From Methanomassiliicoccaceae archaeon UBA113 (lineage in GTDB: Archaea > Thermoplasmatota > Thermoplasmata > Methanomassiliicoccales > Methanomethylophilaceae), in contig DAXB01000042.1 of assembly GCA_002506175.1 (NCBI GenBank), positions 1 to 56,236 on the forward strand: a stretch of 56,236 nt of DNA, read 5' to 3'. Below are positions 1-56,236 of this stretch, piece by piece; positions within the stretch are counted from its first letter, which is position 1; each line of letters opens with the position of its first letter. The translations under genes were made by a program, and so were the position numbers. The notes under the pieces are model-generated. The model saw nothing but the letters and a program-made list of their open reading frames with translations. It was not told the origin of the DNA and did no database searches.

Positions 1-916
1 CAACCGCAGCGATGTCCGATTCGATGTCCCTGATATCCTTTTCTCTGGTGTCAATGTCCTTCTCGGCGGCCCTGACATCCGCCTCGATGATCGCGATGTT
101 GGATTTCTGAGATGCAATGTCCTTCTCTGCATCTCCAATGTCAGCCTCGGCTGATGCGATGTCGGAATTTAGCCTGGCGATATCCGATTCCTTGGTACTC
201 ATCTCTTTTTCGATGTCTGAGATGTCTCCCTGTTTCTCTGCGATATCCTTGTTCGCCGATTCGATATCCCTGTCGATTGTGTTTATGTCATCCTCGATGT
301 CCTCGAGATTGGATGTGGCGTTGCTGCTGTCCTTCTCGATTTGCGAGATCAGGTCGCCTTTGTTCTCGATATCCTCTTCATTCTCTTTGATGAGTCTCCT
401 GGAGGTCCTGATTTCGTCATTTATGGACTCGAGTTTGGAATTCAATGATCTTTCCTGGTCTATGAACTGATTGTCAAGCTCTTTGATGTCCCCCATGAGG
501 TTGGGCATGATCTTTCCACCTGCGACGGAGAAGAACTTGCTCCAGACGCGCTCATCCATGATGGCATCCTTGTCGCAGAGGTCGTATGAATCCATGGCGA
601 ACAGGCTGCGGTAGAACCCTGCGTCAACCTCTTGGAACCATTCTGGGATATCTCCGGAAACGACCATTCCGTCCAGACGGAACGTGCGAGGAGTTCCGTC
701 GTCGTCCACCAGGGATATGGTTCCGTTGTCCGAGACCCTTCTCTCCGGGTAGCATTCGGGGTCGTTGGTAGGTGCGATTGCGTTCCTGATGAATTCCATC
801 GAGGTGGTCTTTCCTGCTTCATTGGGTCCGTAGAAGACATTGAGTCCGTCCCCCAGCTCATAGTCCTTGTTCTCCAGCTTTCCGAAGGAGCCGATATGGA
901 TGGTTGTTAGTCTCAT
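1..916 (-). CDS. SMC/Rad50-like (YhaN/AAA_27-type) coiled-coil ATPase, 5' part only; runs off the window start
   Basis: Manual translation from the ATG at 916: MRLTTIHIGSFGKLENKDYELGDGLNVFYGPNEAGKTTSMEFIRNAI. This has a Walker A motif (GPNEAGKT) and is followed by charged coiled-coil sequence. ATGA overlap with the upstream ORF. Absent from the ORF track because its stop lies outside the window. Confidence 0.8.
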   Translation of the reverse strand, partial: MRLTTIHIGSFGKLENKDYELGDGLNVFYGPNEAGKTTSMEFIRNAIAPTNDPECYPERRVSDNGTISLVDDDGTPRTFRLDGMVVSGDIPEWFQEVDAGFYRSLFAMDSYDLCDKDAIMDERVWSKFFSVAGGKIMPNLMGDIKELDNQFIDQERSLNSKLESINDEIRTSRRLIKENEEDIENKGDLISQIEKDSSNATSNLEDIEDDINTIDRDIESANKDIAEKQGDISDIEKEMSTKESDIARLNSDIASAEADIGDAEKDIASQKSNIAIIEADVRAAEKDIDTREKDIRDIESDIAAV

Positions 917-1221
917 CTCATCTCCCCCATTTTCTGGATGACGAGGGTCGTGGCATCCCCAATGATCGCTTTTAATTCATCTTGGCTCAGGCCTCTGAAG
1001 TAATCCATGTTCTTCGACAGGATTGGATGTTTCTCGATAATCTCGTATATTCTTTCGGGATCCCATTCCTGCATCTCGCGTCCCGTCATCATTACTCTCC
1101 CGATCATATCAGGGGTCGGCTGACCCATAATCTCGGGTTCTGCCACAGGGGCCTTATTAGCCTTTGAACCCGAGGTGTGGACATTCTTCACCTGGGGTTT
1201 CTTAGAGCCTTTCGCTGCCAT
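913..1221 (-). CDS. hypothetical protein (102 aa)
   Basis: ORF 913..1455 trimmed to MAAKGSKK at 1221 to avoid overlap with truD. AT-rich TATA-like stretch at about 1245-1256. Translationally coupled to the ATPase. Confidence 0.65.
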   Translation of the reverse strand: MAAKGSKKPQVKNVHTSGSKANKAPVAEPEIMGQPTPDMIGRVMMTGREMQEWDPERIYEIIEKHPILSKNMDYFRGLSQDELKAIIGDATTLVIQKMGEMR

Positions 1222-1292
1222 GAATTCACGAATGGATTCGCGCTTTATAATTATAGGTAGGGATAGTTCGGAAGCACGGAATAACAGCGATT

Positions 1293-2594
1293 TCAGTAGT
1301 CGCGCATCTCCGATTTCATGTACTCCCTGAGGAGGCATGTGGCATAGTTTCCTTTGGGCAGTGAGAACTTCAGAGTGTAGCTGTCTTCGGAGAATCCGCA
1401 GTCGAGTTTTTTCAGGGGGCAGAGGATCTCCCTCCTGCTCCCCTTCGATGTGCATCTCTGGAGCTCGGGGATGATGAAGTCCTCGTGACGGAGCTTCTGT
1501 TCCTCTATGACCTTCCTCTCGATCTCTCCCATCTCGCCTTCCGCAAGCTCCCCGTCCGAACCGAAAAGAGTGATGGTAACGAATGCCCTTCCGGCTCTGA
1601 CCTGCCTGGTGACGAGGTCGATGTTCTTGGATGTGGTCAGTATCGGGTTCTCGTGCTGGGGGATCTTGTTAGCATCCAGCGGGATGATTATGTCTCCTTC
1701 GACAGGCATGTTCAGAGGCATACCTGCATCCATCCTCCTGCTCAGCATCTCGTTGAAAAGGTATGATTGGTATGCATGTGTGAACATCATCTGGAGGTTA
1801 TTGGGAAGAATCGATATGGCTCCGACCCAGTCCTCCGGGTTTTCGGCGAGCACCCCTGCCATCATCTTCTCGAAAGACATGTTCTCCGGTATGGTCGGCA
1901 TTGCTGCGGCCCAGTCGGTGCAGTTCTCCAGTTCCTTCCTCTTATTCCTGAGTTCCTCTTCCTCTTCGGGTGTGGTGAAGCAGATGTAGGTCTTCACTGC
2001 GCCCTCGATGTCTCCGCGGACTAGCCTCTCCCCGACCAGATGCGTCACCGGTCTGACGGATCCAAATCTCTGTACTCCGAAGTAGTTGGGGAATCCTCCG
2101 GTCTTGCGGATGATCTCGGAATCAGTTTCGACGATTCCCTTGACCTCTTCCATAGATCTGGTGCAGTTCTTGACGGTGATCTCGAACTCGTTTCCGATGA
2201 GGTCACCTATCTGGATAGCACGTGCGCCTCTGTACGGGTTGCTGATCTCGACATCCTTCAGCTGGATCTTGTCTATGAGTCCTGGTTCGCCGTAGAACGA
2301 CATGAGCTGTGTAGTGACGGCTCTTTTGTCTTTGGTCCCGGCGAAACCTATGCGTTCCCTGGACACTCCCATGGAGCGGGACATGATCCTGATGAGGCGG
2401 TTGGTCTCCCAGTTTCTGGAAGTGACGGTGGCTATTGTATAATCTCCGTTGTCTTTCTGTCTGGGTGGGTCAGATATCTCCCTGACCACGAAATCCTCGG
2501 GGAGGGTTTTCAGATGACCTCCGGTACCGTCGGTGTCGCAGAGGTAGTTATGCATCCCTATGCCCGCTTCCGCGGTGTCGCATCTGCGGTACAT
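1293..2594 (-). CDS. truD: tRNA pseudouridine(13) synthase TruD
   Basis: Motifs EDFVVRE, FAGTKDKRAVTTQ, GNEFEIT, PNYFGVQRFG, HAYQSYLFN, FSLPKGNYAT. Start trimmed to 2594. Confidence 0.95.
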   Translation of the reverse strand: MYRRCDTAEAGIGMHNYLCDTDGTGGHLKTLPEDFVVREISDPPRQKDNGDYTIATVTSRNWETNRLIRIMSRSMGVSRERIGFAGTKDKRAVTTQLMSFYGEPGLIDKIQLKDVEISNPYRGARAIQIGDLIGNEFEITVKNCTRSMEEVKGIVETDSEIIRKTGGFPNYFGVQRFGSVRPVTHLVGERLVRGDIEGAVKTYICFTTPEEEEELRNKRKELENCTDWAAAMPTIPENMSFEKMMAGVLAENPEDWVGAISILPNNLQMMFTHAYQSYLFNEMLSRRMDAGMPLNMPVEGDIIIPLDANKIPQHENPILTTSKNIDLVTRQVRAGRAFVTITLFGSDGELAEGEMGEIERKVIEEQKLRHEDFIIPELQRCTSKGSRREILCPLKKLDCGFSEDSYTLKFSLPKGNYATCLLREYMKSEMRDY

Positions 2595-2601
2595 GTGAAA
2601 A

Positions 2602-2847
2602 TCAGTTGGAGTAGTACTTCGCCACTGCTTCGGAAGCCTTCTTGATAGCATCGAGGGGCTTTCCTTTGGAGACCTCGACATGGAGTGCGCGGTCTTTGAG
2701 CTCGGGGTGGCTGTCTATGTACCTAACGAGCTTGACGTTGGAATCTTCGTTCAGCTTCTTCATCAAAGGTGTGATCAACGTGAGGTTGGCGTCTTTGAAT
2801 CCGATTGTCGCTGAGGTCTTGTCCTGCTCGATAAGATAGGTATGCAT
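2602..2847 (-). CDS. rpoL: DNA-directed RNA polymerase subunit L (Rpo11)
   Basis: 81 aa with the Y-x-x-x-HP motif (VRYIDSHPE) and C-terminal KPLDAIKKA helix typical of RpoL. Confidence 0.8.
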   Translation of the reverse strand: MHTYLIEQDKTSATIGFKDANLTLITPLMKKLNEDSNVKLVRYIDSHPELKDRALHVEVSKGKPLDAIKKASEAVAKYYSN

Positions 2848-2902
2848 ACCCGTGTGATTGGTACGTTTATAATAAGCCTTACGGTCGGACGCCTATTCGA
2901 CG

Positions 2903-4261
2903 TCATAGCAGAGCGGCCATGTATATGGGGATGTACAGGATCTCGCCATCCTCACGGAGATCCTTTGAGTGGATCACGATAGGCTGAGTCACTCTTCTTT
3001 TGTATTTCTTGACGAACTCATCGAGAGACGAATGTCTGCTGGACGATGATGATTTGACTTCTATGGGTTTGATTTTCATTCCTTCGGTGAATAGGAAATC
3101 GACTTCGTGAACACGGTTGTTTCCATTCGTGTAGAACTCATAGAAGAACAGTTCGCGGCCAGACGATACCAGGTTTTGTGCCACCGAGTTCTCGAACAGC
3201 ATCCCTTCGTTTATCGAAAGTTTGTCCTTCATGAATGCTGTTGCAACTTCGGCACTGCTCAATACGTTATTCTCGGCGGACAGAGTCATTAGCAACCCCG
3301 TATCCATCAGGTAGCATTTGAAGGAACAATCATCTAGATCCAGTTTCAGCATGATGTTCGGATCTGTGCTTCTGCGACAGATGTTGCATATGAATGCCTC
3401 TTTAAGCCACATCACGCTGTCATAGTAATCTCTGCTGGATGTGGATTTTTTGATTGTTCCTGGACGGAATATCTTGCGATGATGCGACAGCAATGACGGT
3501 ATGTTTTCGAATACGAGCTGTGCTTTGGTCCCATTCCCCACTGGTATTTTACCCATATCGTCTCTGTACAGTTTTATGATCGACTGTTTGACGGATTCGA
3601 CCTCAGACATGTCTTTTGTGGAATAGTATTTGAAAACGGCCTGAGGCATCCCGCCTACAATCATGTATGTTTTGTATTTCTCCATGATATTCCTGTGGAT
3701 TATCTGTCCTAAGGGTTCGTGGTTGCAGAAGTGTTCCCTTATGATGTTGAATGTTATTTCATCGTCTCCGGCCCAGCAGAATTCCTCAAAACCCATAGGA
3801 TTCATAACGATGTGCAGTTCTTCAGACGGAATCAGTATGTTTTCTACGTTCTTACGGATCGAGATGAGTGAACCCGTTTCAATGTAGTCGTACCTTCCAT
3901 CCTGGACCAGTTGTTTGATCAGCTGTCTAGCCTTGGGATAGAATTGGACCTCATCGAACACGATTAAGCTCTTGCGTTCTGCCAATGTCACACTGTATAT
4001 CGCCTGGAGATGGTAGAACAGGGAGTCCAGGTCTGTATGGTATTTTTCGAATGCAACAATCGTGTCATTCAGAGGGTTTGAAAAATCGATGATCAGGCTT
4101 GATTCATATTCTGCATCCGCAAATGCTTTGACTATTGTGCTTTTTCCTACGCGCCTTGCACCTTCAATCAGCAACGCATATTCTCCATCTTTTCTCTTCC
4201 AATCAAGGAGATCTTGGTAAATCTTGCGTCTGAACAGCGTTTGATTGTCCGATGCCCTCAT
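2903..4261 (-). CDS. AAA_14 + DUF4143 ATP-binding protein with C-terminal PD-(D/E)xK-like domain
   Basis: Walker A GARRVGKS, Walker B IVFDEVQ, ETGS, GGMP, YLMDTGLL, EVDF..PIEVKS. Visibly more AT-rich than its neighbours. Confidence 0.9.
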   Translation of the reverse strand: MRASDNQTLFRRKIYQDLLDWKRKDGEYALLIEGARRVGKSTIVKAFADAEYESSLIIDFSNPLNDTIVAFEKYHTDLDSLFYHLQAIYSVTLAERKSLIVFDEVQFYPKARQLIKQLVQDGRYDYIETGSLISIRKNVENILIPSEELHIVMNPMGFEEFCWAGDDEITFNIIREHFCNHEPLGQIIHRNIMEKYKTYMIVGGMPQAVFKYYSTKDMSEVESVKQSIIKLYRDDMGKIPVGNGTKAQLVFENIPSLLSHHRKIFRPGTIKKSTSSRDYYDSVMWLKEAFICNICRRSTDPNIMLKLDLDDCSFKCYLMDTGLLMTLSAENNVLSSAEVATAFMKDKLSINEGMLFENSVAQNLVSSGRELFFYEFYTNGNNRVHEVDFLFTEGMKIKPIEVKSSSSSRHSSLDEFVKKYKRRVTQPIVIHSKDLREDGEILYIPIYMAALL

Positions 4262-4305
4262 ACAGATTATCAGGAAGTACACATATTTATGTCTTCCAGA
4301 TAATT

Positions 4306-4387
4306 TTCCCACCAAACTTTTTTGTGGTTTTATACAGATTCCCACCAAACTTTTTTCGTGATTTTATACAGATTCCCACCAAACTTT
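4306..4387. repeat. about 2.5 tandem copies of a 33-34 bp unit (TTCCCACCAAACTTTTTT..GTG.TTTTATACAGA)
   Basis: Units at 4306-4338 and 4339-4372, with a partial copy at 4373-4387. Confidence 0.9.
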
Positions 4388-4394
4388 CGGAGCA

Positions 4395-5165
4395 TCAACG
4401 CAGGAAATACCTCATGACTTTATCTGTATCGGTGACGGTTTTCATCGAAGAAATGTCATCGATCGAAGCCCATGTGAATGCTTCATTCTCCTCGTTGAGG
4501 ATAGGTTCCTTTCCTTTGGAATCGAAATGGAACGGATACACTTTGAAAAGAGTCTTCCCCTCGCGAACATACAATGGATCCATGTTACCGATGGGTTCTC
4601 CGACCTCTATGGAAGTCTCTTCCATGATCTCCCTCCTGGCAGCCTCTTCCGGAGATTCTCCTTCCTCGATCTTCCCTGCGACCAGAGACCAGTGTCCCGG
4701 ATACGAACGGTTGCTCTCTGGACGTTTCAGGAGGATGCATCTCCCGCCTGTGGACACAACAGATGAAACGATCTCCTTGAAGGATATGCCCTCGATGTCG
4801 ATTGTTCCGTTGTCGGCATCCACGGTGACGATGTCCCCATCCTCGAAAAGTCTGATGGACGGGATCTGATCCACCATAGGAATCGATGATATGACTGCAC
4901 CAGTGGCCACGATGACCTCCGCGGACTCGTTGATGACCGCGGCAGGCTGTTTGCCGTGCACCTTGAGGTCGTACATGACGAAGGAACCGACCGTGCTCCC
5001 CTTCCCTTTGGGGAATACAAGAATCTTGCCGGCGACGTTGCCGCCCTTGACGTTGATATCCCCTGTGGATCCGTTCACCCCTCCGAGGAAGCTAAGTGGT
5101 TCGTCTATCTTTATTACCTCTCCCTTGGCTTTGCCAGGCGATATGGTGCGTCCTTCGAAGATCAC
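4395..5165 (-). CDS. phosphomevalonate dehydratase small subunit (AcnX swivel, DUF126) fused to a Nudix hydrolase
   Basis: N-terminal PLSFLGGV..GKILVFPKGKGSTVGS..PAAVI (DUF126). C-terminal Nudix box GKIEEGESPEEAARREIMEET. The GTG start overlaps the stop of the large subunit. Confidence 0.88.
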   Translation of the reverse strand: MIFEGRTISPGKAKGEVIKIDEPLSFLGGVNGSTGDINVKGGNVAGKILVFPKGKGSTVGSFVMYDLKVHGKQPAAVINESAEVIVATGAVISSIPMVDQIPSIRLFEDGDIVTVDADNGTIDIEGISFKEIVSSVVSTGGRCILLKRPESNRSYPGHWSLVAGKIEEGESPEEAARREIMEETSIEVGEPIGNMDPLYVREGKTLFKVYPFHFDSKGKEPILNEENEAFTWASIDDISSMKTVTDTDKVMRYFLR

Positions 5166-6337
5166 ATTACCATCTCCATGAGCGCCGAGATGTCCCTGCA
5201 CATCGCTTTCTGGGAGCACAGGGTCGGGAGGTAGTTGCCTGCCTTCGCGGAGTTCGTACCGGTCCTTTCAAAGGATCCTTCGATGGGTGCGACTACCATG
5301 CATGTATCTGCGAGGACGGGTCCGAACCTCTCCATGATTCTCACGTCATCTGGACACTTATCTCTGATGGCCGCGGACGTGCAGAACCAGATCTCGATAT
5401 CCTTGTTCCTCTTCTCCTTGCCTTTGAGGAACGATGCGATCTGATGCATCTCCTTCTCCGTCAGATGCGGACACCCGATGGCGATGAGCTGGATGTCATC
5501 CGTCTTGTTGAGTTTGTCGTAGGCGTTCTGCAGTTCCTGTTTCCCGATATGGATCGTCTCCAGATCCGATACATCGAAGTTCTTCGCTTCGGGCGTCACT
5601 CCTTCCGCGTGGTACAGGGCCACGGAGCCAGATGCGGCCATGGCCGCTGACAGGGTCTTGGCCTCCTCCACTTCCGGCCTGATGTTCCTGAAGTACGGAA
5701 CGCCGGAACCTATCGCCATTCCGACCGCCTGGCCGAGCAGAGAGTATGAGAAAATGGATCCATCGATGTCCGCGTCGATGACTGCCGTCGGCTTCCTGTT
5801 CTCGTCAAGGTGGAGTCCGTAGTTGGCCGTCTTTCCCAGGATGGCGGCGGCCAATGCTCCCGGTCCGCCCTCCCTGTTGGTCCTGGCTCCGATGAAAGAA
5901 TTGACGAAGCTCAGGGCGGACGATTCCGCCCATGCTACGTGATCTTTGAATTTGGGTACGTTGGGTCCGACATACGGTGTGCACGAGCATGTTGTCTTGA
6001 CACCCATCTTACCGTACAGCTCGATTATGCGGTTCTGCTTCTCCGCGAACTCCTCTGTGATGTGCATCTCCTTCCATCTGGTCCTGTCCATTCCGACCGG
6101 ATTCAGTGTGGAATTAACAGATACCTTGGCGTTCCCGGAGACCATGTCCTCCAGATACTTCAGTCCGCCGTCGCCGATGGTCTTGTAGGATGCTCCGGAA
6201 AGATGTGCCGACGTTATGTCGATCAGGTTCTCCGCGCCGTAAATCTTCCCCAGCGCTGTGATCAGCTCCATCGCCTTCTGCTTCCCTTCTCCTTCCTCTC
6301 CGTTGAGGACGGCCAACTCGGCCCTTGTCAGATCCAT
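5162..6337 (-). CDS. phosphomevalonate dehydratase large subunit (aconitase X, DUF521)
   Basis: Motifs AHLSGASYKT, TLNP, CSCTPY, WAESSA, GARTNREGGP, IGCPHL, DTCMVVAP, TNSAKA. Confidence 0.9.
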   Translation of the reverse strand: MDLTRAELAVLNGEEGEGKQKAMELITALGKIYGAENLIDITSAHLSGASYKTIGDGGLKYLEDMVSGNAKVSVNSTLNPVGMDRTRWKEMHITEEFAEKQNRIIELYGKMGVKTTCSCTPYVGPNVPKFKDHVAWAESSALSFVNSFIGARTNREGGPGALAAAILGKTANYGLHLDENRKPTAVIDADIDGSIFSYSLLGQAVGMAIGSGVPYFRNIRPEVEEAKTLSAAMAASGSVALYHAEGVTPEAKNFDVSDLETIHIGKQELQNAYDKLNKTDDIQLIAIGCPHLTEKEMHQIASFLKGKEKRNKDIEIWFCTSAAIRDKCPDDVRIMERFGPVLADTCMVVAPIEGSFERTGTNSAKAGNYLPTLCSQKAMCRDISALMEMVM

Positions 6338-6456
6338 GCATGCAGGATGGAGCATCCGATAAATATGGGTGAGGGAACGTCAATCATCGAACTCTTAGCG
6401 ATTTTTACTTCCGTGTTTCAAAAGACGTAAAACGAAAACGTGCATAACCTCGATTC

Positions 6457-6741
6457 ATGTCAATAGGGATATTCGAGGCGGCCATGCTCATCTGCTTCGC
6501 GGCGTCTTGGCCGTTCAATTTAAGAAGGGCATACAAGGCCAGGACGAATGTGGGGACGAGCATAGCGTTCATGTCGATCGTCTTGGTGGGATACCTCTGC
6601 GGTATCGCGAACAAGATAGTGAACGATGACATCAGCTACGTATTCGCATTCTATCTGCTTGATTTGGCTTTGGTCTCGACCGGGGTTCTGATCTATCTCA
6701 GGAACAGGAAACTCGACAGGCAGGCAGATAGAACCATATGA
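6457..6741 (+). CDS. small PQ-loop/SemiSWEET-like membrane protein
   Basis: 94 aa, three hydrophobic helices, CFAASWP..L.RAYKART motif. Confidence 0.7.
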   Translation: MSIGIFEAAMLICFAASWPFNLRRAYKARTNVGTSIAFMSIVLVGYLCGIANKIVNDDISYVFAFYLLDLALVSTGVLIYLRNRKLDRQADRTI

Positions 6742-6786
6742 CCCGCTACAGCGCACTTATTAAGTAATGACTTGATTCGTACCCCG

Positions 6787-8595
6787 ATGGAAACCTTAGA
6801 GCAGTTGATTTCCAAGGCCGAGGCGGGGGACGTGCAGTCCTGCTTCGAGCTTGGGCAGAGGTTCGCTATTGGCGAAGGCACTGAACAGAACGATGCTACC
6901 GCTTACGGCTGGTACCTGAAGGCGGCCATGCTTGGCCACCCGATGGGGGAGTTCGTCGTGGGCACTTGTTACAACAACGGCATCGTAGCGGAGCAGGACG
7001 CCGATGAGGCGAACATGTGGTTCGTCCGTGCGACACTGAAAGGTGACATGGGATCCTACCTCACTCAGCTCAACTATTACAAAACGCACGAAACACCGGA
7101 TGACGGTGCAGTTTTCCAATACTTTTCCAACAAGGCCGGGGAGGATGCGGATGCCGCATACGTCCTGGGCAGGCTGTACGAGCTGGGGGTCGGCACACCG
7201 TTCGACCCAGTCAAAGCATACGAATCCTACGTGAAGTCCAAGGAGCTGGGAAGCCTCTACGGCGAGTACCAGGTCGCGCTCTGCGTCCTGTTCGGGACCG
7301 GAGTCGAGAGGGACCGTGCCGAGGGAGCCAAGCTCATGCAGGCCCTCGTCGACAAGAAGTTCCCGCTGGGATACCTCGGATTGGCCAGATGCTACGAGTT
7401 CGGATTCGGAGTCGAGCGCAGCCACGAGAAGACCTTCGCTCTGTACGATGAGCTCGCGGGTCTCGGATACGTAGAAGGCATGTACCAGATGGGAAGATGC
7501 TACATGGACGGCATAGGGGTCGCCAAGGATGGCAACTTCTCCAGCGCATGGTACACCGCAGCGGCCCTCAGGGGTTCGCGCGACGGTATGTACGGATTGG
7601 CCAGATGCTATCTCGGAGGCGTCGGCGAGGACAAGAACAAGGACCTCGGACTGGCGATGCTCGAGAAATCCGCGGAACTGGGGCAGACCGATGCCATGAT
7701 CATGCTCGGACAGCTGTACGCCAAAGGCAAGCAGGTGCCCAAGAACACGCAGAAATCCGCAGAGTGGTTTAAGATCGCCGCGGACATGGGCGACGGATAC
7801 GCGCAGTTCGTGACCGGAGACAACTATGCAGAGGGAACCGGATTCAAGAAGGACCCGAAGACCGCGTTGGAATACTACAGGAAGTCCGCAGCGCACGGCA
7901 ACACCGTCGCATGCTACAACATCGGAACGGCATACTCCGTCGGAAAGGGAGTGTCCAAGGACGATGCGAAGGCGTTCGACTGGCTGAACCGCGCCGCGGA
8001 GGACAACTTCATGAAGGCCATGTTCTCGGTCGCCGAGGCCTATTCGAAGGGCAGAGGCACCAAGAAGGACAACGAGAAGGCCTTCGAGCTGCACCTCAAA
8101 TTGGCGGAGAACGGATTCGGAAAATCACAGTACCATGTCGGATACTCCTATTTTGAGGGTGTCGGCACGGCGAAGAATGACAAGCTCGCATTCGAGTGGT
8201 TCTCCAAGGGGGCCGAGAGCGGAAACGTGCTCTGCCAGTATTATACAGGATACTGCCTGGCTAACGGAATCGGAACCAAGACCGACGAGAAGAAGGCGGT
8301 AGTCTGGTACACCCGCGCCGCGGAGCAGGGACACACACTGTCCAGGGAGATTGTGGAGGGAGCGACCGGCAAGAAGATTACCGTGAAGGGTGACGAATCG
8401 CCGTTCCAGTCGTATTTGTTCTCTGCCAACAATGGGGATCCGGATGCGATGTTCATCGTCGGACGCTGCTACCTCGACGGAGTGGGGACTGAGAAGGATC
8501 CCGAAGAGGCCAAGAGATGGTTCAACAAGGGGGCCGCAGGTGGCAACCTCGCATCCAAGAGGGCTCTACTCCAGATGAGGAACGCGAAGCAGTGA
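6787..8595 (+). CDS. Sel1-like (SLR) repeat protein
   Basis: Many ~36-aa repeats of the form LG.xY..G.G...D...A..W...AA..G. Confidence 0.95.
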   Translation: METLEQLISKAEAGDVQSCFELGQRFAIGEGTEQNDATAYGWYLKAAMLGHPMGEFVVGTCYNNGIVAEQDADEANMWFVRATLKGDMGSYLTQLNYYKTHETPDDGAVFQYFSNKAGEDADAAYVLGRLYELGVGTPFDPVKAYESYVKSKELGSLYGEYQVALCVLFGTGVERDRAEGAKLMQALVDKKFPLGYLGLARCYEFGFGVERSHEKTFALYDELAGLGYVEGMYQMGRCYMDGIGVAKDGNFSSAWYTAAALRGSRDGMYGLARCYLGGVGEDKNKDLGLAMLEKSAELGQTDAMIMLGQLYAKGKQVPKNTQKSAEWFKIAADMGDGYAQFVTGDNYAEGTGFKKDPKTALEYYRKSAAHGNTVACYNIGTAYSVGKGVSKDDAKAFDWLNRAAEDNFMKAMFSVAEAYSKGRGTKKDNEKAFELHLKLAENGFGKSQYHVGYSYFEGVGTAKNDKLAFEWFSKGAESGNVLCQYYTGYCLANGIGTKTDEKKAVVWYTRAAEQGHTLSREIVEGATGKKITVKGDESPFQSYLFSANNGDPDAMFIVGRCYLDGVGTEKDPEEAKRWFNKGAAGGNLASKRALLQMRNAKQ

Positions 8596-8604
8596 AACTT
8601 TTCA

Positions 8605-8620
8605 GAGGGGGAGACCCCTC
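8605..8620 (+). terminator. GC hairpin after the Sel1 gene
   Basis: GAGGGG-GAGA-CCCCTC shortly after the stop, preceded by AAACTTTT. Confidence 0.55.
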
Positions 8621-9077
8621 ATTTCTATCCGATTTCATCCATCTAGATTGCATCGAGCCCATTGTCATTTCTTCTGTTTGTGGTATGTTTATCAAACAAT
8701 TATGGACATCAATGCGGAATATCGAGTATGTTTGTGTAAGTTTTATGTTTATTAAATTGTAACCCTTTTGTCAAAGAAATATAGACGTCTTGTAAACACG
8801 CTATTGTCAATGTGGTGGAGGTATTCATCCCGGGAAAGAACGGCAAATCACTCTTCGCCAAAGACATGGACAAACTGGCAGCCGTATCGTACTGATTGTG
8901 ATTGTCGCTCTGCTTGTTCTTGCGAAGAAGAAGTCTCAAAGCATTTAATAACAAACAGCGGTCCTCCGGGGTCGCCTCTTTTTTTCTTTCGTTACGTCTG
9001 ACGAGTAACTTAGCATTAACATAAGATGAAAAGGATTTAGACAGCTTTCACTGCCTAAGAATCAGGTTTATTCGGAT

Positions 9078-9179
9078 TCATCTGAGCAAGAAGATGATTC
9101 CGACAATGACGATGACAGCGAATGCAACGAAAGGCATTGCGTTGACGATCTTGTCCTGGGTTGAGATCTTACCCTGCAT
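9078..9179 (-). CDS. 33-aa single-helix membrane peptide
   Basis: MQGKISTQDKIVNAMPFVAFAVIVIVGIIFLLR. TATA-like TTTTATAG (9201-9208, minus strand) lies about 22-29 nt upstream. Confidence 0.6.
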   Translation of the reverse strand: MQGKISTQDKIVNAMPFVAFAVIVIVGIIFLLR

Positions 9180-9297
9180 GATGATGGAATATCATTCGTT
9201 CTATAAAACGTGAATCTCTGTAGCAAATCGGATGGACGTATAATGCATGCTGTGGCGCTGTCAGATAGCCTTTATAGTGTATGTTTACATTTGATAC

Positions 9298-10449
9298 ATG
9301 ATGAAGGAAGAACTGGACCAGGTGCGCGATAAGACTGTTGAGAACATCAGCGCGAAGGTCGACAAGGCGGCTATCAAGCTCGAGGACAGGAACACCAAAG
9401 GCCCCAGGATAAAGAACGGGGAGGGGGCGCTCCTCAAGTTCTTCCCGTACTTCGTGTTGGTATGCGTCATCATTTCAATCGTGGCCTCGGTGATCCCGGG
9501 ATTCACGCTGGATGTGTTCCTACAGAAGATCTGCGTCATATTCCTTTTCGGATTCATCATATTGGGCGGTCATTGCTTCTTCATGATGCCCGCGGGAATA
9601 TTCTCCAAGCCTGCTATGTTCGTCATGGCGCTTGTGATATCGGTGATGATGGGCGTCTACGTCTACTTCATGGATACTAATGTCTTCATCGATGCCATAC
9701 TCTCGGTCCTGGAAGGATTCGGCATAGTCATCCCGGGCGCGGTAGGCGAGATCATAGCGTTCACGATCGGGGTGCTGATGATATATCTGGTACCTATAGC
9801 CGTATGCACGGTGTCATCCGCATATCTGAGGAAGTTCATCCCGAGGATGCTCAACCGCATCCGTCTGGATGCTAAGACAGGCATCAGGGGCCCTCTAGAG
9901 GGGTTCTTCATGATCCCCGGAATCATAGACGTCAAGGATGTCACCATCGACCCGCCGGTCAGCACTCATGTATTCGATTCAGACACATCGCTCAAGCTTG
10001 CGTTCTACAATATACTCATGTGCATGTTCATCTCGTCGTACTTCTTCCTCAGTCCGTTCTTCATAGACATGATGACCTGGCAGGAGATGGTCATACTCAT
10101 GATCGTCCTGGCGATGTTCATCCCGGTGTTCACCATCGTCTGGCAGGAGATCCGTCTCTCCGGAGCGAAGGTCGTATCGGATGCTCCCAGACTGTACGAA
10201 CTTTGGGAGGGTGCCAAGGTCAGGCTGTTCACGGGTTTCGCGGCATTGGGAATGTTCATGGCGATGGTCTTCGTGGCAGCATATTTCGGATACAGCGTAT
10301 GGGACATGATCATGACATATCTGTTCTACCTCATGCCAGTGCTCCTGATATCCGTATATTATGGGATGGTGTTCTCCAACAACTTCTCGCCCAGGGATGT
10401 CAATGAGATCAAGGAAACATTCGAGAGAATGAGGGAAGAGGACCTCTGA
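9298..10449 (+). CDS. polytopic membrane protein, unknown function
   Basis: 383 aa, about 8 hydrophobic segments, TTTATA upstream at about 9271. Confidence 0.8.
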   Translation: MMKEELDQVRDKTVENISAKVDKAAIKLEDRNTKGPRIKNGEGALLKFFPYFVLVCVIISIVASVIPGFTLDVFLQKICVIFLFGFIILGGHCFFMMPAGIFSKPAMFVMALVISVMMGVYVYFMDTNVFIDAILSVLEGFGIVIPGAVGEIIAFTIGVLMIYLVPIAVCTVSSAYLRKFIPRMLNRIRLDAKTGIRGPLEGFFMIPGIIDVKDVTIDPPVSTHVFDSDTSLKLAFYNILMCMFISSYFFLSPFFIDMMTWQEMVILMIVLAMFIPVFTIVWQEIRLSGAKVVSDAPRLYELWEGAKVRLFTGFAALGMFMAMVFVAAYFGYSVWDMIMTYLFYLMPVLLISVYYGMVFSNNFSPRDVNEIKETFERMREEDL

Positions 10450-10459
10450 GGCCGGTGCC

Positions 10460-10933
10460 ATGACAGGAGATACATTGGGCGTCCTGTTCGTCTGCTACGG
10501 AAACATCTGCCGCAGTCCGCTCGGGGAGTTCATATTCAAGGATATGCTGGTCAAGAGCGGTCTGGAAGGCAAGGTGAGGGTCGCATCCTGCGGTACGAAC
10601 GTGGGTTGGGAGGGAGAATCTGTCAGCAGCGGCTCCCGTCAGCAGCTTCTGAAGCACGGGATATCCTGCGAGGGGAAGACCAGTAAGCAGCTCAGGACCG
10701 GCGACTACTACAATTACGATTACATAATCGCCATGGATCGTTTCAACTACGAGGACATCCTTGCGATGTCTCTCGTCCCGGATACATGCACCGTGAAGAT
10801 GATGATGGATTATGCGTGCGGAGGGGATGTGGCCGACCCGTACTACACCCACAACTACGAGAAGGCTTACGAGGATATCGAGCTCGGATGCAGAGGACTC
10901 CTGAAGGAGATCGAGGGAAGGCTGAAGGAATGA
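10460..10933 (+). CDS. low molecular weight protein-tyrosine phosphatase
   Basis: P-loop FVCYGNICRS and DPYY motif. Confidence 0.93.
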   Translation: MTGDTLGVLFVCYGNICRSPLGEFIFKDMLVKSGLEGKVRVASCGTNVGWEGESVSSGSRQQLLKHGISCEGKTSKQLRTGDYYNYDYIIAMDRFNYEDILAMSLVPDTCTVKMMMDYACGGDVADPYYTHNYEKAYEDIELGCRGLLKEIEGRLKE

Positions 10934-11481
10934 AGATCCGGATGTTCATCTCCATTCCTGTCACGGATACATCTGCGATAGAACCTCTGGGGAAGGAGCT
11001 GAAGGTCATCTCCAATGTCAGGCCGTCCCCGCTCTCCCAGATGCACATAACCTTGAGATTCATCGGGGACATAGACGATTCCAAGACGAAGAAGGTCGCG
11101 AGATGTGTTGCGGACGCGGCCTCCGGCATACCTCCCTTCGAGATAACGATAGGAGGTGCAGGTTGTTTCCCGAACGTCAAGAGGCCTTCAGTCATATGGG
11201 TCGGAGCAGAACCAGGGGATGTGCTGGCCGATCTTTCGGATAGGATATCTGAGAATTTCAAGTCCGCGAACATAAGGTTCGACGAGAAGCCGTTCAAGAG
11301 CCATATCACCATTGGCAGATGCACAGGCCCTGCAGATGTAGGCGGATTCCTGGACAGGCATAAAGGACAGGCTCTTCAGACGTTCCTATGCGACGGTATC
11401 TGCATCATGAGGTCCGAGCTCGGTCCGTCCGGTGCTAAGCACACAGTGCTCGAGAGGATTCCGCTTCAGCCCGTAGACTGA
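10930..11481 (+). CDS. thpR: RNA 2',3'-cyclic phosphodiesterase (2H family)
   Basis: Two HxT motifs (HITLRF, HITIGR). ATGA overlap with the upstream gene. Confidence 0.9.
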   Translation: MKIRMFISIPVTDTSAIEPLGKELKVISNVRPSPLSQMHITLRFIGDIDDSKTKKVARCVADAASGIPPFEITIGGAGCFPNVKRPSVIWVGAEPGDVLADLSDRISENFKSANIRFDEKPFKSHITIGRCTGPADVGGFLDRHKGQALQTFLCDGICIMRSELGPSGAKHTVLERIPLQPVD

Positions 11482-11532
11482 CTGCAGTATGCATCGTTTT
11501 AATCCTATCTCGGCGAGACATGTCCGAGGAAT

Positions 11533-11973
11533 ATGAAACTCAGAAGACTGAAAGGCAACAGGAACGGAGGGATAGAGGGCCTTCCATTGCAGCTCATGAT
11601 CGTGATAATGGTGGCCACCATGGGCACAGCCATAATCATGGGCTGGATGGGGAACATAGATTCCCCGCATTTCATCAAGACGCTGGGCATCGAGGAGAAT
11701 GTAGTGGTCGTCGATGGAGGGGTCATAGGAGACATAAGCATATGTGTGCTGGACGAATCCAACGAACCTCTCGAAGGCGTCTCCGTTATGATAATGAACA
11801 AACAGGTGAGACATCCGTCCTTGGACTTCGTCACGACAGATGCCAACGGGAGGGCGGTTCTGACCGGATGGCAGTTGGAAAGCTATCCGAAGGGCACGAT
11901 AAAGCTGACCGTCACCGGATTCATGTCCGGATACACCGAATGCACGGAGTATGTGGAGGGGATAATCAGATGA
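11533..11973 (+). CDS. archaeal type IV pilin-like protein
   Basis: Basic N-terminus, G|IEGLPLQLMIVIMVATMG class III-like signal peptide, then a beta-rich domain. Confidence 0.6.
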   Translation: MKLRRLKGNRNGGIEGLPLQLMIVIMVATMGTAIIMGWMGNIDSPHFIKTLGIEENVVVVDGGVIGDISICVLDESNEPLEGVSVMIMNKQVRHPSLDFVTTDANGRAVLTGWQLESYPKGTIKLTVTGFMSGYTECTEYVEGIIR

Positions 11974-12386
11974 TCGTATCCAGGAAGGGGATCATCAGCC
12001 TCCCCGTCAGGCTGACGGTCTCTCTTCTGATTATCGCGTTGATGGTACCGCCCATATCGGCATTGACGGACAGCATCCAGGACGGCATCGGGGAGCAGGA
12101 GGCGTTTCGTGCCGCTGAGGAGCTCAGGGAGAATATATCGTTCGTGAACTCCAGAGGACCATCCTATGTCATGCACAAAGAGATGTATATTCCTGACAGC
12201 TGTCATCTTGTCTTGGGCGGGGAGCAGAAAAACTCCATCAGGGTCTATGCGGACGATGAATTCGTCGGTATTGTTCTGATGGATGCCGCGGTTTGCGGGG
12301 ATGAGCTGATACTGTACGGCGATGTAATCATCGAATTATCCAACACCGCAGGTGAGGAACAGATGGTGGCTGTGAGGGAGCTGTGA
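11970..12386 (+). CDS. pilin-like protein
   Basis: Likely start MIVSRKG|IISLPVRLTVSLLIIAL (class III-like signal). ATGA coupling to the upstream gene. Confidence 0.6.
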   Translation: MIVSRKGIISLPVRLTVSLLIIALMVPPISALTDSIQDGIGEQEAFRAAEELRENISFVNSRGPSYVMHKEMYIPDSCHLVLGGEQKNSIRVYADDEFVGIVLMDAAVCGDELILYGDVIIELSNTAGEEQMVAVREL

Positions 12387-12754
12387 TGGAATTCGTCGTA
12401 TCCAGAGCAGTCTTGTGCATCGGGGGCGTCATAATGCTTGTCGCCGTGGCCGGAGCGGTCTCGGGCATGTACGATATGGGTGTGGATGACAACGACAGAG
12501 AATTGACGGAAAGGTTCGCCGGAGTGCTGGACTCGTTCGAATCGTCACAGATGGATGTGCTGATCCTGGAAGGTCCCGGATTGCTCCCTGGCGATTGTTA
12601 CGTGTCGGTGCATGACGGATTGGTGGAGCTGTTTCATGGGGAAGCAACACACATCGCAGAAACAAAGTATTCTGGGGAGTTCACAATGGACTGTACCGAG
12701 ACGGTGGAGATCACTCACCGAAGGTCTCCGCGATCTTCCTTACAGTATCCGTGA
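12383..12754 (+). CDS. pilin-like or membrane-anchored hypothetical protein
   Basis: N-terminal hydrophobic helix (MEFVVSRAVLCIGGVIMLVAV). Coupled to the previous gene. Confidence 0.55.
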   Translation: MMEFVVSRAVLCIGGVIMLVAVAGAVSGMYDMGVDDNDRELTERFAGVLDSFESSQMDVLILEGPGLLPGDCYVSVHDGLVELFHGEATHIAETKYSGEFTMDCTETVEITHRRSPRSSLQYP

Positions 12755-13916
12755 AGATGTCGATCTCCTCAGGACTGTTGTAGATGTACGTGGACGCTCT
12801 GGCGCTGCCGTCTATCGCTCTCGATACGTAGAACGGATGCGCGCAGTGCATTCCGGAACGGATCATTATCCCCGCCATGCTGTCGAGCATCATGGCGATG
12901 TCATGCGACACCAGTCCGTCGATATTGAATGAGAACACTCCGCTCCTCTTCTCTGCGACATCGGGGCCTACGATGTGAAGACCTTTCACGTCCTCAAGGT
13001 TCCCGAGGATTCTTCTCATCAGTTCGTTGTCCCATTCTTTCACGTTGTCCATACCAATCTTTGACAGATAGTCGAGAGCGGCTTTCGTTCCGATGATCCC
13101 GGAATAGTTAAGCAGCCCAGCCTCGAACCTATCCGGTATGGGGGCCAGAGTGACGCTGTCGTATGTGGCGAGACCGACAGTCCCACCTCCGAGTGTCAGC
13201 GGTCTTAGGTTCTCGAGAACCTCTTTCTTGCCGTACATGACACCCATTCCGGAGGGGCCGAGCATCTTATGCGACGAGAAGCAATAGATGTCGGCATCGA
13301 TGTCCTTGAGGTTAACCGGCCTGTGCGCCGCGGCCTGTGCACCGTCGATTATGACGGTCGCACCATAATCGTGGGCAATCTCTGTCACCGCTTTAACGGG
13401 CACGGAGCACCCTGTGACGTTGTTCGTATGCTGGACGGAAACGACCTTCACCCTTCTATCCATGCAGGATTTGAAGGATTCGATATCGAACTCCCCTTCC
13501 TTGTTGGATCTGGAGAATCTGCGTTCGATCCCAATGCAGTCCTTGAGGTGCATCCACGGTACATGGTTGGAGTTGTGCTCCGAATCGGTCGTGACAACCA
13601 CATCGCCCTTTTTCAGGCCGAACCCGTAGGCCGCGGTGTTCAGACCTTCCGTGGTGTTCTTCGTGAATATGTAGCATTCGGGATCGTCTGTCCCGAAGAA
13701 CGATGCCATAGTCTCCCTTGCATCATCGACGGCGACGGACACCTTGGTGGCCATGGAATGGACGCTGCGTCCTCCGCATGCCGGGAAGTTTTCGTAATAA
13801 TCGTTCATGGCTTGGATGACCTGGTCCGGCCTGAGCGATTGGCAGGCACTGTCCAGGTAGATGCCGAGATTCTTCCTGATCGTAGGGAAGTCACTGCGGA
13901 CCGATTCCATATCCAT
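12711..13916 (-). CDS. cysteine desulfurase, SufS/Csd type (class V PLP enzyme)
   Basis: YLDSA, EHNSN, DGAQ, FSSHKMLGPSG, RFEAG, IRSGMHCA. Start trimmed to MDMESV. Confidence 0.92.
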   Translation of the reverse strand: MDMESVRSDFPTIRKNLGIYLDSACQSLRPDQVIQAMNDYYENFPACGGRSVHSMATKVSVAVDDARETMASFFGTDDPECYIFTKNTTEGLNTAAYGFGLKKGDVVVTTDSEHNSNHVPWMHLKDCIGIERRFSRSNKEGEFDIESFKSCMDRRVKVVSVQHTNNVTGCSVPVKAVTEIAHDYGATVIIDGAQAAAHRPVNLKDIDADIYCFSSHKMLGPSGMGVMYGKKEVLENLRPLTLGGGTVGLATYDSVTLAPIPDRFEAGLLNYSGIIGTKAALDYLSKIGMDNVKEWDNELMRRILGNLEDVKGLHIVGPDVAEKRSGVFSFNIDGLVSHDIAMMLDSMAGIMIRSGMHCAHPFYVSRAIDGSARASTYIYNSPEEIDIFTDTVRKIAETFGE

Positions 13917-13998
13917 GCTTTTCGCTATCCGCAGGCCCGATAATAAGCATTCGGTTCTGTACGAATGTCTTATTATGATGCGGGCGTATAGTCGCACC

Positions 13999-14904
13999 AT
14001 GGCATCCCTGAAGACCGAGATAGGAAGCATCGTTCTGGATAAGCCGGGAATGATTGCTTCGGGAATAATGGACGAGACCGGAAAGTCGCTAGTTCGCGTA
14101 CTTGAGTCCGGAGCTGGAGCTGCAGTGACCAAATCCATCGGATTGGAACCGAAACCCGGACATGACAGCCCCTGTTTCATGGAGGTATCCGGAGGATACG
14201 TCAACGCCATGGGCCTTCCGAATCCAGGAATCGATCTGTTCAGGGAGGAGATGGAGATCGCGGTTCCCAAAGGGAAGATAATCGGTTCGATATACGGTGC
14301 AGGTCCCGGGGATTTCTCCGAACTCGCAGCGAAGATGGAGGATTACGGAGCATGCGCAGTGGAGCTCAACCTCTCCTGTCCTCACGCCAAGGGATACGGT
14401 ATGGAGGTAGGAACCGACCCGGAGATGGTCAAGAGCATCGTTTCCGCCGTGAAGTCGTCGGTCTCGATCCCGGTATGGGCAAAGCTCACACCGAATACGC
14501 ACATCCTCACGAGGATAGGGCAGGCTGTCCAGGATGCCGGAGGAGATGCCATCGTAGCCATCAATACGCTCAAGGCGATGGTGATCTCGCCGGAGTTCGC
14601 CAGGCCGATAATGAGCAACAAGTTCTGCGGTCTATCGGGAGAGGCCGTGAAGCCGGTCGGAGTCAGGGCGATCTACGATCTCAGGTCAGCCGTGGACATC
14701 CCGCTCATCGGTGTAGGGGGCATCTCCACATGGAGGGATGCGGCCGAGTACATCATGGCCGGCGCATGCGCGTTCCAGGTCGGAAGCGCGGTCGGGACCA
14801 AGGGCATGGGAGTGTTCTCCCAGATAAACGACGGATTGTCCGCGTTCATGGATGAGTACGGATACGCGAACATCAAGGATATGGTAGGTGCGGCACATGA
14901 GTGA
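13999..14904 (+). CDS. pyrD: dihydroorotate dehydrogenase B, catalytic subunit
   Basis: NAMGLPNPG, ELNLSCPH, KLTPN, INT, GLSG, GVGGI. Confidence 0.95.
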   Translation: MASLKTEIGSIVLDKPGMIASGIMDETGKSLVRVLESGAGAAVTKSIGLEPKPGHDSPCFMEVSGGYVNAMGLPNPGIDLFREEMEIAVPKGKIIGSIYGAGPGDFSELAAKMEDYGACAVELNLSCPHAKGYGMEVGTDPEMVKSIVSAVKSSVSIPVWAKLTPNTHILTRIGQAVQDAGGDAIVAINTLKAMVISPEFARPIMSNKFCGLSGEAVKPVGVRAIYDLRSAVDIPLIGVGGISTWRDAAEYIMAGACAFQVGSAVGTKGMGVFSQINDGLSAFMDEYGYANIKDMVGAAHE

Positions 14905-15661
14905 AGTCGTCACGATAAAATCAATCACAGACGAAGCTTACGACACTAAGACGTTCCGTTTCGATTGGGATGCCGAAGTCAAGCCCGGACAGTTCATCAT
15001 GATCTGGATCCCGGGAGTGGATGAAATCCCGATGTCGGTGTCTGGTATCTCAGATACGGAGAAGAGTGTCACCGTGAAGGCTATCGGAGATGCTACGAAA
15101 AAGATCCATGAGCTGAAGGTCGGAGATAAGCTGTCCATCAGGGGACCGTTCGGTAACGGGTTCGACCTCTCATCGAGGAACATCCTCATAATCGGGGGCG
15201 GAGTAGGTACCGCAGCAATCATGCCTGCTGTCGTACAGACCGGTGCGGACACGATCATCGCGGCACGTTCGGATAGGGACGTCATCATGGATTCCATCGC
15301 CGGGTCCAAAGCATCTAATGTATGGATAGCAACGGATGACGGGAGCAGGGGATTCCATGGAAACGCCGTCCAGCTGATGAAGGAGAAGCTCGCCCTGAAG
15401 AAGTACGACTGCATCATCGCATGTGGTCCCGAGGTCATGCTCTATTTCACATTCAAGGCCTGCCAGGAGCTCGGACAGAAATGCCAGCTTTCCTTGGAGA
15501 GATATATGAAGTGCGGAGCGGGAGTCTGCGGATGCTGCGTCATGGATGACCAGCGCGTATGCAGGGACGGCCCCGTCTTCACGAACGATCAGATTGAGAA
15601 GCTGACCGAGTTCGGAGTCTCCAAGAGGGACGAGTGCGGTCGCATCGTTAAGTTCAGGTGA
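14897..15661 (+). CDS. pyrK: dihydroorotate dehydrogenase electron transfer subunit
   Basis: PGQF, RGPFGNGF, GGGVG, CGP, and the [2Fe-2S] motif CGAGVCGCC..C.DGPVF. Confidence 0.95.
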   Translation: MSEVVTIKSITDEAYDTKTFRFDWDAEVKPGQFIMIWIPGVDEIPMSVSGISDTEKSVTVKAIGDATKKIHELKVGDKLSIRGPFGNGFDLSSRNILIIGGGVGTAAIMPAVVQTGADTIIAARSDRDVIMDSIAGSKASNVWIATDDGSRGFHGNAVQLMKEKLALKKYDCIIACGPEVMLYFTFKACQELGQKCQLSLERYMKCGAGVCGCCVMDDQRVCRDGPVFTNDQIEKLTEFGVSKRDECGRIVKFR

Positions 15662-15664
15662 GTC

Positions 15665-16081
15665 ATGCCCCAGGCGGACCACATCACAGTAGTACATGGC
15701 AGCATGTGTCTGGATGTACCCCGTAGTATCTTCAAGGGCAGTGACTGCTGCATAGACTTGGAGGCGGCTGAACCTTTTAAGAGGATAGTCACAAGCAGGT
15801 ACCCGTGGATATCGGATAGTGCGTTCCAGGTGATCCTTAACAAGGCCCAGAAGGAGATGCTTCGCGTCAGGGACGAGGAGACCAACGGCCGCGAGTACAG
15901 CAGGACTCTGGCCAAGAAGGGGAAGACCGATGATGCCATCTTCCATCTGAAGTTGCGTCTGGAATTGAATCCAGATGATGCAAAAGGCTGGTATGAGCTG
16001 GGGGAGTTACTCTTCAAGAAGGGAGACGCTAAGGGCGGGTTCGATGCATTCCGCAAAGGCGACGAACTCATGAAAAAGTAA
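15665..16081 (+). CDS. TPR-containing protein
   Basis: C-terminal LELNPDDAKGWYELGELL TPR-like repeat. Confidence 0.75.
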   Translation: MPQADHITVVHGSMCLDVPRSIFKGSDCCIDLEAAEPFKRIVTSRYPWISDSAFQVILNKAQKEMLRVRDEETNGREYSRTLAKKGKTDDAIFHLKLRLELNPDDAKGWYELGELLFKKGDAKGGFDAFRKGDELMKK

Positions 16082-16135
16082 GATGCCAAAAACCCCGTTA
16101 GCATTATATATCGATAACCAATCATCCGACCCAGC

Positions 16136-16209
16136 GTCGGGGTAACACAGTGGCTATGTGGCGGACTGCAGATCCGCATACGGGGGTTCAATTCCCTCTC
16201 CCGACCCCA
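16136..16209 (+). tRNA. tRNA-Cys (GCA)
   Basis: Acceptor stem GTCGGGG/TCCCGAC, anticodon arm GCGGA-CTGCAGA-TCCGC, T arm GGGGG-TTCAATT-CCCTC, encoded CCA. Confidence 0.93.
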
Positions 16210-16281
16210 TTGTCTTCTATCATCAATTCTCACCGAGCAGATGTTATGCTCGTTGTACGGTCGATTATGAAATACTATTGT

Positions 16282-16315
16282 TGAATACTGATGCGTCAAG
16301 ACGCATCAGTATTCA
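16282..16315. repeat. 34-bp perfect palindrome, copy 1
   Basis: TGAATACTGATGCGTC-AA-GACGCATCAGTATTCA. It contains the stop codon of the AAA gene. Confidence 0.9.
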
Positions 16316-17583
16316 GTAATACTTTTATCCAGTAGAAAATCGATGATATTCACATGAAGGAAACCGTTGTCATCGAAATGGCGCATTCCGGTGTCTCCTC
16401 TCACTATTATCTTCTTGAATGAATCATTCACACGTTTGAACGGATCCAATTCTTTCTCTCTCTTTTCATCATCATACATTGCGAAAGCCGATTGAACGTA
16501 GATCTTGACATCTCCTTTGTTCGCGATGAAATCAATCTCCTTTGCCACTCTGATGGATTTTCCATTGCTGTCATGGGTATTTACCGTCACAACACCCACA
16601 TCCACATCAAATCCACGGATGACGAGTTCGTTGAAGACTGCATTCTCCATAAGGTGCGTCTCCTCATACTGTCTGAAATTCATGTGCGCATTTCTGAGAC
16701 CGAGGTCTTCACAGTAATATTTCATTGGATATGAGAAATATTGTCTGCCCTTCACATCATATCTCTTCGATTCAGTGAAAAGGAATGCATCGACGATGTA
16801 TGAGAGATATAGCCTAGCTGTATTCTCACTGATCATTCCAGAAACTGTGTTTGCAATGTTGCGGGGGTTAGTGAGAGAGCCGATGCTGGAACATAATGCG
16901 TCGATGATATTGTCCAAGGCATCCAGTCTGTCGATTCTGTATCTTTCTCTGATGTCCTTCAGATAGGTCTCGTCAAACAGGGTTTTCAGATATTTCGCTC
17001 TGGCTGCATCGCCGTCTATGGAGAGGATGCGAGGCATCCCGCCATATTTCAGGAAGTGGCCATAGGCCTCGTTCTTATCGCCGCCGACAGCCGAATAGTA
17101 TTCGCTGAATGACAGCGGATGGATGCGGATTTCATCGCCACGTCCGCGGAACTGTGTGAGAATATCGGTGCTGAGCATCTTTGAATTGCTTCCGGTAACG
17201 TATATGTCTACGTTATCCATGTTCAATAGGCTGTTCAGTGTTTCATAGAATGTGATTCTGTCGCCATTTTCCAGATATGGATTTGATATGGATGGGACTA
17301 GTTGAATCTCATCGATAAAGACATATTTCTTCCCCTCTACACATCTGTCTTTGATGTATTCATATAGCTTGATGGGGTCCCTAAGGCCGATATAATCGAT
17401 TTTGTCAAGTTTCACTTCGATGATGTCGTTCTTTTCTACACCGTTTTCTATCAGGTAATTCTTGAATAAATCGAACAGGAGGTAAGATTTTCCGCTGCGT
17501 CTGATGCCGGTTATGATCTTCACCATTCCATTCCACATGCGTGAGCGCAGCTCGTCAAGGTAAAGATCACGTTTTATCTCCAT
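16306..17583 (-). CDS. AAA_14 + DUF4143 ATP-binding protein
   Basis: GIRRSGKS, FIDEIQ, VTGSNS, FRGRG, YGGMP, KYYCEDLGLRN, EIDF. Start trimmed to MEIKRDLY. Confidence 0.92.
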   Translation of the reverse strand: MEIKRDLYLDELRSRMWNGMVKIITGIRRSGKSYLLFDLFKNYLIENGVEKNDIIEVKLDKIDYIGLRDPIKLYEYIKDRCVEGKKYVFIDEIQLVPSISNPYLENGDRITFYETLNSLLNMDNVDIYVTGSNSKMLSTDILTQFRGRGDEIRIHPLSFSEYYSAVGGDKNEAYGHFLKYGGMPRILSIDGDAARAKYLKTLFDETYLKDIRERYRIDRLDALDNIIDALCSSIGSLTNPRNIANTVSGMISENTARLYLSYIVDAFLFTESKRYDVKGRQYFSYPMKYYCEDLGLRNAHMNFRQYEETHLMENAVFNELVIRGFDVDVGVVTVNTHDSNGKSIRVAKEIDFIANKGDVKIYVQSAFAMYDDEKREKELDPFKRVNDSFKKIIVRGDTGMRHFDDNGFLHVNIIDFLLDKSITEY

Positions 17584-17592
17584 GTACATCAC

Positions 17593-17626
17593 TGAATAGT
17601 TTTGCGTCAAGACGCATTAGTATTCA
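17593..17626. repeat. 34-bp palindrome, copy 2 (30/34 identical to copy 1)
   Basis: TGAATAGTTTTGCGTCAAGACGCATTAGTATTCA, immediately upstream of the AAA start codon. Confidence 0.9.
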
Positions 17627-17713
17627 ATAAATGGCTGTGTAGGATTAAAAACTATCTGTCTATCTTCAGATATGGTGGGAAATAGAAGAGAATGCGAAAT
17701 CTGAAAGTTCTCT

Positions 17714-18373
17714 TTACATCTTTTTGAATCCGCGGAGCATCCATTCGCCGATGGATTTGAATCCGTAATGAATTGTTCCATCCATATGGCGGCTGTGGCT
17801 TTTTGCTTCCGAGACTTTACCGGACATTATGTAGTCCACAGCTTCCTGCCAGTTGGTTATGGTATCGGGGATCTCGATGTAACCTGCTCCGATATTCCCT
17901 GGAAGGTGGGAGTCAGATCCGGCTGTGATCGGTTTACCGATCTTCTTCGCGAGCCTTTCGGATTTCCTGTTGGCCGAAGGTATGGAACGGGCGTTCCTCG
18001 CTTCTATGCCGTCGAAATCGTATGCCAGCGTGTTCTTGACCCCGAGGCCCGACCACCATCTGTATGGATGGGCAGCGATTGCATAACCTCCGGCATCATG
18101 GATGGCATCTATGGTCTCTTGGATGGAAAGTCCCCTGGGAATCGGTCTGTCTATTCCCAGGGCTATTATGTGCCCGTTCTTGGAGGAGACCTCCTCAGCG
18201 GGTATTACTATGACCTGGCCGTTGTCTTTGACCTGGTCGAAAGCCTGGAATTCGTTGTGGTCCGTGACAGCTACACACCCTATACCATTGGCTATCGATG
18301 CCTCGATGAGCTCCTCCATGGTGGTCTTTCCATCCAAGGAGTACATGGTATGGACGTGTAGGTCTGCTTTCAT
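17714..18373 (-). CDS. PHP-family metal-dependent phosphoesterase
   Basis: DLHVHT, TDHN, EEVS, AHPY, GSDSH. Confidence 0.92.
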   Translation of the reverse strand: MKADLHVHTMYSLDGKTTMEELIEASIANGIGCVAVTDHNEFQAFDQVKDNGQVIVIPAEEVSSKNGHIIALGIDRPIPRGLSIQETIDAIHDAGGYAIAAHPYRWWSGLGVKNTLAYDFDGIEARNARSIPSANRKSERLAKKIGKPITAGSDSHLPGNIGAGYIEIPDTITNWQEAVDYIMSGKVSEAKSHSRHMDGTIHYGFKSIGEWMLRGFKKM

Positions 18374-20625
18374 CTTACGTCTGCCTCGTCAAGGATCTCA
18401 GAGTCCTCGTCGACGGTGATTACACACTCCTTTCCGTCTCCGAAAGGCATGATATTATCTCCGTCGATGATTGCGACGACTCTCTTGGGTGCTCCATCAG
18501 GGAGCTTCATGTCCTTGCCCATGAACTTTCCGTCCTGGACAGTGGACATCTTGATGGTCACTGCCTCGAAGTGCTTCAACTCGATCCTGGAGGATGAGTT
18601 CTCGAGTCCGCAGTTCAGCTTGGTTCCGTTGGGAACATCCGTGCTGGGTTTGAGGAGCGCGAGGTGTGTTCCTCCGACCTTCTCATCGTCCGCAGCCATT
18701 AGCATTCCGGCAGATTCTACACCGCGGAACTTGGCCTTCTTCAGGTTGGATATGACGAGCAGTCTCCTTCCCATCATGTAGTCTCTGGGGAACAGGGGCT
18801 TGATGTTGGTAACAAGCTGTCTGGGCTCCTCCTCCCCGAGGTCGACCTTGAGCACATAGAGCTTCTCTGCCTCTGGGTGGTCGTCCACAGCGATTATGGT
18901 TCCGACACGGATGTCGAGCTTCCTGAAGTCGGCGAACGGTCCGGTGAAGTTGGCGGGCTGTGCTGCTGCCTCGGGCTTCTTCTCTTCCTTCTTCTCCTTG
19001 AGCTCCGGGATATCCACCTTTTTGAATACGGGTACGGAGTCGTTGAGTGACTGTCCGATCTTCACTCCGGATTTCACGAAATCCAGTCCTGCATCCTGAA
19101 CGGTTCCTTCGTTGTTGAGGAATCCCCAGATCCTCTCGGAGGACTTGGGCATGTAGGGCCATGCGAAGATCGACAGGGCTTGAACGAGCCTGAGGACGTT
19201 GTATATGACGTTTCCGCACGCATCTTTGTCCTCTTTCACGAGTTTCCAGGGTGCTGCATCATTGAAGTACTTGTTGCTGAAGGAGGCGAGGTTCATGACT
19301 GCCTTGAGTCCTTTCTTGAAGTCGCAGTGCGAGAGGCATTCTATGTATTCTGCGAGTGTCTCCTCGATAGCTTTGGTTACCTCCGGATCGTCAGTACCGG
19401 CGGGGATTGCTCCATAGTTCTTCTTGGCGAAGTCGAGTGACCTGTGGTAGAAGTTTCCGAGTGCCGCTACGAGTTCGTTGTTGACCTTTGTCTGGAAGTC
19501 CTCCCATGTGAACTCCGAGTCGTGTGTGTCGGGCATGACCGCCGACAGGTAGTACCTTACGACATCCGCATCGAATTTCTCGAGGACGCTCGGGATGTCG
19601 ATCGCTCCTCCGCGGCTCTTGGAGAGCTTCCCCCCTCCGAGCATGAGGTATTCGTTGGCAGGGATGTCGTAGGGGAGCTCTATGTTGCCCAGTCCCATGA
19701 GGATCGCGGGCCAGATGATGGAGTGGAACGGGATGTTGTCCTTCCCGATGAAGTAGTAGTGCTTGCACTCGGGGTTCTGCCAGAATTCCTTCCAGTAGTC
19801 GGGCTTGCCGATCATCTTGGAGTACTCGACGGAGGCGGAAAGGTAACCGATGACCGCCTCGAACCATACGTAGATGACCTTGTCGTCCCAGCCTTCTACA
19901 GGTATGGGGACTCCCCAGGACATGTCTCTGGTGATGGCCCTGTCGAAGAGGCCCTCGTCGGAAAGCCAGTTCTGCGTGAACGCCTTGACGTTTGCTCTCC
20001 AGTAGTCCTTGGAGCTCACGTATTCGAGGAGTTGGTCCCTGAACGCGCTGAGCTTGAGGAAGAAGTGCTGGGTGGGCCTGATCTCAGGAGTTGTTCCGCA
20101 CAGTGTGCAGTACGGCTCCTTCAGATCGCCGGGTTCGAACGTCGTTCCGCACGCGTCGCACTGGTCGGAACGTGTCTTCTCCGCACCGCATTTGGGACAG
20201 ATTCCCTCGACGTACCTGTCGGGGAGGAAACGGCTGCATTTGGGACAGAAGTACTGGTTGGTCTCCTTGATGTAGATGTAGCCTTTGTCCTTGAGGTCGT
20301 TGAAGATCTTCTGGGTGACCTCTATGTGTGTGTCGCAGTGCGTCTTGTTGTAGAGCGAGTATTCGATGCCGAGATCCTCGATCGCTTTCTTGTTGATCTC
20401 ATGATACATGTTGGCGTATTCTTCGGGGGTGACGCCCTTCTTCTCCGCAGAGACGGTGATGGGTGTTCCGTGCTGATCGGATCCTCCGACCATGAGAACC
20501 TCGTTGCCGATGAGAAGGTTGTATCTTCTGAAAATGTCCGGCGGAAGCAGGGAACCTGCCACGTGTCCGAGGTGTATGGGCCCGTTTGCGTAGGGCCATG
20601 CGATGTTGATGCAAATCTTCGACAT
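18370..20625 (-). CDS. metG: methionine--tRNA ligase
   Basis: PYANGPIHLGH (HIGH), zinc-knuckle CxxC motifs, YVWFEA, KLSKS (KMSKS), C-terminal tRNA-binding OB domain. Confidence 0.97.
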   Translation of the reverse strand: MSKICINIAWPYANGPIHLGHVAGSLLPPDIFRRYNLLIGNEVLMVGGSDQHGTPITVSAEKKGVTPEEYANMYHEINKKAIEDLGIEYSLYNKTHCDTHIEVTQKIFNDLKDKGYIYIKETNQYFCPKCSRFLPDRYVEGICPKCGAEKTRSDQCDACGTTFEPGDLKEPYCTLCGTTPEIRPTQHFFLKLSAFRDQLLEYVSSKDYWRANVKAFTQNWLSDEGLFDRAITRDMSWGVPIPVEGWDDKVIYVWFEAVIGYLSASVEYSKMIGKPDYWKEFWQNPECKHYYFIGKDNIPFHSIIWPAILMGLGNIELPYDIPANEYLMLGGGKLSKSRGGAIDIPSVLEKFDADVVRYYLSAVMPDTHDSEFTWEDFQTKVNNELVAALGNFYHRSLDFAKKNYGAIPAGTDDPEVTKAIEETLAEYIECLSHCDFKKGLKAVMNLASFSNKYFNDAAPWKLVKEDKDACGNVIYNVLRLVQALSIFAWPYMPKSSERIWGFLNNEGTVQDAGLDFVKSGVKIGQSLNDSVPVFKKVDIPELKEKKEEKKPEAAAQPANFTGPFADFRKLDIRVGTIIAVDDHPEAEKLYVLKVDLGEEEPRQLVTNIKPLFPRDYMMGRRLLVISNLKKAKFRGVESAGMLMAADDEKVGGTHLALLKPSTDVPNGTKLNCGLENSSSRIELKHFEAVTIKMSTVQDGKFMGKDMKLPDGAPKRVVAIIDGDNIMPFGDGKECVITVDEDSEILDEADVR

Positions 20626-20664
20626 TATGTTACCGTGTTCTCAATCGCGCACACGCTATTAATA

Positions 20665-22029
20665 TTATGTCGAGAGGGAGGCTTTGGCCGCTCTATCCAA
20701 CATGATTTTCCCGTGCAGGACCATGGCTACCCCTCCGAGCGTTTCGACGACTATGAGCGCCCATCCGATGGACAGGAGGGTTCCGAATGTGACTGCCATC
20801 AGCCAGTATGCCAGGGTGACCACGATGTTCCTGATCAGGCAGTTGACCATGGCGTGGTTCGCCTTGGATATCGACTGCATCAGGGACGAGCCCACGTAGA
20901 CCAGGGAGAACGGTGGCAGCATGACCGCCAGGGCGTATGTGAAGAGGACCATGTCGTCGTGCATGAACAGCATGTCGTCTGTGCGAAGGAAGACGTCTGC
21001 GATGGGTTCGGCCAGCAGTGCGAATATGGCGCTCAGGACAATGAGGCAGATCAGGGAGCGTTTGATCGTGAACGCGTATGCATCCCTGATCATCCCGAAT
21101 TCCTTCATTCCGTACTCCGCAGAACAGACTGCGACCATCGCACCTCCCATGGCCTGAGCAGGTATGGCTGCGATCATTCCGATCCTCCATACCATGGTGT
21201 AGACCGCCAGCCCTGCATTGCCGACGCACATGACCACGAACAGGTTCAGGAATATGTTGAAGAAGTTCATGATCGTGAGCTCGAAAGTCTCTGGGAGACC
21301 GACTCCGAGGATCTCTTTCTGGAGCCTCTTGTTGAATCTGAAGTTCTTCCTCTCGAAGCGGATGTACATCTCGCTGCTCCTGAAGTACCAATAGAACGCC
21401 ATCAGGGATGAGATCACGAATGCTATGACCGTGGCCCATGCGGCTCCGGCCACACCCATGTTCATCGTGAAGATCATGATCGGGTCCAGAACGATGTTGA
21501 CAGCCGCTCCGGCCACCTGTATGGCCATCGAACGTTTGGCCGCCCCTTCTCCGCGCAGCATACCGGACATGACCCCGCTCAGCACTATGAAGAACGCACC
21601 GAGGTACAGGGGCACCCCGTACGAGAGGCAGGCTTCCACCATGCCGCCCCCGCCCATCAGTATTATGACTGGTTCCGCAGTGGCGACAAGAATGACAGTC
21701 AGCATAACGGAGACGATCAGTGTGATCACCAGGCTCTGCGCTGCAACTCCGTTCGCATCTTCATGATTCTTCAGTCCGATGTTCCTTGCGATAGCCGCAG
21801 CCGCCCCGATACCGAGTCCGATACCTACGCCTGTGAGGACTGAATAAAGCGGATACACTATCCCTAGGGCGGCCATCGGCGCCTCACCCAGATCCGATAC
21901 CCAGAAGCTGTCCACTATGTTGTTGAGGTTCTGTACCAGGAGAGCTATGGCTATAGGCATGCTCAGTGCGAGCACTCCCGCCCTCTGGTTCCCCAGAAGG
22001 ACCTTTACTCCCTTGGTATCCTCGGTCAT
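20665..22029 (-). CDS. MATE family efflux transporter
   Basis: NIVDSFWVS, RGEG, NIVLDPIMIF..MGVAGAAWAT; about 12 TM helices. Confidence 0.93.
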   Translation of the reverse strand: MTEDTKGVKVLLGNQRAGVLALSMPIAIALLVQNLNNIVDSFWVSDLGEAPMAALGIVYPLYSVLTGVGIGLGIGAAAAIARNIGLKNHEDANGVAAQSLVITLIVSVMLTVILVATAEPVIILMGGGGMVEACLSYGVPLYLGAFFIVLSGVMSGMLRGEGAAKRSMAIQVAGAAVNIVLDPIMIFTMNMGVAGAAWATVIAFVISSLMAFYWYFRSSEMYIRFERKNFRFNKRLQKEILGVGLPETFELTIMNFFNIFLNLFVVMCVGNAGLAVYTMVWRIGMIAAIPAQAMGGAMVAVCSAEYGMKEFGMIRDAYAFTIKRSLICLIVLSAIFALLAEPIADVFLRTDDMLFMHDDMVLFTYALAVMLPPFSLVYVGSSLMQSISKANHAMVNCLIRNIVVTLAYWLMAVTFGTLLSIGWALIVVETLGGVAMVLHGKIMLDRAAKASLST

Positions 22030-22126
22030 AACCTGCCTTTCAGGCACACGTGGTATATCAACATGTGCCGTTAACTAACGTTCAATCGATGTGCCACTTT
22101 TTATATAGCGACCCTATCGCGCACAT

Positions 22127-23926
22127 ATGCGTATAGCAGCGGTCCTCATCGACAGATGTCAAAACAAGAAATGCAACCATGAATGCGAGAAGTTCTGTCC
22201 TCTCAACAGGACGGGAGTGGAATGCGTGACATTCGGTGAGAGAGGGAAGCCGGTGATCTCCGAGGAACTCTGCCAGGGATGCGGTATCTGCGTCAACAAG
22301 TGCATGTTCGATGCGGTCAAGATCATCGGATTGGCGGACGAGCTCAAGAGCGAGATGATCCACCAGTACGGGGAGAACGCGTTCCGTCTGTACAGGCTCC
22401 CTGTACCAAAGAAGGGATTGGTCACAGGTATCCTGGGACCGAATGGAATCGGAAAATCCACTGCTATCAAGATGCTGTCCGGAGTGGAGGTTCCCAACCT
22501 CGGAAACTACGAGAACCCCCCGAGCAAAGAAGAGGTCCTTAAGCACTTCGCCGGAACAGAGATTCACGATTATCTGAAGAACGTCTACGACGGCAAGATC
22601 AAGACCGCGATCAAGCCGCAGTACGTCGATATGCTGCCAAAGGCATCGAACGGTGTCGTCAGGGACCTCCTATCTAAGGTCCAGGAGCGCATGACAGTCG
22701 AAGAGGCTGCAAAAATATTCGAGCTCGAGGAGGTCCTCGACAGGGAGCTGTCCAAGCTTTCAGGAGGAGAGCTTCAGCGTCTCGCCATGGCAGCGACAAT
22801 GATGAAGGATGCCGATGTGTACTTCTTCGATGAGCCCACGTCCTACCTGGATATCTATCAGAGGGTAAAGATGGCGAGGCTGATCAAAGATCTCAGCGCG
22901 GAGAAGCAGGTCATGGTCATAGAGCACGACCTGGCCATCCTTGACTTCCTCGCGGACAATGTCAATGTCGTGTACGGAACTGAGGGAGCGTACGGAGTGT
23001 TCACGATGGCAAGACAGGTCAGGACCGCCATCAACGTCTACCTCGACGGTTATCTCCCGGAGGAGAACATCAGGTTCAGGGTCAGGCCCATCGAGTTCGA
23101 GGCGTCGCCTCCCAGAGCAGACTGGCAGACGGCCGACATCATCTCGTTCAAGGACCTGAAGAAGGATTTCGGGGAGTTCAAGCTCGACATCAGCGGAGGA
23201 GCCGTGAAGATCGGGGAGTCCGTTGGTATCGTAGGACCTAACGCAACCGGAAAGACCACATTCGTCAAGATGCTCGCAGGAGCGATCCAAGCCGATGCCG
23301 GAGAGATGGACAACAAGGTCAAGGTGGCATACAAGCCCCAGTACATCTCAGCCGATTTCGACGGAACCGTACAGGACCTTCTGTTCGCCAAGGCATACGA
23401 CACCGTCAATTCCAGTTTCTTCAACGGAGAGGTCATCGAGCCTCTCGGAATCAAGTTCCTCATGGACAAGGAGGTCAAGAACCTGTCAGGAGGAGAGCTC
23501 CAGCGTGTAGCAATCACACTTTGTCTCGCCACAGAGGCAGACATGTACCTCTTCGATGAGCCTTCCGCTTATCTCGATTCCAACCAGAGGATGAATGCTG
23601 CGAAGACCATCAGGAGGATGATGGAGAAGACCGGACGCAGCGGAATGATCGTAGATCACGACATTTATTTCCTCGACATGGTCTCTGACTCCATGATGGT
23701 GTTCGGAGGAGATCCAGGACACCACGGTGTAGGAGACGGACCGTTCGACATGCGTGAGGGAATGAACAAGTTCCTCGCAGCCGTCGACATCACGTTCAGG
23801 AGAGACGCCGATTCCCACAGGCCCAGGATCAACAAGCCCGATTCCAGGCTGGATAGGGAGCAGAAGTCCAAAGGCGAGTATTACTACGCCGACCCTCTGA
23901 AACAGGTCAAAGAAGAGTCGGAATGA
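22127..23926 (+). CDS. ribosome recycling ATPase ABCE1 (RLI)
   Basis: N-terminal Fe-S Cys motifs and two ABC domains (GPNGIGKS, LSGGELQR, GPNATGKT). Confidence 0.97.
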   Translation: MRIAAVLIDRCQNKKCNHECEKFCPLNRTGVECVTFGERGKPVISEELCQGCGICVNKCMFDAVKIIGLADELKSEMIHQYGENAFRLYRLPVPKKGLVTGILGPNGIGKSTAIKMLSGVEVPNLGNYENPPSKEEVLKHFAGTEIHDYLKNVYDGKIKTAIKPQYVDMLPKASNGVVRDLLSKVQERMTVEEAAKIFELEEVLDRELSKLSGGELQRLAMAATMMKDADVYFFDEPTSYLDIYQRVKMARLIKDLSAEKQVMVIEHDLAILDFLADNVNVVYGTEGAYGVFTMARQVRTAINVYLDGYLPEENIRFRVRPIEFEASPPRADWQTADIISFKDLKKDFGEFKLDISGGAVKIGESVGIVGPNATGKTTFVKMLAGAIQADAGEMDNKVKVAYKPQYISADFDGTVQDLLFAKAYDTVNSSFFNGEVIEPLGIKFLMDKEVKNLSGGELQRVAITLCLATEADMYLFDEPSAYLDSNQRMNAAKTIRRMMEKTGRSGMIVDHDIYFLDMVSDSMMVFGGDPGHHGVGDGPFDMREGMNKFLAAVDITFRRDADSHRPRINKPDSRLDREQKSKGEYYYADPLKQVKEESE

Positions 23927-23936
23927 GGCGAAATCC

Positions 23937-24884
23937 ATGGGAAAAGCTGATACCCACCTCCATACGGAGTATTCAGGATTCACCAAGCTCGGAGTCATGA
24001 AGTTCCCCGAGTCGGTGACGCAGCCGTGGGAGCAGGTGGAGAAAGGAAGGCAGAACGGGATGGATGTGATATGCATCACGGACCATGACGAGACCGCCGG
24101 AGCATTCATAGCGCAGGATTATGCGAAAAAGTATGACGATATCGAGGTTGTGATCGGAGAAGAGGTCACGACAGCCGATGGAGAGGTCATAGGGTTGTTC
24201 CTCAACGAGAGGATCCCAGACGGGCTTCCGGTGGAGGAGACCGTCGACATAATCCGTTCGCAGGGTGGACTCACGATAGCTCCGCATCCGTTCAGCTTCC
24301 ATGTTTTCGCCCTCAGGGAGAAGATCCTCACACTGGACCTGGATGGGTTCGAGACAATCAACGGAGGGCATCCAGACAAGTATTCCAACAGGTTCGCCAA
24401 GATGGTCATGGACCGCTATCCGAAGAGGTGGGCAGAGATGTCCGGTTCCGATGCTCATTCCGTATACACGTCAGGATACAATTGGACCGAGTTCGAAGGG
24501 ACGACTGCGGACGACCTCAGGAAATCAATCCTCAACAGGACGACGAAGGCTGCAGGGGAACCCGCACCCGTACTGGGGCAGGTCCAATGGAGTCTCGATG
24601 TCGCCATCGGCGGACAGAAACTCATGTACAAGGCTCTCCGCGGGAAGCTGGAGCCTGTGAAGGACGATCATCTCATCGAGAAGATCCTGAGCGTCAACGA
24701 TCTTAAGAAGTTCACAGGCATCGTTGCCGCCGCGGCCTACATCCCTCCATGGATGTGCGGTCTGGGAACGGTCCTGAGTACCGCGTGGCTGGCCAAGGGT
24801 GCCAGGAAACTGGATAAAGAGATCCCCCAGCGTCTTGCGGAGATCGACAGGATTATAGCTGAGTACGATGCCGGAAAGAACTGA
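23937..24884 (+). CDS. PHP-family phosphoesterase
   Basis: DTHLHT, ITDHD, GEEV, PHPF, GSDAH. Confidence 0.9.
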   Translation: MGKADTHLHTEYSGFTKLGVMKFPESVTQPWEQVEKGRQNGMDVICITDHDETAGAFIAQDYAKKYDDIEVVIGEEVTTADGEVIGLFLNERIPDGLPVEETVDIIRSQGGLTIAPHPFSFHVFALREKILTLDLDGFETINGGHPDKYSNRFAKMVMDRYPKRWAEMSGSDAHSVYTSGYNWTEFEGTTADDLRKSILNRTTKAAGEPAPVLGQVQWSLDVAIGGQKLMYKALRGKLEPVKDDHLIEKILSVNDLKKFTGIVAAAAYIPPWMCGLGTVLSTAWLAKGARKLDKEIPQRLAEIDRIIAEYDAGKN

Positions 24885-25227
24885 GGTCTACAAGATAGGC
24901 GTCAACATTCCAGGGGAGTTCCTGGATAGGCTTATGGACGAAGTGACCGCATCGATCGAGCCGCTTTACCCGAAGTACGACCGTACATTCATGTATTGGC
25001 CGGTCAAAGGGACCTGGAGGCCGTTGGATGGAGCCGATCCGTTCGATGGAAAGGTCGACGAGATATCGGTAGCTGATGAAATCAGGATCGAGTTCGCCGT
25101 CAGGGACGATTATCTCAAAGCAGCTGTGGAAGCTATCGTCAGGGTTCACCCTTACGAGGAACCGGCCATCGACATCATTCCGATGGTCGGGTGGCGCGAG
25201 CTCATTCTTCCTTCGGACGATACATGA
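24868..25227 (+). CDS. YqfO/NIF3-associated PII-like protein
   Basis: GTWRPLDGADPF and VHPYEEPAIDI motifs. Confidence 0.8.
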   Translation: MPERTEVYKIGVNIPGEFLDRLMDEVTASIEPLYPKYDRTFMYWPVKGTWRPLDGADPFDGKVDEISVADEIRIEFAVRDDYLKAAVEAIVRVHPYEEPAIDIIPMVGWRELILPSDDT

Positions 25228-25783
25228 ATATGTTATCGAACGTCTTCTGCATCCTGTGGATCTTAAGGCTCTGTTTCCTGTAATCGAGTTCGTCTTCGCT
25301 TAGGATTCCGATCTTCACGAACTCATCCAGGGCTTCATACGCACCCTCGTAGTCGGATTCAGCTCCGACCATCACATCGATGAGTCTGTTGCGGCATGAG
25401 ATGTTCTTCGGAAGCGCACCGCCGTTGTCTCTCAGGAACTGTCCCTTGATGGAAGGGAAGAGATCCAGGTTGTCGCAGCAGCACTTCTTCAGAGTATCAT
25501 TGTCCTCTGCACCGAATAATCCCTCTATGTATGCCTCTGTCACCTTGAATCTGTCGTAGTCTGTCAGTTCCTTCGTGAGCGCGAACTGCCCGGCGAGGAC
25601 GGAGAGCTTGTAGTTGTGGTCCTCGCATGAACGGGACATCAGATCGACCAGAAACGCCTGGGTTGAAGATGTGTCGATGCCTTGGAGGTACCTCTTCACC
25701 TTGACCTTGTTGATGTCGTTGAGGGAAGCGTACCAATCTCCGAGCCCTGCGTCCGATAATTCCGAGGGGATGTCCTGTGCCAT
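25202..25783 (-). CDS. hypothetical helical protein
   Basis: Fills the gap after the CDF gene on the same strand. Start MAQDIPS. Confidence 0.75.
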   Translation of the reverse strand: MAQDIPSELSDAGLGDWYASLNDINKVKVKRYLQGIDTSSTQAFLVDLMSRSCEDHNYKLSVLAGQFALTKELTDYDRFKVTEAYIEGLFGAEDNDTLKKCCCDNLDLFPSIKGQFLRDNGGALPKNISCRNRLIDVMVGAESDYEGAYEALDEFVKIGILSEDELDYRKQSLKIHRMQKTFDNIFMYRPKEE

Positions 25784-25793
25784 GCACAGGGTA

Positions 25794-26834
25794 TCAACTG
25801 CTCGGCTTAATAGAATCATCTATCACGATAACCTTGGATGGGACGTGCATCTCCTGCGAACAGAGCATATCGGGGGTCCAGATAAGGTATTTCTCGAATT
25901 CCTCCTTCCTTCCGAAGCAGTTCCTGCAGCAATATCTGCAGATGCTGTCGGAACACGGTACCGGGGTCATAGATATCTCCACAGAGTCGCCGAACTTGGA
26001 TTGAAGCGCCTGCGAGAGCTCATCCTTCTCATGGTCGGCATACTCGACGGACATGTCCTTCGGGAGGACCAGATGGAGATCCACGTAGATCTTGTGGCCG
26101 TACTTGATCATCCTGAGCCTGTACAGGTCGATCCAATCGTCATGTCTGTATTCGTTGAGGAGTTTTGCCATATCGTTCATGAGGGCCGAGTCGGTCTTGT
26201 CCATCGAGTCATCCATGCTCTGCTTGAGGACCTTCACTCCGGTGTATCCGATGATTATTCCGAACACTATGGCTATGGATGAATCCAGCCATGCCGCTTC
26301 GTAACCGAAGGCCAGGAGGCCGTATACAACGAAGAGTCCGATTATGATGCCGACGGACGAGTAGGTGTCCGAGCACAGATGCTTACCGCTTGCAACCAGT
26401 GCGGGAGAGCGGTTCTTCTTTCCCTTCCTTATCGCCGCGCGTCCTACGATGTAGTTCACCAGTGCTGCAGCGGCTACGATGACCAGTCCGATGTCCAGCT
26501 GTCTTATCTCTCCGGGATGGAAGAATGAGTATACGGATTCCGCTATGATTATCAGCCCTGCGATGGTTATCATCGAACCTTCGATGGCCGCGGATATGTT
26601 CTCGATCTTCCCGTGTCCGAAGGGATGGTCCTTGTCCGCTGGAATAGATGAGATATACAGCGCGTAAAGACCGACGAATGCCGCCACCACATTGACGATG
26701 GATTCCAGCGCATCGGTCAGGATGGCCACGGACCCAGTAAGATAGTAGGCGACGAACTTCACGGACAGGAGTATGACACCTACGGCTGCGATTATCTTCT
26801 GGAAATCGAAGTTGACCTTAGATGCCTCATCCAT
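25794..26834 (-). CDS. cation diffusion facilitator (CDF) transporter
   Basis: SVAILTDALES, HPFGHGKIE, HLCSD, and a C-terminal dimerisation domain with a Cys-rich tail. Confidence 0.93.
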   Translation of the reverse strand: MDEASKVNFDFQKIIAAVGVILLSVKFVAYYLTGSVAILTDALESIVNVVAAFVGLYALYISSIPADKDHPFGHGKIENISAAIEGSMITIAGLIIIAESVYSFFHPGEIRQLDIGLVIVAAAALVNYIVGRAAIRKGKKNRSPALVASGKHLCSDTYSSVGIIIGLFVVYGLLAFGYEAAWLDSSIAIVFGIIIGYTGVKVLKQSMDDSMDKTDSALMNDMAKLLNEYRHDDWIDLYRLRMIKYGHKIYVDLHLVLPKDMSVEYADHEKDELSQALQSKFGDSVEISMTPVPCSDSICRYCCRNCFGRKEEFEKYLIWTPDMLCSQEMHVPSKVIVIDDSIKPSS

Positions 26835-26849
26835 GTATCCAATCAGAAC

Positions 26850-28256
26850 TTATTTACTATAAACGTGAAGCGGTCGGGCATCCTTGGATGTGTTTCCCCT
26901 GAGGGCGGAAGCACCCATTCCTATGATGCACATGGCGGTGCAGACGATAAATGACCATCTGATGACTTCGAGGAACTGTCCGTAGGTCTCCGGACAGAGG
27001 TTATCCATGGAGCCCATTATCAGCGAGATGAACATCATGGCTATTCCCATGCTCACGACCATTCCTGTCTGCCTCATGAAGGACAGCAGTCCAGATGCCT
27101 CGCCCGTGTACTCCTTTGGGACTGAGGACATGAGAATGGTGGTGTTCGGGGCGGAGAACAGAGAGAATCCGATTCCTGCCAGGACCATGGTGATGACAAC
27201 TATGACGAGTGTAGTGTTCATATCGTAGAAGATGAACGTGGCCATTCCGACGGCTATGATCGCCATTCCGGCCGTGGGCAGGATGTATTTCCTCTCGATT
27301 CTGTCACACAGTTTTCCGCACAACGGCGTTCCTACAGCCTGAATCGCAGGCTGAACGATCATCAGGATGCCTGCTTCGGTGGCAGTCAGCTGACCGATGC
27401 TCTGAAGGTACAGCGCCAGGAAGAACGATACCGAGAACGATGCGGCATAGCTCATGAACGTTGCGACGCAGGATCCGGAGAACACCTTGTTCCTGAACAG
27501 TTTCATCTCCAGGAGGCATTCCCTGTTCCCAATCTGCATCTTCACGAATACCGCGACCAGGATGATTCCCATTATGAGCGATGTGAGTGCGATGACGTTC
27601 GGGAGGTTCATCACCCCCAGCATCGAGAGGCCTATGGCGAGCGCATAGACCACAGCGCTCTTGGTGTCGAAGGAGCTTCCTTTCGCAGGAGCAATATCAT
27701 CTTTGAACATATGCAGGAACAGCATCGATGCCAGGCTCAAGGGAACGGTGGTGATGAACAGCACCCTCCAACCGAACAGGTCGTTGAACAGGCCTCCGAC
27801 CGCAGGGCCGATGGAAAGGCCGGTGTATATGCACATGGCCTGGATCCCCAGGATCGCACCCCTTCTGTTAGCAGGGACGACATCGACCAGGAGGGATACT
27901 CCTTCGATGGCCAAGGCAGCTGAACCTGCTCCTATGATCATCCTGCATGCTATTACGAACCAGAAGTTCGGCGACACGGATGCGAGGATGCATCCGGCCA
28001 TCACCACGACTAACCCTATGAAGAATGTCTTTTTCTTCCCTATGATGTCTCCGATCTTGGCTATCGGGACCATGAAGATAAGCGATGCCAGGAGGAATGC
28101 CGAGTTCACATAGGCGAGATCGTGGGATCCGACGTTGAATTCCGCACCTATATTGACCAGCGACAGGTTCATCATGGTGCTGAGGAGCGGAGTGATGAAA
28201 CATGAGATGCAGCAAGCAAGAATGATTGCCTTCACAGTCCCACGTTGATATGACAT
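26850..28256 (-). CDS. MFS transporter (DHA2/EmrB-like, about 14 TM)
   Basis: KIGDIIGKK motif A, GPAVGG..GWR, F.APNT. Confidence 0.9.
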   Translation of the reverse strand: MSYQRGTVKAIILACCISCFITPLLSTMMNLSLVNIGAEFNVGSHDLAYVNSAFLLASLIFMVPIAKIGDIIGKKKTFFIGLVVVMAGCILASVSPNFWFVIACRMIIGAGSAALAIEGVSLLVDVVPANRRGAILGIQAMCIYTGLSIGPAVGGLFNDLFGWRVLFITTVPLSLASMLFLHMFKDDIAPAKGSSFDTKSAVVYALAIGLSMLGVMNLPNVIALTSLIMGIILVAVFVKMQIGNRECLLEMKLFRNKVFSGSCVATFMSYAASFSVSFFLALYLQSIGQLTATEAGILMIVQPAIQAVGTPLCGKLCDRIERKYILPTAGMAIIAVGMATFIFYDMNTTLVIVVITMVLAGIGFSLFSAPNTTILMSSVPKEYTGEASGLLSFMRQTGMVVSMGIAMMFISLIMGSMDNLCPETYGQFLEVIRWSFIVCTAMCIIGMGASALRGNTSKDARPLHVYSK

Positions 28257-28314
28257 GTCGCACCTGATACCAAATCAACGATTTCGTATATACCTCTATA
28301 ACGTTCCTGGTTCC

Positions 28315-29220
28315 ATGGCAGTGTACAACAGCATCATAGAGACTATCGGGGAGACACCTATCGTCCGTCTGAATAAGATCGCGCCAGAGGGTTCCCACAT
28401 CTATGTGAAGATCGAGAGGGGAAACCCAGCCGGATCAATCAAGGACCGTGCGGCCCTGTTCATGATCGATGATGCCGAGTCCAAAGGGATCCTGAAGAAG
28501 GGCGGAACCATAGTCGAGCCCACATCAGGAAACACAGGCATAGCCATCGCAATGATAGCGGCAGTACGCGGATATAAAGCCGTCATCATCATGCCGGATA
28601 CCATGTCCAAGGAACGCATACAGGCTATGCGCGCCTATGATGCGGAGGTAATCCTCACACCCGGAAAAGAGGGAATGGACGGAGCGGTGAGGAAGGCTGA
28701 AGAAGTGGCGCAGGAGAGGGGCGGATGGGTCTGCGGGCAGTTCGACAACCTAATGAACTCCGCCGCACACAGGATGACGACCGGTAAAGAGATACTCAGG
28801 GACCTCCCGGATGTCGATTACGTTTTCGCCGGATTCGGAACAGGTGGCACAGTGTCCGGAATATCCATGGCGTTCAAGGATGCTGGTTCCAAGGCCAAGG
28901 TCGTAGGGGTGGAACCTGCGGAGAGTCCTCTCGTATCTGAGGGGCATGCAGGACCTCACAAGATCCAGGGAATCGGAGCAAATTTCGTGCCTGGCAACTT
29001 CAACAGGGAGCTCCTGTCCGACGTGGTAGTCGTCAAAGGGGATGATGCCATCAGGACCACCGTCGAGATGGCAAGGAAGGAGGGGATATTCTGCGGAATA
29101 TCATCCGGAGCTTCCGTATATGCGGCCATTCAGAAAGCCAAGGCCGAGCCCGGTAAGAAGATCCTCGCCATCCTTCCGGACGGCGGAGAGAAGTATATGA
29201 GCACGGGAATCTTCGATTGA
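28315..29220 (+). CDS. cysK: cysteine synthase A
   Basis: IGETP, NPAGSIKDR, EPTSGNTG, GTGGT, HKIQGIG, GISSG. Confidence 0.95.
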   Translation: MAVYNSIIETIGETPIVRLNKIAPEGSHIYVKIERGNPAGSIKDRAALFMIDDAESKGILKKGGTIVEPTSGNTGIAIAMIAAVRGYKAVIIMPDTMSKERIQAMRAYDAEVILTPGKEGMDGAVRKAEEVAQERGGWVCGQFDNLMNSAAHRMTTGKEILRDLPDVDYVFAGFGTGGTVSGISMAFKDAGSKAKVVGVEPAESPLVSEGHAGPHKIQGIGANFVPGNFNRELLSDVVVVKGDDAIRTTVEMARKEGIFCGISSGASVYAAIQKAKAEPGKKILAILPDGGEKYMSTGIFD

Positions 29221-29222
29221 CC

Positions 29223-30350
29223 TCATTGACTGACGGTCTTCGGATTCACGAGCTTGTTGACGATCGCTTCTTTCACAAAGGCATTGTACTCGTCCATGTC
29301 GGGTTTGTTGTCCAGGATAAACTGGATCTCGGATACGACATGGGCGAATATCTCCTTGTATGCACGGCAGGAATCACCGCCGTTCTCTTCAAGACCTCTC
29401 TCATAGCATGCATCCACGCTGCACCCTCCGTTGCAGAACTTGAAAATATCACATGAGGCGCATTTCTCGCGTCTTTTCACGGATCCAAGGAGTATGTTCC
29501 TGAAACCGTCCGATTGGAAAGCATCTGCAATAGATGATATGCTGTCGATGTTGCCCATGCAGAATTCCTTGGGGCATGCCTTGGCGCACGGGTAGAGGGA
29601 TCCGTCAGGATACATGCATATCCATTTTGTCAGACAAGATGTGTGGGCGCAGTCCGATGGGACGGGCTCTCCAAGATAATTCATGATGTAGAGGTAGAAC
29701 GGCATCAGAGGTACTCTGACGGTCTTGTCCTTCAGCCAGGAGTCGAACGCCTCTATGCTTCCCTTGATGAACTCATCGTTGTCGGGAACATAGCATCTTC
29801 CGCATCCGGCAGGTATAACCGGAGACAGGGAGACGCTTGTCGCCTTGTCTCTGAAGAACTCATAGATCTCCTTCTGCTTGGATGCGGTATCTTTGGAGAT
29901 CGTGGCGCTGACCGCGTACTTGTTGTCCTTGGCTGACAGGGTGTTGAGGGTCTTCTCCACGTCGCATTCCCTGAGGACATTGTTGTACGGACCTTCGTAG
30001 GAGATTCCGATGTTGATCTTCTTCTCCCTGCAGTATGCCATGAACCTTTTGTTCAGGAGAGTACCGTTCGTATTGATCGTATTCCCATATCTGAACGAGT
30101 CCTTCCCGAAGCACTTCTCTTCAAGGGCTATGACATCCTTGTAGAATGACATCGGGAGCGTCATCGGTTCCCCACCGTGCCATATGAACCAAGCGGTCTG
30201 ATACTCCTCGGAAGCCATCTTCATTATCTTTTCGATTTTGGAAAGGTCAATTCTGAGATCCTTCCTCTCTTCAGGTATGTGGTAACAGTGCTTGCAGTCA
30301 GTATTGCAGAAAAGCGTGGGTTTGATGACGACAGTAATATGGGGTTTCAT
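29223..30350 (-). CDS. radical SAM/SPASM domain enzyme (putative peptide maturase)
   Basis: CNTDCKHC (CxxxCxxC), WHGGEP, TNGTLL. SPASM cysteines CAHTSC..YPDGSLYPC..CASCDIFKFCNGGC..C. Confidence 0.92.
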   Translation of the reverse strand: MKPHITVVIKPTLFCNTDCKHCYHIPEERKDLRIDLSKIEKIMKMASEEYQTAWFIWHGGEPMTLPMSFYKDVIALEEKCFGKDSFRYGNTINTNGTLLNKRFMAYCREKKINIGISYEGPYNNVLRECDVEKTLNTLSAKDNKYAVSATISKDTASKQKEIYEFFRDKATSVSLSPVIPAGCGRCYVPDNDEFIKGSIEAFDSWLKDKTVRVPLMPFYLYIMNYLGEPVPSDCAHTSCLTKWICMYPDGSLYPCAKACPKEFCMGNIDSISSIADAFQSDGFRNILLGSVKRREKCASCDIFKFCNGGCSVDACYERGLEENGGDSCRAYKEIFAHVVSEIQFILDNKPDMDEYNAFVKEAIVNKLVNPKTVSQ

Positions 30351-30361
30351 GAGAAAAGGAA

Positions 30362-30391
30362 ATCCGCCGCGTACGATGCTTCGCGGCGGAT
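30362..30391 (-). terminator. 10-bp stem-loop followed by a pyrimidine tract, between the precursor and rSAM genes
   Basis: ATCCGCCGCG/CGCGGCGGAT, followed on the minus strand by TTCCTTTTCTC. Confidence 0.65.
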
Positions 30392-30402
30392 GGTAATGTT
30401 AT

Positions 30403-30723
30403 TCAGAAGGGCCAGAAAGGCCAGACACCGAAGAAACCATCGGTCACATAGCAACAGCAGATCAGGCATACGACGACGCTTCCGATACAGCAAGCGTGCC
30501 ATCCCCATGAGTTGCAGTATCCCTTGTCGCTGCAACAGCAGTAACTGCAGGGTGTGAGTCCGCCGTGCTCGTTGTCGCTCTCTTTATCGAAGCGCTCAGC
30601 ATGCTCGTTGTCCTGGGGAAGTCCCTCCATGGAGAACGCAATGAATGCTGCGGGGGATTGACTCTCGTACAGTGCTGTCAGTTTTTCGACGGATTCTGCA
30701 TCGTATGACATGATTTTCACCAT
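30403..30723 (-). CDS. Cys/Trp-rich putative RiPP precursor peptide (106 aa)
   Basis: Acidic leader ending NEHGG. The core has 11 Cys (CSYCCC, CLICCC) and 4 Trp. TATA-like TTTATATAG upstream at about 30763-30771. Confidence 0.75.
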   Translation of the reverse strand: MVKIMSYDAESVEKLTALYESQSPAAFIAFSMEGLPQDNEHAERFDKESDNEHGGLTPCSYCCCSDKGYCNSWGWHACCIGSVVVCLICCCYVTDGFFGVWPFWPF

Positions 30724-30848
30724 TTAGGCTGATGCCTTGATAACTTGCGTACTGTGTTTGCCTATATAAATTTGTCATCTGGCAGATATAAAAAATGTTA
30801 TGCTGGGTATTTCACTAACGCTAAATAATCGGGGTGCCTTGCTAGTTT

Positions 30849-31754
30849 ATGCTCGGTTATACCGTCCCGTTCTACGGCCGTTTATCTCCGGCGGACCGTA
30901 ACGTTTACCGCAAATATTACTGCGAAGGCTGTCACCAGCTCAGGGACGGTTTCGGTCTGACAGGGACGCTGACCGTGAATTACGATATGACGTTCAACAC
31001 CATACTCTTGAATGGGATTGTGGGCGACGTCTTGGAGTTCGAGGGAACGACATCCAAGCCGTGCATTCTGTGCAAGCCGAAGGCGGACTCGGACCTCATG
31101 AGGAAGATGGCCGCATACACGCTGATCCTTGCGAAATGGGAGCTGCACGATGACGATACAGACAAGCCGTCCGTCAAGGCCAAGGTGGCATCCGTCACTC
31201 TCGCAAGAGCCATAGACAAGGCTGTCAGCATGTATCCGGAATACGATAGGATGGTCGGTGTCGGTTTCGACAACCTCCGTGAGCTGGAGATCAGCGGATG
31301 CAAGGATGCCCGTCTCATGGGTCTGACCTTCGGAGAGGGTCTGATCGGTGCGCTGAGGGATGTCGCGGGGGACTATTCGAGCGAGGATCTCGATAACGTG
31401 TTCAGGGAGCTCAGCGCCATTGTGTACCTCATGGATTGCGTGGACGATCTGGATGAGGATTTCATGGAAGGTACATACAATCCCTTGCTGCCGGAGAAGG
31501 GGTACACCAACGCCATGGACTTCAGGCTGAAGAATGTATACGAGCTGACATCCCTGTTCAATACCACGATCGGATCCCTTCAGAGTTCTTACTCCAAGGT
31601 GCGTCCGAAGATGAAGGGGAATGTCGGTATCTGCGATAACATCGTGTACTACGGCATCCCAGATTCTGCGAAGAAGGTTATGATGGGCAGCTCTTCTGCG
31701 AAACTGAGTGTCAAGAATCTCATTTTCAACCGCAAAGAGAGGATGTCAGACTGA
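30849..31754 (+). CDS. DUF5685-like protein, possibly isoprenoid-synthase fold
   Basis: N-terminal MLGY..YRKYYCEGCHQL..G..T.NYD.TF signature. Asp-rich motifs LHDDDTD and MDCVDDLDED, then YNP. Confidence 0.8.
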   Translation: MLGYTVPFYGRLSPADRNVYRKYYCEGCHQLRDGFGLTGTLTVNYDMTFNTILLNGIVGDVLEFEGTTSKPCILCKPKADSDLMRKMAAYTLILAKWELHDDDTDKPSVKAKVASVTLARAIDKAVSMYPEYDRMVGVGFDNLRELEISGCKDARLMGLTFGEGLIGALRDVAGDYSSEDLDNVFRELSAIVYLMDCVDDLDEDFMEGTYNPLLPEKGYTNAMDFRLKNVYELTSLFNTTIGSLQSSYSKVRPKMKGNVGICDNIVYYGIPDSAKKVMMGSSSAKLSVKNLIFNRKERMSD

Positions 31755-31982
31755 TCCCTTCGGATCGAACTCGGTACAGACGTCCAGTTCGAACCTCTCG
31801 GAACCATCTCTGGTGCATGTTCCCTTCGAGAACATGTTGCAGTTCTCGCAGCAACCCGGACGGTATCTGCCGCAGTCGGATTCGGGGTCGGTCGGTCTGG
31901 ATTCCGCTTTACAGGTCCAAGAAGTGCCATCATGTTTGCAGAACCTGCAGGTCTTGCATCTATGGTAGTTCTCGTTCGTCAT
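31746..31982 (-). CDS. small Cys-rich protein with a duplicated CxxC..C..C module
   Basis: CKTCRFC..WTC..SDCGRY and CENCNMF..GTC..DVCTEF. Confidence 0.65.
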   Translation of the reverse strand: MTNENYHRCKTCRFCKHDGTSWTCKAESRPTDPESDCGRYRPGCCENCNMFSKGTCTRDGSERFELDVCTEFDPKGSV

Positions 31983-32029
31983 CGTTTCCGATATATCCTT
32001 GTTGCACATTACCCTTTCCTCGAAGCAAC

Positions 32030-32572
32030 ATGAGCGACGTATCCGATTCTATCGAGGAAGACCTTCGTACACTGGACGATATCCTGAAGGAGCTGAACAA
32101 AGAGGCTCTTAAGCACAAGGAGGCCAGGGACAAGCTCCATGCGCAGGCGGACATCCTGGCAGACAAGCGTAACAAGCTCCAGGAGAAGGCAAGGAGGTTG
32201 TCGTCAGAGGCCGGTGCGCTGAAGCATCAGAGGGATGATTACAACCTCACCGCTCAGGAGGCCAAGGCGAGCCGTGACGAGTGGAACGAGAAGGCGAAGA
32301 CCATGCGCGAGCGCGGAGGGCTGGGAGACATCTCCGGTGCCAGGCAGCAGGCTGAGACATATCATCAGAAGATGGTCAAGGCCAACACCAGCGGTCAGAT
32401 GGTCCATGAGAAGATGCACCAGCTCTATGATGAAGCCGACAAGCTGAGGCAGGAGGCGCAGGTCTGTCACGAGCAGTTCCTGGATTGCAAAGCCGCTGCC
32501 GATGAGGAGCATGAGCAGTACATACAGGTCATCAAGAGGATCAACAAGGTCAAGGACAACCTTCCAGACTGA
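32030..32572 (+). CDS. archaeal coiled-coil protein (COG1340-like)
   Basis: Heptad pattern KRNKL..RDDYN..RDEWN..YHQKM..ADEEHE. Confidence 0.8.
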   Translation: MSDVSDSIEEDLRTLDDILKELNKEALKHKEARDKLHAQADILADKRNKLQEKARRLSSEAGALKHQRDDYNLTAQEAKASRDEWNEKAKTMRERGGLGDISGARQQAETYHQKMVKANTSGQMVHEKMHQLYDEADKLRQEAQVCHEQFLDCKAAADEEHEQYIQVIKRINKVKDNLPD

Positions 32573-32736
32573 TTTGGGAAAGGATCAGGTCAAGCCCGAA
32601 CGGGCAGAAAACTCATCCAGAGCGGTATTCCGCTCGTTTTTTTCCACATAATTTTAAGTGTCATAAGCGTATAGTTGCAAGATAGTTGGTCATGATGATT
32701 AATTCCGATTCCTCGGTTAGGTTGGGTGCCTGAGCA

Positions 32737-33987
32737 ATGGAAACGATTGTCGCAGTGTATATTGTAGCCATAGCGTTGCTCATCTGTCTTTCAGCTTTCT
32801 TCTCCATGTCGGAGACTGCTTTCACCAGCGTCAACGAGATCAAGCTCAAGAAGATGGAGAATGACGGCGATAAGAGGGCTGCCAGGGCTCTGAGGATTAT
32901 GAACGATTACGATAAGTTCCTTACCACGATCCTCATTGGAAACAATCTGGTCAACATCGCAGGAACATCAATCGCCACCACGATGTTCGCAATCCTCCTC
33001 GGAGCCGAGACTGGAGCGCTGGCATCCACCATAGCGATGACGCTCCTTCTTCTGACTTTTGGAGAAATCACACCCAAATCGTTCGCAAAGAAGAACCCGG
33101 AGAAGATATGCATACAGATTTGCGGGATCATCCATTGGATCATACTGATTTTTACGCCGCTTTCTTGGCTGTTCACCAAGCTGGCCAAGCTGGTCAGCGG
33201 CAATGAGGACTCCTCCACGATTACGGAGGATGAGCTCGAGGTCATGATCGACGAGATCCAGAGCGACGGCGTATTGGAGAAGAGCGAAGGCGAGCTGATC
33301 AAGTCCGCCATGAGGTTGGATGACATCTCGGTCTCCGAGATCTATGTTCCCAGGGTGGATATCGTCGCAGTCGATGTAGACTCGTCGGAGGATGAGCTGG
33401 AGAACATAATCACAGCATCAGGGTTCTCCAGGATCCCAGTGTACGAGGGAACAATCGACAACATCATCGGTGTGATCTATGCCAAGACATTCTTCACCAA
33501 TACGATCATGGATGTTCCGTTCACCATCCGCGATATCATCATGCCCGTGAAGTACATACCCGATACGATCAGTGTCGCACAGTGTCTCAGCGACCTCCAG
33601 AGATCAAAGATCCATATGGCAGTCGTACTTGATTCCTACGGAGGAACCAGGGGTATCGTCACTCTCGAGGATATGCTCGAGGAGCTCGTCGGGGAGATCT
33701 GGGACGAGAGCGATGCCATCTCGCAGGATGTTTGTGCCGAGAGCGGAGGGAAGTATCTAGTCAAGGGAAGCGCGAACATCAACGACGTCATGGAGACGAT
33801 CGGAGTTCATTTCGATCCGGAGGACTATGAGGAATCCTCGGTCACCGGTTTCATCATGTACAAGCTCGAGAGGGCCCCGACCAAAGGGGATCAGATAGTA
33901 CTCGATAACATCACAATCACGGTTATTTCCGTCAAAGGGCGCCGTGTGATAGATTGCGAGATGATGATTAACGACAATCAGCTCTGA
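32737..33987 (+). CDS. CNNM/CBS/CorC (hemolysin-family) Mg/Co transport protein
   Basis: SAFFSMSETA, TILIGNNLVN, FGEITPK, FSRIPVY, VTLEDMLEELVGEI. Confidence 0.93.
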   Translation: METIVAVYIVAIALLICLSAFFSMSETAFTSVNEIKLKKMENDGDKRAARALRIMNDYDKFLTTILIGNNLVNIAGTSIATTMFAILLGAETGALASTIAMTLLLLTFGEITPKSFAKKNPEKICIQICGIIHWIILIFTPLSWLFTKLAKLVSGNEDSSTITEDELEVMIDEIQSDGVLEKSEGELIKSAMRLDDISVSEIYVPRVDIVAVDVDSSEDELENIITASGFSRIPVYEGTIDNIIGVIYAKTFFTNTIMDVPFTIRDIIMPVKYIPDTISVAQCLSDLQRSKIHMAVVLDSYGGTRGIVTLEDMLEELVGEIWDESDAISQDVCAESGGKYLVKGSANINDVMETIGVHFDPEDYEESSVTGFIMYKLERAPTKGDQIVLDNITITVISVKGRRVIDCEMMINDNQL

Positions 33988-34409
33988 AGGCCCCGGATGA
34001 ATTCTCCCAGGGTCTTCACGGCCACTTCCTTCTTGGCCGGATGGGCTTGTATCTTTCCGAAGATCGATATGACGTCTCCGTGATGGGCGACCTCGTAGAT
34101 GCCCTGCACGGCCTTCTGCTTGTCGAGACGCAGATAGAACATGTCGTCCTCGTCGACACGATCCTCGATATTATCTTCAATGTATGCCAGGATGTCCTTT
34201 CCGAGCTTGGTGAAGAGCTCCGTGAACTCCTTCTGCTTAGTGATGCGCGTCTCGAGGATCATCATGGTGTTGCCGTGCTCGCTTTCCGTTATCTCCTCTT
34301 CGAACTCGATGTCCCCGAGGAGCTCTTTCAGCGTTTCTTCTATGAGGTCCTGTTTCTCGGTCGCGTAGCAGAATGTCTGAACCCTTATCCAGTGGAACGT
34401 GACCTGCAT
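33978..34409 (-). CDS. archaeal RNA-binding protein (COG1325-like)
   Basis: YATE, HGN, FYLRLDKQKA motifs. Confidence 0.85.
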   Translation of the reverse strand: MQVTFHWIRVQTFCYATEKQDLIEETLKELLGDIEFEEEITESEHGNTMMILETRITKQKEFTELFTKLGKDILAYIEDNIEDRVDEDDMFYLRLDKQKAVQGIYEVAHHGDVISIFGKIQAHPAKKEVAVKTLGEFIRGLQS

Positions 34410-34411
34410 GC

Positions 34412-34879
34412 TCAGGCCTCCTTGGGGAGAAGGGCGTACAGGGCTTCATGGTCTTTCGACGACAGGTACAGGACCCTCTTCCCTGTCAGTTTAAGTCCCA
34501 CGCCGTAATCGTCGCCCACGGCGGAATACGTTCTGTATTTCACTCCTTTCAGGTTCCAGTTCGCATAGTTCTTGATTATCGAGATCTCTCCGACCTTTGT
34601 GTCGATGATCTCATCCATGGGGACTACGGTCTTCTTGGCGATATAGAAGACTTCTATCTTATCTTCATAGACGGTGACGGAGTATCTCATCAGGAAGCAT
34701 ACCGCTATGGCGATTGCGAAAATGATTGCGCATGCATAGATGGCCCATTCGTTCATGGCCTGGTAGTACCACAGCTTGGTGAATGCCATCGATATTATGG
34801 TGACTATCAGAACTGCGGTCAGCAGCAATGTGAGGTTCTTCGGCAGAACCATGCGTGACTCCTGGAATGATGGGTCCAT
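34412..34879 (-). CDS. membrane protein with a PH-like soluble domain
   Basis: Two TM helices followed by a beta-rich domain. Confidence 0.65.
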   Translation of the reverse strand: MDPSFQESRMVLPKNLTLLLTAVLIVTIISMAFTKLWYYQAMNEWAIYACAIIFAIAIAVCFLMRYSVTVYEDKIEVFYIAKKTVVPMDEIIDTKVGEISIIKNYANWNLKGVKYRTYSAVGDDYGVGLKLTGKRVLYLSSKDHEALYALLPKEA

Positions 34880-34990
34880 GCTTTTCCGATGGGTATTCGC
34901 TTATAAATCGGTTGCTGGCTCGCATTTGTGTATGTCAAAGAGCCGAACTGCCAATATCTTTATATTCAACCTATCTATCCCGTGATTGTT

Positions 34991-35065
34991 GGTCCCGTAG
35001 CTTAGCACGGTTTGAGCGTCCGGCTGATAACCGGAAGGTCCTGAGTTCAAATCTCAGCGGGACCA
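34991..35065 (+). tRNA. tRNA-Ile (GAT)
   Basis: Acceptor stem GGTCCCG/CGGGACC, anticodon arm TCCGG-CTGATAA-CCGGA, T loop TTCAAAT. TTTATAT promoter about 25-30 nt upstream. Confidence 0.95.
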
Positions 35066-35256
35066 CTATCTTTTCTCATTCCTTTCGCGGTTATTCGATT
35101 TGGGTTTCCAGTCCGCCATAGTATTCGGTCTGGCACTGATGTAATTTAGTTAGGGGAACAGATGAATGATTTGATTGTTCACCGCAATATATCGGTAAAA
35201 GTCAAGGATTAGACTATATTGGGCAGCAATTGGGGTTTTTTTTTATGAAAAGAAAG

Positions 35257-35275
35257 TCCCCGGACATGCCGGGGA
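35257..35275 (-). terminator. hairpin terminator
   Basis: TCCCCGG-ACATG-CCGGGGA followed by T-rich sequence on the minus strand. Confidence 0.6.
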
Positions 35276-35286
35276 TTGTTTGAGGA

Positions 35287-35703
35287 TCAGTACAGGTCCT
35301 TGATGATAGAGCTCTCTTTCTCGTCAACGAATCCATCGATGGCGACAATATTGATGAGTGCGAAGATGAGATCTTCTTTCACGGGCTCCGGATATTTCTT
35401 GAACCTTTCCTTTGCCTCGGCGATGTCTGCTTCGGTAGTTGCCTTAAGCTCGTTAATGACGTCCTTGACATCCAGGTTGTTGTCCTCGGCGAAAAGCCTG
35501 GCCATTTTGAGTTCATCGGGAGAGAGTATTCCGTCGGCTTTGGCTATTCCGAAGCTGAGAGTCTTCACCACGGAGTTGACCTCGTCTCCGCATTTGTCTG
35601 CGGAGTCCTTGATCTTCTTCTTGACGATTGTCTGAAGGCCCTCGAAGTCGTTCAAGTCCTTCGCCTTGACGAAGTCTTTGTAGATCTCCAAGTACGATTT
35701 CAT
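35287..35703 (-). CDS. TerB-like (tellurite resistance family) protein
   Basis: Paired AKADGILSPDE and VAIDGFVDEKE motifs. Confidence 0.75.
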   Translation of the reverse strand: MKSYLEIYKDFVKAKDLNDFEGLQTIVKKKIKDSADKCGDEVNSVVKTLSFGIAKADGILSPDELKMARLFAEDNNLDVKDVINELKATTEADIAEAKERFKKYPEPVKEDLIFALINIVAIDGFVDEKESSIIKDLY

Positions 35704-35780
35704 AATCCGTAATTGGTTGGGCGGATTTTAAAGGATTTTGGATTATCTGCGAATTATCAGAGGCAGGCGCTACTGGGGAT

Positions 35781-36779
35781 TTAATAGAGTTCGTACTTCA
35801 GTGTGCATCTGCCATTATTGACATGGAACTCCGCCATCGCACCGTTGATGAACGTCATCCTTGGGCCTTTGTGTCCCACATCGGCACCGAACACAATCGG
35901 TACATCGAACTCTTTCAGGCATTCATGTATCGTATTCTGGTAATCATCGCCTTTGTAGAACAGGGGCCTTCCGAACACGAATCCCTTCACACCCTTGAAC
36001 CACCCGTCCTCGATCATCCCTGAGAACATCTTCCCGATCCTGGCATCGTCCATGTCGAATGTCTCCATGTACCATATGATGCCCTCATCCGCATATTTGG
36101 AGTTGAATCCGTCAAGATGGACGAGTCCTTTCTTCTGATACCATTCGAGGACGTCCATACATCCTCCGATGAGCCTTCCCTTGAATGTTACATCCCCGTT
36201 CGATACCCATTTAACGGGCAGGTCTTCCTTGAAAGGCTCCAGGCCGGTGACTCTCTCCGAGAAACCGTCTTGGTATGTTCCGAAAGATTCCTGTGAATCC
36301 CTCCTTCCCTCAAGGAATTCCAGATGTTCCGAGATGCTGCGGTGCCAAGGTTCCATCCCGAAGTCCCCGAAGTTCCCTCCGTATATGGTGGCGATATCAT
36401 GCTCTGCCGTGATCTTGAACAACAGGACGGTGTTGTCGGAGTATCCCTGAATCCATTTAGGGTACCTCTCCAGCAGGTCCCAGTCCATACCCATCAGCAT
36501 CTCGCACTGATAATCTCCTCCGGAAGCGGATATCACGCATCCGACCTCCGGGTCCATCAGGAGGTCGTAGAGCTCCGTGACGCGCTGCATCATCGGGGAG
36601 CTCCTCCCGGTCTCGTCCGCGATATGGACGTTGGAGGTCTTCCTCACCTTGTACCCCTTGCCGTTCAGGATCTCCTCCGCATGTTCGAAACGTTTGATGT
36701 CCAGAGGTTCGACCACACCGAAGGACGGAGCGGTAACGCCTATGCATTCTCCTTTCCTGAGCGGGCGGGGTATGATCAT
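35781..36779 (-). CDS. S66 family LD-carboxypeptidase (MccF-like)
   Basis: IGVTAPS, SGGD, GYSD (nucleophile), GRLIGG, DVGH. Confidence 0.9.
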   Translation of the reverse strand: MIIPRPLRKGECIGVTAPSFGVVEPLDIKRFEHAEEILNGKGYKVRKTSNVHIADETGRSSPMMQRVTELYDLLMDPEVGCVISASGGDYQCEMLMGMDWDLLERYPKWIQGYSDNTVLLFKITAEHDIATIYGGNFGDFGMEPWHRSISEHLEFLEGRRDSQESFGTYQDGFSERVTGLEPFKEDLPVKWVSNGDVTFKGRLIGGCMDVLEWYQKKGLVHLDGFNSKYADEGIIWYMETFDMDDARIGKMFSGMIEDGWFKGVKGFVFGRPLFYKGDDYQNTIHECLKEFDVPIVFGADVGHKGPRMTFINGAMAEFHVNNGRCTLKYELY

Positions 36780-36827
36780 GCTTCAGGGATACACTCCACT
36801 TTATATGGATACTCCGTTAGGCTCCTC

Positions 36828-37316
36828 ATGGCGATATTATCGGACAAAGACATCCTCGATGGGATGGAATCCGGATACCTCGGTATCAGCGACTACCATG
36901 AGAGAGGATTGACACCCAACGGATACGATCTCCGCATCAAGGAGATCGCAATCAGGGGCGACAGCGAGATCAAGACAGAGGGCGTTGTGAAGATTCCTCC
37001 CAGAACCATGTTCTACGTCTCCACCATCGAGAGGGTGAGGATGCCGAAGGATGCTTGCGCACAGCTTTGGCTCAGGACCAGCTGGATAAGGAAGGGTGTT
37101 ATGGGTGCGTTCGGGAAGATCGATGCAGGTTTCGAAGGAACCCTCACACTGGGGGCATACAACGCAACCGATGATGTGATCGAGATACCTATCGGCGAGA
37201 GGTTCTGCCAGATGGTGTTCGAGACGCTCAACACGCACAGTCTGAAGGACTATGCCGAGAGGAGCGGTCATTATCAGGGGGAGACCGGAGTCACGCTCGA
37301 ACCTATCAAGAAATGA
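36828..37316 (+). CDS. dcd: dCTP deaminase
   Basis: ILSDKDI, PNGYDLR, RTSWIRKG, IDAGFEGTLTL, RFCQMVF, Y..RSG.YQG. Confidence 0.9.
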   Translation: MAILSDKDILDGMESGYLGISDYHERGLTPNGYDLRIKEIAIRGDSEIKTEGVVKIPPRTMFYVSTIERVRMPKDACAQLWLRTSWIRKGVMGAFGKIDAGFEGTLTLGAYNATDDVIEIPIGERFCQMVFETLNTHSLKDYAERSGHYQGETGVTLEPIKK

Positions 37317-37319
37317 CGA

Positions 37320-38318
37320 TCAGTCCTTATGGATATCCATCGAGTAGACGCTCATGGTTGGGGAGTAGGTCTTCAGCTCCGAGCTGTCTATTCTGATGTC
37401 AAACCCTTTAGCTTTCATCTCTTCTTCGAGATTCTTGCAGAACGAGGGGAATTCGGCCCTCTCGATGATCTTGTACATGTGAGCGACGGCGCCATTGTTC
37501 ATGCGGTCCATCGCGAATCCCAGGAAGCGGTCCGCTATCTGAGGAAGATTCATGATGACCCTGTCGGCCATCGGCAGGTCGTACACGACCTTGGAGGAAT
37601 CTCCGGTCATCGTGATGAGGTTGGAGATGTGGTTCTTCTCCGCATTGAGTTTAGCATATTCTTCGGCTGCTGGATTCAGGTCTATGGAGTAGACTATCTT
37701 CGGATTTGCATTCCTGCAGATCACGGTTCCGAACGGAGCCACGCCTGCGAACATGTCGATTACGATCTCTCCATCCTTAACGAGAGATGCGATCCTGGAC
37801 CTCTCGGAGGACAGTCTGGGGTTGAAGTAGACCTTGCAGGGGTCGGTGTACAGTTTCACTCCGAATTCTTTGTGGATCGTCTCGGACCCGCCCTCTCCGG
37901 CAATCTTCTCCAATTCCCTTATCCTGAAATCCCCTTTAACGCCGTAGTCGTGGAAGACGGCACGGATGTTCTTGTTTACTCTGATGAGTGCATCCCCTAT
38001 GGGCTGCTTGTAGTCGATGAGCTCGTCTGGCACCTTTATCATGGCGATGTCGCCGACCACATCGAATGAGGATGGGAGAAGCCCCTTGAGGTTCTCTGGA
38101 ACCTCTGCGACCTCCCTGTAATCCGATGGATGGTGTTCCTGCACCTCGGTCTCGGTGTCGACGGTCTCGTAGTCCCTGAATGATTCTCCTCTGATCGGGA
38201 TGATGAGGAAGTCTCCCTCTGATCTGATCTTGGCATCCAGGTCGAGCATGTTCTCTGCCACGAGTGCGGATCTTGCGGTCTCGCCCTCCCTCTTGGGGAC
38301 ACGGATGCATCTTGTCAT
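37320..38318 (-). CDS. trm5: tRNA (guanine37-N1)-methyltransferase, Trm5/Met10 family
   Basis: FDVVGDI, VYFNPRL..ER, DMFAGVAPF, DLNP, DRVIMNLP. Confidence 0.88.
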   Translation of the reverse strand: MTRCIRVPKREGETARSALVAENMLDLDAKIRSEGDFLIIPIRGESFRDYETVDTETEVQEHHPSDYREVAEVPENLKGLLPSSFDVVGDIAMIKVPDELIDYKQPIGDALIRVNKNIRAVFHDYGVKGDFRIRELEKIAGEGGSETIHKEFGVKLYTDPCKVYFNPRLSSERSRIASLVKDGEIVIDMFAGVAPFGTVICRNANPKIVYSIDLNPAAEEYAKLNAEKNHISNLITMTGDSSKVVYDLPMADRVIMNLPQIADRFLGFAMDRMNNGAVAHMYKIIERAEFPSFCKNLEEEMKAKGFDIRIDSSELKTYSPTMSVYSMDIHKD

Positions 38319-38345
38319 GTTCCGAAGGAATGCGGAATTCTATAA

Positions 38346-39155
38346 TTAGATTTGGAATCCGCCCTTGTTCCTGTACCTCTTGGGCAGGATGAACAGTTCC
38401 CCGTCATTGTCCTTGCCGACAGTTGCGCTGACCTCGTACACATCTTCGATGAGTTCGGGGGTTATGATCTCCTTGGGGTCCCCCATATCGACTATCTTTC
38501 CCTTCTTCATGATGATGCATGTGTCGCAATACCTCGCCATCAGCGAGATGTCATGCTCCGCCACGAGGATGGTCATGTCCTTCCTGACCATCGCGGTTAG
38601 GTACTCCATGACATCGAGCTTGTACTTCATGTCCAGATGCGATGTCGGTTCGTCGACCAGCATGAGTCTGGGGTTCTGGACGTAGGCTTTGGCTATGAGG
38701 ACGCGCTGCTGCTCTCCAGATGAGAGCATGTTGAGCTGTCTGTCCTTGAGATGGGCTACACCGAAGTTCTCCATCGTCTTCAGGACGTACTCCTCTTCCT
38801 CCACAGGCTCCCACCACATGTTCTTCATGTATGGGTACCTTCCCAGCATGACGGTCTCGTAGGCCGTGAGTCCGAAGCTGTTCTTGATCTCAGCAGGGAC
38901 GTTGGCGACAATCTTGGCTATCTCGCTCGGGCTCTTCTTCAGGACGGATTCACCGTCGATGAGGATCTCCCCTGATGTGGTGTCATGGAGTCTGTTGATG
39001 CAATGCATCATCGTGCTTTTACCGCACCCGTTGGGCCCTATCAGGCCGACCAGATGTCCGGGTCCGAGCTTGTACGACACGCCCCTGACTGCATGATATC
39101 CGTTCTCGTAGATCTTGTTGATATCCCTCAGTTCGAGGAGCGGTGTTTCATCCAT
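38346..39155 (-). CDS. ABC ATPase, BtuD/FecE type
   Basis: GPNGCGKS, LSSGEQQR, DEPTSHLD, EHD. Confidence 0.93.
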   Translation of the reverse strand: MDETPLLELRDINKIYENGYHAVRGVSYKLGPGHLVGLIGPNGCGKSTMMHCINRLHDTTSGEILIDGESVLKKSPSEIAKIVANVPAEIKNSFGLTAYETVMLGRYPYMKNMWWEPVEEEEYVLKTMENFGVAHLKDRQLNMLSSGEQQRVLIAKAYVQNPRLMLVDEPTSHLDMKYKLDVMEYLTAMVRKDMTILVAEHDISLMARYCDTCIIMKKGKIVDMGDPKEIITPELIEDVYEVSATVGKDNDGELFILPKRYRNKGGFQI

Positions 39156-42084
39156 CGTACATCCTCCCTTTCTTGATCAGCATGTAGGCGAACACAGGAA
39201 CTCCGATCACCGTTGTGATGGCTCCTACCGGGAGTTCCATTCCAGGGATTAGCATCCTGGATGCGAAATCGGCCAGCAGCATCAGTACCGCGCCCACGAC
39301 TATGGAAGCTGGGAGTACCAGACGGTGATCCCCTCCGAGGATCATACGGCACAGATGCGGGACGACCAATCCGACGAATCCGATGATTCCGACGAATGCC
39401 ACGCATACGGATGTGAGCACAGATGCGAGGATCAGCATCCCCCTCGTGAATTTCCTGACATCGAGACCCATCTGCCTGGCCTGATCCTCACCAAGTAGGA
39501 TGAGGTTCAGCTCTTTGGCCCAGAACAGCGTGACAAGCGAGAGTGCGATGGCAGGTATGACTATCACCCATACTTGTGTCCATGAGACATTCGAGAATGA
39601 ACCGAACAGCCATGTGAGTGCGTTTGTGACTTTGCTTCCAGCCATCGAGATCATAAGCGTCTGGACGGCCGAGAACGCCAGTCCGACCACCACTCCTGCC
39701 AAGACGTAATTGATCGACGTTCCTCCCGCCTTCTCCGCAATGAGCATCGTGCATCCGAATGCCAGCAATCCTCCGATCATCGCGACGATCGCGGTGAGGA
39801 ACAGGGAATGGGATCCGAAGAACCCGAAGAATGTGAAGTCGAATGCGATGACCGCGACGGCCGCTGTTCCGGCTCCGGAAGAAACTCCCATGATGTACGG
39901 GTCGCACAGAGGGTTCCTGATGACCGCCTGGTAGATGCTTCCGGCAATGGCCAGTCCGATTCCGACCGCTATGGCGGCCAATGTCCTGGGAAGCCTCGAG
40001 CTGTATACGGTGATCTCATCGCCGGTCAGGTTCTGTCCGCCTTTAGATATGGCCGATCCCAAGGCTCCGAACATCTCTCCGATGGAGAGTGTGGATGTGG
40101 AACCAATGCATAGGCTCACGGTGAGCATGATTATGATGAGCAAAGCGCCTATGAGGAGGACGATTCTGAGTCTGTGTCTGCTCCTGGTGTTGTGCGAAAG
40201 ACCGTCATCCTTCACATATCCCCTCATCTTCTCAGCGATATGTTTGAATGGTTTCTCGACCTTCAGGCCGAATCTCATTACCGCGTATATCGCGGCGATG
40301 ATGATTGCAGCTGTTATGATGGCATAAACCAGCACCATATACCACGGCTGGTTGTCCGATGGGGTGATGACACTCGTGTACTGTCCGTACATGATCGACA
40401 TTCCGCCGTCGTTACCTGCGAATGTCCAGTTACCGATGATCGTGATAGGGCTCATGCTGTAGTTGGATATCTCCGCTTCCTGTTTGGTGAGTATTTTCCC
40501 GTCGAGTCCGAGGGTGTATAGGTAACCGTTGCTGGAGTAGCTTGCAGCATAGATTATGGAACCATTGACCAGCACTATCGGGGCATGAATGGGGTCGATC
40601 TCTGTCTGGAGCACTTCCAGAACATTATCCGTACTCAGTCTGAGAAGGCCCACGCTCGTCATGAAGTAGATGCCGGTGAATGATTCATTGTCCACAACGG
40701 TGCAGTAGTGGGAGCCTTTGCCGGATTCCGTGGTCTTATATGATTCCGCGAGTGTTTTACCATCGAACGTGTAATGTGCGATTCCACCGACTTTGGAGCT
40801 CATCCCTCTTCCGTCGGAGAATGTGAAGAACAGGTCGTACCCGTTCTCGTTCCTTATCACTGATGGGGAGCCTATGGATCCGTACTGCTGACCGTATAAT
40901 TCGGTGCTGTACACCAACGATGATGAGATCGTTTTTCCGGTGGCGGCATCGATCGCATAGAGTATTCCCGAGAGGTCTCCGCAGAACAGATATCCGTCGA
41001 TGACGGCCGGTGAGTCGTAGTATGAACGGGTGTTCCTTTCGGAGGACCATATGAGGTTCAGGTCGAGGTCGAAGCAGTACACCATCCCGTTGGAGTGCAT
41101 CGAGTAGATCACTCCGTTGGCGTAAATCAGGTTTCCGGATCCGGTGGCGTATGACGATCCGGTGTATGTTTTTCCGTCAATGTCGAACGGTGGGCATCCC
41201 ACCTTGGATGTCACTTTGGAAAGGTCGTACGGGGCGCCTCCGTATGTGGTGACGTTCTCATAATTGTCTCCGGGGCCGCTCAAGGGGATCTTGAAGATGT
41301 AGCTGCCGGCTCCTGTCAGATAGACATATTCGCCGATGATGGCAGGGGTCATGACCTCATAGAAGCCGTTTCCTGGGTGTGTGAAGGACCACAGGGCATT
41401 GCCGTTCAGGTCGTAGCAGACCAAGGTAGCATTCGTGGTCGTCTGCATACCCATTCCGGATCCGTATTTTGCGATGACCTGTCCGTTGGCGAAGAGGATG
41501 GATGAGTACACTCCGCATTTCTCCTCATCCTTCATGATAACCTTGTATCCGATGGTCGTATCGATGTTCGAATTCTGCACTCCGTCCTGCTGGGCGTTAC
41601 CATGGATCATTGTCCACGATGTCCTCCATTCCGGGGTCTCGCACGGCGCGGTTCCCTGAGGGTAGAAACCGAGTGCATAGGATCCCTTCTCATAATCAGT
41701 GCTGAGAACGGATGACGATTGGACATTCCAGGAACCATCCCACAGATAGAGCTGCCAGTTGCAGGTAACGGTCCTTCCGGTGGTTCCTTCGGATATGAAC
41801 GATCCCCCGGATCCGTTCGATCCGGTCTTCACGGATGTGATGCCGTCAACCGTAATGGTGCTCGATGCATCCACCGATATGCCGATTGATGCGGCTGAAC
41901 CGATGATGGATTCCTTCAGTGTCCCAGACGGGGATATCTTCACCCATTCGGTGTTGCCGTCCCCGTAGTCGATCAGCAGCCAATCATCCGAGTCAGCATC
42001 GGATTGATCCGATGTCGATACCACGGATGCAGATATCACCAACAGGGCGATGGCTGCGATCGTCAGAATGTTCCTTGCTTTCAT
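39148..42084 (-). CDS. fusion: secreted domain + PQQ-like beta-propeller + BtuC/FecCD permease
   Basis: Signal peptide, propeller-like repeats (LVCYDLNGNALWS, VYCFDLDLNLIWS, LYAIDAATGK), then RLPR..RNPL.DPYIMGVSSGA..LGEDQARQMG..GFVGLVVPH. Confidence 0.88.
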   Translation of the reverse strand: MKARNILTIAAIALLVISASVVSTSDQSDADSDDWLLIDYGDGNTEWVKISPSGTLKESIIGSAASIGISVDASSTITVDGITSVKTGSNGSGGSFISEGTTGRTVTCNWQLYLWDGSWNVQSSSVLSTDYEKGSYALGFYPQGTAPCETPEWRTSWTMIHGNAQQDGVQNSNIDTTIGYKVIMKDEEKCGVYSSILFANGQVIAKYGSGMGMQTTTNATLVCYDLNGNALWSFTHPGNGFYEVMTPAIIGEYVYLTGAGSYIFKIPLSGPGDNYENVTTYGGAPYDLSKVTSKVGCPPFDIDGKTYTGSSYATGSGNLIYANGVIYSMHSNGMVYCFDLDLNLIWSSERNTRSYYDSPAVIDGYLFCGDLSGILYAIDAATGKTISSSLVYSTELYGQQYGSIGSPSVIRNENGYDLFFTFSDGRGMSSKVGGIAHYTFDGKTLAESYKTTESGKGSHYCTVVDNESFTGIYFMTSVGLLRLSTDNVLEVLQTEIDPIHAPIVLVNGSIIYAASYSSNGYLYTLGLDGKILTKQEAEISNYSMSPITIIGNWTFAGNDGGMSIMYGQYTSVITPSDNQPWYMVLVYAIITAAIIIAAIYAVMRFGLKVEKPFKHIAEKMRGYVKDDGLSHNTRSRHRLRIVLLIGALLIIIMLTVSLCIGSTSTLSIGEMFGALGSAISKGGQNLTGDEITVYSSRLPRTLAAIAVGIGLAIAGSIYQAVIRNPLCDPYIMGVSSGAGTAAVAVIAFDFTFFGFFGSHSLFLTAIVAMIGGLLAFGCTMLIAEKAGGTSINYVLAGVVVGLAFSAVQTLMISMAGSKVTNALTWLFGSFSNVSWTQVWVIVIPAIALSLVTLFWAKELNLILLGEDQARQMGLDVRKFTRGMLILASVLTSVCVAFVGIIGFVGLVVPHLCRMILGGDHRLVLPASIVVGAVLMLLADFASRMLIPGMELPVGAITTVIGVPVFAYMLIKKGRMYDG

Positions 42085-42085
42085 C

Positions 42086-43432
42086 TTATCCCTCAAAGCC
42101 GAGATTCTTAGTGTATGTCAGATAGTCTCTGTAATTGTCGCCGATGTATTTCGGCATCTTGAAATCATCGAAGACGCCGGGGTTGAGGATCCTTGATGTC
42201 AGCTCTGTGAGCTGAGCGTATCTGGGTCCCGGACGCTGGGCCATGTCGCCCGCTTCTTCAGTCAAAATGTAGATCTCTCCGTCCTTGTAGGCATCGGTTC
42301 CTTTCCATTCGTCGGAGAGGGATGCGATCAGCGCATCGTATTCGCTCTGTGTTGCTTTGTATTCCGATGTGAGTATGATTATGACGGACGGGTTGCGTTT
42401 GACGATCTGCTCCGAGTTGATGTGGGACCAACCGTTCATTTCAGCGAACACGTTCGATCCTCCGGAGGCAATCAACGCATCATGCGCATAGGTATACCGG
42501 CCAGATACCCAGGGCGACATGTCGCCTGACAGCGAAATCATGGTATCGGCATCGGTGGCATACGGTGAGTCCAGTTTGGATTCTATCTCTTTGACAGCAT
42601 AGTCCAGTTCGGACAGGATCTCCTTCACTGCGATATCGTAGCCCATGGCGGTCCCCATAAGGAATATGTTGTCTCTGATCATCTCGATGCTCTCGGATTC
42701 GTAGAGAACAATGGTGCAGATGTCAACCTCTTTCAATCTCTGGGACAGCTGTGTGTGGTTGTACTGTGAACCGTCGCAGAACACTATGTCGGGTTTCACC
42801 TTGACAATCGCCTCGTAACTCGGATTCGTATAGTCGCCCACGATTGCGATATCGCCGCTGTTCTGTCTCTTGACCACGGTAGATGGGTAATTGCTGAACT
42901 TATCGGTACCGACGAGAGTCGTGATTCCTCCTACGGAAGCCATCATCTCCGTGAGTGCGGGAGCCAGTGTGATCGTCCTGCTCTTCTGTTCGAATCCGTA
43001 CACGCTTGACCCGAGCATATCGACGGCTATTGTGGGTAATTCACCCGAGGCGCGGTATGCAACCGAGATCGCGGTTGTTCCGGCGATGGTCTGATCATAG
43101 GGGGTGCTCAGTCCCGTCCATTCGGTGGACCCTTTGTCTATAATCCATATTTTCCAATCGAACGTCCCATTAGAATATATGCCGTCGATTTCGGAAATGG
43201 TCCCGTCGGCATCGAATGATATGGTATGACCTGAGGAAGAGCACGCTTCCGCAACGGCGTCTCTGGCCGTAGAATGTTTCTTCAGGTCCACAGGTGCCCA
43301 TTCCGTGTTGTATTCATCGTAATCGATTATGATTCCTTCGGAGCTGAGCACTGTAACCTGGCTGTCGGAGGATAAGGCAACTGTCAGGAAGGCGGCCGCC
43401 AGAAGCAGTATGGCCGAGGCTATTATCTTCAT
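42086..43432 (-). CDS. class III (BtuF-like) substrate-binding protein with an extra N-terminal domain
   Basis: TLAPALTE, VGTD.FSNYP, PSYEAIV..KPDIV, EQIV..NP, RPGPR. Confidence 0.88.
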   Translation of the reverse strand: MKIIASAILLLAAAFLTVALSSDSQVTVLSSEGIIIDYDEYNTEWAPVDLKKHSTARDAVAEACSSSGHTISFDADGTISEIDGIYSNGTFDWKIWIIDKGSTEWTGLSTPYDQTIAGTTAISVAYRASGELPTIAVDMLGSSVYGFEQKSRTITLAPALTEMMASVGGITTLVGTDKFSNYPSTVVKRQNSGDIAIVGDYTNPSYEAIVKVKPDIVFCDGSQYNHTQLSQRLKEVDICTIVLYESESIEMIRDNIFLMGTAMGYDIAVKEILSELDYAVKEIESKLDSPYATDADTMISLSGDMSPWVSGRYTYAHDALIASGGSNVFAEMNGWSHINSEQIVKRNPSVIIILTSEYKATQSEYDALIASLSDEWKGTDAYKDGEIYILTEEAGDMAQRPGPRYAQLTELTSRILNPGVFDDFKMPKYIGDNYRDYLTYTKNLGFEG

Positions 43433-43469
43433 CTTGGCGGTTTCCGTTATTATCCCTCCTGTTAGTTTG

Positions 43470-43520
43470 TTGGATTATGTATCCAATTGATCTATATAAT
43501 AAGTCGGATGACTCATCCAA
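43470..43520. promoter_or_regulatory. two TTGGAT-N5-ATCCAA palindromes flanking a TATA box
   Basis: TTGGATTATGTATCCAA at 43470-43486 and TCGGATGACTCATCCAA at 43504-43520, with TTATATA (minus strand) between them. Confidence 0.7.
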
Positions 43521-43580
43521 CTCATTTTCAGGGTCTGGATGCTGACAAAATGAAGTGAATTATTACCAAAAAGAATATGG

Positions 43581-43602
43581 AAAAGGGCCATCCGGCCCTT
43601 TT
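43581..43602 (-). terminator. hairpin terminator
   Basis: AAAAGGGCC-AT-CC-GGCCCTTTT inverted repeat after the 43614 gene. Confidence 0.65.
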
Positions 43603-43613
43603 CTTCAATAGTT

Positions 43614-44267
43614 TCAGACTGTCTTCTTCTTTTTGCTTTTGACAACTACGAGGATGAGAGCAATGATCACAATGATCACGAGCGCGATGATGGCATACAG
43701 CATGACGGGGCTCTCGAATCCGTTAGGAGCCTGGTCAGGGAGATACATGAATCCATAATCGCCTTTGAGGTAGTTGTTCGCATCAGCCCCTACCGGGAGT
43801 TTCTCCAGGTAGAAGAAGTTGTAGAAAGAGTCAACCGGGCAGAGAACGATGGCTGCCGAACTGGAGTCAACATAGTTGTTGGACATGTCAGTGACCTCGG
43901 CCCATTTGCCATCTTTTGCGTAATATGTCGCTGCGTACACGTACTCGGTGTCGTAGTTGAAGGTGACGCCACCCCAAGAGTCATCGACGTAGTATTTCTG
44001 GACGTTTCCGAGGGACTTGAGTCCTGCTTCCGTGATTGCTTTGCTGTAGTCCGCGTTCATCGCAGCGATGTATTCTTTAACGCTGGCTCCGGATGTCTCG
44101 GAGATCCATTTGCTGTAAACCGTGTTACCTTTGCCATCGATCACTTCGATGTAGAGGCGGTATGTCTTGTCACTCGCACCGTCATCTTCCGCCGCTGCGA
44201 CTGCGAATGCGGTAGCGCAGAACATAGCGACAACGGCTACGGTGAGAATCTTTGAATTCATCTTCAT
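43614..44267 (-). CDS. secreted, C-terminally anchored surface protein
   Basis: Signal peptide, C-terminal TM helix and KSKKKK tail. Confidence 0.85.
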   Translation of the reverse strand: MKMNSKILTVAVVAMFCATAFAVAAAEDDGASDKTYRLYIEVIDGKGNTVYSKWISETSGASVKEYIAAMNADYSKAITEAGLKSLGNVQKYYVDDSWGGVTFNYDTEYVYAATYYAKDGKWAEVTDMSNNYVDSSSAAIVLCPVDSFYNFFYLEKLPVGADANNYLKGDYGFMYLPDQAPNGFESPVMLYAIIALVIIVIIALILVVVKSKKKKTV

Positions 44268-44320
44268 GATATCACCTGAAGTGTTATTGAACGCTAATCT
44301 GTTTTAATATATTTAAACAG

Positions 44321-44337
44321 TTGGATGTATCATCCAT
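44321..44337. promoter_or_regulatory. third copy of the TTGGAT-N5-ATCCA operator
   Basis: TTGGATGTATCATCCAT directly upstream of the TATA-like TTTAAATATATTA (44305-44317, minus strand). Confidence 0.65.
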
Positions 44338-44383
44338 ACTTTCCTACCTGCAGTCTAGCCATTCATCCGATGTCAGACAGGAA

Positions 44384-45181
44384 TCACTCGTCTTCGATGA
44401 TCTCTTCCGGTGCTCCAGCGAACTTCACGAGTGCATACTGCTCCATGAAGTGCAGCTTTCCTGGAAGTACGAGTGTGAACAGAGGCTCCCCGAGATCCAT
44501 CTTCAGGAGGTCCTGAGGATATCCTGCGAATATCTTCTGATTGGGGGAGCCGACCTGCGATGCGACGCACAGGATAGTCTTGTCATCGATGAGTCCCTCT
44601 TTCCATTTCTCCTCGCCGAGAAGGAGCCACTGGATCGCCTCATGGGCGGACATGTAGCGCATCTCATCGGCATGGATGTCCAGGAGGATCATGGTGTGGA
44701 GACCGAGCTTCTTGTTCTCCATGATATGATCGTATGGGGACTTGGGGTGGTAGTTGTCCTCGATGAACGGGAGTGTGACGGCCCTTCCGAACTTGTAGTT
44801 CTGCAATCCGAGCGCCGTGGGGCATGCAGAGAAAATCGTGATACCGTTGAACAGCCTCACGGGGATTCCTGCTTCCGCTGCCTGGATCCTGAGATCCACA
44901 TGTGTGGTCGCGGACATGGTGTCCCCCGCGGTTATGAAACCGACCCTCATGTTCATGGCATCCTTTATGATGTCGTCGCATTCCTCGACCTGCGCCCTGT
45001 AGAGAACCTTGATCTTTTTCCCGATAGCGGCCTCGAGGTCATCGACGCTTGTGCCGATGAGGAACGAGGTGTAGAATTCAGCATAGATCTTGTCGCATTC
45101 TTTCAGTGCGTTCAGTGCCTTGACGGTCATACCGTCCGTGCCGCTAAGGCCGAGTCCGACGAAAATAAGCTCGGATGTCAT
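44384..45181 (-). CDS. dph5: diphthine synthase
   Basis: VGLGL, EFYTS, GD.MSATTHVDL, GLQNYKFG, GLHTMILLDI. Confidence 0.95.
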   Translation of the reverse strand: MTSELIFVGLGLSGTDGMTVKALNALKECDKIYAEFYTSFLIGTSVDDLEAAIGKKIKVLYRAQVEECDDIIKDAMNMRVGFITAGDTMSATTHVDLRIQAAEAGIPVRLFNGITIFSACPTALGLQNYKFGRAVTLPFIEDNYHPKSPYDHIMENKKLGLHTMILLDIHADEMRYMSAHEAIQWLLLGEEKWKEGLIDDKTILCVASQVGSPNQKIFAGYPQDLLKMDLGEPLFTLVLPGKLHFMEQYALVKFAGAPEEIIEDE

Positions 45182-45267
45182 CGGACTGCCAATCGGGTTG
45201 CCCTATAAAATTAGTTCTTATGGTAATAAAGGAAAAATGGAGGGGGAGGTCCCCCTCATGGTTTTCA

Positions 45268-47370
45268 TCACTCTTTGACGAGTGTGACCAGAGCATCTAC
45301 CGCGTAGGCGCCCTTGCCCTCGACCTGGACGATGACGGGATTAATCTCGAGCTCGTGGATCTCAGGGTTCTCGATCGCGATGAGGGCGATCCTCTTGATG
45401 GCATCCTTCATGGCGGGGATATCGGATTTGGCGAGTCCTCTTGCTCCCGACATGAGCTTGTACGCCTTGGTGGATGTGATCATCTCATCGAGCTGCTCCT
45501 CCGTCATGGGGACGTGTGCCTGGGAGATCTCCCTGAGGATCTCGACGTAGATTCCTCCGAGTCCGAAGGACACGACGGGTCCGAACTGCGCATCGCGGAT
45601 CATGGAGAGGATGACCTCCTGTCCGGAGACCATCTGCTGGATTGACACTCCCATGATGTTCGCGTCTGGGACGTTCTTGGTGCATGAGTCCATGATCTTG
45701 GTGTATGCCGCTTTAGCCGCCTCGGCATCCTTGACACCTACGACGACTCCTCCGACATCGGTCTTGTGCTTGATGTCGGGGGACACGATCTTCATGACGA
45801 CGGGATATCCGATCCTGTCGCATTCCTTGGCTGCATCTTCCGCGGAGTTGACTGTCGCCTCTCCGGGTGTGGGTACGCCGTATGCCTTGAAAATCTCCTT
45901 ACCTTCGGATTCGGAAAGGGAGTCCCTTCCCTCAGCCTTGGCATTGTCGATGATCTTCTTCGCGGCCTCCCTTCCTCCTCCGCTGGGCTTGGGGTATGCC
46001 ATCGGGGTGTGGGTCTTCTCCTTGTTGAGGGTGTAGGTCCTGAGGATGTCCAGGGCATGGATCGCTCTGTCGGGTGTGGGGTATGTGGGGATTCCCGCTT
46101 CCTTGAGGTACGAGTTGGCCTTGTCGCACTTGTGACCTCCTGCGAAGCAGACGACGAACGGAACGGGGATCTGGTCCTTGATCTCGACGATGGACTGTGC
46201 GACAGCCTCGAGGTCTGCAGTGTCGAGAGGCGATCCCATGATGACGAGCGCCCCTACCTCGGGGTCGTGGGACAGGACGTCGATGACCTCCTTGAAGTAC
46301 TCGGGTTTGGCGTCTCCGCGGATGTCGATGGGGTTCGTGACTCCTGCGACGGTGGGGACCCTGCGCCTGATCTCGGCGATGGTCTCGTCTGAGAACTTGA
46401 CTGCGTGGACGTTCTTCGCGTCGAATGCCGCATCCGCGGACATGACTCCGAGTCCTCCCGCGTTGGTGATGATTCCGAGCCCGCTCTTCTTCATCGGTTC
46501 GCATCCGCTGAACACGTTGAGGACATCGAACATGTCGTCCAGGCTGTTTGCTCTGTAGACGTTGAGCTTCTTGAAGATGACGTTGTTGACTGCATCCGCT
46601 CCTGCGAGGGATCCGGTGTGTGATGAAGCTGCTGCGGCTCCTGCCTGGGTCCTTCCGGACTTGTAGATGACGATGGGCTTGTCGATGGGCATGTTCTCGA
46701 TGGCCTCGACGAACCTGTGTCCGTTGGAGATTCCCTCGGCGTACATTCCGATTACCTTGGTGTTGGGGTCCTCGGAGATCTCGGGGATGATGTCGGCCTC
46801 GTCGAGGTCGCACTTGTTTCCGAATGTGACGAAGTTGGCGATTCCGATTTTGTTGAAGAATGCCCAGTCTATAATGGATGAACCGACGGCTCCAGACTGC
46901 GAGAATATGGAGATGTGTCCCTTGCGGGGAAGGAGGTGCGCGAATGTGGCGTTGACTCCTGCCCAGGGGTTCATGTTTCCGAAACAGTTGGGTCCGAAGA
47001 TTCTGACTCCCGCATCTTTGGCGGCAAGGACCAGCTTTTTCTCGAGTTCCTTTCCCTCGGGACTGTCCTCTTTGAATCCTGCTGTCAGAATAGTGGCTGC
47101 GTGGCATCCGTTCTTCTTGAGGTTGGCCATCTCGTCGGGGACGAGAGCGGCCTTGATCGAGATGACCGCGAGGTCCACGGGCTCGGGAACCTCGGTGATC
47201 GATGTGTATGCCTTGAGTCCCTGGATCTCCCCGCCTTTGGGGTTGATCGGGTACAGGTGACCGGGGAATCCAGCGTTTATCATGTTCTTGACAAGCATTC
47301 CACCTAGCTTGGTCTCGTCATTGGATGCTCCAATGATTGCGACGGAGTTGGGCGTCAGTAATCCATTCAT
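45268..47370 (-). CDS. acetate--CoA ligase (ADP-forming), fused alpha/beta
   Basis: P.SVAIIGAS, GPNCFG, SQSGA, SHTGSLAG, TNAGG.G, NPID, GYPVVMKIVSP...HKTDVGGV, EINP. Confidence 0.93.
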   Translation of the reverse strand: MNGLLTPNSVAIIGASNDETKLGGMLVKNMINAGFPGHLYPINPKGGEIQGLKAYTSITEVPEPVDLAVISIKAALVPDEMANLKKNGCHAATILTAGFKEDSPEGKELEKKLVLAAKDAGVRIFGPNCFGNMNPWAGVNATFAHLLPRKGHISIFSQSGAVGSSIIDWAFFNKIGIANFVTFGNKCDLDEADIIPEISEDPNTKVIGMYAEGISNGHRFVEAIENMPIDKPIVIYKSGRTQAGAAAASSHTGSLAGADAVNNVIFKKLNVYRANSLDDMFDVLNVFSGCEPMKKSGLGIITNAGGLGVMSADAAFDAKNVHAVKFSDETIAEIRRRVPTVAGVTNPIDIRGDAKPEYFKEVIDVLSHDPEVGALVIMGSPLDTADLEAVAQSIVEIKDQIPVPFVVCFAGGHKCDKANSYLKEAGIPTYPTPDRAIHALDILRTYTLNKEKTHTPMAYPKPSGGGREAAKKIIDNAKAEGRDSLSESEGKEIFKAYGVPTPGEATVNSAEDAAKECDRIGYPVVMKIVSPDIKHKTDVGGVVVGVKDAEAAKAAYTKIMDSCTKNVPDANIMGVSIQQMVSGQEVILSMIRDAQFGPVVSFGLGGIYVEILREISQAHVPMTEEQLDEMITSTKAYKLMSGARGLAKSDIPAMKDAIKRIALIAIENPEIHELEINPVIVQVEGKGAYAVDALVTLVKE

Positions 47371-47587
47371 GGCCCTACAATCCTGTATTTCTAATATAAT
47401 GGTTTGTAATGTGAAATCAGATTATTGTCAATATCGTTGATATTTTTACGAAATCAGTATTAATTACGATATATTACTACGAAATATAGCAAAATACGTC
47501 AGATGTCTATTATTTTCTGTGAGTTTTACCAGTTATACCGTCTATCATTCGGCATTCGTCGGAATTAAAGTACACATTATTCGTTTA

Positions 47588-47875
47588 TCCCGAGCCCTCC
47601 CGATGGCGTTCGGACTGTAGTTGGTTTAAATACGGTACATCCTTTCCTTCCATTGCCGAATCGGCGGAAGGGCGCGACAGATGAACGCCATGTGCACGAG
47701 GCGGCGAACAGTGGCTCCATCCCAACTTTGTTGGGCTCCCGCGGGAGTTGGTGACGTGTCGTCACAGCGATGACCGGGGGTCAACGTGGAGTCCGACACA
47801 TACCCCCGGCGTAAGTCAGTGCTCCGAGATCGGCGTCATCGTCGTCACTGTGAAAGAGTGTGTTAACGCTCGGGG
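47588..47875 (+). ncRNA. putative large structured non-coding RNA, family not identified
   Basis: GC-rich intergenic segment with many complementary helices, paired ends and a possible pseudoknot. Strand assignment is tentative. Confidence 0.45.
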
Positions 47876-48558
47876 GACAAATCCGCCACCTTCAGTCCCA
47901 ATTCTTCCAGTTCCTCTTCAGCTTCCTTTCTATATGGATATCTGGATAGTTCCTCGTCCATCTAGCTTATGCGTTCCGGTTTCGATACGTTGAACCCTAG
48001 CCTGATATGCACGAGCTGGGAGTAGAGGCAGTAATCCAGCAGTTCCCTGGAGTGCTCATCGGAATCGAAGACGTCCTTCAACGCGACTGTCTTCATCAGT
48101 GTGCTGCTGTGCCCGACGTATGTCCCGCCGTCCCACGGAATCCAGCGGATGCAGATGTCCGGATCGAAGTCCACGAGGTTCATGGCGATGAGCCTGCGGT
48201 ACGAGTCTTCTAGGTCGAAGCATTCTCCCTCCGGCCCGGAACTGATGTCTTCGAACCTGTCGATGTATGTGAATTGGTTCTTCCTGAGGAACGAATCGGA
48301 GGTCACGTAGTCCTGGACATCCTTCGAATAGAACGCATCCTCGCCCTTCATCCTCATGAACATCACGTCCGCCACCGATTCGACGACCTTTGCCGGAGCA
48401 TCCCTGAGGTAGTCGCTGAAATGGCATCTCATCCTTCCGTTCACGCATTCCCAAAGGACTTTGAAGTCCCTCAGTTCCACGAAATCGCTGGATGTCACAT
48501 CCTATCCGTACTTTCTTCCAACGGCTGCCAATATCTTCTGAAGCTTTGATTCGTCCAT
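47863..48558 (-). CDS. 231-codon hypothetical protein with two in-frame TAG codons (pyrrolysine read-through candidate or pseudogene)
   Basis: One continuous frame from ATG 48558 to TAA 47863, interrupted only by TAG at codons 19 (48502-48504) and 199 (47962-47964). Confidence 0.7.
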
Positions 48559-48679
48559 CTGCTTATCCTGCAGTTTAAACTGCGGAATGCATCACTTCGG
48601 TTTCCGTTAATTAAAGACAGACTCTACATGTAGACGACATTCAGAAACCGTATTAACCCGATAAGCGGATGTGTATCCC

Positions 48680-49063
48680 ATGCAGGAAGATCCCAAGCAG
48701 CGCGAAGCTACGGATAAGATAATGAAAGCAATCGAGGGCAAGTACGGATTCGTCCCGGTAGTGAACAAGGTCATGAGCGGGCGCCCGGACATATTCGTCC
48801 CATCGGCGGAGTTCAGCCAGGCCATCCTGGATAGGGAGGATGGCGCCATCGAGAGGAAGAACAGGTTCCTCTGCGCGATCTCCGCGGCGGCGGCCGTAGG
48901 AGGAGAGCATTGCCTCAGGGTCCAGATCAAGCATGCAAAAGAGGCCGGGGCCACCAAGGACGAGATAATCGAGAGCATAATGATAGGCTCCTACATGTCT
49001 ATGACCCGTTCGCAGTCATATGCGCTGAGGGCATATGCGGATGCATTCGACATACCTTACTGA
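48680..49063 (+). CDS. carboxymuconolactone decarboxylase/AhpD family protein
   Basis: L.AISAAAA.G.EHCL..QIKHAKEAGATKDEI.E. Confidence 0.85.
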   Translation: MQEDPKQREATDKIMKAIEGKYGFVPVVNKVMSGRPDIFVPSAEFSQAILDREDGAIERKNRFLCAISAAAAVGGEHCLRVQIKHAKEAGATKDEIIESIMIGSYMSMTRSQSYALRAYADAFDIPY

Positions 49064-49120
49064 AGGGACAGCCGAGCGACATCTTTAATAAGAGTTTATT
49101 GAAATCAAGGATTGATAGAT

Positions 49121-49447
49121 ATGGTAACAATCACACCTGAGGCAGAGAAGTTCATCACCGACCTCCTCGAGAAGAACCAGAAGACCGGATACGGAATCAA
49201 GATCTACATCTCCGGATTCGCATGTTCGGGACCCCAGTTCGGAATGTCCTTCCAGCAGAAGGAGGCCGACGGCGATATCATCGATAACACCGCCAAGGGA
49301 TTCAACATGTACTACGATGAGGAGACCAAGAAGGAACTCGATGCATGTGTCATCGAGTTCGTCGACGACCCCAACTTCGGAACCGGCCTCACGATCCGCA
49401 ACCCCAACTTCGACGGCTGCTCTTCATGCGGCGGCGGATGCCACTAA
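49121..49447 (+). CDS. HesB/IscA-like Fe-S carrier protein
   Basis: ITPEA, GFACSGPQFG, IEFVD, NPN..GCSSCGGGCH. Confidence 0.88.
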   Translation: MVTITPEAEKFITDLLEKNQKTGYGIKIYISGFACSGPQFGMSFQQKEADGDIIDNTAKGFNMYYDEETKKELDACVIEFVDDPNFGTGLTIRNPNFDGCSSCGGGCH

Positions 49448-49456
49448 ACAATTCAC

Positions 49457-49470
49457 GGGCCTTCGGGCCC
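49457..49470 (+). terminator. UUCG-type hairpin after the IscA-like gene
   Basis: GGGCC-TTCG-GGCCC preceded by AAACAATT. Confidence 0.55.
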
Positions 49471-49508
49471 ATCCAAACCCCAAACTTTTCATCGAAACGG
49501 TCTGAACC

Positions 49509-51059
49509 ATGAATTACATCGACCATCCACGCATCGTCCCTGACACGGTGGAGGCGCGCAGCTACCAGGTCTCCATGGCCAAGGGATGCATCGGCTCCAA
49601 CTCGCTGGTCATTCTACCTACGGGACTCGGAAAGACGATAGTCGCGCTGCAGGTCGCGGCCGAATATCTCCCCAAGGGGAAGATACTGATAATGGCCCCC
49701 ACCAAACCGTTGCTTGAACAGCACATAGAGACGTTCACCAACCTTCTGGCCGAGCCGAAGGTCTGTGTCCTGAACGGAAACATCACTCCGGAGAAGAGGA
49801 CGAAGCAGGTCGCGGAGAGCGAGGTCGTGATAGCCACCCCCCAGACGATAGCCAACGATCTGGACGAGGGCAGGTACGACCTGGACGATTTCTCATTGGT
49901 CATATACGACGAGGCCCACAGGGCTGTCGGCGATTATGCATATGTCAGAGTCGCTCAGCACTGCCACAGGGAGATGCGTTCCATCGGCATGACTGCTTCG
50001 CCCGGTGCCAATATGAACAGGATCAAGGAGGTCTGCATGAACCTGGACCTCAGGAGGGTGGATGCGAGGACCGAGACCGACCCGGACGTCTCCCCGTACA
50101 TGCATGAGACGCAGGTCAACAGGATCGATGTCAACCTCCCGCAGGATCTGGCGGATATCACGGCCCTCCTGTCGAAGCAGATGGATCATTACGTGGGTGA
50201 GATGATAAGCCTGGGCGTGATGAATCCCAGCTGGCCGGCATCCAAGACCCATCTGATAACGATCCAGAACACATTGCAGATGAGGCTGGCCAGCGGTGAG
50301 AAGACCGCGATAGTCTACAAGGGGCTGGCATTGGAGGCGATGTGCATGAAGGTCTATCATGCGAAGGAGCTTGCCGAGACTCAGGGCATGACATCGCTCA
50401 GAGCCTGCATAGAGAGGCTGGAAGCGGAGGCCAAGCAGGAGAAGGGCGGACGCAGCGCGAGGGATGTCGTGAACCGCGAGGAGTTCCTCGAGGTGAAGAA
50501 GATTGCCGAGAGGTCCAACGTGGAGCACCCCAAGGTTTCCAGGGTGATGTCTCTGGTCAGTCAGATCCTCCAAGGGAGGCCGGAGTCGAAGATAATGGTG
50601 TTCGCTCACTACAGGGAGACATGCGATCTGCTTGTCAGTAAGCTTTCTACCATTCCGTTCGCGAAGGTGGGCAAGCTGGTCGGTCAGGCTGGCAACGGGC
50701 TGTCGCAGAAGGAGCAGGTGGAGATCCTGGGGAGGCTCCGCAGCGGAGAGGTCAACGTCATAGTGTCGACCTCTGTCGGGGAGGAGGGGCTGGACATCTC
50801 AAGCACGGATGCCGTCATCTTCTACGAGCCGATAGCCTCCGAGATACGTACGATTCAGAGGCGCGGACGTACCGGCAGGAAGAACGACGGCGACGTCTAC
50901 CTGTTGGTCACGAAGAACACAATGGACGAGATCGCCGAGAAGACCAGCGAGAGGAAGGAGGAGGCCATGAAGGCGAACATCGAGAAGCTCAATTATGAGC
51001 TCTCCATGGGCCGCGGGACCTTCTCCGCGGGAACCCAGCGCAGGCTCGAGGGCTTCTGA
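49509..51059 (+). CDS. Hef/FANCM-like DEAH helicase, helicase domain only
   Basis: LPTGLGKT, DEAHRA, TASPG, EHPK, STSVGEEGLDI, QRRGRTGR. Confidence 0.92.
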   Translation: MNYIDHPRIVPDTVEARSYQVSMAKGCIGSNSLVILPTGLGKTIVALQVAAEYLPKGKILIMAPTKPLLEQHIETFTNLLAEPKVCVLNGNITPEKRTKQVAESEVVIATPQTIANDLDEGRYDLDDFSLVIYDEAHRAVGDYAYVRVAQHCHREMRSIGMTASPGANMNRIKEVCMNLDLRRVDARTETDPDVSPYMHETQVNRIDVNLPQDLADITALLSKQMDHYVGEMISLGVMNPSWPASKTHLITIQNTLQMRLASGEKTAIVYKGLALEAMCMKVYHAKELAETQGMTSLRACIERLEAEAKQEKGGRSARDVVNREEFLEVKKIAERSNVEHPKVSRVMSLVSQILQGRPESKIMVFAHYRETCDLLVSKLSTIPFAKVGKLVGQAGNGLSQKEQVEILGRLRSGEVNVIVSTSVGEEGLDISSTDAVIFYEPIASEIRTIQRRGRTGRKNDGDVYLLVTKNTMDEIAEKTSERKEEAMKANIEKLNYELSMGRGTFSAGTQRRLEGF

Positions 51060-51095
51060 GAATTATTATTATACGCACTCGCACTCACGACTGTT

Positions 51096-52862
51096 ATGCT
51101 CTATTCCGAGTTAGCGGACACTTTCGACAGGCTAGAGGCCACCGGCAGCCGTCTCGAGATGACTGACATCCTGGCCGATTTCATACGTGGAGTCGATAGG
51201 TCCGAGCTCAGGAACATAATCTATCTCTCGCAGGGGAAGCTCCATCCCGATTTCATCGCGAAGGAGCTGGGGATGGCCGACAAGCTCGTTCTCAAAGCCA
51301 TCTCGTTCACATCTGGTGCACCGGAATCCAAGGCCGAGGAGCTTTGGATCAAGACCGGGGATCCCGGGGAGGTCGCTGAGAAGCTCATCTCCAAGAAGAA
51401 GCAGATGACGCTTTTCGCCGAGGAACTCACCGTGGACAGGGTCTTCAAGGGACTGACGGCCATCCAGGATGCCGAAGGAAAGGATTCCCAGGACAAGAAG
51501 ATGAAGCTTCTTGCCAACATGCTCCACGATTCCGGACCGATAGAAGCGCGTTATCTGTGCAGGATCGTCACCGGAAGGATGAGGGTCGGAGCGGGGGATA
51601 TGACCATACTCGATGCCTTGGCCCTGGCGTTCGCCACCAAGGAGGACAGGCCCGTCATAGAGAGGGCATTCAACGTCACATGCGACATCGGTTACGTCGC
51701 GGAGACTATCGCAGAGGGAGGTATGGAGGCCATCAACAAGATCGGCGTCTCCATAGAGAACCCCATCAAGGTAATGCTCGCGGAGCGTCTGCCGTCGGTG
51801 GCCGAGGTAGTCGCCAAGATGGGCGGGAGCTGCGCAATGGAGTACAAGTACGACGGAATCAGGGTGCAGGCCCACGTAGGGAAGGATTCCGTGAAGCTCT
51901 ACTCCAGGAGATGGGAGGACTTGACAACCAATTTCCCAGATATAGCCGAGGCTCTGAGGGCCAGATGCAAGGCCGGAGAGGTCATCATCGAGGGAGAGTG
52001 CGTCGCGGTGGACCCGGAGACAGGGTTCATGCTGCCGTTCCAGGCCGTCACCCACAGGAGGAAGAAGCACGGTATGGACGAGGCCGTCAAGGAGATCAGC
52101 GTCCGCATATTCATGTTCGATATCCTCTACCGTGACGGAGAGGATATGACAAACAGGCCGTACCTGGAGCGCAGGTCGGAGCTTGAGTCCACTTTCGACA
52201 TAGGGGACAAGGTCCAGATGACTACGATGAGGCTCGTGAACAGCTCGGAGGAGGGCGAGGAGTTCTTCGCAAACGCCATCGCGGCGAGGTGCGAGGGTAT
52301 AATGGCTAAGTCCACGTCCCAGGATTCTATCTACAGAGCCGGTTCCAGAGGATTCCTCTGGATCAAGTACAAGAAGGATTACCAGCAGGCCCTTACGGAT
52401 TCTTTCGATCTCGCGGTGGTCGGAGCATTCTACGGGATGGGGAAGAGGGCCGGGAAGTACGGTGCGTTGCTGATGGCGGCATTCAATTCCGATTCCGGGA
52501 AGTTCGAGACCGTCTGCAAGTTGGGTACGGGTTTCGACGATGCCTTTCTGGATTCCATGCCTGAGATGCTGAACTCCGGGCTGTCAGATAAGAAGCCCAA
52601 AACAGTGGAGGCCGAGATGGTTCCGGATGTATGGTTCCAGCCATCTGTCGTATTGGAGGTCGTCGCAGCCGAGATAACGCTCAGCCCGATACACACGGCC
52701 GCAAGGGATGTCCTCAAGGAAGGATCGGGTCTCGGCATAAGGTTCCCCAGATTCACCGGCCGTGTCAGGGATGACAAGTCCCCGGAGCAGTGCACGACCG
52801 TCGGAGAGATAATCGAGATGTTCGAGATGCAGGCCCACGATTCCGACGGTCTTTCCGAGTGA
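51096..52862 (+). CDS. lig: ATP-dependent DNA ligase
   Basis: EYKYDGIR, EGE, FDIL, EGIMAK, WIKYK, RFPRF. Confidence 0.97.
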   Translation: MLYSELADTFDRLEATGSRLEMTDILADFIRGVDRSELRNIIYLSQGKLHPDFIAKELGMADKLVLKAISFTSGAPESKAEELWIKTGDPGEVAEKLISKKKQMTLFAEELTVDRVFKGLTAIQDAEGKDSQDKKMKLLANMLHDSGPIEARYLCRIVTGRMRVGAGDMTILDALALAFATKEDRPVIERAFNVTCDIGYVAETIAEGGMEAINKIGVSIENPIKVMLAERLPSVAEVVAKMGGSCAMEYKYDGIRVQAHVGKDSVKLYSRRWEDLTTNFPDIAEALRARCKAGEVIIEGECVAVDPETGFMLPFQAVTHRRKKHGMDEAVKEISVRIFMFDILYRDGEDMTNRPYLERRSELESTFDIGDKVQMTTMRLVNSSEEGEEFFANAIAARCEGIMAKSTSQDSIYRAGSRGFLWIKYKKDYQQALTDSFDLAVVGAFYGMGKRAGKYGALLMAAFNSDSGKFETVCKLGTGFDDAFLDSMPEMLNSGLSDKKPKTVEAEMVPDVWFQPSVVLEVVAAEITLSPIHTAARDVLKEGSGLGIRFPRFTGRVRDDKSPEQCTTVGEIIEMFEMQAHDSDGLSE

Positions 52863-53009
52863 AAGTTCCCGTCCGGTTCCTGATTAGATGCCTCCCCATT
52901 ATCCTTTGTTTGTCCCTAGGGTTATGCATATGTCCCGTCAGAGACACCCTAGCCCCCCTAGGGACAATCGAAGGGGTTTTTATAGGGACAGTTTTAAGAA
53001 TAGAAATCA

Positions 53010-55824
53010 AATGGACTCTTTCGTGGTAATGGGTTCGTTTACTCCGGAACAAAGAATGAAGCTTGCCGCATCTACAGATGTGGAAAGCGTCATAGAACAA
53101 TACGGTAGCAGGCCTGAGGGTCACTACAATGAGGAACTGACAACCTCCCGTATCCAGTACGGTGAGAACATAGTGTCTGATCACAACACTCATGTAATCC
53201 TGAAGAGACTGTATCACGCATTTGTAAACGTGTTTATAATCACTTTAGCAATCATCGACGTCCTTTGGATGATCCTTGATCCAGATATTATCTATTTCAT
53301 CATCCTGACCACGCTTATCCTGGTCAGTGGAACCATGACTTTCATCCAGGAGACGCGCAGCAGCAAAGCGGCGTCCAAGCTTGTCAACATGGTTACCACC
53401 ATCATCACGGTCCGCCGTGAGAATGTGGAGATCGAAGTCGACTCCTGCGACCTCGTCGTGGGAGATATCCTGATCCTCGATACGGGAGATGTCATCCCCG
53501 CCGATGTCAGGATAATAAAATCTCATCACTTGAAGGTAGACCAGTCCGCCCTTACGGGAGAGTCTGAGGCTGCCACCAAGTACTCGGAGCCTGTACAGTG
53601 CGAGGGTAACATTCTCGAGTGCAACAATCTTGCATTCATGGGTACCAGCGTCATGGAGGGCTCGGCTGAAGCTATCGTAATCGCCGTGGGTGACGACACA
53701 GTCATCGGTTCAATGGCCGAGAAACTGTCCGCCAAGAAAACTAAGACAACATACGACAAGGGAAGCAAGGCCATCGTGATGGTCCTCCTGAAGCTCATGT
53801 TCTACATGGTGCCCCCTGTCTTCATAATAATGCTCATCAAGGCCTACCTCAACAACGGATGCTTCCTCTTCGAGGATGTCATGGAGGCAATAATCTTCGC
53901 CATCACATTGGCGATCGGATTGATGCCGGAGATGCTGGCCACTATAGTGTCGACCAACCTCGCGAAAGGTGCCATCGACATGTCGAAGAAGAAGGTAATC
54001 GTGAAGGATGTCAACTCCATCCAGAATTTTGGAGCAATGGATGTCCTGTGTTCCGACAAGACCGGAACCCTTACCGAGAACAGGATCTCGGTCGAGTCCT
54101 GCAGCGACATGTACGGCAACCCGAGCGAGTTCGTTCAGAAGCTCACATGCATCAACTCCATGAAGCTGACATCCGCAACCAACCAGATCGACTGGGCAAT
54201 CCAGGAGTATGCGGTTGATAACAGGATATCCGAGGAGATCGACGACATGGAGTTTGTCGGCGACGTCCCCTTCGACTTCGTGAGGAGAAGGACCACGACC
54301 GTCGTCAAATTCAGTCCGGAAACGAACATCCTGGTCACCAAAGGAGCTACGCCCGAGATACTCGCAATCGCCGACAGGTACATCGACGAGAAGGGCGACA
54401 TCGGAGACTTGAACGAGGATGTGGTCAGCAAGGTCATGGGACTCGTCGAGTGGTACAGCCGCAAGGGAATGCGCGTCCTGGGTGTGGCTTACAAGAACGT
54501 CGTACCCGGCCAGACCGAGTTCACCCCGGCGGACGAGTGCAACCTCATATTCGCAGGTTTCGTCGTGTTCACAGATCCCGTGAAGAGGTCCGCGAAGAAG
54601 GCTATCAGCGATCTGAACGAATACGGAATCAAAGTCAAGGTCCTCACAGGGGATAACGAGTTCGTTACGAATTATGTCTGCAACGAAATCGGAGTCAAAT
54701 GCGGAATCAAGGAGATGGACATCTCCAACGTCGACGAGCTCGACGGAAAGCACATTATGACCGGACCCATGGTCGACGAACTCTCCGATGAGGAGCTGCA
54801 GAAGGCCGTGGAGGTCACCGATGTGTTCGTAAGGCTTACGCCTGACAACAAATCCCGTATCGTGCTGGCGCTTCGTGCAAACGGCCACTGCGTCGGACTG
54901 ATGGGTGACGGAATCAACGATGTCCTCGCCATGAAGAACGCTGATGTCAGCATTTCCGTCGACACCGCTACCGATATCGCGAAGGAGACCGCCAACATGA
55001 TCCTCCTCGAGAAGGACCTCGGAATCCTCAAGGACGGAGCGATCGAGGGAAGGAAGGTCTATGTGAACACCATCAAGTATGTGAAGATGATCGGATCGAT
55101 CAACTTCGGATACATGTTCTCGCTGATTCTCGCTACCATCCTGTTCAACTTCGAACCGATGGGTGCGCTGATGATCCTGATCTTCAACCTGGTCAACGAC
55201 TTCGCATGCATGTTCATCCCGTGGGATAATGTAGAAGACCAGTTCGTCAGGGAACCAAGGAAATGGGACACAATCAACCTGAAGCAGGTCATGTTCCACT
55301 ACGGACCGATGTGCCCGCTGACAGATATCATGACCTGGATCTTCATGATCTTCGTCGTGTTCGGATCTATGAACGCCACCATGCTCCTCAATGCGGACGG
55401 GCTGATGCCTGAGTTCGCATCCCAATACAACAATATCGGGGAGATGATCCTTGCAAGGGAGAATCTCTCCGGAACCAACGCGGAGGCATGGTTCCAGGCT
55501 ATCTGGTGCATCGAGCAGTATTGGATGCAGGTATGGGCGATCCACATAGTGCGTACCAACAAGCTGCCGTTCTTCCAGGCATGGTCCTCAAGGATCATCG
55601 TGGTCACTACGATACTCGCTCTGATCGTCGGAACGGTACTTCCGTTCACCGGACCTCTCTGGGCAGGAATCTCGGACTTCCCGATGGAGATCTTCCAGAG
55701 CGGATTCTTCTCGGTGGTCGGAACATTCATGATCTGGATGCCAATCATCGCGTGCGTGTACTTCTTCGGTGCACACCTGGTCAAGAAGCGGATGCTGAAG
55801 ACGCATGGGTACTTCGCCTGTTAA
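53010..55824 (+). CDS. mgtA: Mg2+-translocating P-type ATPase (start uncertain, 52930-53028)
   Basis: TGES, GLMPEML, DKTGT, PFDF.RRR, KGA, TGDN, GDGIND, PWDNV..PRKW. Confidence 0.9.
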
Positions 55825-55839
55825 CGCGGAAACAATTTA

Positions 55840-55858
55840 GCCGGGGACATTCCCCGGC
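55840..55858 (+). terminator. hairpin terminator
   Basis: GCCGGGGA-CAT-TCCCCGGC then AACTTTT. Confidence 0.6.
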
Positions 55859-55892
55859 AACTTTTATTATCGCCTGAGGGTTTCCTCGGGTC

Positions 55893-56123
55893 ATGCTATC
55901 ATTGGAGCTGGTCGTGGATTATCCCGATTCTAAGACTGCCGAAGCCGTCATGAAGGCATTGGATCCGGACAACGGGGGTTATGTGAAGTCTGTGATTTCC
56001 GGAAACGTCATCACATTCAGTATTGAAGCATCCAATGCGGGCACCATGAGGAACACCGCGGACGATCTGATGGCCTGTCTCAAGACGGCCGAGGAAGCCA
56101 TTGGCATAACAGCATCCCACTAA
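55893..56123 (+). CDS. pcc1: KEOPS complex subunit Pcc1
   Basis: 76 aa, A..V..AL.PDN..IEA..GTMRNT.DDL..CL pattern. Confidence 0.85.
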   Translation: MLSLELVVDYPDSKTAEAVMKALDPDNGGYVKSVISGNVITFSIEASNAGTMRNTADDLMACLKTAEEAIGITASH

Positions 56124-56156
56124 GATTATATCCAAGGATTAATTCTCCTACTTTGT

Positions 56157-56229
56157 GGGCCCTTGGGGTAGCTTGGTATCCTTGTGGCTTCGGGAGCCAC
56201 TGACTCCGGTTCAAATCCGGGGGGGCCCA
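56157..56229 (+). tRNA. tRNA-Pro (CGG)
   Basis: Acceptor stem GGGCCCT/GGGGCCC, anticodon arm GTGGC-TTCGGGA-GCCAC, T loop TTCAAAT. Confidence 0.95.
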
Positions 56230-56236
56230 CTCATAT

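Follow-up and report, generated by a model that had tools for sequence, protein, structure and literature searches.

The stretch analysed here (henceforth the window) comprises 56,236 bp of contig DAXB01000042.1 of Methanomassiliicoccaceae archaeon UBA113 and carries, side by side, genes for a radical SAM/SPASM (rSAM) enzyme, a small Cys-rich protein, and a DUF5685 protein (Table 1). All three open reading frames of the preliminary description proved real, with the small ORF lying 5' of the co-oriented rSAM/SPASM gene and the DUF5685 gene divergent. The ORF coordinates were retained, but the 106-aa start and the 125-bp intergenic spacing given previously were revised: gene calls in databases and 17 homologues in alignment place the start at the ATG at 30711 (102 aa; M1 invariant), which likely puts the intergenic region between the divergent genes at 137 bp. 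All 68 orthologous loci read have the small gene directly upstream of the rSAM gene (one copy without a stop codon). Hairpins like the one following the peptide stop occur in close relatives with altered stems, and a scan for sigma-70 promoters and terminators stayed at chance level.

Table 1 Features of the three-gene locus (window coordinates; residue numbers refer to the respective protein)
Feature	Position	Strand	Basis or remark
Radical SAM/SPASM enzyme, anSME/DynA-like, 375 aa, without N-terminal RRE	29223..30350	-	Pfam, NCBIfam, and PDB searches
SPASM domain (C234, C239, C255, C297, C300, C306, C310, C328)	29367..29651	-	
CxxxCxxC (C15, C19, C22)	30285..30308	-	55/56 aligned rows have it; G155 carries a deletion
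Putative element: 10-bp hairpin in the gap from peptide stop to rSAM start	30362..30391	-	z -3.0
Cys/aromatic-rich small protein, 102 aa	30403..30711	-	ORF extendable to 30723 (106 aa)
C-terminal W100-P101-x	30406..30414	-	WP invariant
Hydrophobic Cys-rich helix 69-89, ending in C85-C86-x-Y88	30445..30507	-	KD19 2.1 and model; likely membrane anchor
C55...[Y/W]57-x-C59-C60 motif	30532..30549	-	aromatic-x-CC in 59/59
Y15-x-x-Q18 on predicted N-terminal helix	30658..30669	-	invariant; likely leader recognition motif
AT-rich divergent intergenic region	30712..30848	.	common to both transcription directions
Two TATA-like runs in the intergenic region	30763-30770; 30786-30793	-; +	resemble the archaeal consensus; putative
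DUF5685 protein, 301 aa; fold predicted to be that of a trans-isoprenyl diphosphate synthase	30849..31754	+	Pfam and model comparison
C25-x-x-C28 (with C72)	30921..30932	+	all invariant; possible thiolate-activating zinc site
First Asp-rich motif D101-D-x-x-D105	31149..31163	+	aligns weakly with FARM at profile level, E 0.084
Second Asp-rich motif D196-x-x-D-D200-x-x-x-D204	31434..31460	+	preceded by Y193, not Gln

The distribution of the trio was determined in 201 genomes of the order Methanomassiliicoccales, 114 of them in one family (window included; the name Methanomethylophilaceae was taken from homologue names) and 87 in other families. The rSAM and DUF5685 genes were present in the identical 104 of the 114 family genomes, the small protein in 103 of these 104 (one profile match per genome, 201 searched), and the remaining ten family genomes carried none of the three; the profile search detected no small protein in the 87 genomes of other families. 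Among the 104 genomes, rSAM and DUF5685 genes were divergent and at most 1 kb apart in 90, 1-5 kb apart in eight, 19 kb apart in one, and on different contigs in five. Identical genomes, identical layout, and joint loss bear out the earlier view of the three genes as one unit, and it is highly probable that they form a single pathway acting on the small protein; as kin share genes, co-occurrence inside one family does not equal many independent events. The cassette is single-copy and near-core and tracks genus structure (FastTree, which also underlies the branch statement below); the trio as a recent island was rejected. No protease or transporter/exporter was conserved among the neighbours in 39 loci of 14 genera, though genes for these functions may lie at other sites in the genome, and the MFS transporter of the window, not being among the conserved neighbours, was rejected as a dedicated exporter. 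In being single-copy, near-core, genus-structured, and free of a conserved protease or exporter, the trio differs from a typical exported RiPP; it keeps the RiPP features of a leader/core-like precursor beside a modifying enzyme.

The small ORF as a chance ORF was rejected based on dN of 0.13-0.20 versus dS of 0.73-2.67 in seven of seven pairwise comparisons, nine residues that do not vary across 59 aligned copies (13 of 14 carrier genera), and its single match in each of 103 of the 201 genomes. Searches against NCBIfam and Pfam gave no family match for the protein, and Pfam run on the 59 copies gave no real family. Its profile yielded 12 matches among 1.84 billion representatives, of which ten were judged family members (eight sequences read) and two, long and rich in Cys with 5-8 short stretches, were set aside. 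Each copy carries 8-13 Cys, with C55, C59, C60, and C86 invariant across the 59 aligned. Two three-residue aromatic motifs, [Y/W]-x-C and the W-P-x end, occur in 59/59; W100 is likewise invariant (Tyr in one database homologue), and the last residue is F in 50 copies, N in five, Y in two, and L and A in one each. Invariant leader-like and aromatic motifs around a variable spacer would fit a precursor. The predicted hydrophobic helix agrees with the membrane-associated peptide proposed previously, in a predicted structure that is of low confidence overall (pLDDT 62.5, pTM 0.27).

When the rSAM protein was run against TIGR04085 and the maturase HMMs, its SPASM assignment stood (38.3 bits, cut-off 27; Pfam Radical_SAM PF04055 at E 1.5e-10, above cut-off), and it fell below every NCBIfam maturase cut-off. 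The best model was DynA (149/450 bits), with lower scores for the other triceptide-type models (GrrM 94/310, AmcB 79/425, DarE 72/650, XyeB 33/450) and 107.5/300 bits for the methanogen peptide maturase TIGR04083. The radical motif begins at residue 15, and the SPASM domain has an extra Cys, C259 (YPCAKAC where anSME has YPCDFY). The competing possibility named in the preliminary description, a sulfatase maturase that has a sulfatase as its partner, was rejected: TIGR03942 scored below cut-off (137.7/349.45 bits), sulfatase PF00884 was found in 0/11 genomes (ten of them 98-99% complete) versus 10/14 controls, and the Asp that in anSME follows the third SPASM Cys and acts as catalytic base is replaced by Ala, Gly, or Ser in 55/55 orthologues. 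These results also speak against anSME-type chemistry in general, i.e., conversion of Cys to thioaldehyde or formylglycine on the small protein or on a sulfatase elsewhere. We consider such chemistry very improbable, although anSME is the closest solved relative (E 4e-49), one orthologue bears the database name 'Arylsulfatase regulator', and DarE variants can yield formylglycine (PMC10705402).

It is likely that the rSAM enzyme performs oxidative cross-linking, as had been anticipated; the sactipeptide/ranthipeptide type of maturase named at the time is less supported because there is no N-terminal RRE and the scores are far below SCIFF (TIGR03974, 50/425 bits), PapB (NF047865, 51/340), and CcpM (37/500). 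Formation of sactionine or ranthionine thioethers from Cys to C-alpha or C-beta, with DUF5685 acting on the thiols left over or at a different site, would draw on the abundant and partly invariant Cys and on CteB as third-best PDB match (E 7.6e-20), and a C86-x-Y88 ring would itself be a beta-thioether. However, the eight SPASM Cys align with those of anSME, which hints that no iron is left open to a thiol of the substrate, and together with the missing RRE and the low scores this makes thioether formation unlikely; CteB reportedly has an open iron site. In one genome (G155), where the small protein and DUF5685 are retained, in-frame losses have removed CxxxCxxC and GGE from the neighbouring rSAM and left all its SPASM Cys, and radical chemistry is thus dispensable in at least one genome. 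Of the non-orthologous rSAM loci, the eight closest ones examined had neither the small protein nor DUF5685 nearby and so do not point to the chemistry.

The divergent gene product matched Pfam DUF5685 (PF18937) over model positions 1-271 of 272 (E 9.9e-40; 137.1 bits, gathering 26.7), and five Asp and three Cys are invariant in 110/110 DUF5685 sequences. VIA comparison of its predicted structure (pLDDT 92.7) returned trans-IDS-type prenyltransferases in the top 39 rows, with a best Z of 15.9 (rmsd 3.4 over 249 residues), MoeN5 at Z 14.3, Ord1 at Z 12.2, and chain-elongating IDS among the nearest folds, where Z up to about 13-14 may be background for helical proteins. The protein is therefore predicted from the model to adopt an all-helical trans-IDS fold (that of a trans-isoprenyl-diphosphate synthase) with two Asp-rich motifs, in keeping with the prenylation suggested previously. 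Foldseek gave nothing at E<=0.001 for the model (best E 8e-3), a PDB sequence search with the protein gave nothing significant, and HHalign against seven IDS sequences was not significant, covering the first Asp motif only (E 0.084). An IPP-site motif of the GKxxRP type is absent from the DUF5685 consensus. The genome encodes polyprenyl synthases.

Columns 192-195 before the second Asp motif read V/I, Y, aliphatic, and M/L, with Tyr in 109/110 and no conserved Gln, and D196-D200 would correspond to the SARM of Trp prenyltransferases. The ComQ, PalQ, and ChrPC enzymes have a conserved Gln just upstream of SARM, and no acceptor other than Trp is known for the class, all characterised trans-IDS-like peptide prenyltransferases acting on it (both according to PMC13290415). 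A ComQ/PalQ-like transfer to W100, three residues from the C-terminus, would be in line with this precedent, with the invariance of that Trp, and with the shared fold class (Ord1); given the Tyr in place of Gln, and Trp within the last 10 residues of only 5/78 bacterial-type downstream partners despite the same catalytic residues, we regard it as quite unlikely.

At bacterial-type DUF5685 loci, the long downstream ORFs have at least three Cys in their last 35 residues in 78/78 cases, and 76 of the 78 proteins have Cys-Cys in the tail (upstream control 0/68). The bacterial system, to our knowledge uncharacterised, pairs DUF5685 with a J-domain/TPR protein that has a Cys string and a hydrophobic Cys-Cys end. 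An rSAM-like match was present in the flanks of one of 80 loci, none of the viral contigs searched carried a bacterial-type DUF5685, and a divergent DUF5685 in another Thermoplasmatota family adjoins a CCPC tract. Bacterial and archaeal systems share the invariant Asp, Cys, Glu, and Asn and a hydrophobic Cys-Cys partner segment, whereas the archaeal DUF5685 sequences lie on one side of a long branch and their partner stands free as a small protein, accompanied by an rSAM gene.

The Cys-tail rule spans unrelated DUF5685 partners and bears on a further explanation without lipidation, in which the small protein acts as a membrane microprotein that binds metal or Fe-S, and both enzyme-like proteins are binding partners or act on a small molecule or lipid. 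The near-core, single-copy, vertical pattern, the dead rSAM of G155 with all its SPASM Cys, and nearest folds that include MoeN5 and chain-elongating IDS agree with such a role. Against it stand, besides that rule, the precursor-like motif arrangement of the small protein, the radical motif kept in 55/56 rSAM rows, and the missing GKxxRP-type motif, and we judge it rather improbable.

Among known systems, the rSAM enzyme resembles those of DarE/DynA, GrrM/OscB, XyeB, AmcB, and WprB in being anSME-like, lacking an N-terminal RRE, and being encoded beside the precursor, and it differs in its modest DynA score, its 102-aa precursor with a Cys-rich hydrophobic helix, its DUF5685 partner, the lack of a conserved exporter or protease, and its near-core status in an archaeal family. 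The fixed aromatic i,i+2 motifs recall three-residue cyclophane systems, and W-P-x recalls WprB. According to the respective papers, DarE, which is homologous to anSME and lacks an RRE, joins residues 1 and 3 (PMC10705402), and WprB is a twitch enzyme requiring WprC that joins Trp to position 3 in W-P-R, with precursors of WPR or WxR/K types and six archaeal rSAMs in Table S7 (PMC11851443). Like SCIFF/ranthipeptide systems (CteB-CteA, PapB) and TIGR04083, the trio pairs an rSAM/SPASM enzyme with a Cys-rich peptide that gut anaerobes or methanogens widely retain, but its rSAM has no RRE and scores far below the cut-offs, and its peptide belongs to no NCBIfam or Pfam family. DUF5685 has the predicted trans-IDS fold and two Asp-rich motifs in common with ComQ, PalQ, the ChrPC P domain, and Ord1, and, with ComQ/PalQ/ChrPC, a gene beside that of a small peptide carrying a near-C-terminal Trp; it differs from the latter three in lacking Gln before the second motif, in three extra invariant Cys, in partners with Cys-Cys tails instead of Trp, and in the absence of any sequence-level match. 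Eukaryotic FTase and GGTase use a Zn-activated thiolate. The outcome proposed below, an S-prenyl Cys membrane anchor, would equal theirs (reviewed in PMC13290415), with a different fold and no CaaX in the small protein; homology is not implied.

Prenyl transfer by DUF5685 to the small protein appears slightly favoured, and transfer onto Cys is plausible but tentative. The combined scheme, in which the rSAM forms aromatic i,i+2 cross-links and DUF5685 S-prenylates Cys to give a membrane-anchored lipopeptide, is a close call that we put forward with reserve; it builds on observed linkage, conservation, and motifs and on a predicted fold, and its chemistry is conjectural throughout. First, the RRE-less rSAM would bind the Y15-x-x-Q18 helix. 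A 5'-deoxyadenosyl radical would then abstract a hydrogen from C-beta of the third residue in three-residue motifs in a DarE-like manner, with [Y/W]57-x-C59, C86-x-Y88, and W100-P-x102 as candidate rings (-2 Da each). Subsequently, an allylic diphosphate (GGPP or shorter) would be bound via Mg2+ at the DUF5685 Asp motifs, and the substrate Cys, possibly activated at a Zn site formed by C25/C28/C72, would yield S-prenyl thioethers on the Cys-Cys helix. The product may serve a housekeeping role as a resident of the membrane, instead of leaving the cell as an antibiotic. Counted in favour of the pathway were the co-occurrence of the trio, the DynA/anSME likeness, the predicted prenyltransferase fold, and the Cys-tail rule; counted against it were the dead rSAM of G155, the lack of a conserved protease or exporter, and the non-significant Foldseek and IDS alignments. 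More speculatively, DUF5685 proteins could be prokaryotic Cys S-prenyltransferases with a trans-IDS fold and a Zn-thiolate site, the trio producing a cross-linked, multiply S-prenylated archaeal microprotein of the membrane, near-core in the gut-dwelling Methanomethylophilaceae, and the same family lipidating Cys-string J-domain co-chaperones across Clostridia.

The combination had not been recognised as a described class, and the literature searched (supplements outside its scope) likewise held no paper on the cassette; it named DUF5685 once, in a passing list, and none of the results listed for Methanomassiliicoccales and RiPPs mentioned the order. The chemistry of the trio is likely not yet described in microbes. 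With one peptide and two enzymes, the trio offers a small testable system for DUF5685 function. If the acceptor is Cys, this would be prokaryotic protein S-prenylation on a fold for which Trp has so far been the sole peptide residue known to be prenylated, and lipidation by the DUF5685 family, if true, would be a prokaryotic counterpart of eukaryotic protein prenylation. The pathway would also make an rSAM-modified peptide near-core in a family of host-associated methanogens, and such a lineage-specific membrane component may merit attention in efforts to understand enteric methane and perhaps to curb it.

All three open reading frames of the preliminary description lie where it placed them: a Cys-rich peptide gene and a 375-aa gene on the reverse strand and, divergently, a 301-aa gene on the forward strand. 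The Cys-rich frame was present, although probably not at the 106 aa reported, since homologues begin at the second ATG, giving a peptide of 102 aa. The other two assignments held, with a Radical_SAM match (Pfam) and a SPASM model above cut-off for the 375-aa gene (radical SAM/SPASM enzyme, rSAM), and a DUF5685 match across the full length (Pfam) for the 301-aa gene.

Among 201 genomes of the order, rSAM orthologues and DUF5685 were each found in 103 of the 113 other genomes of the window's family (f1), in identical genome sets (104 counting the window); outside f1, nine genomes carried rSAM matches of just 25–29%, and one bacterial-type DUF5685 copy was found. The two genes were divergent within 1 kb in 90 of the 104 genomes, 1–5 kb apart in 8, 19 kb apart in 1, and split over contigs in 5. 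A 59-peptide profile detected the peptide as a single copy in 102/113 other f1 genomes (58 matches were also profile members) and had no match in 87 genomes of other families of the order; the extra miss is G198, where a contig break falls inside rSAM. Ten f1 genomes (81–97% complete) had none of the three genes; the whole of genus g10, four genomes, is among them. Across 39 loci from 14 genera, the trio alone was common to every genus, and no recurrent protease or transporter was found nearby. The trio is one unit, and the proposed neighbourhood search, run here in genomes of the order, recovered it as such within f1. Of 301 genomes of the phylum, 36 from f1 and a single further one had DUF5685 above the cut-off. 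Homologues of all three genes were named Methanomethylophilaceae, Methanoprimaticola, Methanoplasma or Thermoplasmata, which suggests that f1 is Methanomethylophilaceae. In the DUF5685 tree, branch order matches genus labels, and a long branch separates 50 archaeal from 60 bacterial-type rows. Pairwise distances among the three genes correlate at 0.83–0.90, as expected among kin, and thus indicate vertical descent rather than co-evolution.

Coordinates of features in the window, comparison genomes (G) and extracted loci (L)
Location	Strand	Feature
Window 28255–29220	+	PALP-family cysteine-synthase-like gene, ending 2 bp from rSAM stop
Window 31746–32009	-	87-aa protein that converges on DUF5685 and has several CxxC motifs; Pfam and NCBIfam gave no match
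L070:3828–4478 (G181)		Peptide without stop after WPF, running out of frame across rSAM start
L040:3097–4200 (G155)		rSAM without radical motif
G122:C22:15967–17088		rSAM with in-frame TGA
L162:1689–7566		Nearest clostridial rSAM relative, directly upstream of 1577-aa gene; phage-lysis-like genes adjoin
L050:2504–5079 (G182)		Second, AT-rich pair of rSAM/SPASM genes; neither peptide nor DUF5685 nearby
G090:C6:28525–29430		DUF5685 with in-frame TAG
L186:4638–6426 (G708)		Divergent DUF5685; an overlapping ORF opens with a hydrophobic stretch and CCPCGEC
L049:4290–7599 (G051)		Insert in an archaeal contig, flanked by ribosomal-protein genes and a proC-like gene: DUF5685 of bacterial type, J-domain protein whose tail is CFCC-like, and DnaK-like gene

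The PALP-family gene was seen again in 6 genera (16 loci), frequently together with a gene we take to be MetA-like, and is possibly linked to cysteine supply; ORFs similar to the 87-aa protein form a cluster that spans 7 genera (18 loci). Loci L031–L048 (genera g3, g6, g11, g14, g15, g16) have different flanks, including a 105-aa protein without NCBIfam match and genes that are presumably acyl-CoA-ligase-like and ACT/metallo-hydrolase-like.

The peptide is under purifying selection (dN 0.13–0.20 vs dS 0.73–2.67, 7 pairs), and its family is narrow (about ten clusters, profile searched against 1.84 billion representatives). Across 59 aligned peptides, Y15, Q18, C55, C59, C60, C86, Y88, W100, and P101 are invariant, aromatic-x-CC and a W-P-x terminus are universal, CCxY occurs in 54, and the top hydrophobic 19-mer scores 1.6–2.9. 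The N-terminal half varies in length, with long charged extensions in some peptides; in L041, L047, L048 (g11), and L051–L055 (g7), Lys/Glu/Ala-rich extensions of up to ~130 aa precede the conserved part. The structure model is of low confidence, its best-supported helix being 69–89. Each peptide has 8–13 Cys. The peptide reads as a leader, then a Cys/aromatic core, plus one membrane helix; it was also considered as a metal-binding microprotein with non-lipidating partners, which we hold to be improbable. The missing stop in G181 is either an assembly error or real read-through.

Against maturase equivalog models, rSAM fell far short of every cut-off shown (best scores/cut-offs in bits: DynA 149/450, TIGR03942 138/349, TIGR04083 107/300), and ordinary thioether rings are regarded as unlikely. 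The solved structure nearest to the rSAM profile is an anaerobic sulfatase maturase (anSME; E 4e-49; CteB, E 8e-20), with whose SPASM cysteines eight of rSAM's align; an extra C259 in this region is present in 54/55 orthologues, and YPCDFY of anSME reads YPC[A/G/S]K. A sulfatase maturase with a sulfatase partner, the alternative named at the outset, was not borne out, as neither the window's genome (80% complete) nor any of ten near-complete relatives yielded a sulfatase (11 genomes; controls positive in 10/14), and Cys oxidation of the anSME type is judged highly improbable. rSAM leaves no space for an RRE (precursor-binding domain). DarE, another anSME homologue that lacks an RRE, links the C-beta of a third residue to the first (passages of PMC10705402), and WprB cross-links W-P-R (passages of PMC11851443); by analogy, the peptide's fixed i,i+2 pairs may match this pattern. 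The trio would work like an RRE-less cyclophane maturase plus a ComQ-like transferase, but rSAM came out negative in those membership tests of the first group that could be run.

No co-occurrence was seen in a Clostridia-class sample: rSAM matched at E ≤ 1e-50 in 5/300 genomes, and the eight non-orthologous rSAM loci examined at this threshold (flanks 1.5–7 kb) contained neither peptide nor DUF5685. The 1577-aa protein at L162, with an N-terminus rich in W/Y/D/E repeats and no NCBIfam family matched, is possibly a fused rSAM substrate; one rSAM of the G182 pair is ~30% identical to the window's enzyme. In G155, the only sampled genome of its genus, rSAM has an intact frame and the eight SPASM Cys, has lost CxxxCxxC, GGE, and C259, and stands beside a peptide that is intact and a DUF5685 on a long branch. 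It is either a decaying gene or a pseudo-rSAM hinting at a non-catalytic role; because the trio is kept with a motif-less rSAM, G155 counts against a strict need for rSAM catalysis.

The DUF5685 model (pLDDT 92.7, 110 sequences) resembles trans-IDS (isoprenyl diphosphate synthase, trans type) enzymes, with Z scores of up to 15.9 (rmsd 3.4, 249 residues; MoeN5 Z 14.3; Ord1 Z 12.2); Foldseek also ranked this class, with no significant match. Archaeal and bacterial rows alike keep D101, D105, E147, D196, D200, D204, N211, C25, C28, and C72 without exception. Zn-dependent thiol alkyltransferases offer an analogy for thiolate activation, and C25, C28, and C72 may form a comparable Zn site. Set against ComQ-like transferases, DUF5685 was likewise negative in the membership tests that could be run. 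The TAG in G090 is possibly pyrrolysine, which is encoded in this order (a title cited in PMC9258230).

Partners of DUF5685 elsewhere were taken from 83 bacterial-type loci, mostly Clostridia and Spirochaetes (best 80 of 568 confirmed, plus L049, L071, and L072), 78 of which yielded a downstream ORF of at least 150 aa, usually with a J-domain; of the five left out, three are cut off by the contig end, and in two ORF selection missed a J protein with a CC tail. At least three Cys stood in the last 35 residues in 78/78 partners, CC in 76/78 (upstream control ORFs 0/68), and Trp in the last 10 in 5/78. In archaeal genome G708, a distant DUF5685 lies next to an ORF that carries CCPC and a hydrophobic stretch; the two may be a frameshifted fusion. 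What stays constant among the partners is a hydrophobic segment with Cys-Cys, so that Cys is the more probable acceptor. According to a 2026 review (passages of PMC13290415), Trp is the residue modified by every characterised trans-IDS-like peptide prenyltransferase, and these enzymes share a Gln before the second Asp motif, whereas DUF5685 has Tyr there in 109/110; prenylation at Trp100 is considered very unlikely. The G051 insert reflects either transfer or contamination.

The reading we favour, at somewhat less than even confidence, is that rSAM would install leader-directed cross-links at aromatic i,i+2 pairs, that DUF5685 would S-prenylate the core cysteines, and that the modified peptide would be kept in the membrane. 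That Cys S-prenylation here would form a new prokaryotic class is a more tentative, rather doubtful proposition. The initial impression that this is not a described class agrees with the literature searched (largely open-access papers), in which no description of the cassette was found; DUF5685 had one mention, within a list (passage of PMC9403866), and passages of PMC9258230 and PMC11324757 held nothing on the cassette. The trio recalls known kinds, rSAM peptide maturation and peptide prenyl transfer, in a combination undescribed in that literature, and represents a real, undescribed, near-core archaeal putative peptide-modification system.
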